Shown here: positions 1 to 32,000 of the stretch, one piece after another | Position numbering within the stretch: the stretch's first letter is position 1 | Layout of the letters: each line of letters begins with the position of its first letter | Assembly: GCF_001735745.1 (NCBI RefSeq) | Contig: NZ_CP017260.1 | Location: 1,140,001 to 1,172,000, forward strand | Reading direction: 5' to 3' | Length of the DNA: 32,000 nt | DNA from: Formosa sp. Hel1_33_131 | GTDB lineage: Bacteria; Bacteroidota; Bacteroidia; Flavobacteriales; Flavobacteriaceae | The notes under the pieces: generated by a model | The model's input: only the letters and a program-made list of their open reading frames with translations | Told to the model about the DNA's origin: nothing | The model's database searches: none | Made by a program: the position numbers and the translations under genes

Positions 1-832
1 GAGTGGATTTTATAGGAACTATTTTATGTTTTCAATGCATTTATCTTTTCAATGTAAAATATGATTTTAGCTGACTGGCCTTCCCTGTTACGGGGTCATT
101 GTAATCTAATACAAACCAATAATCGCTAGACGGGAGACGTTCTCCGTTAAAAGTCCCATCCCAACCCTTACCTGTTGGACTGATTTGTTTTAACAATTTG
201 CCGTAACGGTCAAATATATAAGTTTTTGAGCTAGATTTCACTGTCATTCCTACGATATTCCATGTGTCGTGATATCCATCGCCGTTTGGTGTGAAAAATT
301 TTGGGTATCCTATCACTATTTTTCTATGAGTAATCTCATTACAGTTCAAAAGATCCCGTACATAAATAATATGTTCCCCTATCCTAACATTTTCAAATAG
401 GGTCTCCCGCTGCCAGGGTCCAAAATCAACTCTATACTCATAAACGCCTGTGCCTACAACGCTAACTTCTAGTTGATTATTGTCTGAAAACACGGGGGAT
501 AGTAGTGTGACATCTATGCTTTCGGGAGGATAGGAGCTTACGACTTCGGTGCTGGCTGGTATGCGACAACCGGAGGCGAGGTTCGTTGCGAGTACAGTGT
601 AGATGCCTTCTGAGTTTGGAGAGAAGGTGGCGCTGGTGGCGCCGGGTATTATAAAACTATTGGGGTCAAAATCAACTTCTTCGATGCTGCCCTTGTACCA
701 TTGAAAACTGTAAATGGCAGTACTTAGCTGGGTGTCGATTGGGGGGATGGGTAAAAATGTTTGGGTGACTGGACTAATGACTTGGTCGTTTTTGTTTAGA
801 CAGATCATATAACGGTCTAAGATGCCTATTTC

Positions 833-2943
833 GGGGACGGGATTGACAATGATGGTTAAGGGAATGATTATAAAGCAGTGATTTAATTTTGGTTTGACCC
901 GAATATAGATTTCCTGTGTCAGAACAATGGTGTTTTCAAAGTTGGTGGGGTCTGCAATATTGTTTGTATTGCCTGATTGTGCATCCATTTGGTCTTCGTA
1001 GTAGCTGATGTCAAAGTCTGCGGGGTTGAGTCCGTTTAATATTTGGGTTTCTCTTAATGTTAGATCAAAGTAATCAAAGCCGTTGTTGTCGATCTCACAT
1101 TCTTCTATCGGGGTGGGGGTTTTGTTTACATTGGCGTACAATACGGTGATTAAGTCTAGGGTGATGGTTTTTGTACATTGGTTGGTGCCTGTGGCGAGTA
1201 TGAGGATTGTTCTTGTGAAGGTGTTGTTTGTATAGGTTGTTGGATTGGGGATTGGATTGTTGGTGTCTAAATCCTGTTGGGTTTCAAAGTAGCTTAGTAC
1301 GATGCTGGGGTCGTTGTTTGTGATTTGGTCTTTTCGGATGGTTAAATCATAGACTGTGGTTACTTGGTCGTTACATTCAATGATCGGATCGGGAGTGAAT
1401 AGAACGGGGTTTAAATTTACGTGTAGTTGAAAGTTGATGTCGGTGCGCACGCATTCTCGTACATCTAGATTCATGTTGTTGTCTGGGTCAAATTGGGCTC
1501 TTACGTAAATGGTTTGGGGGTTGGTGGTGTTTGAGTAAGTGTTTGGATTTGGAATGGGGATGTTGTTTATGGCGTCTTGTTCACTTAGGTGGTAGCTGAT
1601 CAGGATGGGGGTGGTTTGACTGCCTATGAGTTCGGTGTCTTTGGTGGTTAAGTCAAAGGTGGTTTGAGTCGTGTCGCTACACAAAACATAGTCTGTAATG
1701 GTGTTTCTGTTGGGAAGGGGGTCAACGTTGAGGGTGATGTGGTGTCCGAGTCCCAAACAGGCATTGACATCGTTACTGTCGACACGGGCATAGATGTTTT
1801 GGGTGGTGGGATTTGCGCTGTTTCTGTATTTGGTGATGTCTGCTATGGGATTGGTCTCGGCTAGGGCATCGGCTTCTGAGATATAATAGGAAACGGTGAG
1901 GTTCTGATTGGTTGGAAGTTGGGCAAGGACTTGAGCGGTGGCATCACTAAAATCAAATACGGCAACGCCATTGGAGTTGTCGTTATCGACTTCTGTGTCG
2001 TCACAAACATAGTATTCTAGTTGAAAGGTGGAGGGGATGAGTGTGGCGCCTACGACTAAATTTATTTTTGAGACTCTAAAACATCCATGGATGGTTTCGG
2101 CTCGTGCATAGACAATACTCATTACTGGGGTTGGGTTGGTGTAAATGGTGGGAGTGGTGATCTGATCTGCTAGAAGGCCCATTTCTGCCTTGGCTGAACT
2201 CAGGTAGTAGGTGAAGGTTTCATTGGTATAGTCACTGGATATGAGTTGATTGGCTTCGGTTAAGTTAAAATCGGTAATACCATCGGTGTCGGTGTCGCAT
2301 TGCTTGAGGATGACTTCTAAATTCGCTACAGGTAACGGGTTGACTATGAGTTGAAAGTTGCTGGTGCCAAAACAGTCGACATTTAATTTGTTTTCGAGTC
2401 GTGCATAAATAGTCTGGGGGTTAGTGGTGTTTTGAATGGGGGGGGGGTGATCTGGGTGCCGTCCACAGCTGCATCGGCAGCAGCCTGATCGTAATAGAAT
2501 TTAACGGTATATTCAGAGGCCAGTTGAGAACCCAAAACCTCCGGAGTCTTAGTGCTTAAATCAAAGGTTACAAGTCCGTTGGTGTCGTCGCCATCGACTG
2601 CATCGTCGCAAAGACTGAAGTCATTCACAGAGGAAATTGAAGGTTCTGAAAAAACATTAAGCGTAAACGAAACGATTTCATAACACCCTGAAGTCAAATA
2701 TTCAAACCGACCGTAAATAATTTGTCCATGTACCCCTGAGAAAGCTGCTGCATCCGTCACTGAAATTGGATTGGTATCTGCATCTGCATCCGCTTGAGAC
2801 GTATGATATGTTAAAACAAAATCGGTTGGATTGGGATTGGGTGCAACTATAATAGCATCATTTTGAGAGAGATTGAAAACAACAGAGTTCGTCCCTGTTG
2901 TATCACACACAAATAAATCAATCGGATTTGCATGAATTAATTC
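833..2943 (-). repeat. Array of at least 7 tandem ~75-95-aa protein modules inside the adhesin gene
   Basis: Recurring pattern C-D-x(n)-F-D/N-L ... [ST]-[YF]-[YFH] ... D/E-A ... NPI ... IY-[AVG]-R ... C ... L-x-V-N-P. Examples: LTYHTSQADADADTNPI, VKFYYDQAAADAA, VSYYISEADALAETNPI, ISYHLSEQDAINNIPI, LSYFETQQDLDTNNPI, ISYYEDQMDAQSG. Boundaries are approximate. Confidence 0.6.
2438..2447. repeat. G10 homopolymer (C10 on the coding strand) at the frameshift point of the adhesin gene
   Basis: Counted directly: ggg at 2438..2440 plus ggggggg at 2441..2447. The coding strand reads ATC ACC CCC CCC CCA TTC. Confidence 0.95.
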
Positions 2944-4501
2944 TGGAATAACCTCAATGCAAACTTCTTTTGTAGATTCACAACCAAAATCATCCATGAC
3001 ACGATAGGTATAACAAAAGTTCCCGTCTGATGGTGGCTGTACAGTGATTATATTCCCCGAGGTATTGGTGATGGTGCTATTCGCATCCCAAGCTTCCGAA
3101 GTAATCACAGGAGTAAAAGAAATTTCTGGGGGTTGAATTGTAGGATCAAAATTTAAACCCCATGAGAAAACATACCCATTATCATAAACTTGATTATCCG
3201 TAATTTCAATACACCAATCTCCGTTTAAGGGGCTTCCAAGGAGTTGACTAAAAGATTGTACTGGTAAATAAACGCCAGGCACGACAGAAGCGCTAGGTGG
3301 GTTTGACCCAGCTATAACAGTAGTGCCGTTGAAAAGAAGTGTCGTTGCTGACATGGAAAAACAATAATCTGCTCCAACTCCAGCAACCGTAGATTCATCG
3401 TCATTAGGCTCTCCTAAATAAAGATTGCCACCACTTGGATATTCATGAAGTATAACTTCTTGTCCACTGGGACTGACAATCTTAATCTCTAAATCTTCTA
3501 GAAAAGAATGCTCTATATTGACACATATTTCTAAAAGTTGGTTAATAGCATCAAGGGTTTGATTAGATTCATAACAATCTATCGCTACACAAGTAGTATA
3601 AACAGCCCCATCTCCATCTGGCAAAAACGTTACGCCACTCACTGGAGGTGAACACTCACTTAAAAAAGAAACCCCTTTTGCAATTCCAGTGATTGTGGTT
3701 GATTCTCCAAAACAGAGGGTGGATTTTGTAGCGACTGTGCCTGTGAAATCAACAGGGGGAGCTACCTGAACGACTTGGTTTAATAAATTTGTATTTTTAC
3801 AACCTGTTGGGTCAATGCTTGTATTGGTATCAGAAATATTTAGATTTACTATATAGACTCCTGGTGTTGCATAAGAGAATGTAGCTGTTTGACCACTTTG
3901 TGTTGTCCCATCTCCAAGATTCCATTCATAAGAAGCACCAGCACCACTCGTTCCAAACTGTCCACTGCCTGTTAAGGTAATTTGTTCGTTGGGACATACC
4001 CGTATATATCCATCTGTATTAGGAGCTGGAACCGCTGTATCTATTTGAGAAATAATGGTCTGGCAAGGTTCATAACAGGAGATGTTTGCCGTCCAACCAT
4101 TGGCAGTTGTGGTTCCATCACTCACAAACCCTAGTGTTAAACAGCCAGAAGTGTTGGTCGCTTGGATCACTCCAGGGCTCATAGTTCCTGAGTAAGTACC
4201 GATAATAGGATCTGAAATACTTTGTCCATCAAAAATAACTAAGATATCCGTATTGGCTTGAGTATCAAAAGTCGTAAACTCTAATTTAGTGGATTGTCCT
4301 GCGTTTTGAGGACAAATTGTAAGGGTATAGTTTTCATTATCTGAGTAAACAGAATTTCCGCCTGAGTCAAATAAAACGCCGCTACATCGAGTGAATGTAC
4401 CATTTTGCATGTTGATGTCTTGCGCAAAAGCAATACAGCTGACAAGACCAAAGAATGCTGAAAGTAGGGTTTTCATTCTTAATATTTATTTGGGTGTCCT
4501 C

Positions 4502-4509
4502 CAAATATA
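4502..4509 (-). promoter_or_regulatory. Bacteroidota-type -7 box TATATTTG for the adhesin gene
   Basis: Plus strand caaatata is TATATTTG on the minus strand, 25 nt upstream of the ATG at 4476. Matches the TAnnTTTG consensus. Confidence 0.45.
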
Positions 4510-4524
4510 CATAAATTTCTTTAC

Positions 4525-4532
4525 TATCTTTG
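4525..4532 (+). promoter_or_regulatory. Bacteroidota-type -7 box TATCTTTG for the NifU-family gene
   Basis: TATCTTTG lies 14 nt upstream of the ATG at 4547. This supports the shorter start rather than the ORF-track start at 4391. Confidence 0.5.
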
Positions 4533-4546
4533 CGAAAATTAAAAAG

Positions 4547-5446
4547 ATGAAAAAAATAACCGTTTCAATTCAAGAAACTAGCAATGCAAAAATTATAAAA
4601 TTTGAAACGGATTCATTCCTTACAAAATACGAAAGTTTTGAATTTTCAAATATCGATGAGGCTAAAAATTCACCCTTAGCACAAGAGCTTTTTTACCTTC
4701 CTTTTGTAAAAAAGGTGTACATCTCAGGAAATTTTGTTGCTATAGAACGTTATGATATTATTGAGTGGAGCGATGTTCAAACGGAAGTTGGAGAACAGAT
4801 CGAAAATTACCTAAATGAAGGTGGTCCCGTTATTTTAAATGAAGATAAAAAGAAAAACCCGGTAACTGTGTATGCCGAAAGCACTCCAAACCCTGGGGTT
4901 CAAAAATTTGTAGCAAATAAAAGTTTAGTCTCACAGACATTTGAATTCACATCTATTGAGGAAGCTAAGTTATCTCCTTTTGCCACGGCACTCTTTCAGT
5001 TTCCTTTCGTGAAAGCTGTTTTTATTGATAAAAATTATGTGTCGGTTACAAAGTATGACATCGTGGAATGGGAAGCCATTACGCTGGAGTTAAGAGAATT
5101 TATGAAGTGCTATATTGAAGATGGCAAAGAAATGGTGTCCGCTGCTGCTGCACAGGTTCTAGAAAAAACGACAACTCAATTGGACGGTGCTTATGAATCT
5201 TTAGACGATACCTCAAAAGAGATTATAAATATTTTAGAAGAACACATAAAGCCAGCCGTTGCCAGTGATGGTGGGAACATTTTATTTGAGTCTTACGATG
5301 CCGCAACAAAAACGGTAAAGGTCATTTTACAAGGCGCTTGTAGCGGTTGTCCATCCTCTACCTATACGCTCAAAAGCGGTATTGAAGCGATGTTAAAAGA
5401 GATGTTAGCTGGCAGAGTGGAAATCGTAGAAGCTATTAATGGATAA
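4547..5446 (+). CDS. NifU-family Fe-S cluster assembly protein (two Nfu/NifU N-terminal-like domains plus a NifU C-terminal CxxC domain), 299 aa
   Basis: Two repeats of the pattern ...A..SPLA/SPFA..LF..PFVK.V.I..N.V...KYDI.EW. C-terminal KPAVASDGGNILFESYD...LQGACSGCPSSTYTLKSGIE. The ORF-track start at 4391 overlaps the adhesin gene; the ATG at 4547 (MKKITVSIQ) follows a -7 box. Confidence 0.85.
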   Translation: MKKITVSIQETSNAKIIKFETDSFLTKYESFEFSNIDEAKNSPLAQELFYLPFVKKVYISGNFVAIERYDIIEWSDVQTEVGEQIENYLNEGGPVILNEDKKKNPVTVYAESTPNPGVQKFVANKSLVSQTFEFTSIEEAKLSPFATALFQFPFVKAVFIDKNYVSVTKYDIVEWEAITLELREFMKCYIEDGKEMVSAAAAQVLEKTTTQLDGAYESLDDTSKEIINILEEHIKPAVASDGGNILFESYDAATKTVKVILQGACSGCPSSTYTLKSGIEAMLKEMLAGRVEIVEAING

Positions 5447-6554
5447 GAAGTTCCGAGACTTCTTTTCCAATCGCGCTGCCAATAGCGATGCCCATGCCTC
5501 CCATTCGAACCCCACAATAGACGTGGTTTGAGAGCTGCTTTACAATTGGTTTTTTTTGAGATCCAACGCCCATAATCCCCGACCAGCGGTATTCTATTTC
5601 AAATTCCCTGTCGGGTAGAATTGTGTTTTTAAGCAGTGCTTCTAAAGCATTTTGAATCCGATCCGTTTGAGAAAACTCTGTGGTATTCTCTGTATTAAAA
5701 TCTAAATTTCGACCGCCCCCTAATAAAATACGATTGTCTATATTTCTGAAATAATAATACCCACAATCTAAATGAAACGTCCCTTTAATATGTAAGTTTT
5801 TTAACGGCTTGGTAATTAGAACTTGAGCACGCGCTGGCTGCACATCTTCATTGATTAGTTGTTTTGCAAACCCGTTCGTTGTTAAAATCAATTTTGAAGA
5901 AGAAAACTCAAAATGATTTGTTTTGATATCGACTCTATTAGACTGTTCACTATAGGTTTCCACAGTGCTATTGTTTAAAATAATGACACCTTGCTCTTGA
6001 ACTTTTTTAATTAACGCCTGCATCATTTTTCCGGTATCTATTTGACCTTCAAACTGATTTCGTATGTAGTTGTTTTGAATGCCTGCAAAATCAAAACTGT
6101 TAGACACATTTGAAAATACATCAGCTTTAAAAATTGGTTTTAGAAGACTATTGACTTCCTGCATGTTTTTTAAACAGCGATCATAAAGACTGCGGTCTTT
6201 TTCTAAAAACAATTCATACCCTCCCAACTGCTGATACGATAGTGCGTCATCTCCAAGAGTATGCCTCAAAAGCTGAAGTCCCCTATGACGTTGGTTGAGA
6301 AGTTCTACAACTTCTTCTGTGGTATGTGATTCTAAATCCTGTAAAATTTCACTTAAACTCCCAAAACAGGCAAATCCAGCATTTTTAGTACTTGCCCCTT
6401 GAGGAAACAGTCCTTTTTCAAGAATGACTATTTTGGCATTAGAGGCCTTTTTTTTAAGATGGAGTGCCGTACTTAAGCCCACAATTCCGCTTCCAACAAT
6501 TGTGTAGTCGACATTGTTTAGCCACGTTTTTAGTTCCCAATAGGATAAATTCAT
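5436..6554 (-). CDS. FAD-dependent oxidoreductase (DAO-like family), 372 aa
   Basis: N-terminal Rossmann dinucleotide motif DYTIVGSGIVGLSTALHL...ILEKG. Substrate cannot be inferred. The 3' end overlaps the convergent NifU-family gene by 11 nt. Confidence 0.75.
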   Translation of the reverse strand: MNLSYWELKTWLNNVDYTIVGSGIVGLSTALHLKKKASNAKIVILEKGLFPQGASTKNAGFACFGSLSEILQDLESHTTEEVVELLNQRHRGLQLLRHTLGDDALSYQQLGGYELFLEKDRSLYDRCLKNMQEVNSLLKPIFKADVFSNVSNSFDFAGIQNNYIRNQFEGQIDTGKMMQALIKKVQEQGVIILNNSTVETYSEQSNRVDIKTNHFEFSSSKLILTTNGFAKQLINEDVQPARAQVLITKPLKNLHIKGTFHLDCGYYYFRNIDNRILLGGGRNLDFNTENTTEFSQTDRIQNALEALLKNTILPDREFEIEYRWSGIMGVGSQKKPIVKQLSNHVYCGVRMGGMGIAIGSAIGKEVSELLIH

Positions 6555-6604
6555 GAGCTAAAATTACAATTTTTAATTGGAGTATTTTACACTGGGTTTA
6601 GAAT

Positions 6605-6635
6605 AAAAAAAAACTCCGAATCAGATTCGGAGTTT
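6605..6635 (-). terminator. Intrinsic terminator downstream of accC
   Basis: The minus strand reads aaactccgaat-ctg-attcggagttt (11-bp stem) followed by a T-run (plus-strand A9 at 6605..6613). It starts 6 nt after the accC stop. Confidence 0.75.
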
Positions 6636-6640
6636 ATAAT

Positions 6641-7993
6641 TTAAGCGTCTTCAACAACTTTCATTGTGAAGTCTTCCATGAATTTAGTGGTATAATTACC
6701 TGATATATAATCAGGATGGTCCATCAACTGACGGTGAAATGGAATGGTTGTTTTGATGCCTTCAATTACAAATTCATCCAACGCACGTTTCATTTTACTA
6801 ATCGCTTCTTCTCGTGTTTGAGCGGTCGTGATAAGTTTCGCTATCATAGAATCATAATTCGGCGGAATACTATAGCCTGCATATACATGAGTATCTAAAC
6901 GAACCCCATGCCCACCAGGAGAATGTAAGGTTGTTATTTTACCCGGAGACGGTCTAAAATCATTAAACGGATCTTCTGCGTTAATTCTACATTCAATGGA
7001 ATGTAAGTTTGGTGTGTAGTTTTTTCCAGAGATCAACACTCCTGCTGCTACGGATATTTGCTCCCGTATCAAATCAAAATCAATCACTTGTTCTGTAATT
7101 GGGTGTTCTACTTGGATACGCGTATTCATTTCCATAAAAAAGAAATTACGATGTTTATCCACTAAAAACTCAACTGTTCCAGCACCTTCATACTTGATAT
7201 ATTCAGAAGCCAACACAGCGGCATCACCCATCTTTTTCCTTAGAGCAGTCGTCATAAAAGGCGACGGCACTTCTTCTGTTAATTTTTGATGACGGCGTTG
7301 AATCGAGCAATCTCGCTCAGACAAATGACAGGCTTTTCCATTAGAATCCCCTACAATCTGAATTTCGATATGTCTTGGCTCTTCAATGAGTTTTTCCATG
7401 TACATATCGTCGTTTCCAAACGCTGCTTTCGATTCTTGTCTGGCAGCATCCCAAGCCTCTTTAAGGTTTTCTTTTTTCCAAACGGCGCGCATTCCTTTTC
7501 CACCACCTCCAGCAGAAGCTTTTAGCATGACAGGATACCCCGTTTCTTTAGCTACTTTGATACAGTCTTCAAAAGTTTCAATCACTCCTTCACTTCCAGG
7601 AACGCAAGGAACACCGGCAGCTTTCATGGTTGCTTTGGCATTGGCTTTATCACCCATGCGGTCAATCATATCTGGAGAAGCACCAATAAATTTGATACCG
7701 TGTTCTTCACAGATTTTAGAAAACCGAGCGTTTTCAGATAGAAATCCATAACCAGGATGAATAGCATCGGCATTGGTAATTTCTGCAGCGGCAATGATAT
7801 TAGAAATTTTTAAATAGGATTCGCTACTGGCTGCAGGTCCGATACAAACCGCTTCATCTGCAAATTTTACATGCAGACTTTCAGAATCTGCAGTCGAATA
7901 TACAGCAACGGTTTGGATGCCCATTTCTTTACACGTTCTTATAACTCTAAGAGCTATTTCGCCACGATTGGCTACTAGTATTTTTTTAAACAT
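6641..7993 (-). CDS. accC: Acetyl-CoA carboxylase, biotin carboxylase subunit, 450 aa
   Basis: [27 protein letters not shown]-terminus, glycine loop [21 protein letters not shown]. Full-length ATP-grasp layout, located downstream of accB. Confidence 0.95.
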
Positions 7994-8026
7994 ACCTTTT
8001 TACGCTTTAAAAATGTAAACTTATTA

Positions 8027-8500
8027 TTATGATGGGTCAACTAAAAATAACGGCTGGTCAAATTCAACTGGAGTTGCGTCATCCACAAGGATTTTTACAA
8101 TCTTACCAGAAATTTCTGACTCTATTTCGTTAAATAGTTTCATGGCTTCAATGACACAAAGCACATCGCCTTCTGAAATTGTTTGACCAACTTCTGCAAA
8201 TAATGGTTTATCTGGAGAAGGTCTTCGGTAGAAAGTTCCAATAATTGGAGATTTTACCGTAATGTATTTTGAATCTTCCGATACGACGGGTGCTGCTATT
8301 TGAACCTGAACAGGGGCTGCCTCATGTGGTGCTGGTGCTGCTTGCTGCATTGGAACCGCAGTTTGTTGAACAACAGTAGTCATTGAGTCCCCAGAACCCG
8401 TTTTGATGGTGATTTTGAAATCATCCGTTTCTAATTTCACTTCGCTTGTACCTGATTTAGCTACAAATTTGATTAAATTTTGAATTTCTTTTAAATCCAT
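8027..8500 (-). CDS. accB: Biotin carboxyl carrier protein of acetyl-CoA carboxylase, 157 aa
   Basis: Ala/Pro-rich linker (QQAAPAPHEAAPVQVQIAAP) and a C-terminal biotinyl domain with CVIEAMKLFNEIE. Confidence 0.9.
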   Translation of the reverse strand: MDLKEIQNLIKFVAKSGTSEVKLETDDFKITIKTGSGDSMTTVVQQTAVPMQQAAPAPHEAAPVQVQIAAPVVSEDSKYITVKSPIIGTFYRRPSPDKPLFAEVGQTISEGDVLCVIEAMKLFNEIESEISGKIVKILVDDATPVEFDQPLFLVDPS

Positions 8501-8538
8501 AATTACAGTTTTATTGTTTGGTTAGTTAGTTTATACAT

Positions 8539-9534
8539 TTAGGAATTATACGCCCATTTAAGGTATATAGACCCCCAATTAAATCCGCCACCAAATGCAG
8601 CGAATATTAGATTATCTCCTTTTTTTAATTTTGATTCGTAATCACTTAATAACAATGGAAGGGTCCCAGAAGTTGTGTTGCCATATTTTTCAATATTCAT
8701 CATCACTTTTTGGGGGTTCAAATTGATTCTGTTTGCGGTAGCATCTATAATTCGTTTGTTCGCTTGATGCGCTACCAACCAGTCAATCTTATCATTGTCT
8801 AAATTATTGCGTTCTAATATTTTTTCGGTGGCATCTGCCATGTTAAATACCGCGTTTTTAAAGACTGTTTTTCCATCCTGAAACACATACTGTGAGTGGT
8901 CTTTCAGAGATTCTTCTGTGATGGCATTGGCTGATCCGCCATGCGTGGCACGTAAAAATTCACGTCCAGATCCGTCACTTCTAAGGTATTCATCTTGAAC
9001 TCCAAATCCTTCTTCGTTAGGCTCAAAAAGAACGGCTCCTGCCCCATCTCCAAAAATGATGCACGTTGCTCGATCTTCATAACTGATCATTGAAGAATTT
9101 TTATCTGCGCCAATTAGCAGTACTTTTTTATGCTTACCAGATTGTATATAGCTTGACGCGACAGACATCCCGAATAAAAAACTGGAACAGGCAGCGTCTA
9201 AGTCAAATGAAAAAGCATTGGTCGCCCCAATTTCAGATGCAGTGTAAGCAGACGTTGAAGCTGCTTTCATGTCGGGGGTAGCCGTTGCCACAACGACAAG
9301 GTCTATCGTGGTTGGGTCTAAATTATTTTTTTGGATAAGGTCTTTAGCGGCTTGTATTGCTAAAAACGAGGTGCCTTTATTGGCTCCTTTAAGAATTCTA
9401 CGTTCTTTAATTCCTGTTCTTGATGTGATCCACTCATCATTCGTATCAACCATCGTTTCAAGAATCTTGTTGGTTAATATAAAGTCTGGCACATAGCCAC
9501 CTACGGCGGTTATAGCTGCTGAGATATTGGTCAT
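8539..9534 (-). CDS. fabH: 3-oxoacyl-ACP synthase III (KAS III), 331 aa
   Basis: Catalytic-triad contexts LDAACSSF (Cys), VAHQANKRI (His) and KYGNTTSGTLPL (Asn). N-terminus AITAVGGYVP. Confidence 0.9.
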   Translation of the reverse strand: MTNISAAITAVGGYVPDFILTNKILETMVDTNDEWITSRTGIKERRILKGANKGTSFLAIQAAKDLIQKNNLDPTTIDLVVVATATPDMKAASTSAYTASEIGATNAFSFDLDAACSSFLFGMSVASSYIQSGKHKKVLLIGADKNSSMISYEDRATCIIFGDGAGAVLFEPNEEGFGVQDEYLRSDGSGREFLRATHGGSANAITEESLKDHSQYVFQDGKTVFKNAVFNMADATEKILERNNLDNDKIDWLVAHQANKRIIDATANRINLNPQKVMMNIEKYGNTTSGTLPLLLSDYESKLKKGDNLIFAAFGGGFNWGSIYLKWAYNS

Positions 9535-9673
9535 AAAGTCTATTTTTTAACTTGGTGATTTTCAACGGAATTGTGTCGAAAACAACCAAAAAACGTTTCA
9601 AAAATAACCTTTTTTGGTTAAAAAAGCCCAAAAAATCATTTTTATTGCGTTTTTAGAGAAAATCTTGTGAAAC

Positions 9674-9701
9674 AAAAAAAACGCTCTAAAAGAGCGTTTT
9701 T
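9674..9701 (-). terminator. Intrinsic terminator downstream of rpmF (symmetrical, flanked by A-run and T-run)
   Basis: Plus strand aaaaaaaacgctct-aaa-agagcgttttt. On the minus strand the hairpin is followed by a T-run. It lies about 22 nt after the rpmF stop and separates rpmF from fabH. Confidence 0.7.
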
Positions 9702-9722
9702 AAATACTGTATGTAAAATTAC

Positions 9723-9926
9723 CTAGGCTGCGTTTTCTTCCGCTGCTGTAGTATCTACTAAGACTTGTCCTCTGTAGTATAATTTACCTTCATGCCAGTG
9801 CGCTCTGTGGTATAAGTGCGCTTCGCCAGTTGTTGGGCAAGTTGCTATTTGAGGCGTAGTTGCCTTGTAATGGGTACGTCTTTTATCTCTTCGTGTTCTG
9901 GAGATTTTTCTTTTAGGATGTGCCAT
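9723..9926 (-). CDS. rpmF: 50S ribosomal protein L32, 67 aa
   Basis: N-terminus [21 protein letters not shown], with the size and basic composition typical of bL32. Lies directly downstream of a DUF177 gene. Confidence 0.9.
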
Positions 9927-9934
9927 TTTCTATA

Positions 9935-10474
9935 TTATTTATCCGTTAGTAATTTTTTTAATGTGTCCCAACGAGGGTCTATATCTTCTTGTTGAGGTTT
10001 ATTTTCTAAGCTTTGTGGGCTTAATGTTTCAAGTCTTTCAAGTATATCTGAGTCTATAGTTCCATCTTCTACTCCCGGATGAATCCGTTTTTGAGGAAAG
10101 GACAGAATAATTAATTCATAGATGTTGTGTGCGACATTAATTTCGTATTCGGCATGCGGGATAATTAAAATCGCCTCATGTTCGTTATTATACTCATTTC
10201 CAAACTGAACAACTAAATCAAAACTGGTGTTAACCGCCTGATCAAAAGGCTCGTTTGTTAAGTCACAATCTACGTTAATCGTTCCTTCTGCTAAAAATTT
10301 CAACTCTAAAAAGGTTGATTTTTTTTCAAGGTTTAGAACAATTTTAACGCTTACATCGTTAAACTCATCATATTCAAAATGCTCAAAGAACTTATAATCA
10401 ATTTCGTACTCGTAAACGTGCTTACCAAGCTTTAGCCCTACAAACTGTATGTCAAATGCTTTTAGTGGCTTCAT
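9935..10474 (-). CDS. YceD/DUF177-family protein, 179 aa from the first ATG
   Basis: Acidic ~180-aa protein immediately upstream of rpmF, the conserved yceD-rpmF pairing. The ORF-track start at 10498 is a TTG; the first ATG (MKPLKAFDIQF) is at 10474. Confidence 0.7.
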   Translation of the reverse strand: MKPLKAFDIQFVGLKLGKHVYEYEIDYKFFEHFEYDEFNDVSVKIVLNLEKKSTFLELKFLAEGTINVDCDLTNEPFDQAVNTSFDLVVQFGNEYNNEHEAILIIPHAEYEINVAHNIYELIILSFPQKRIHPGVEDGTIDSDILERLETLSPQSLENKPQQEDIDPRWDTLKKLLTDK

Positions 10475-10542
10475 GGTCTCGCATATTTGAGCCTGCAAAT
10501 ATATAAAATTTTATTAAGGCTAACAGCATAGCGTCTCATTTT

Positions 10543-11592
10543 TTATTTACGTTTTTTTGGCTGCCTCAATAATGGGTTTGAAGTGAGGCTTTGATTCATT
10601 TTTCGATTTCTAAAAATAGACATTCCCGAAAAAATAGCTTCTTTAAAAGAGGTGATATCTGCCTCGCCTTTGCCAGCGATTTCATAGGCCGTTCCATGAT
10701 CTGGTGAGGTGCGAACTTTATTGAGTCCCGCCGTGAAATTGACCCCATTTCCAAACGCTAGCGTTTTAAAAGGAATCAACCCTTGGTCATGATAGGTGGC
10801 TACGATCGCATCAAAGTTTTTGTAATTTTTAGAACCAAAAAAACTATCCGCCGAATAGGGTCCATACACAAGCTTTCCTGTCTTTTTGATGGTCTCTAGG
10901 GCAGGGCGTAAAACCGTGTCGTCTTCGCTCCCAATCACTCCATTATCGCCTGTATGGGGATTGATCCCTAACACAGCGATGCGTGGCATTCGGATGCTAA
11001 AATCCTGTACTAAGGATTTGTATATAATTGAGATTTTCTTTTCTATCAGCTCCGCTGTGATTTGATTTGAGACTTCACTTACGGGAACGTGGTCGGTTAA
11101 TAAGCCTACTTTAAGATCGTCCGAAACCATAAACATCAAGCTATCGCCTTCGAGTTCTTGGGCTAAATAATCTGTATGCCCCGGGAATTTAAAGGCGTCT
11201 GATTGAATGTTATGCTTGTTGATTGGTGCCGTGACCAATACATCAATTTGATCATTTTTAAGATCTTCAACCGCCGCTTGGAGCGATTTTATAGCATATT
11301 CACCAATTTTCGGGTCTTCTTCTCCAAAATTTATTTTAACATCTTCATGCCAAACGGAAACCACATTAACTTTAGAGTCCACGGCTTGACTTGCCTTTTG
11401 AATTTTATTAAAATCTAGGGGACTCTGAAAGTGTCTTTTGAGAAATGCCACTGTTTTTACAGAAGCATAAATGATAGGCGTACAAAATTCAAGCATACGA
11501 TTGTCTTCAAAAGTCTTGATGACCAACTCACCTCCTATACCATTTAAATCTCCTATAGAAATTCCAATTTTTATTTTTTCTTCTTTTTCCAT
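10543..11592 (-). CDS. pdxA: 4-hydroxythreonine-4-phosphate dehydrogenase, 349 aa
   Basis: PdxA-family strings FPGHTDYLA, GINPHTGDNG and RTSPDHGTAYEIAGKG. Confidence 0.85.
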   Translation of the reverse strand: MEKEEKIKIGISIGDLNGIGGELVIKTFEDNRMLEFCTPIIYASVKTVAFLKRHFQSPLDFNKIQKASQAVDSKVNVVSVWHEDVKINFGEEDPKIGEYAIKSLQAAVEDLKNDQIDVLVTAPINKHNIQSDAFKFPGHTDYLAQELEGDSLMFMVSDDLKVGLLTDHVPVSEVSNQITAELIEKKISIIYKSLVQDFSIRMPRIAVLGINPHTGDNGVIGSEDDTVLRPALETIKKTGKLVYGPYSADSFFGSKNYKNFDAIVATYHDQGLIPFKTLAFGNGVNFTAGLNKVRTSPDHGTAYEIAGKGEADITSFKEAIFSGMSIFRNRKMNQSLTSNPLLRQPKKRK

Positions 11593-11648
11593 TAAAAGTG
11601 ACGTGTATGTTTGTAATTTTGAATTTACAAATTTAACGAATTAAAAGT

Positions 11649-12236
11649 ATGTTTACGGGAATTATTGAAGATTTAGGGATTGTAAAAAATTTAGTGAAGG
11701 AGAATGACAACTTACACTTAACAATTCAAAGTGTGTTAGCGCCAGAATTAAAAATCGATCAAAGTGTGTCCCATAACGGGGTGTGTCTGACCGTCATAGC
11801 CCTGACTGAAAACAGTTATACTGTGACGGCAATCAAAGAAACTTTAGACAAAACCAACCTCAACGTTTTAGAAATTGGAGCGACTGTAAACTTAGAACGC
11901 GGATTAAAACTTGGCGCACGATTGGACGGCCATATGGTTCAAGGGCATGTCGATCAGATTGGAACCTGTACCAGTGTCAAAACCCAAAATGGGAGTTGGG
12001 TGTATTCGTTTAAATACGATGCTTCTTTAGGAAATCTTACGATTGAAAAAGGCTCGGTTACCGTCAACGGCGTGAGCTTGACCGTTGTAAATTCTAAAGA
12101 TGGTGGCTTTAGCGTGGCGATCATTCCTTATACCTATGAACACACTAATTTTAATCGTTTTGAAGCAGGTACGGTTGTGAATTTAGAATTTGATGTGATC
12201 GGAAAATATGTCGCTCGCCTGCATAATGCACGCTAA
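11649..12236 (+). CDS. ribE: Riboflavin synthase (alpha chain), 195 aa
   Basis: MFTGIIEDLG N-terminus and two lumazine-binding repeats (SVSHNGVCLTV / SVTVNGVSLTV). Confidence 0.9.
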   Translation: MFTGIIEDLGIVKNLVKENDNLHLTIQSVLAPELKIDQSVSHNGVCLTVIALTENSYTVTAIKETLDKTNLNVLEIGATVNLERGLKLGARLDGHMVQGHVDQIGTCTSVKTQNGSWVYSFKYDASLGNLTIEKGSVTVNGVSLTVVNSKDGGFSVAIIPYTYEHTNFNRFEAGTVVNLEFDVIGKYVARLHNAR

Positions 12237-12237
12237 C

Positions 12238-12657
12238 TTATTTAAGGAGTTTTTTATTCTGAACTTCGAGTAATTGTTTGATGTCTGACAATAACTGAAT
12301 GTCTGCAGGGGTGGGAACTGTCGCGTCTTTAACATCATCTGCTTTTGTTTTGAGCTTGTTAATGAACTTTACAACAATAAAAATGGTAAACCCAACGATT
12401 AGAAAATCGAGAATGGTTTCGGCAAACAAGCCATAATCCAAAGACACTTGACTGGTGGTTTCTGTGGCGGTTCTTAGAATGAGTTTCTTTTCTTGAAAAT
12501 TAATTCCATCTGATAAAAGCGACAAGGGCGGTAAAATGATGTTTTTTACCAAAACATTAATCACGGCGTTGAAGGACGCCCCAATAATAATTCCGATCGC
12601 CATATCAATCATATTTCCTTTAACCGCAAAATCTTTAAATTCTTTAAATAGTTTCAT
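12238..12657 (-). CDS. mscL: Large-conductance mechanosensitive channel, 139 aa
   Basis: FKDFAVKGNMIDMAIGIIIGASFNAVINVLVKNIILPP, followed by a second TM helix and a charged C-terminal helix. Confidence 0.9.
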   Translation of the reverse strand: MKLFKEFKDFAVKGNMIDMAIGIIIGASFNAVINVLVKNIILPPLSLLSDGINFQEKKLILRTATETTSQVSLDYGLFAETILDFLIVGFTIFIVVKFINKLKTKADDVKDATVPTPADIQLLSDIKQLLEVQNKKLLK

Positions 12658-12736
12658 TTTAATTATTTTATTATTAATTACTGGTTTTTACCACCTCAAC
12701 AGCAGTTGTAAATACGAGTGTTACTTTGTTGGGTGT

Positions 12737-13258
12737 TTATGTTCTATCCGTCTTATAACCAATCTCTTTTCGAGGTTTCTCTTTTGGTTTAGAAAATAAT
12801 CGCTGAAGCACTTCATAAATCTCACTAAATTGTTCGTTGTTGCGTGATTCCATTTCATTGATTTTATGCATGATGTCATCATAGTTGTTCGCTAGTTTTC
12901 GCAGTTGCACAAAAGTCTCTATGATCTGTACACTCATTTTTACAGCTAACTCACTATTTAAGACGCTCGATAACATTAGGATCCCATGTTCGGTAAAAAC
13001 CTTTGGTAGAACTGGGGAGAACTTTAATTTTTTTAGGCGGTCGCAATTTGCGACTAGCTGATTCTTTTCTTCTTTTGTCAGTTCAAACATAAAGTTAGAA
13101 GGAAAGCGGTTATTATTTCTTTTTACTTGTTCGTTCAAGCGTTTTGTCGTTACACCATAAAGCTCTGCTAAATCTCTATCTACCATCACTTTTTGGCCTC
13201 TAATAACATATATCTTATTGATGATTACTTCATCTGGAATGGTGATTTTTTTATTCAT
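12737..13258 (-). CDS. ORF6N-domain (KilA-N superfamily) DNA-binding protein with a coiled-coil C-terminus, 173 aa
   Basis: IINKIYVIRGQKVMVDRDLAELYGVTTKRLNEQVKRNNNRFPSNFMFELTKEE matches the ORF6N pattern common in Bacteroidota. The C-terminal part is helical and charged. Confidence 0.8.
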   Translation of the reverse strand: MNKKITIPDEVIINKIYVIRGQKVMVDRDLAELYGVTTKRLNEQVKRNNNRFPSNFMFELTKEEKNQLVANCDRLKKLKFSPVLPKVFTEHGILMLSSVLNSELAVKMSVQIIETFVQLRKLANNYDDIMHKINEMESRNNEQFSEIYEVLQRLFSKPKEKPRKEIGYKTDRT

Positions 13259-13411
13259 TATTCTAAATTTGGTAGGTAAATTTACTATTTAATTTTTAAG
13301 GTGCCTATTTGGATTCTTAAAAATTTCAGCTTATCAGATGCTAGTTATTTACGTTGTGGGATACGTTTGCAAATTCTTTTTTTAAATAGTAATATTGGAA
13401 TGCAGTCGTAT

Positions 13412-13933
13412 TTATGTTCTATCGGCTTTATAACCAATCTCTTTTCGAGCTTGTTCTTCTGGTTTCGAAAATAATCGCTGAAGCACTTCATAAATCTCAC
13501 TAAATTGTTCGTTGTTGCGAGATTCCATTTCATTGATTTTATGCATGATGTCATCATAGTTGTTTGCTAGTTTTCGCAGTTGCACAAAAGTCTCTATGAT
13601 CTATACACTCATTTTTACAGCTAACTCACTATTTAAAACACTTGATAACATGAGGATGCCGTGTTCTGTGAATACAAAAGGTGGATACTTTGAATGTCTC
13701 CCTCTTTTTAAGGTCGCAATTTGCGACCTTAAAGAAGAATGTTCTTCAGCTGTGAGTTCAAACATAAAAGAATCTGGAAAACGATCTATATTTCTTCTAA
13801 CTTGTTCTTTTAATCTTTTGGTTTCCACATTATAAATCTCTGCTAAATCTTTATCTAACATCACTTTTTGATCTCTAATAACATATATCTTATTGATGAT
13901 TACTTCATCTGGAATCGTGATTTTTTCATTCAT
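13412..13933 (-). pseudogene. Second ORF6N paralogue, same 173-codon length, interrupted by one in-frame TAG at 13601..13603
   Basis: From the ATG at 13933 (MNEKITIPDEVIINKIYVIRDQKVM...) the frame reads ...AVKMSV-TAG-IIETFVQLRKLANNYDDIMHKINEMESRNNEQFSEIYEVLQRLFSKPEEQARKEIGYKADRT-TAA. Copy 1 has CAG (Gln) at the equivalent codon. The ORF-track pieces 13601..14011 and 13345..13557 are an over-extended N-terminal fragment and an out-of-frame artefact. Confidence 0.75.
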
Positions 13934-14051
13934 TATTCTAAATTTGGTAGGTAAATTTACTATTTTAATTTTTATGGTGCCATAAAAATTAAGTACAAAA
14001 AAACCTCCCAATAAAAATCAGAAGGCTTGATATAATATAGTTTAGTACAGC

Positions 14052-14840
14052 TTATTTTGCGTAACTAAATACTTTTGTTTCACGATCCATCCCACCAATA
14101 TAAGTTAAGATTTCATCGCTGTGAGAATCGATTACTGACCAGAATTTTTTATCATCATCGGTCATTGGACCTCCTAAATTAGCTTCTTCATAAGCTGCAA
14201 AGTCAGACCAAGTATTGTAAACCTGGTAGGTATGCCAGCTTGCTCCTGAGCCGTAAAAGTGACGACTTGCATAGGCTGCTACTGCAAGACCACTGTCTTT
14301 CAACGTCTTTAAACTTCCGTTTTTGACTCCGTCAGCAAAGACACCGTTTCCACCCCATTTAGTATTGTAAGTGCTTACAACTACCACTTTTTTAGTACTC
14401 CAGTCTAAACCTTCTGTTTCGAAAGACATATCTTCTAAACCTTTACTTTGTCTGATTTGATCAGAATGGCCATGCACATACATCGCAACATAACTTTGGT
14501 ATTCTGCCATAAGCGCTTCTTTTGCTGCGTCGTCTAACTTCATAGCATCCACATTGGCTTCCATGGCGGCATTTGCAAGAGCAGAATCGTTTACTAAATC
14601 TTGTTCGTTTGCATAAAAATCGTAAGTAGCAAAAGTATAATCGCCTGCAAATGCATGCGCGAACATTCCAGCTCCTGTAAGGGTTCTGTCCTCAGACATT
14701 GAAAGGTTTGTGAATTTTTCATGCAATTCTAAAAACGACTCAGAGTCTTGTCTTGGTACAGAAATATAGGTAATGTTAACGACTTGTGCCGTTACTGCAA
14801 ATCCTACGGTTAAAAATAATGCGGTAATAAAATTTTTCAT
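14052..14840 (-). CDS. Secreted hypothetical protein, 262 aa, possibly two tandem alpha+beta domains
   Basis: Signal peptide MKNFITALFLTVGFAVTAQ. I recognise no family. Only 34 nt separate it from the upstream lipoprotein gene and there is no -7 box between them, so co-transcription is likely. Confidence 0.6.
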   Translation of the reverse strand: MKNFITALFLTVGFAVTAQVVNITYISVPRQDSESFLELHEKFTNLSMSEDRTLTGAGMFAHAFAGDYTFATYDFYANEQDLVNDSALANAAMEANVDAMKLDDAAKEALMAEYQSYVAMYVHGHSDQIRQSKGLEDMSFETEGLDWSTKKVVVVSTYNTKWGGNGVFADGVKNGSLKTLKDSGLAVAAYASRHFYGSGASWHTYQVYNTWSDFAAYEEANLGGPMTDDDKKFWSVIDSHSDEILTYIGGMDRETKVFSYAK

Positions 14841-14874
14841 AATTGTTATATTTAGTTAATGTTGGTGTTTGATA

Positions 14875-15429
14875 TTATTTTTTGATTGTTTTCTTAAACT
14901 GATTCCACTGCGTCACTTTTCCGTTAACAATGTGGTAGTATTCGTAGTACACTTCTGAATCAATATCTGAATCTGGATCCGTGTTTTCAGTTGTAAACTG
15001 CGCATTTACCCAGTCGCCAGAATCCATCGTCGTTTCTTCTGACCCATCATCTGTTAGTGTCAATGAAAACGCATAGTCTGTAACCCATTGATTGTTGCCA
15101 CCAGTCTCAGATGCCGCAGCATCGTTTTTGATTTTATCCACAAATTCTTGAGGGCTTGTTGCTACAAATCCATCATCAAAATTAAGAGAGGCTTTGTCCG
15201 CAATAAATGTTTTCATTAGCTCATAATCACGTTTTCCCCATGCAGCATCGAGTTGATTAAAAACGTCTAAAGCAGCAGATGAACCCATTTTTACTTGGTA
15301 ATCCGTTCCCGTTAAAAACCCATTTGTAGGGACATCGCAAGGAGGTGTCTCAGGACAAGGCGTTGTTTCAGCGCAAGACGTAAAAACGAGTGTGAAGATT
15401 AATCCTAAAATTGTAAGTATATTTTTCAT
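14875..15429 (-). CDS. Lipoprotein of unknown function, 184 aa (possibly NTF2/SnoaL-like fold)
   Basis: MKNILTILGLIFTLVFTSC has a lipobox Cys. The -7 box TAGATTTG lies 23 nt upstream of this ATG and inside the longer ORF-track version (to 15528), which favours the shorter start. Confidence 0.6.
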   Translation of the reverse strand: MKNILTILGLIFTLVFTSCAETTPCPETPPCDVPTNGFLTGTDYQVKMGSSAALDVFNQLDAAWGKRDYELMKTFIADKASLNFDDGFVATSPQEFVDKIKNDAAASETGGNNQWVTDYAFSLTLTDDGSEETTMDSGDWVNAQFTTENTDPDSDIDSEVYYEYYHIVNGKVTQWNQFKKTIKK

Positions 15430-15452
15430 AAATCTAATAAATTGGTTAGCTT

Positions 15453-15460
15453 CAAATCTA
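15453..15460 (-). promoter_or_regulatory. -7 box TAGATTTG for the lipoprotein / secreted-protein pair
   Basis: Plus strand caaatcta. Located 23 nt upstream of the ATG at 15429. Confidence 0.45.
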
Positions 15461-15663
15461 CTCTTATTAATTGTAAAATACAAGTTAATCTGTTGTTGAT
15501 GAAGTTTCAGACATGACTTTTCACTCATTTATCGTAATGGATGCGCTTAAAATTATAATTACTTTTTTTATAATAAATTCGCTAAAAATAGTTCTTTTAG
15601 GTCGCTTAGAGTCATTGGGGAAAAGACTAAAAGCCAGCAGCTGTCAATTTGATAACTAGTGTA

Positions 15664-15906
15664 TTATTCATAACAATATCCATCTCCTTCATTGTGAGAA
15701 TTAAATACATCTTCGCTAACCACTAAATTAATGTCGGCGTATCCATTAAGAGAACCATCAGTATCTAAATTGGAGGTGTCAAAATCTCCTACAAACACAA
15801 ACTCGTTTTCTGAAATTATTTTATCGATGATGGTAAAACAATTTTGATCATCGTCTGAACAAGAAAAGGTTAAAAAGGCGGAAATAAGAAGTAGTTTTTT
15901 CGTCAT
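15664..15906 (-). CDS. Small acidic lipoprotein, 80 aa
   Basis: MTKKLLLISAFLTFSC lipobox. Asp/Glu-rich mature part with Cys near both ends. A -7 box lies 17 nt upstream. Confidence 0.55.
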   Translation of the reverse strand: MTKKLLLISAFLTFSCSDDDQNCFTIIDKIISENEFVFVGDFDTSNLDTDGSLNGYADINLVVSEDVFNSHNEGDGYCYE

Positions 15907-15923
15907 TGAATTGGTTTAAAATA

Positions 15924-15931
15924 CAAATATA
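15924..15931 (-). promoter_or_regulatory. -7 box TATATTTG for the 80-aa lipoprotein gene
   Basis: Plus strand caaatata. Located 17 nt upstream of the ATG at 15906. Confidence 0.45.
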
Positions 15932-16042
15932 ATTAGTTTTATATTAAAATCAATTTGTTTCAAAAAAAATGAATTCGTGAAGATGAAATCAACCTTCGGT
16001 TTTTCTCATATGCGCTGTTCTTTCAGACCAGACGTCTTAAAA

Positions 16043-16086
16043 CAAAAAAAACTTACGCAAGCAAGCTTGGTAAGTTTTTTTGTTTT
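16043..16086. terminator. Bidirectional intrinsic terminator downstream of tRNA-Ala
   Basis: An A-run at 16044..16051, a hairpin at 16051..16075 (acttac / gtaagt outer stem plus caag / cttg inner stem with one bulge), and a T-run at 16075..16081 followed by g and tttt. Read on the minus strand, the hairpin is followed by T8. Confidence 0.65.
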
Positions 16087-16113
16087 AATTCGCAGTCGCA
16101 CTGCGCTTCATCG

Positions 16114-16187
16114 TGGAGAAGATGAGATTCGAACTCACGACCTCTTGACTGCCAGTCAAGCGCTCTAGCCAACTGAGCTACATCCCC
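16114..16187 (-). tRNA. tRNA-Ala (anticodon GGC), 74 nt, CCA not encoded
   Basis: Minus strand GGGGATGTAGCTCAGTTGGCTAGAGCGCTTGACTGGCAGTCAAGAGGTCGTGAGTTCGAATCTCATCTTCTCCA. It folds by hand into a cloverleaf with anticodon stem CTTGA/TCAAG, loop CTGGCAG, T-loop TTCGAAT and the G3:U70 alanine identity pair. There is one U6-U67 mismatch in the acceptor stem. Confidence 0.9.
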
Positions 16188-16476
16188 ATTTGATGTGAAA
16201 CTTGTTTAATTCTTCATTAGATTCAAATCAAGTACTTAAAAATAACTTGCTGCAAATCTAAAATATTTTTTGGACTATTCTGTCACTCTTATGGCACTAA
16301 TTTATATGGCAGTATTTACAGAGTTATAGATGCTTTTTCTGGTGTTCAATCCCCTAACAACTGCTTAAAACTCCCCGCAGTTTTTGTCCTAATACTCATG
16401 CTGTTGTGTTATTAAAAGGCAAAAAAATAACTTAAGTCGAGTTTTGTATCTTTACAAGAAACTAATAAATTAAGAT

Positions 16477-16767
16477 ATGAAGTACTTGAAAACAATAATC
16501 ACAACAATCGTTTGCCTTACAGTTTTGACAGGTTTTACTACTTTAAATAACTCTAAGTCAACAGATGTAATTATTTTGAAGTTAATGGGGAAAAAGCTTG
16601 AATCTGCATACGTTATAAATGATGGTAAAGAAGAGAGATTTAGAAATGGTTTAACTGGAGATCAGGCACTAGAGTTTTTTTTAAACGATGGTTGGTCTCT
16701 TGAAGGAACAAGCGTTGCGTCAGATGCTGGTAGATTTAGTGTCGTTTATACATTGGTAAAAAATTAA
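16477..16767 (+). CDS. Small secreted hypothetical protein, 96 aa
   Basis: Signal-like N-terminus MKYLKTIITTIVCLTVLTGF. A near-consensus -7 box TATCTTTA sits at 16447..16454. A short hairpin follows directly after the stop. Confidence 0.55.
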   Translation: MKYLKTIITTIVCLTVLTGFTTLNNSKSTDVIILKLMGKKLESAYVINDGKEERFRNGLTGDQALEFFLNDGWSLEGTSVASDAGRFSVVYTLVKN

Positions 16768-16786
16768 GGCGGTCTTCCGCCTGTTT
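16768..16786 (+). terminator. Weak hairpin terminator after the 96-aa gene
   Basis: ggcgg-tctt-ccgcc followed by tgttt. Short stem and poor T-run. Confidence 0.35.
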
Positions 16787-16915
16787 AATGGTTATAAAAA
16801 AAGTCAGGCACATCACTCCCCTTTTAGAATTGCTAAAAACAGGAAATTATAGACCACAATCCTTTTGAAAAGTAAATCCTATAATCAAATGTGATTTCAA
16901 CTAAAGTCTTTTCCG

Positions 16916-16923
16916 TACTTTTG
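16916..16923 (+). promoter_or_regulatory. -7 box TACTTTTG upstream of the 42-aa ORF and the MATE operon
   Basis: Exact TAnnTTTG match 19 nt upstream of the ATG at 16943. Confidence 0.45.
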
Positions 16924-16942
16924 ACACTAAATTCAATTTATT

Positions 16943-17071
16943 ATGAGCAGTAAATTTTTTGGTAATAAAACCGTAAAGAAAACAGATACAAAAAAAGGTG
17001 GCAAATCTGACCTTAAAAATAAAAATACCAGTAAAACCACTGCCGTCCGAAAAACAGGTCGCGGAAAATAG
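16943..17071 (+). CDS. Candidate small ORF encoding a 42-aa lysine-rich protein (not in the ORF track because it is under 60 aa)
   Basis: Hand translation: MSSKFFGNKTVKKTDTKKGGKSDLKNKNTSKTTAVRKTGRGK. It has 13 Lys, 2 Arg and 2 Asp. It is preceded by a -7 box, and its TAG stop is 5 nt before the TTG start of the MATE gene. I recognise no homologue. Confidence 0.4.
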   Translation: MSSKFFGNKTVKKTDTKKGGKSDLKNKNTSKTTAVRKTGRGK

Positions 17072-17076
17072 GGCTA

Positions 17077-18411
17077 TTGGAAACAACTATTAGCCTCAAA
17101 TACATTAACAAACTTGCAGTGCCCGCCATTATCGCAGGTATTGCCGAACCTATTCTTTCTCTTACGGACGCCGCTATTGTGGGTCATATTTCCGTAAATG
17201 CAACAGAATCCTTGGCAGCTGTGGGCATTGTGACCACCTTTTTATCCATGCTTATTTGGGTACTCGGACAATCGCGTAGCGCCATTTCATCCATCATTTC
17301 TCAATATGTTGGTGCCAATAAATTAGACGAAGTCAAAAATTTACCCGCACAAGCCATCACCATTATTTTAATTCTCAGCTTGTTAATTTGTTTCGGAACC
17401 TATCCCTTTAGCAATGCCATTTTTAAGCTCTACAATGCTTCAGGGTTGTTGTTGGACTACAGTGTTTCCTACTATAAAATTCGGGTGTTTGGGTTGCCCT
17501 TTACCCTCTATACCTTCGCAGTTTTTGGAATTTTTAGAGGGCTTCAAAATACCTATTACCCAATGCTTATCGCCATCACAGGTGCCATGGTAAATATCCT
17601 TTTAGATGTGTTGTTGGTCTATGGAATTGCAGATGTGTTTCCGCCGCTTTACCTCAAAGGAGCCGCCATCGCAAGTGTGTTGGCACAATTTTTAATGGCA
17701 GCCTTGGCGACTTACTTCCTTCTAAAAAAAACAGAAATACCCTTAAAACTCACAAGACCTTTTAATAAAGAACTTCCAAAGTTTTTGAACATGATTAAGC
17801 ACCTCATCGTTCGGACCTTGGCACTCAATACCGCCTTGTATTTTGCAGCACGTTTTGCGACAGGTTATGGAAATACCTACATCGCCGCCTATACCATCGC
17901 TATTAATTTATGGTTTTTTGCCGCCTTTGCCGTCGATGGCTATGCCAGTGCCGGCAACATCCTTTCTGGAAAACTGTTTGGAGCTAAAAACTACCACTTA
18001 CTCTTACAACTAAGCAATCGCCTGATAAAATACGCCCTCATTGTCGGCGTAATTATGGGGCTAATTGGCGCCTTGTTTTATAAGCCAATCGGAATCGCCT
18101 TTACAAACGACCCAGAAGTGTTGGCGCAGTTCTATGACATCTTTTGGATGGTGTTACTAATGCAACCTATCTGCGCATTGGCATTTGTATTTGATGGCAT
18201 TTTTAAAGGGCTCGGAAAGATGAAGGATTTGAGAAATGTATTAATACTTACAACACTGTTTGTGTTTTTACCTGTGCTATTTATTACCGATTATTATGGG
18301 TGGAAACTCCATGGTGTTTTTACCGCTTTTACCTTGTGGATGATCGCTAGAGGCATCCCACTAATAATAAAATTTAGGAAACAATTTTTACCACAGGTTC
18401 AAAACCATTAA
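17077..18411 (+). CDS. MATE-family efflux transporter, 444 aa, TTG start
   Basis: Twelve hydrophobic segments. N-terminus INKLAVPAIIAGIAEPILSLTDAAIVGH is typical of MATE/DinF-like proteins. There is no in-frame ATG, GTG or TTG between the upstream stop (17032) and the TTG at 17077. Confidence 0.85.
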   Translation: METTISLKYINKLAVPAIIAGIAEPILSLTDAAIVGHISVNATESLAAVGIVTTFLSMLIWVLGQSRSAISSIISQYVGANKLDEVKNLPAQAITIILILSLLICFGTYPFSNAIFKLYNASGLLLDYSVSYYKIRVFGLPFTLYTFAVFGIFRGLQNTYYPMLIAITGAMVNILLDVLLVYGIADVFPPLYLKGAAIASVLAQFLMAALATYFLLKKTEIPLKLTRPFNKELPKFLNMIKHLIVRTLALNTALYFAARFATGYGNTYIAAYTIAINLWFFAAFAVDGYASAGNILSGKLFGAKNYHLLLQLSNRLIKYALIVGVIMGLIGALFYKPIGIAFTNDPEVLAQFYDIFWMVLLMQPICALAFVFDGIFKGLGKMKDLRNVLILTTLFVFLPVLFITDYYGWKLHGVFTAFTLWMIARGIPLIIKFRKQFLPQVQNH

Positions 18412-18454
18412 CTTTGTATAGAACTATGAATCGATTAGATACCAAAAAACACCA

Positions 18455-18904
18455 ATGAGCAACATTCGAATTACAAAACAATTTTCTTTTGAAACGGGAC
18501 ATGCACTTTATGGGTATGATGGTAAATGCAAAAATGTTCATGGGCACAGCTACCGCTTAGATGTGACTGTCATTGGACAGCCAATTTCAGATAACACCCA
18601 TGTAAAATTTGGAATGGTAATTGATTTTACGGATTTAAAAAAAATCATCAAAGAAGAGATCGTGAACGTCTTTGATCACGCCACAGTGTTTAATAAAAAC
18701 ACCCCCCACGTAGAGCTTGCAAAAGAACTTTCGGATCGGGGACACAATGTACTTCTAGTCGATTATCAACCTACAAGTGAAATGATGGTGATTGATTTTG
18801 CCGAAAAAATAAAAAAACGACTGCCCAATACAATACAGTTACATGCCCTTAAACTGCAAGAAACCGCCACGAGTTTTGCAGAATGGTATGCAAGTGACAA
18901 CTAA
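18455..18904 (+). CDS. queD: 6-carboxy-5,6,7,8-tetrahydropterin synthase (queuosine pathway), 149 aa
   Basis: PTPS/QueD-fold strings FSFETGHAL and CKNVHGHSY, with the expected size. Confidence 0.85.
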   Translation: MSNIRITKQFSFETGHALYGYDGKCKNVHGHSYRLDVTVIGQPISDNTHVKFGMVIDFTDLKKIIKEEIVNVFDHATVFNKNTPHVELAKELSDRGHNVLLVDYQPTSEMMVIDFAEKIKKRLPNTIQLHALKLQETATSFAEWYASDN

Positions 18905-18913
18905 CAGTGTAAT

Positions 18914-19675
18914 ATGACGGCTATAAAAATTCCCGAAGGGAAAAAAATATACTTTGCTTCTGACAACCATCTTGGTGCGCCGACGGCCAAGGAGTCTATG
19001 CCTCGCGAAAAAAAGTTCGTGCAATGGTTGGATTCTATCAAGCACGATGCGGAGGTTATTTTCTTATTAGGCGATTTGTTTGATTTCTGGTTTGAATATA
19101 AATATGTCATCCCAAAAGGGTTTACACGGGTGTTAGGGAAATTGGCAGAGCTGAGCGATCAAGGCATTGAAATTCACTTTTTTGTAGGGAATCACGACTT
19201 GTGGATGAATGGCTATTTCGAAGAAGAGTTGGGCATTACTGTACATCATCAACCTCAAGAATTTACCTTCAATTCAAAATCCTTTTTTATTGGTCACGGC
19301 GATGGACTTGGCCCGGATGACAAAGGATTTAAACGTCTCAAAAAAGTATTTACAAATCCATTTTTTAAATGGTTATACAGATGGATACACCCTGATATTG
19401 GCGTTCGTTTTGCGCAATACCTATCGGTTAAAAACAAAGTGATTTCGGGGGATGAAGACGTGAAGTTTCTTGGAAATGACAAAGAGTGGTTGGTGCAATA
19501 CAGTCTTAAAAAATTAGAAGAAAAACACCGCGACTATTTTGTGTTTGGACACCGGCATTTACCACTAGAAATTCCGCTTAATGAGCAGTCAAAATACATC
19601 AACCTTGGGGACTGGATTGGCTATTACACCTACGCCGTTTTTGAAGTCGACACCTTGACGTTGAAAGAATTTTAG
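18914..19675 (+). CDS. lpxH: UDP-2,3-diacylglucosamine diphosphatase, 253 aa
   Basis: Calcineurin-like metallophosphoesterase motifs in LpxH order: FASDNHLG, LLGDLFDFW, VGNHD, IGHGD, FGHRH. Confidence 0.8.
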   Translation: MTAIKIPEGKKIYFASDNHLGAPTAKESMPREKKFVQWLDSIKHDAEVIFLLGDLFDFWFEYKYVIPKGFTRVLGKLAELSDQGIEIHFFVGNHDLWMNGYFEEELGITVHHQPQEFTFNSKSFFIGHGDGLGPDDKGFKRLKKVFTNPFFKWLYRWIHPDIGVRFAQYLSVKNKVISGDEDVKFLGNDKEWLVQYSLKKLEEKHRDYFVFGHRHLPLEIPLNEQSKYINLGDWIGYYTYAVFEVDTLTLKEF

Positions 19676-19701
19676 ACGTTTAACTCATGCCTACAGTTAG
19701 A

Positions 19702-19733
19702 TTTTTGATGTGACATTTATTTTTTTGATGTGA
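19702..19733 (+). promoter_or_regulatory. Two exact 12-nt direct repeats TTTTTGATGTGA, spaced 20 bp start to start, upstream of the VTC cassette
   Basis: Copies at 19702..19713 and 19722..19733. A near-consensus -7 box TAAGTTTA at 19744..19751 follows 10 nt later, and the ATG is at 19765. Confidence 0.4.
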
Positions 19734-19764
19734 AAAAAAATCGTAAGTTTATCCAAATTAACCA

Positions 19765-20505
19765 ATGGACGTATCTAAATTATCAGGCTTTGCCTCTATT
19801 TCATTAGAGGAAATGAATGGTGTTTCATTATTGAAACGCGTTGATACGAAGTTCCTAACCACCACCTCTAAATTGTCTGAACTTTTACCGTACCTCTATT
19901 CTGAATATCAGATTTTAGAGATTGGTGAAAATCGGTTGATGAATTATTCCACCCTTTACTTTGACACAACAGATTTGCACTGCTATAAAGAACACCACAA
20001 CGGTAAAGCAAACCGTCACAAAATAAGAATGCGGAGGTATGTTGAGTCGGATATTTGTTTTTTAGAAGTTAAAGAAAAACAAAACACTGGAATGACCAAC
20101 AAAGTGCGTTGTTCAATTGATGATTTTGAAATAACCTTATCAACAGAATCAAAAAAGTTTATTGAAAAGGCTACTAAAAAAGACTGGGAATTAAAGCCCG
20201 TTTTAAATAATTATTTTCAACGTTTTACATTGGTAAACACCCAACGGTCCGAACGTGTGACCATAGATACGGGTTTGGAATATAAAACAGATTCAACCAC
20301 AAAAGAATTTAAAAATGTGGTCGTTATTGAAGTCAAACAAGAAAAACGAAATACAAGAACTCCTATATATAGCACACTAAAATCTAAGAGAATTAGAACC
20401 GTAAGTTTTAGTAAATATTGTATGGGTGTTGCCAACATTTTCTCGGGCGTAAAGTCTAACAAGTTTAAAGAACTCAACTTAAAAATTAACCAATTAAATC
20501 ACTAA
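19765..20505 (+). CDS. VTC-domain (polyphosphate-polymerase-like, CYTH/triphosphate-tunnel fold) protein, 246 aa, soluble
   Basis: Charged motifs spaced as beta-strand rungs: RVDTKF, YFDT, NRHKIRMRRY, FLEVKEK, VVIEVKQE, FSKY. No hydrophobic segment. Confidence 0.75.
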   Translation: MDVSKLSGFASISLEEMNGVSLLKRVDTKFLTTTSKLSELLPYLYSEYQILEIGENRLMNYSTLYFDTTDLHCYKEHHNGKANRHKIRMRRYVESDICFLEVKEKQNTGMTNKVRCSIDDFEITLSTESKKFIEKATKKDWELKPVLNNYFQRFTLVNTQRSERVTIDTGLEYKTDSTTKEFKNVVVIEVKQEKRNTRTPIYSTLKSKRIRTVSFSKYCMGVANIFSGVKSNKFKELNLKINQLNH

Positions 20506-20506
20506 C

Positions 20507-21103
20507 ATGGAGCTACTAGGCATTCCTATATTCGATGACGACTTTTACAAAATGATGATTCGATTTTTGTTGAATTTATTTTTCCTAACTGGAATTGTAA
20601 AATTTATCTATTATAAATACCATCAGAAGAAAGAGTATTTATTCACCTTCTACCTTATTGGAATTGTCGTTTACTTTTTGTGCTTTACATTAAAAAAGTA
20701 TGAATTGGATCTCGGGATGGCTTTGGGATTGTTTGCTATTTTTGGGATCATCCGTTACAGGACACTTCCTTTAGAGGTCAAAGAAATGACCTATCTGTTT
20801 GTGGTGATTGGCGTCGCAGTGATGAATGCCCTTTCAAACAAAAAAATGAGTTATGCAGAAATTATCGCAGCCAATACAATTATACTGTTGGCTTTATACG
20901 TTCTTGAACGCTATTGGGCGCGAACAGAAATAGTCTCTAAGGATGTGATTTATGAAATTATTGAAAACATTCGCCCTGAAAATCATGACTTACTCAAAGC
21001 AGATTTAGAAAAAAGACTTGGCTTTGAAATCCTAAGCTTTGAAATTGGAAAAATAAATTTCTTAAAAGATGTCGCCAAAGTAACTGTCTATTATAAACTT
21101 TAA
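20507..21103 (+). CDS. DUF4956-like integral membrane protein, 198 aa
   Basis: About five hydrophobic helices (LLNLFFLTGIVKFIYY, YLFTFYLIGIVVYFLCFTL, LGMALGLFAIFGII, YLFVVIGVAVMNAL, IIAANTIILLALYVL) plus a ~55-aa soluble tail. The start is 1 nt after the VTC-gene stop. Confidence 0.7.
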   Translation: MELLGIPIFDDDFYKMMIRFLLNLFFLTGIVKFIYYKYHQKKEYLFTFYLIGIVVYFLCFTLKKYELDLGMALGLFAIFGIIRYRTLPLEVKEMTYLFVVIGVAVMNALSNKKMSYAEIIAANTIILLALYVLERYWARTEIVSKDVIYEIIENIRPENHDLLKADLEKRLGFEILSFEIGKINFLKDVAKVTVYYKL

Positions 21104-21111
21104 TTTTGACT

Positions 21112-21867
21112 ATGAACTTATCTAAGCAAAATAACACCGTATTCGCATTCATTGTATTTATATTAACGTCCTCTAATTTGTTATTGGCTCAAAACTCAAA
21201 GGATTTAGAGGGATGGAGCGCCGTACAGCTAGATGTAAGAGCAAGTGAAAAAATATCCTTTTCCATTTCGGAACATCTAAGGTATCGAAATGACATTACG
21301 ACTGTCAGCACCTATTTTACGCAAGTTGAAGCAGGTTATGAAATCGTTAAAGATTTTGAACTCGGAGGCGGGGTTCGATTCATTAAAAAAAATGACGATG
21401 TTGGCAAAAAGCAAGGAGTTGAATCGCACTTCAGATATCAATTGGATGCAAGCTTCAAACATGATGTCAAGAGAATAGGCGTATCTTACCGTCTTAGATA
21501 TCAAAATAAAAATGAATTAGGGTTCTCCAAAGAGGAAGGTGATATCGCAAAAGAACGATTCCGATTCCTGTTTGGGATTGACTACAAATTCCTTCCTATT
21601 AATATCGTTTTTAAATTAAAAGGGGAGTTTTTTAGTCCCTTTTCTAATTGGACTGTTGCTGATAAAATTGATCGACAACGCTTTACATTATCAGCCTCTC
21701 GGAAATTTAATAGATTTGGGAAAATAGCAGTTTTCTACAGGCTTCAAGATGACTTAAATGTGGAGGTGAAAAAAACCGAAGTTACAGTTTCAAAATCGAT
21801 TTTAGGGTTTAAATACACATACAGTTTAGATTTTAGAAAAACGGATGAATCCTTAATCGAGCTTTAA
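21112..21867 (+). CDS. DUF2490-like outer-membrane beta-barrel protein, 251 aa from the ATG
   Basis: Signal peptide MNLSKQNNTVFAFIVFILTSSNLLLAQ. Alternating hydrophobic/polar strands with Tyr/Arg/Phe girdles, and YTYSLDF near the C-terminus. The ORF-track start at 21106 is a TTG; the ATG is at 21112. Confidence 0.65.
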   Translation: MNLSKQNNTVFAFIVFILTSSNLLLAQNSKDLEGWSAVQLDVRASEKISFSISEHLRYRNDITTVSTYFTQVEAGYEIVKDFELGGGVRFIKKNDDVGKKQGVESHFRYQLDASFKHDVKRIGVSYRLRYQNKNELGFSKEEGDIAKERFRFLFGIDYKFLPINIVFKLKGEFFSPFSNWTVADKIDRQRFTLSASRKFNRFGKIAVFYRLQDDLNVEVKKTEVTVSKSILGFKYTYSLDFRKTDESLIEL

Positions 21868-21871
21868 ATTA

Positions 21872-23140
21872 TTAATCTTGAGTTTCATGCGCATCCAAGT
21901 CTTTTTCTAGATCTAATTTTCGAAATGTTGGCGACACAATTCCCGTAGTAATCACCGTTATTAAGGTCATCGTTCCACCAAAAACAACCGCCGTAACGGT
22001 TCCCATAAGTTTCGCAGTTACGCCACTTTCAAAAGCACCTAGTTCATTTGAAGATCCCACAAACATAGAATTTACAGAGGACACACGGCCCCGCATATGA
22101 TCGGGTGTTTTGAGCTGTAAAATGGTTTGTCTGATCACCATAGAAACCCCATCCGTGACCCCACTAAAAAAGAGCGCAACGACTGATATCCAAAAGATAG
22201 AGGACAGTCCAAAAACAATAATACACACGCCAAATCCGAAAATGGCGGCTAACAATTTGAGTCCCGCATTTTTACTGATAGGAATGTAGGCCGTAATCAG
22301 CATGGTAATGAATGCCCCAACCGCAGGAGCGGCTCTTAACACTCCAAACCCTTCTGAGCCTACTTCTAAAATATCTTGTGCAAAGACGGGAAGCAAAGCG
22401 ACTGCACCTCCAAAAAGAACGGCAATCATATCCAAGCTTAACGCCCCTAAAATCGCTTTTGTTTTAAACACAAATCGAACTCCTTCTTTTAAACTTTGCA
22501 TAATGGGTTCTCCGATTTTTGGATTCAAGATGGGTTTGCGAGAAATTCCAAACAACAATATAAAGGACAAAACAACCAAGCCAAACACAATGCACAGCGA
22601 CCAATGCACCCCAATCCAATTGATTGTAAAACCTGCTAAAGCAGGGCCTAACATAGAAGCCATTTGCCAGGTTGAGCTGTTCCATGTTGCCGCATTTGGA
22701 TAGGCTTTTTTAGGCACGATCAATGCGACCAACGAAAAAATAGTGGGACCAAAAAAAGCACGTAACAATCCACCCATAAACACAAATGCATAAATTGTAT
22801 AGAGAATGGTTTTTGAGCTCCAATCCGCTTCAACAGAAGGACTGGTTAAAAAGAAAAGCCCAAAACTAATCAATGAAAACAGGCCTATACATTTCAAGAG
22901 TAAATTTCGTTTTTCACTTTGATCGACAATATGCCCTGCAAACAACGCCATACTAAAGGCAGGAATAATTTCCATAAGCCCAATAATCCCCAGAGACAAC
23001 GGGTCTTTGGTGAGTGTATAAACTTGCCATTCAATGATGATAAATTGCATGGACCAACCAAAAACTAAAATAAATCGCAATAACAGAAAGATATTAAATT
23101 CCTTAAATCGAAGTGCCGCGTAAGGATCTCTTTTTGCCAT
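21872..23140 (-). CDS. MFS transporter, 422 aa
   Basis: Twelve hydrophobic segments in a 6+6 layout. The start is 1 nt after the recJ stop. Confidence 0.85.
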   Translation of the reverse strand: MAKRDPYAALRFKEFNIFLLLRFILVFGWSMQFIIIEWQVYTLTKDPLSLGIIGLMEIIPAFSMALFAGHIVDQSEKRNLLLKCIGLFSLISFGLFFLTSPSVEADWSSKTILYTIYAFVFMGGLLRAFFGPTIFSLVALIVPKKAYPNAATWNSSTWQMASMLGPALAGFTINWIGVHWSLCIVFGLVVLSFILLFGISRKPILNPKIGEPIMQSLKEGVRFVFKTKAILGALSLDMIAVLFGGAVALLPVFAQDILEVGSEGFGVLRAAPAVGAFITMLITAYIPISKNAGLKLLAAIFGFGVCIIVFGLSSIFWISVVALFFSGVTDGVSMVIRQTILQLKTPDHMRGRVSSVNSMFVGSSNELGAFESGVTAKLMGTVTAVVFGGTMTLITVITTGIVSPTFRKLDLEKDLDAHETQD

Positions 23141-23141
23141 A

Positions 23142-24833
23142 TTAAGATTTAATGCCTTTTAATTTTAACTGTAAACTCACACGCCCATTCCATTCGTTTT
23201 CATCAATAGAATAGACCACCTTAAAGGGAGTTTTAGATTTAACAATCGGTAAATCACTTCCCATGCCAAAGCCAATCCCTACAATTTTGGAGCTGCCTTT
23301 TTGAGCGAGTGTGACCCGTAAATGCGTTTGATCTTCACCCACACATTTTCCGTAGCCTGTATCCAGTACTTCTGAACTCATAAAAACGGGTGACATATTT
23401 TGAGGTCCAAAGGGAGCGAATTGTTTTAGGATTCTATAAAACTTTGGTGTGATGGCATCAAAATCAATTTCGGCATCAATTTTTATTTCAGGCGTTCGAA
23501 GGTGTACAGGCAAGGTTGCTGAAACCTCAGCTTCAAAAGCGGCTTTAAAGGCTGAATAATTTTCTTCTTTAATAGTCATTCCTGCGGCATACATATGCCC
23601 TCCGAATTGCTCTAATAAATGGCTGCAATTTTCTAAGGCATGGTACACATCAAATCCTCTGACAGATCGTGCGGAAGCTGCTAAAAAGTCGCCACTTTTG
23701 GTAAATACCAAAGTGGGGCGGTAATGGGTTTCTATCAATCGGGAGGCTACAATTCCAATCACGCCTTTGTGCCAATCTTCTTGATATACAACCGAAGTCG
23801 CATCTTCCGTTTCGTTTGATTCTTCTATTTGTAACAAGGCTTCTTGTGTGATACGCTTGTCCGCTTCGCGACGGTTGGTATTAAAAAGTTCTATTTCGCT
23901 AGCTGCTGTTTCTGCATTCTCAAAACTCATTTCTTTCATCAGAGCCACGGCATAGTTGCCATGTTTCATACGTCCTGCAGCATTGATGCGCGGTGCAATA
24001 TTAAACACAACATCAGTGATGGTGAGCACCTCCTTTTTCATCTGATTGATCAGCGCTTTAAACCCTGGGCGTGGATTGGTATTAATGACTTGCAAGCCAA
24101 AATAAGCGAGAGCTCTATTTTCGCCAACAATAGGAACTATATCGGCACCAATTGCTGTAGCTACTAAATCTAAATACCCTACCAAAGATTCTACAGGAAT
24201 CCCCTCTTTAGATGCCAAGGCTTGAATCAATTTAAATCCAACACCACATCCACAAAGTTCTTTAAAAGGGTATTCACAATCGGGACGTTTTGGGTCTAAA
24301 ATAGCGACCGCATCGGGCAATTCTTTCCCTGGACGGTGATGGTCACAGATGATAAAGTCAATGCCTTTTTTCTTTGCATAGGCCACTTTTTCAATTGCTT
24401 TGACTCCGCAGTCTAAGGCAATTATTAACGAGAAATCGTTGTCTGACGCGAAGTCAATTCCTTTGTAGGATACGCCATACCCTTCTTCATAACGGTCGGG
24501 AATATAGGTGGAAATCTGAGTGCTTTTGGTTTCTAAATAGGACGCCATCAAAGCAACGGAAGAAGTGCCGTCCACATCATAATCTCCAAATACTAATACC
24601 TGTTCGTTGCTTTTTATAGCGGCTTCGATTCTGGCAACTGCTTTGTCCATGTCTTTCATCAGAAAGGGATCGTGCAAATCGGACCAACTCGGTCGAAAAA
24701 AGGTTTTAGCGTCTTCAAAATTCTCAATACCTCTTTGGAGTAACAGCTCCGAAATCGCCCTATCGACGCCTAATTTAGAGGCTAAATCGGCTATTTTTTT
24801 GGTGTCGGGCTTCGGTTTGAGCGTCCAACGCAT
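23142..24833 (-). CDS. recJ: Single-stranded-DNA-specific exonuclease RecJ, 563 aa
   Basis: DHH-family motifs GDYDVDGTSS, ALDCG and ICDHHRPG, plus the DHHA1 motif GGHMYAAG. Confidence 0.9.
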   Translation of the reverse strand: MRWTLKPKPDTKKIADLASKLGVDRAISELLLQRGIENFEDAKTFFRPSWSDLHDPFLMKDMDKAVARIEAAIKSNEQVLVFGDYDVDGTSSVALMASYLETKSTQISTYIPDRYEEGYGVSYKGIDFASDNDFSLIIALDCGVKAIEKVAYAKKKGIDFIICDHHRPGKELPDAVAILDPKRPDCEYPFKELCGCGVGFKLIQALASKEGIPVESLVGYLDLVATAIGADIVPIVGENRALAYFGLQVINTNPRPGFKALINQMKKEVLTITDVVFNIAPRINAAGRMKHGNYAVALMKEMSFENAETAASEIELFNTNRREADKRITQEALLQIEESNETEDATSVVYQEDWHKGVIGIVASRLIETHYRPTLVFTKSGDFLAASARSVRGFDVYHALENCSHLLEQFGGHMYAAGMTIKEENYSAFKAAFEAEVSATLPVHLRTPEIKIDAEIDFDAITPKFYRILKQFAPFGPQNMSPVFMSSEVLDTGYGKCVGEDQTHLRVTLAQKGSSKIVGIGFGMGSDLPIVKSKTPFKVVYSIDENEWNGRVSLQLKLKGIKS

Positions 24834-24835
24834 TG

Positions 24836-25258
24836 CTAAGAATTATGGATGTGAATGGTGGTGGTCACCGTTGAAAATTGTCTAAACATTTCCATGACGC
24901 CGCAATATTTATCTACGGAGAGTTTCACGGCTTTATCAATTTTTTTTGGAGACAAATCAGTACCCGTAAAATGATAATCCACATGGACTTTATCGTAATA
25001 CTTTGGATGTTCGTCAGTAAGAAAGCCTTCGACTTCCATTTTTAATTCGTAATCAACGACTTTCATTTTTTCTAAAATATCGACGATATCTATGCCTGAA
25101 CAGCCCGCTAAAGCGGAGAGCATCATTGCTTTTGGAGATACGCCAAATTGTTCAGCTTGGCCTTTTACAACTGTATCCATTAACACGGTTTTTCCGCTTG
25201 GGTTGTCAGATTCGAATTGCATTCCACCTTTCCAGTGAGTTGTTGTTTTGTGGGACAT
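24836..25258 (-). CDS. OsmC/Ohr-family protein, 140 aa
   Basis: Two conserved Cys contexts, LAGCSGIDI and DKYCGV, with the expected size. Its stop is 2 nt before the recJ start. Confidence 0.8.
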   Translation of the reverse strand: MSHKTTTHWKGGMQFESDNPSGKTVLMDTVVKGQAEQFGVSPKAMMLSALAGCSGIDIVDILEKMKVVDYELKMEVEGFLTDEHPKYYDKVHVDYHFTGTDLSPKKIDKAVKLSVDKYCGVMEMFRQFSTVTTTIHIHNS

Positions 25259-25286
25259 CCTAAAATATTTTTGATTCTTATTGCTT

Positions 25287-25294
25287 CAAAAATA
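25287..25294 (-). promoter_or_regulatory. -7 box TATTTTTG upstream of the osmC-like / recJ / MFS operon
   Basis: Plus strand caaaaata. Located 28 nt upstream of the ATG at 25258. Confidence 0.4.
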
Positions 25295-25413
25295 CTAAAT
25301 AATGTCAATAGTTACACTATGATGTGCCACTCACAATTTGGAAACCGAAGTGCTTGTTGAGGTTTTTAGGGAATGGTACTTAAAAAAAATGAATAAGTTA
25401 ATAGAAAGCAGCC

Positions 25414-26091
25414 CTAAGAAACTTTTGATTTCCCTGCTACCACAATCACAATTTCTCCTTTTGGAGGGCGATTGGTGTAATGTTCTAAAATTGATTTTGC
25501 TGTGCCTCTTTGGGTTTCTTCATAAAGTTTGGTGAGTTCCCGCGATACAGAAATTTGACGGTCTTCTCCAAAATATTCACAAATATGAGAAAGGGTCTTG
25601 ATCAGTTTGTGAGGACTTTCATATAAAATAATAGTGCGTGGTTCTTCTGCTAATAGGAGGAAGCGTGTTTGACGGCCTTTTTTGACGGGCAAAAATCCTT
25701 CAAATACAAATTTATCGTTGGGCAATCCAGAGTTGACTAAGGCGGGTACAAAGGCAGTCGCTCCTGGAAGACAGTCCACTGGAATGTCATTTTCGACACA
25801 GGCTCTTGTGAGTAAAAACCCAGGGTCCGAAATAGCGGGGGTTCCTGCATCACTGATCAACGCAATGGTAGTTCCCATTTTTAATTTTTGAATAATCCCT
25901 TGTACGGTTTTATGCTCGTTATGCATGTGGTGGGAATGCATTTGAGTTCCGATCTCAAAATGCTTCAAAAGTTTTCCAGAGGTTCTGGTGTCTTCTGCCA
26001 AAATCAAATCAACCGATTTCAATACATTGATGGCACGTAAGGTGATGTCTTCTAGATTTCCTATGGGGGTCGGTACAATATATAGCTTCAT
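25414..26091 (-). CDS. rsmI: 16S rRNA (cytidine1402-2'-O)-methyltransferase, 225 aa
   Basis: MKLYIVPTPIGNLEDITLRAINVLKSVDLILAEDTR and ISDAGTPAISDPG, on a tetrapyrrole-methylase fold. Confidence 0.9.
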   Translation of the reverse strand: MKLYIVPTPIGNLEDITLRAINVLKSVDLILAEDTRTSGKLLKHFEIGTQMHSHHMHNEHKTVQGIIQKLKMGTTIALISDAGTPAISDPGFLLTRACVENDIPVDCLPGATAFVPALVNSGLPNDKFVFEGFLPVKKGRQTRFLLLAEEPRTIILYESPHKLIKTLSHICEYFGEDRQISVSRELTKLYEETQRGTAKSILEHYTNRPPKGEIVIVVAGKSKVS

Positions 26092-26095
26092 AATT

Positions 26096-26103
26096 CAAAG
26101 TTA
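26096..26103 (-). promoter_or_regulatory. -7 box TAACTTTG only 4 nt upstream of the rsmI ATG
   Basis: Plus strand caaagtta at 26096..26103. The ATG occupies 26091..26089. Confidence 0.35.
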
Positions 26104-26187
26104 CAACGTTTTTATACAACATACCTATATGATGTAAATTCTTCTTTTTACCCTTTCGAAGAAATTGTAATTCATTACCATAATATG

Positions 26188-26195
26188 TATCTTTG
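26188..26195 (+). promoter_or_regulatory. -7 box TATCTTTG for the 230-aa secreted protein gene
   Basis: Exact TAnnTTTG match 28 nt upstream of the ATG at 26224. Confidence 0.45.
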
Positions 26196-26223
26196 ACCGA
26201 ATTAAATTTACTACAATAAATAT

Positions 26224-26916
26224 ATGAAATTATTAAACCTCGCACTTCTAAGTGTATGCTCCTTACAGTTATCTTTTTCTCAATCACTTAAATATGCCGA
26301 TGGCTCTTCTCAAAACATGAGTAATATTTTTGTGAATATCAATTCCACTGAAAGTTCTACTATTAAAGGATCAAAATATTTGAATGAAGATTTTATTAGC
26401 ACTAAAATATCATCAATGCCCGATCAAATTTTTGGGGTGCGTTACAATATTTATGACGATGAAATGGAGTTTCAAGGTGCCGACAATACCGTGTATGCTT
26501 TAAATAAAAATGATGCCTCGGTTAAAATAACGTTTACAGCGACCAATGAATCTTATCATATTTTTAGTTACACCGATGATACTGGCCATCAAAAAAAGGG
26601 GTATTTCGTGAAACTAAACAAGGAAGGAGAGAACCTCATATTAAAGAAACATAGAATTGTATTTTTTGAAGAACAGGCTTCTAAAACGGGCTATGATGCT
26701 CCCAAACCTGCGATGTATAAAACTGTGAAAGATCGCATGTATATCAAACTTGCCAATAAAGAGGCTGTATTGTTGCCTACCAAGAAAAAGAAACTTGCAA
26801 AGGCACTTTTCCCTGAGAACTCAAAAATTATATTAGATTTCATTAACTCAAACAAGATTAAGTTGTCCAGAGAAGCTGATTTAATTACATTTGTTAATTA
26901 CTTAAATACTTTATAA
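26224..26916 (+). CDS. Secreted hypothetical protein, 230 aa
   Basis: Signal peptide MKLLNLALLSVCSLQLSFSQ. I recognise no family. Confidence 0.6.
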   Translation: MKLLNLALLSVCSLQLSFSQSLKYADGSSQNMSNIFVNINSTESSTIKGSKYLNEDFISTKISSMPDQIFGVRYNIYDDEMEFQGADNTVYALNKNDASVKITFTATNESYHIFSYTDDTGHQKKGYFVKLNKEGENLILKKHRIVFFEEQASKTGYDAPKPAMYKTVKDRMYIKLANKEAVLLPTKKKKLAKALFPENSKIILDFINSNKIKLSREADLITFVNYLNTL

Positions 26917-26952
26917 ACATTAATTTAACCCCAAATCTTAAATTTTTTAACT

Positions 26953-27759
26953 ATGGAAAAATACCTAACCACTGCAAAAGACCTACTGCTTGAATATTCG
27001 CCAAAAGTACTTTATGCATTAGCCTTACTGATTGTTGGCCTGTATGCAATTAAATTTATTCTTCGCTTAATTAATAAACTCCTAAACTCGCGTCACGTTG
27101 ATAATACCTTACAAGCCTTTCTTAGTAATTTATTAGGCTGGGGATTAAAAGCGGTATTACTCATCGCTGTGATTTCTAAACTTGGTATAGACACCACCGC
27201 GCTAGCGGCCGTTATGGCAGCTGCAGGTTTAGGACTTGGACTTGCTTTACAAGGGTCATTAGCAAATTTTGCTGGAGGTGTTTTGATCATTTTATTCAAA
27301 CCCTTTAGAGTGGACGATTTAATCAATGCTCAGGGAGAAATAGGCGTTGTCAAAGACATTCAACTTTTTACAACTCAAATTTTGACTCCAAGTAACAAAC
27401 GTGTCATTATCCCTAATGGTACTTTGGCAAATGGCAATATTGTCAACCTTTCAGCCGAAGGAACCTTAAGAGTTGATTTAACAATTGGAGTGGGTTATAG
27501 TGAAGATATTAAAAAAACTAAAGAAGTACTGTTGAAGGTTTTAACTGCGCATTCTAAAGTGTTATCAGAACCTCTCCCGACGGTTAATGTTTCTGAACTC
27601 GCTGATAGTTCCGTAAATTTTGCCGTTCGTCCTTGGTGTACCGTGGAAGATTATTGGACTGTTTATTTTGAGATTACAGAAAACTGCAAAGAGGCATTGG
27701 ATGCTGCGGGTATCGAAATTCCTTATCCACATGTGGTCGAAATTCACAAAAAAGGATAA
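26953..27759 (+). CDS. Small-conductance mechanosensitive channel (MscS family), 268 aa
   Basis: Three N-terminal TM helices, then the MscS core LANFAGGVLIILFKPFRVDDLI...GVVKDIQLFTTQILTPSNKRVIIPNG. Confidence 0.85.
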   Translation: MEKYLTTAKDLLLEYSPKVLYALALLIVGLYAIKFILRLINKLLNSRHVDNTLQAFLSNLLGWGLKAVLLIAVISKLGIDTTALAAVMAAAGLGLGLALQGSLANFAGGVLIILFKPFRVDDLINAQGEIGVVKDIQLFTTQILTPSNKRVIIPNGTLANGNIVNLSAEGTLRVDLTIGVGYSEDIKKTKEVLLKVLTAHSKVLSEPLPTVNVSELADSSVNFAVRPWCTVEDYWTVYFEITENCKEALDAAGIEIPYPHVVEIHKKG

Positions 27760-27762
27760 GCC

Positions 27763-28434
27763 TTATTTTTTTGAAGGAATGGCGATGAAATCTTTTAAAT
27801 AAAAAGGTTCAAAATAAGCAACGTCTTCAAAATCATTTGTTTTAAATTTATCATAAGAAAGCGCACACATTTGTTTTGCTGAAGGCAATTTGTCTTCGAT
27901 GAATTGTGCGTTTTTATGCGTGATGATATCTTTGGTTTTAGCCACGCCATTTCCAATAAAATAAAGAGGAGCCGATTCCAATAATTCTTGATACGATTCA
28001 GAAGTCAATACCTCAGCTTCCGTGCTGCGAATTTCATTATAATCCGCATCATAAATGGCTGAATATACTTCCATACGTCTTGCATCAAGCATCGCAACAA
28101 TGGTTCCTTTTGGGTTCTCAACCTGATGTGCAAGGGCTTCTAAAGTGGGCACAGAAATTAAAGGAAGACTCAACGCATAACACAAGCCTTTAGCGGCAGA
28201 AACGCCGATTCGCAAACCCGTATAAGAGCCAGGGCCTTTGCTGATCGCAATGGCCTCGAGTTGGTTTTTAGAAACCTTTGCTGTTTTAAGAACTTCGTCA
28301 ATATAGATATGGAGGCGTTCCGCATGGGAATACTCTAGACTGTTGTCTTCTTTAAATTCTATAACTGCTCCGTTTTCGGATAATGCCACAGAGCAATTCG
28401 TTGTAGAAGTTTCTATGTTTAAAATGTATGCCAT
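27763..28434 (-). CDS. tsaB: tRNA t6A37 threonylcarbamoyltransferase complex subunit TsaB, 223 aa
   Basis: ILNIETSTTNCSVAL and KGPGSYTGLRIGVS. Confidence 0.85.
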   Translation of the reverse strand: MAYILNIETSTTNCSVALSENGAVIEFKEDNSLEYSHAERLHIYIDEVLKTAKVSKNQLEAIAISKGPGSYTGLRIGVSAAKGLCYALSLPLISVPTLEALAHQVENPKGTIVAMLDARRMEVYSAIYDADYNEIRSTEAEVLTSESYQELLESAPLYFIGNGVAKTKDIITHKNAQFIEDKLPSAKQMCALSYDKFKTNDFEDVAYFEPFYLKDFIAIPSKK

Positions 28435-28437
28435 AAA

Positions 28438-29814
28438 TTATGGAATCAATGGTTTGCCCATGAAAAAGTCTAAGACTTTCGAACGAAACACAAAGTTATA
28501 TTTTGAATTAATTAAGGTTGATTTTGCACTTACTAAGCGCCCTCTTACCTGCTCAACTTCAAAGGAAGTTGCGGCTCCAAGATTAAATTTATTTTGAACA
28601 TTTTTAAATGATTCTTCTAGGCTAATGACTGAAAACCTAGATGCTTCGTATTGTTTCAAAGCAGCTTTTGCATCCGCGTATGCTTGTGTAATTGTCGTTG
28701 TAATGTTTTGCTTTGCTTGCTCTAAATTAAGAAGACTTTTTTCTCTATTAATTTTAGCTTTCGACACATTGGCTTTTGTTTTAAACCCATTAAAAATTGG
28801 AATGCTTAAATTGAATCCTAAATTATACCCTAAGTTATTATCTAATTGGGTCCCAAAACCATAGGGCACAATCTTTTCAATAGTATTATTTGGATTATTT
28901 GGGTCTTCTACAAATTGAATTCTCGTATCTGGTTCTCCTTGTCTGTGTTGATATGACGACCCTAAACCTGCCCCAAAACTCAATGAAGGGGCATAGGCAC
29001 TTTGCGCTAATTTCAATCCAAAATCAGTGTTTTCTATCCCTAATTCTGCATTGTTAATTTCTGCACGATTGTCTAAAGCATACGCTAAGATTTCATCGTA
29101 TGAATCATAAGCTAAGGACGCAGAAGTTAAATTAATTTGAATCTCTTGAATGTCAAAATCAAGAGGGGAAACTTGCAAACTTTGACTTAAACTTAGTAGC
29201 GATAAGTCTAAACTATTTTCTGCATTTACAACACTTGACCTGTTAGATGCTAAAGTGGCTTCCGCATCAAATAAATCAGAGCTCGGTTTAATCCCCGCTT
29301 CTACTTGAGAAGTGATTTGGTCCAGTTGATTCTGACTGATCGTTACTTGTTCTATGGCAATTTTAAGGTTCTCTTTGTTGAATAAAATATTTAGAAATGC
29401 ATTGACAACGGTCATAGAAACATTGTCCTGAAGAATTGTGAGTTGAAACTGACTCGACTCGACTCCAAGTTTTGCTTGTTTATATATATTTAAATTTCGA
29501 AAGCCATTAAAAATTGTAATGCCTGTATTTAACCCAAAATTATTCCCTCTTGAATCACTTTTAATTCGTGAACCATCCTGTCCAATGAAGGATCCAAAGT
29601 TAAAGTTATGAGAAGCTGAAGCATTAAGGGTTGGCATAAAGTTACCTTTGGCACTTATCAAGTCTTGTTTGGCCAAGTCAATATCCAGCACCGATTGCTT
29701 CACGGAAATATTATGCTCCAAAGCGTGATTGACGCAATCTAATAAGCTCCATTTTTTTTGAGCAAAACTGCTTAACGTTCCTACGAGAAAAAGAACTGTA
29801 CATATATGTTTCAT
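28438..29814 (-). CDS. TolC-family outer-membrane efflux protein, 458 aa from the ATG at 29814
   Basis: Signal peptide MKHICTVLFLVGTLSSFAQ and a two-fold repeat of coiled-coil/beta segments. The ORF-track start at 29856 would overlap the adaptor gene by 26 nt and adds a non-signal lysine-rich extension. Confidence 0.8.
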   Translation of the reverse strand: MKHICTVLFLVGTLSSFAQKKWSLLDCVNHALEHNISVKQSVLDIDLAKQDLISAKGNFMPTLNASASHNFNFGSFIGQDGSRIKSDSRGNNFGLNTGITIFNGFRNLNIYKQAKLGVESSQFQLTILQDNVSMTVVNAFLNILFNKENLKIAIEQVTISQNQLDQITSQVEAGIKPSSDLFDAEATLASNRSSVVNAENSLDLSLLSLSQSLQVSPLDFDIQEIQINLTSASLAYDSYDEILAYALDNRAEINNAELGIENTDFGLKLAQSAYAPSLSFGAGLGSSYQHRQGEPDTRIQFVEDPNNPNNTIEKIVPYGFGTQLDNNLGYNLGFNLSIPIFNGFKTKANVSKAKINREKSLLNLEQAKQNITTTITQAYADAKAALKQYEASRFSVISLEESFKNVQNKFNLGAATSFEVEQVRGRLVSAKSTLINSKYNFVFRSKVLDFFMGKPLIP

Positions 29815-29830
29815 AGTTTTGGGGGTTTTA

Positions 29831-30955
29831 TTATTCATCGTCTTCTTCATCTTCATTATTTTCTTCTGAAGCTTTGTTCCAAACCTTGATTTTATCGCCT
29901 TCTTCTACACCATCTATGATTTCCACATTAATGCCATCCGACAATCCGATTTCAATATTTTTTTTCTTGAAGCTTCCATTTTCTTTTTGTAATTCTACAA
30001 AGGGTTTTTCGGTGATGCGATTGAATTGTAAAAGCGCTTCTTTAATCACCAGCACACTGTCTTTGCTTTCAATTTCAATTTCGGCATTGGCACTGTATCC
30101 TGCACGAATTTTTGTGCTAGAGTCAATGGTCACATCTGCTTTGATCGTAAACTGAACAGCACCATTTTCCTCCACGCCTTTAGGTGCTACAAACGTAAGA
30201 ACGGCAGGGAATTCTTTTTCATTGATCGCTCCAAGGATGACTACGATGTCTTTGCCTTCTTCTAATTTTCCAACTTCAGCTTCATCAACCTTGCCTTCAA
30301 AAATCATTTTACTCATATCGGCAATGGTAGCAATGGTAGTTCCTGCATTGAAATTATTACTTTGAATCACTTGATCGCCTTCACGAACAGGAATTTCAAG
30401 AACGGTTCCAGGAATTTGAGCAACGATATTGGTATTGGCTGAACTGCCTCCAGAAAGAGATCCTTGTTTGATGATTTGATAATCATCTTTGGATTGATCG
30501 TAACTTTCTTTGGATTGGTTGAGACTCAACTCACTGTTTTCAAAATCTTGTTTAGAGATGACTCCTTTTTCAAAAAGGGCTTTATTTCGATTGAATAAAG
30601 TTTGTGCATTTTCAAATGAAAGTCTCGCGGTATTGATACGGCTTTTAGCACTTCCCAAAGCTTGTTCGTTTGGAACGACTCTAATTTTGGCAATTAAATC
30701 GCCTTTTTGTACTAGGTCGCCTTCTTCAACAAAAATCTGATCTACAATGCCTGAAATTTGTGGCTTCAATTCAATTTCTTCTTCAGGATTTAACTTTCCT
30801 GTAGCAACGGTTTTGGTGTCGAGTGTGCTATAAAATGGCAGTTCTATTTTATAGTCTACAACTTCTTTAGCGTTGGAGTCTTTAAAATATTTTAATACAA
30901 ATACTAATAATATTAGTAAGACGATTCCTAAAATAATTTTTACTGTTTTGTTCAT
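29831..30955 (-). CDS. HlyD/MacA-type periplasmic adaptor (membrane-fusion protein), 374 aa
   Basis: N-terminal anchor IILGIVLLILLVFVL, lipoyl-like half-motifs (GDLVQKGDLIAKI ... GTVLEIPVREGDQV) flanking a coiled-coil hairpin, and an acidic tail EENNEDEEDDE. Confidence 0.85.
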   Translation of the reverse strand: MNKTVKIILGIVLLILLVFVLKYFKDSNAKEVVDYKIELPFYSTLDTKTVATGKLNPEEEIELKPQISGIVDQIFVEEGDLVQKGDLIAKIRVVPNEQALGSAKSRINTARLSFENAQTLFNRNKALFEKGVISKQDFENSELSLNQSKESYDQSKDDYQIIKQGSLSGGSSANTNIVAQIPGTVLEIPVREGDQVIQSNNFNAGTTIATIADMSKMIFEGKVDEAEVGKLEEGKDIVVILGAINEKEFPAVLTFVAPKGVEENGAVQFTIKADVTIDSSTKIRAGYSANAEIEIESKDSVLVIKEALLQFNRITEKPFVELQKENGSFKKKNIEIGLSDGINVEIIDGVEEGDKIKVWNKASEENNEDEEDDE

Positions 30956-30967
30956 TTTTTTGGTTTT

Positions 30968-32000
30968 TTATTCTTCTCTTAATGCTTCTATTGGTTTGAT
31001 ACTTGTGGCTTTAAATGCAGGGATGAGCCCTATGAGTGTTCCGAGGGTGACAAGGAGCAGTAAGGCTACAAAAACGACGGCTATGGATACGGAGGCGTTT
31101 ACGAGTGTTGCGTCATCGCCTTGTCCCCATGCACTGTCCGCCGCAATCAACATCCATCCCCCTGAAATAATGCCTAACAATCCTGCTACGAGGGTCAAAA
31201 ATACAGCTTCTACTACAATTTGGCGTTTGATTTCAAAAGGCGTTGCTCCTAGTGCGCGTCTCACACCAATTTCTTTGGTGCGTTCTTTCACGGTAATTAA
31301 TAATATATTTCCGATGGCAAACACGCCCGCAATGAGGGTTGCAATGCCCACAAACCATGTTAAAAATTGCATTCCTTTTAAAAACCCAGTGATTTTAGCA
31401 AATTCCTTTCCTAGGTTAAAACTTCCAAAAGCACGCTTGTCTTGGGGGTGGACTTTATTCAAATTACGCAATAGCAATTTAGCATCTTCTTCAATTTGCT
31501 TGATGTTATATTCGGGTTTACCTGTAATCATTAGCCACCCAATTGTGTCGCCTTGATTATAAATTTGCTGAAAGGTGGTGAATGGAATGTGAATATCGCT
31601 GCTTGGGCCCATATTAGCATTGCTATTTTGTGAGACTCCAATTACTGTAAAATTGATACTATTCATTTGGATATATTGACCAATAGCTTGCTCATCTTTT
31701 TCAAACAATTGTTTGTAGATGTCTTCTGAAATAACAGCCACTTTTTTTTTGCCATCAATATCGTTTTGATTGATGAAGCGCCCTTTTAATAATTTCTTCT
31801 TTTGTACCTTATCTAGTAGAGGATAATCCCCGTTTATACTATAAGTCCCTGATAAAAAATTACGGACAACCAGTGCTTGGTTTCGATTTCGAGGGACTAC
31901 AAATTCGATGCCTTCTACGTTTTCTTCTATTTTTTTGGCATGTGACAATTTGAGCTGCACTCTTTTTCCTTCCTGAAATCCTTTGAAAGGTTTGCTTGTA
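30968..32000 (-). CDS. MacB/FtsX-type ABC transporter permease, 5'-truncated by the window edge
   Basis: C-terminal FtsX 4-helix domain (VKERTKEIGVRRALGATPFEIKRQIVVEAVFLTLVAGLLG) follows a periplasmic domain. Codons upstream of the GTG at 31960 stay open to position 32000 (..TSKPFKGFQEGKR..), so the true start lies outside the window. Confidence 0.8.
   Translation of the reverse strand, partial: TSKPFKGFQEGKRVQLKLSHAKKIEENVEGIEFVVPRNRNQALVVRNFLSGTYSINGDYPLLDKVQKKKLLKGRFINQNDIDGKKKVAVISEDIYKQLFEKDEQAIGQYIQMNSINFTVIGVSQNSNANMGPSSDIHIPFTTFQQIYNQGDTIGWLMITGKPEYNIKQIEEDAKLLLRNLNKVHPQDKRAFGSFNLGKEFAKITGFLKGMQFLTWFVGIATLIAGVFAIGNILLITVKERTKEIGVRRALGATPFEIKRQIVVEAVFLTLVAGLLGIISGGWMLIAADSAWGQGDDATLVNASVSIAVVFVALLLLVTLGTLIGLIPAFKATSIKPIEALREE

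Follow-up and report, generated by a model that had tools for sequence, protein, structure and literature searches.

Three genes lie almost end to end on the plus strand of the window – the whole 32,000-nucleotide stretch of DNA analysed here – and encode, in this order, a protein of the VTC family (gene 1), a predicted inner-membrane protein of the DUF4956 family (gene 2) and a predicted outer-membrane barrel of the DUF2490 family (gene 3) (Table 1). A single base separates the stop codon of gene 1 from the ATG of gene 2, and eight bases separate the stop of gene 2 from the ATG of gene 3, for which an in-frame TTG at 21106 provides an alternative start. The coordinates, stops and spacing given for these reading frames in a preliminary description of the DNA proved exact to the base on re-checking, and the cassette is bounded as claimed there, by an 89-bp gap upstream and a convergent gene downstream. 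The window is densely packed throughout: its 32 kb contain 34 open reading frames of 120 aa or more.

Table 1. Positions of the cassette genes and flanking features within the window
Feature	Position	Strand	Details
Intergenic gap before gene 1, promoter-bearing	19676-19764	+	89 bp
20-nt tandem direct repeat	19693-19712 and 19713-19732		copies 85% identical
Bacteroidetes-type -7-like box, TAAGTTTA	19744-19751	+	13 nt before gene 1 ATG
Gene 1 (VTC)	19765-20505	+	stop TAA 20503-20505; 246 aa
Gene 2 (DUF4956)	20507-21103	+	ATG 20507, stop TAA 21101-21103; 198 aa
Gene 3 (DUF2490)	21112-21867	+	ATG 21112; 251 aa
MFS gene	21872-23140	-	convergent; ends 4 nt past gene 3

The upstream gap does contain both the promoter-like box and the direct repeats that had been described, of which only the box is conserved in relatives: orthologous loci carry a TAnnTTTA-type box at an equal distance from the ATG, even where the upstream gene is a different one, and the tandem repeat is not conserved in the promoters of relatives that are ~95% identical. 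A scan for the sigma-70 consensus – uninformative for this phylum – returned 6 sites against 9.0 expected from shuffles. In the closest relatives, the upstream MatE, QueD-like and LpxH-like genes travel along with the cassette.

Families and residues of the three proteins

The family memberships of all three products, suggested earlier from the letters alone, hold in profile-HMM searches with scores far above the gathering thresholds, and none of the three proteins matches a PPK family in Pfam or NCBIfam. Gene 1 belongs to Pfam VTC (PF09359; E 3.7e-32, 112.2 bits, cutoff 23), its residues 25-225 covering profile positions 2-234 of 235. A CYTH-type identity is excluded by this match (rounded, E 4e-32) together with the lack of any CYTH match in Pfam up to E 10. 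No hydrophobic segment is found in gene 1 (the maximum Kyte-Doolittle score over 19 residues is 0.65), and its product is predicted to be a soluble, stand-alone VTC domain. The charged motifs that had been quoted as typical of the family, six in number and starting at residues 25, 65, 83, 99, 186 and 215, all sit on invariant columns of a 122-sequence alignment.

A profile built from these 122 sequences, which are 36-52% identical to gene 1, matches the catalytic domains of yeast Vtc2 (3g3o, E 9.6e-6) and Vtc4 (3g3q, E 1.2e-5); gene 1 searched as a single sequence matches neither. The correspondence of gene 1 to Vtc4 residues is K29 to K200, R88/R90 to R264/R266, K103 to K281, K113 to K294, R153 to R361, R164 to R373, E189/K191 to E426/K428 and S216/K217 to S457/K458, where an offset of 185 between chain and Vtc4 numbering recovers R264, R266, E426 and K458 as the papers name them. 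The basic tunnel residues K29, R88, R90, K103, K113, R153 and R164 are invariant in the 122 sequences, as are the catalytic S216-K217 and E189 of metal site 1, so the tunnel lysines, arginines and glutamate whose conservation had been put forward as a check are indeed retained.

According to Martinez et al. 2015 (PMC4641920), a second metal, which activates water, has its site in hydrolytic and cyclase tunnel enzymes at an acidic patch consisting of ExExK on strand 1 and ExE on the last strand; in Vtc4, basic residues replace this patch, metal site 1 alone is kept and Lys-458 is catalytic (PMC4641920). In gene 1, strand 1 reads R25-x-D27-x-K29 (R196-x-T-x-K200 in Vtc4) and the late strand E189-x-K191 (E426-x-K428 in Vtc4). 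Because R25 and K191 place basic residues at the patch, E189 occupies site 1 and K217 stands at the catalytic lysine, the residues of gene 1 look more like those of a polymerase than those of a hydrolase, with one acid of the patch retained, namely D27 (conserved in ≥90%), which stands at Thr-198 of Vtc4. Sequence homology predicts an eight-stranded closed β-tunnel fold, and gene 1 is a candidate polyphosphate polymerase of the Vtc4 type, an activity read from its residues.

The family is large, with 3873 representatives of clusters at 50% identity, and it has been noticed before: NCBI names gene 1 a 'polyphosphate polymerase domain-containing protein', and a set of cotH, VTC and DUF4956 genes has been described beside Gram-positive pel operons. 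A literature search found no biochemical assay of any bacterial VTC-family member.

Gene 2 is assigned to Pfam DUF4956 (PF16316; E 2.3e-47, 161.3 bits, cutoff 30.6). Three segments stand out as strongly hydrophobic in its hydropathy profile, which also shows two helices of weaker signal and a soluble tail; an AlphaFold2 model, poor overall (pLDDT 59.6, pTM 0.34), places helices at residues 11-38, 43-64, 68-84, 91-109 and 116-140, with low confidence in this membrane part, followed by a strand-helix-strand-strand tail at 142-197 (pLDDT 73-85). Both agree with the roughly five transmembrane helices and soluble tail described previously and predict a polytopic protein of the inner membrane, with five helices at most and a β-α-β-β domain at its C terminus. 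Residues invariant across phyla are Y35, G74-L75-F76-A77, R85, T95, Y96 and F98, among which no basic channel lining is evident. The DUF4956 family profile finds zero matches in the PDB and gene 2 has no Pfam match to MgtC at E values up to 10; the fold of its tail resembles ACT-domain proteins such as AcuB, TyrA and NikR only weakly and below significance (best E 0.1).

DUF2490 (PF10677; E 6e-19, 68.9 bits, cutoff 29.8) is the sole Pfam family of gene 3, which matches neither the Porin_O_P (PF07396) nor the KdgM model; the family is listed in TCDB as the putative porin 1.B.81 (PMC4827864). One N-terminal hydrophobic segment (residues 8-26) and an AlphaFold2 model (pLDDT 84.5) in which a signal helix (6-25) precedes 11 long strands predict an outer-membrane β-barrel with a signal peptide, as had been proposed, and leave a mature barrel of ~224 residues. 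The significant fold matches of the model are membrane β-barrels without exception; the best size-matched solved structure is the porin NanC (TM 0.45/0.53), amid generic barrel matches, and AlgE appears among the weak ones. By hydrophobic parity, rather than by model coordinates, the lumen-facing residues comprise 23 Lys/Arg and 15 Asp/Glu, and by the same parity the invariant or near-invariant arginines 57, 89, 108, 127, 151, 190 and 210 – one conserved arginine on most strands – all point inward. Many of these lumen arginines have a conserved acid as counterpart. In a preprint, moreover, 238 of 2,789 DUF2490 models are reported to contain a buried network of salt bridges, by which the lumen could be plugged instead of open. 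Taken with the hydropathy profiles, the barrel model supports the earlier picture of one component per compartment, in which the model of gene 2 is the low-confidence part.

Conservation and gene neighbourhoods

The trio occurs far outside its source genome, as the co-occurrence and gene-order statistics suggested in the preliminary description now show. In 71 of 80 Bacteroidota loci, spanning Flavobacteriales, Cytophagales and Chitinophagales, the order VTC, DUF4956, DUF2490 is kept on one strand while the flanks change, and since order and strand recur in so many independent loci, the three-gene arrangement is not due to chance. VTC adjoins DUF4956 in 72 of the 78 informative loci, and DUF2490 follows DUF4956 in 78 of 80. 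The coupling is tight, with median gaps of 1 nt between VTC and DUF4956 (72 loci) and 5 nt between DUF4956 and DUF2490, and overlaps are frequent. Values of dN/dS across the trio (0.04-0.18; 0.07-0.12 for gene 1 and 0.04-0.13 for gene 2) denote purifying selection.

A CotH kinase, secreted or a lipoprotein, is the fourth gene in 29 of the 80 Bacteroidota loci and accompanies solely those that bear VTC (28 of 28 informative cases, plus Polaribacter). The source genome has the reduced, three-gene form of the locus, CotH being missing: among the window's open reading frames of at least 120 aa, apart from six near the 3′ end, none has a Pfam match to CotH, and a CotH profile made from the Bacteroidota loci matches nowhere in the window in any of the six frames. 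The VTC gene can itself be lost. It is missing from five flavobacterial loci whose flanks are identical, where DUF4956 and DUF2490 remain intact (dN/dS 0.04-0.17); because the two genes persist under purifying selection after this clean loss, the polymerase is not obligatory for the DUF4956-barrel pair, at least as a neighbour.

Beyond Bacteroidota, the pairing of VTC with DUF4956 recurs in four further phyla: the two genes adjoin in all nine loci examined from Deinococcota, Alphaproteobacteria and Actinomycetota, and they are also adjacent in the pel loci of Firmicutes and Bifidobacteria. An outer-membrane partner is found in diderms only, as DUF2490 in Bacteroidota (80 loci) and as a Porin_O_P family porin in one Pseudoalteromonas locus. 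There the porin (E 2.4e-47) begins a single base past the stop of DUF4956, and both genes are intact beside a decayed VTC; together with the VTC-less loci, this indicates that the membrane pair can live without a neighbouring polymerase. OprO/P porins are known for uptake. Other neighbours outside Bacteroidota likewise serve phosphate acquisition (PiT, a phytase-like esterase, phnDCE and a HAD acid phosphatase, in addition to the OprO/P porin), and import therefore fits this company at least as well as export does.

A genetic lead comes from Streptococcus intermedius, where Pel-dependent aggregation, which is an extracellular trait, drops when the DUF4956-like and CotH genes are deleted. That study called the DUF4956 homologue MgtC-like with an ACT domain and reported the three-gene set at pel loci only, whereas the VTC-DUF4956 pair, with or without CotH, is widespread beyond them.

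Proposed function and its alternatives

As the best reading, quite possible but tentative, we propose that the cassette is a split bacterial polyphosphate polymerase-translocase of the VTC type with an outer-membrane anion barrel. Gene 1, a cytoplasmic Vtc4-type tunnel enzyme, would transfer the γ-phosphate of ATP to a growing polyphosphate chain, using one metal site (E189) and the catalytic lysine K217, and a track of basic residues would guide the chain out of the tunnel. The enzyme would dock on gene 2, probably on a gene 2 oligomer, through the cytoplasmic C-terminal domain of the latter; gene 2 would stand in for the transmembrane channel of Vtc1/2/3/4, so that the chain is threaded into the periplasm during synthesis, and the predicted arginine-rich lumen of gene 3 would pass the polyanion or its breakdown products across the outer membrane. 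In four-gene relatives, the polyphosphate product is probably a substrate or partner of the extracytoplasmic CotH kinase. The polymerase activity, the nature of the product, its outward direction, the physical complex of genes 1 and 2 and the barrel as an open conduit are all presumed in this scheme. The family, residue and synteny parts of the polyphosphate synthesis and export proposed earlier have stood, while the function itself stays the interpretation that the preliminary description had said it was; its remark that the trio has no experimentally defined function also agrees with the literature searched.

Transport might run the other way. The cassette would then scavenge exogenous polyphosphate or phosphate, the barrel admitting the anion and DUF4956 passing it through the inner membrane, and the tunnel enzyme would pull the chain in and consume it, for example through processive cleavage or the reverse reaction, polyP + ADP → ATP. 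For a Formosa-type marine flavobacterium such as the host, dissolved polyphosphate is a plausible source of phosphorus; PiT, the phytase-like esterase, phnDCE and the HAD acid phosphatase as neighbours elsewhere, the Pseudoalteromonas porin from the phosphate-selective OprO/P family one base past the DUF4956 stop, and the survival of DUF4956 and barrel without VTC also speak for uptake. We nonetheless consider it unlikely, given that gene 1 lacks the water-activating acidic patch of known tunnel hydrolases and has an invariant polymerase-specific lysine, that the reverse reaction is undocumented for VTC enzymes and that the ties to secreted CotH kinases and exopolysaccharide (pel) loci point outward. 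Yeast VTC genes are themselves phosphate-starvation genes, so neighbours devoted to phosphate acquisition are no argument against a polymerase.

The loci without VTC, in which both partner genes stay under purifying selection, and the decayed VTC beside an intact DUF4956 and porin in Pseudoalteromonas would also be expected if DUF4956 and the barrel formed an autonomous envelope unit, which would serve as a conduit or regulate the homeostasis of ions or phosphate. VTC would then be an accessory cytoplasmic tunnel enzyme, acting on a triphosphate substrate that is not a growing polyphosphate chain, or a module that does no more than bind a ligand. VTC domains can be catalytically inactive, as those of yeast Vtc2 and Vtc3 are, which supplies a precedent. 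Regulation could resemble that by MgtC-like membrane proteins with ACT-like tails, as the weakly and non-significantly ACT-like tail of gene 2 (best E 0.1) and the likeness to MgtC and the ACT domain ascribed to the S. intermedius homologue might suggest; against this, Pfam gives no MgtC match at E 10 and the family profile none in the PDB. In gene 1, moreover, none of the residues that bind substrate varies over 122 diverse sequences, and neither does the catalytic lysine, which would not be expected of a mere binding module; VTC and DUF4956 adjoin in 9/9 cross-phylum loci and 72/78 informative Bacteroidota loci; and the loss of VTC was seen at the locus, so the gene may lie elsewhere in those genomes. 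This account, too, appears improbable. Far less probable still is that unrelated genes became neighbours by an accident of packing in a compact genome: the window is tightly packed and the MatE, QueD-like and LpxH-like genes co-travel in the closest relatives, but order and strand are kept in 71/80 loci while flanks change, and the pair recurs in four other phyla, a synteny that refutes chance for practical purposes.

A more far-reaching version of the polymerase-translocase proposal, which we regard as doubtful, would make the cassette a third, PPK-independent and vectorial bacterial route to polyphosphate: DUF4956, with a stand-alone Vtc4-like polymerase docked on it, would let the chain be extruded from the cytoplasm, a dedicated arginine-lined barrel would take it further in diderms, and extracytoplasmic polyphosphate would be the donor of both phosphoryl groups and energy for secreted CotH kinases and for modifying matrix or surface polymers. 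If so, extracellular phosphorylation would be explained where ATP is absent, and the three-gene form in a streamlined marine flavobacterium would represent a minimal exporter.

Comparison with known systems

The closest comparison is with the eukaryotic VTC complex (Vtc4 with Vtc1 and Vtc2/3 in yeast), the polyphosphate polymerase-translocase of vacuoles and acidocalcisomes. The Pfam VTC domain and the matches to 3g3q and 3g3o are shared, all tunnel residues of Vtc4 are kept, with basic residues in place of the acidic patch, and in both systems the enzyme has an obligatory membrane partner, which suggests coupled synthesis and translocation. Gene 1, however, is a stand-alone protein of 246 aa, with no SPX domain and no fused C-terminal transmembrane helices, and has D27 where Vtc4 has T198; its partner DUF4956 has no detectable relation to the three-helix subunits of the Vtc1 type; and an outer-membrane barrel, often with a CotH kinase, is added, so that the destination would be the periplasm or cell surface rather than the lumen of an organelle.

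In the accessory genes of Gram-positive pel loci (SIR_1594/1593/1592 in S. intermedius), VTC and DUF4956 likewise stand side by side and CotH is a recurrent partner, as it is in 29/80 Bacteroidota loci, in Polaribacter and in Deinococcus; unlike those loci, the window contains neither CotH nor pel genes and has a DUF2490 barrel, which monoderms lack. With PPK1 and PPK2, the established bacterial route, whose enzymes, cytoplasmic or peripheral, lay down intracellular granules, the cassette would share its product, polyphosphate made from ATP, and PPK1 too elongates the chain through a tunnel; there is no sequence relationship, and the cassette, unlike PPK, has membrane and outer-membrane partners at its core. 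Synthase-dependent secretion (Alg8/44-AlgE, BcsA-BcsC, PgaCD-PgaA and Pel) offers a working analogy only: a polymerase facing the cytoplasm, an inner-membrane passage and a dedicated barrel for an anionic polymer would likewise be combined in one operon, but the cassette lacks a glycosyltransferase and a periplasmic TPR scaffold, would make an inorganic polymer and has a much smaller barrel.

MgtC, a regulator and not known to be a channel, and other MgtC/SapB proteins with ACT-like tails share with gene 2 a layout of several helices and a small β-α-β-β cytoplasmic domain, yet gene 2 has no Pfam MgtC match at E 10 and its ACT fold matches are non-significant. Gene 3, finally, is a small, monomer-sized barrel like the anion channels OprO/OprP (for phosphate and pyrophosphate) and NanC/KdgM (for acidic oligosaccharides). 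Its structural match to NanC is weak (TM ~0.5), as generic barrel geometry would give; its lumen is likewise net positive, as judged by hydrophobic parity and not by model coordinates, and in Pseudoalteromonas a true Porin_O_P member occupies the position of DUF2490.

Genomic setting of the cassette

The three genes – gene 1 with a VTC domain, gene 2 with DUF4956 and gene 3 with DUF2490 – lie on the forward strand exactly where the preliminary description places them, and the six gene 1 motifs quoted there were located at residues 25, 65, 83, 99, 186 and 215. Gene 3 could alternatively start at the in-frame TTG at 21106. The gap upstream of gene 1 (89 bp) had been said to carry direct repeats. 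A tandem repeat does exist there, but it is not conserved: the nearest relatives have GATTTGATTTGA in its place in their orthologous promoters, and for this reason it was rejected as a conserved regulator site. Relatives with another upstream gene (DUF4956 93–94% identical) still keep a TAnnTTTA box shortly ahead of the VTC start. Scans for sigma-70 promoters and terminators gave counts at or below the shuffled expectation and are uninformative for Bacteroidota.

The host is a marine flavobacterium, and the nearest loci come from Formosa-type MAGs, with gene 2 about 95% identical. Housekeeping genes make up the remainder of the scanned window: MatE, a QueD-like 6-pyruvoyl-tetrahydropterin synthase (PTPS) family protein, an LpxH-like phosphoesterase, RecJ, biotin carboxylase, FabH, PdxA, MscL and MscS. 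Among the scanned ORFs (all but six that are 120 aa or longer and lie close to the 3' end), none matched the PPK, PPX or CotH families, and a CotH profile run against all six frames of the entire window gave no match. The LpxH-like, QueD-like and MatE genes flank the cassette in the nearest relatives only, and we do not count them as operon members because other genes (a sulfatase, for example) replace them in loci whose DUF4956 is still 93–94% identical. The LpxH-like metallophosphoesterase resembles LpxH (UDP-2,3-diacylglucosamine diphosphatase) and falls far under the NCBIfam equivalog cutoffs (90.9 vs 134 bits; 76 vs 190 bits).

Anti-phage defence was rejected, with no PADLOC matches. Elsewhere in the window, two ORF6N/KilA-N 'anti-repressor' paralogues, two family-less ORFs beside them and an adjoining tRNA-Ala(GGC) gene together suggest a small island or the remnant of a prophage. 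Near the window's start, there are two probable large surface proteins, one (712 aa) with a CHU_C type IX secretion sorting domain and the other (696 aa) with CUB, PKD and proprotein-convertase P domains.

Features of the window and of related loci (entries beginning with L are loci of other genomes, in locus coordinates)
Feature	Position	Strand	Remarks
Two surface proteins (probable)	41–4476	−	
ORF6N/KilA-N paralogues	12737–13258; 13601–14011	−	region 12737–16187
Family-less ORFs	14052–14840; 14875–15528	−	
tRNA-Ala(GGC)	16113–16187		
LpxH-like gene	18914–19675		
Tandem direct repeat	19693–19732		promoter gap; 20-nt unit, 85% identical
Gene 1 (VTC)	19765–20505	+	246 aa
Gene 2 (DUF4956)	20507–21103	+	198 aa; starts 1 base past gene 1 stop
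Gene 3 (DUF2490)	21112–21867	+	251 aa from ATG; starts 8 bases past gene 2 stop
MFS transporter gene	21872–23140	−	convergent; ends 4 bases after gene 3
Decaying module, Pseudoalteromonas sp. CuT4-3 chromid NZ_CP142031.1	L085 5520–7898		
YHYH, SCO1/SenC, EF-hand and MORN neighbours	L090 1414–5373 (Polaribacter sp. KT25b)		clusters 9, 18 and 21 in L024, L031, L043, L050
DUF4956 of VTC-less loci	L033 1482; L040 2845; L042 4960; L073 3999; L074 8001		

Conservation of the gene set and its variants

A genome scan anchored on DUF4956, which thus measures linkage from the DUF4956 side, yielded 80 loci of Bacteroidota (Flavobacteriales, Cytophagales and Chitinophagales), and these were searched with profiles built in this analysis. 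The grouping proposed from the single window recurs across them: VTC, DUF4956 and DUF2490 follow one another in this order on one strand in 71 of the 80, and one further locus, whose DUF4956 is split, shares the order. Seven loci have DUF4956 and DUF2490 without VTC, and DUF2490 is missing from two, one of them at a contig end. Spacing is tight: DUF4956 starts a median of 1 nt after the VTC stop (range −13 to 14, n = 72), and DUF2490 a median of 5 nt after the DUF4956 stop (n = 78). Purifying selection acts on each of the three genes (dN/dS 0.04–0.18), and the trio stays constant while its flanks vary, the upstream gene differing in loci with DUF4956 93–94% identical; chance adjacency of the three genes is excluded.

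Outside the phylum, a tblastn search of plasmids and chromids with gene 1 gave 16 full-length matches. The VTC-anchored view comprises only nine plasmid or chromid loci – Deinococcus (two), Aminobacter (two), Shinella, Nitratireductor, Nonomuraea, Streptomyces and a decayed one in Pseudoalteromonas – and in all nine DUF4956 abuts VTC on the same strand. Published VTC–DUF4956 neighbours are also found in Streptococcus, Clostridia and Bifidobacterium, and BT3498–99 of Bacteroides thetaiotaomicron are a DUF4956 and a DUF2490 gene.

A CotH kinase gene (PF08757, E 3e-59), whose product has a signal peptide that ends in Cys, follows DUF2490 as a fourth same-strand gene in 29 of the 80 loci, was never seen in VTC-less ones and is absent from the window's lineage. 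In Polaribacter sp. KT25b, for which a complete genome sequence exists, CotH comes first, ahead of VTC, DUF4956 and DUF2490, and Deinococcus taeanensis has the order CotH, VTC, DUF4956. Genes for YHYH-domain, SCO1/SenC, EF-hand and MORN-repeat proteins recur on either side of the four-gene set in several Flavobacteriaceae. In Alphaproteobacteria a phytase-like esterase follows the VTC–DUF4956 pair, with a PiT phosphate transporter as well at the Nitratireductor locus; in Deinococcus sp. QL22 the pair adjoins a HAD acid phosphatase and phnDCE.

The decaying module of Pseudoalteromonas retains an intact DUF4956 and a 104-codon VTC remnant bearing the C-terminal VTC motifs only (ELKQ...FSKYCIG), while DUF2490 is replaced by a phosphate-selective Porin_O_P family porin (E 2.4e-47) starting 1 base past the DUF4956 stop codon; the CotH-type LTD lipoprotein upstream is short. 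Five flavobacterial loci have no VTC between the LpxH-like gene and DUF4956, yet they keep the window's flanks (MatE, QueD-like and LpxH-like upstream; MFS and RecJ downstream). In one of these, L040, 46 bp (2799–2844) separate the end of the LpxH-like gene from DUF4956, whose alignment reveals an insertion before the C-terminal domain; the protein has 209 residues there and in L042, L073 and L074, and 200 in L033. DUF4956 and DUF2490 are intact in these five loci and under purifying selection, at dN/dS 0.04–0.17 with synonymous divergence saturated.

The three proteins

Profile searches uphold the family calls of the preliminary description, all far over the curated Pfam thresholds: VTC for gene 1 (E 3.7e-32, profile positions 2–234 of 235), DUF4956 for gene 2 (E 2.3e-47) and DUF2490 for gene 3 (E 6.1e-19). 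NCBIfam and PADLOC have no model for any of the three, and close homologues are named 'polyphosphate polymerase domain-containing protein', 'DUF4956 domain-containing protein' and 'DUF2490 domain-containing protein'. By its sequence, gene 1 is a VTC family member at the domain level. Its family comprises 3873 representatives of 50%-identity clusters (E ≤ 1e-3), the best 150 of which are stand-alone proteins of about 226–319 aa, mostly near 250. Across 122 aligned members, which share 36–52% identity with gene 1, 23 alignment columns never vary: R25, K29, Y61, Y65, D67, H77, R84, K86, R88, R90, Y92, E101, K103, K113, R115, R153, R164, D168, E189, K191, S216, K217 and N232.

The single gene 1 sequence retrieved nothing relevant from the PDB (phmmer), so that the family profile was needed; it matched the catalytic domains of yeast Vtc2 (3g3o) and Vtc4 (3g3q) at E about 1e-5. 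Adding 185 to the alignment chain index gives Vtc4 numbering and puts R264, R266, E426 and K458 exactly at their literature-named positions. The tunnel Lys, Arg and Glu residues, singled out beforehand as the ones to compare with Vtc4, are kept: the invariant K29, R88, R90, K103, K113, R153, R164, E189 and K217 correspond to Vtc4 K200, R264, R266, K281, K294, R361, R373, E426 and K458, respectively, and F151, K191 and S216 to Y359, K428 and S457.

A criterion separating the polymerase from other tunnel enzymes was provided by Martinez et al. 2015 (PMC4641920): tunnel hydrolases and cyclases have an acidic patch, with Glu on strand 1 and a late strand, that binds a second, water-activating metal, whereas Vtc4 has basic residues at the patch, retains metal site 1 (E426) alone and requires Lys-458. 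In gene 1 and its family, the patch reads R25-x-D27-x-K29 and E189-x-K191, Vtc4-like at two of the three alignable positions, and the counterparts of the site-1 Glu and of the catalytic Lys never vary. The sole departure is D27 (residues 25–29 lie at 19837–19851), an Asp with at least 90% conservation in place of the Thr-198 of Vtc4 and the Glu of hydrolytic tunnel enzymes; it is possibly a remnant of the second metal site. Homology predicts a tunnel fold for gene 1, and its residue pattern makes Vtc4-like phosphotransfer onto a growing chain the most economical chemistry to propose.

The gene 2 alignment for AlphaFold2 contained near-identical homologues only (identity of 82% or higher), and the resulting model is poor (pLDDT 59.6, pTM 0.34). 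A fold search gave no significant match, ACT-domain proteins leading the non-significant list; we restrict conclusions to secondary structure. Where about five transmembrane helices and a soluble tail had been expected, the low-confidence model does give five helices (11–38, 43–64, 68–84, 91–109, 116–140) and a C-terminal strand–helix–strand–strand unit (142–197, pLDDT 73–85), and hydropathy shows three strong and two weaker segments. Judging from the acidic N-terminus and from where Lys and Arg fall, an orientation with N-out and C-in is slightly the more likely. The relationship to MgtC proposed for a DUF4956-like protein in the S. intermedius study was not detectable by sequence, nor was one to any other family. 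Across phyla, the invariant core (Y35, G74-L75-F76-A77, R85, T95, Y96, F98) occupies the third helix, the loop after it and the fourth helix.

For gene 3, modelling from 120 diverse homologues bears out the signal peptide and outer-membrane barrel described earlier, giving a confident barrel (pLDDT 84.5) with a signal helix at 6–25 and 11 long strands. Its PDB matches are generic membrane barrels, the best size-matched being the 12-stranded NanC porin (TM 0.45/0.53). With strand faces assigned by hydrophobic parity, the lumen side has 23 Lys/Arg vs 15 Asp/Glu and includes all invariant or near-invariant arginines (R57, R89, R108, R127, R151, R190, R210) along with conserved acids (D95, E104, D112, E135, E172). 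This charge pattern fits an anion-selective lumen but does not prove it open; in 238 of 2,789 DUF2490 models, a preprint describes a network of buried salt bridges.

A putative polymerase–translocase and known systems

What we can argue most strongly is that the VTC protein and DUF4956 form one unit at the inner membrane and, next to this, that diderms add an outer-membrane barrel to the same pathway. The cassette as a whole we read, tentatively and at slightly less than an even chance, as a split bacterial polyphosphate polymerase–translocase with an outer-membrane anion barrel. According to PMC4641920, eukaryotic VTC couples polyphosphate synthesis to translocation, and by analogy the product would leave the cytoplasm. 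An outward direction is suggested by the link to CotH, a secreted kinase, by the exopolysaccharide loci – the cotH–VTC–DUF4956 set has been drawn beside Gram-positive pel operons – and by the extracellular phenotype of S. intermedius mutants.

The same machine might instead run inward, scavenging polyphosphate or phosphate, which is supported by the phosphate-acquisition neighbours in other phyla, the OprO/P porin at the Pseudoalteromonas locus and the host's marine setting; gene 1, however, is without a hydrolase-type metal site, and the VTC genes of yeast, too, are phosphate-starvation genes, and we consider this direction unlikely. We would likewise be rather surprised if DUF4956 and the barrel were an autonomous unit with VTC as an accessory, an arrangement to which the VTC-less flavobacterial loci and the decayed Pseudoalteromonas VTC point.

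Bacterial polyphosphate is, in the textbook picture, the product of PPK1 and PPK2, stored as a cytoplasmic granule. The split polymerase–translocase favoured here would make the cassette a third bacterial polyphosphate synthase, for which it is a well-supported and directly testable candidate. The VTC, DUF4956 and DUF2490 families are already catalogued, and the NCBI product name of gene 1 hints at its activity. The searchable literature gave incidental mentions only for the biochemistry of the bacterial families and, in line with the preliminary description, no experimentally defined function for the trio; we found there no biochemistry of a bacterial VTC-domain protein, no description of the Bacteroidota VTC–DUF4956–DUF2490(–CotH) operon and no report of porin substitution or VTC-less variants.

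If the reading is correct, a new synthase class (3873 clusters at 50% identity, at least five phyla) would change the textbook picture, with a stand-alone Vtc4-type polymerase always paired with a membrane protein and, in diderms, also with an outer-membrane barrel, and with polyphosphate located in the periplasm or at the cell surface. The recurrent CotH partner raises the idea that exported polyphosphate may fuel secreted kinases, and in marine Flavobacteriaceae the system would bear on the passage of polyphosphate into or out of the dissolved phosphorus pool. Standard assays suffice to test all these implications, including the prokaryotic origin that would be suggested for the catalytic core of the eukaryotic VTC complex. 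Compared with that complex, gene 1 has neither an SPX domain nor a fused transmembrane region nor a Vtc1-type partner, and it therefore stands outside the eukaryotic architecture.
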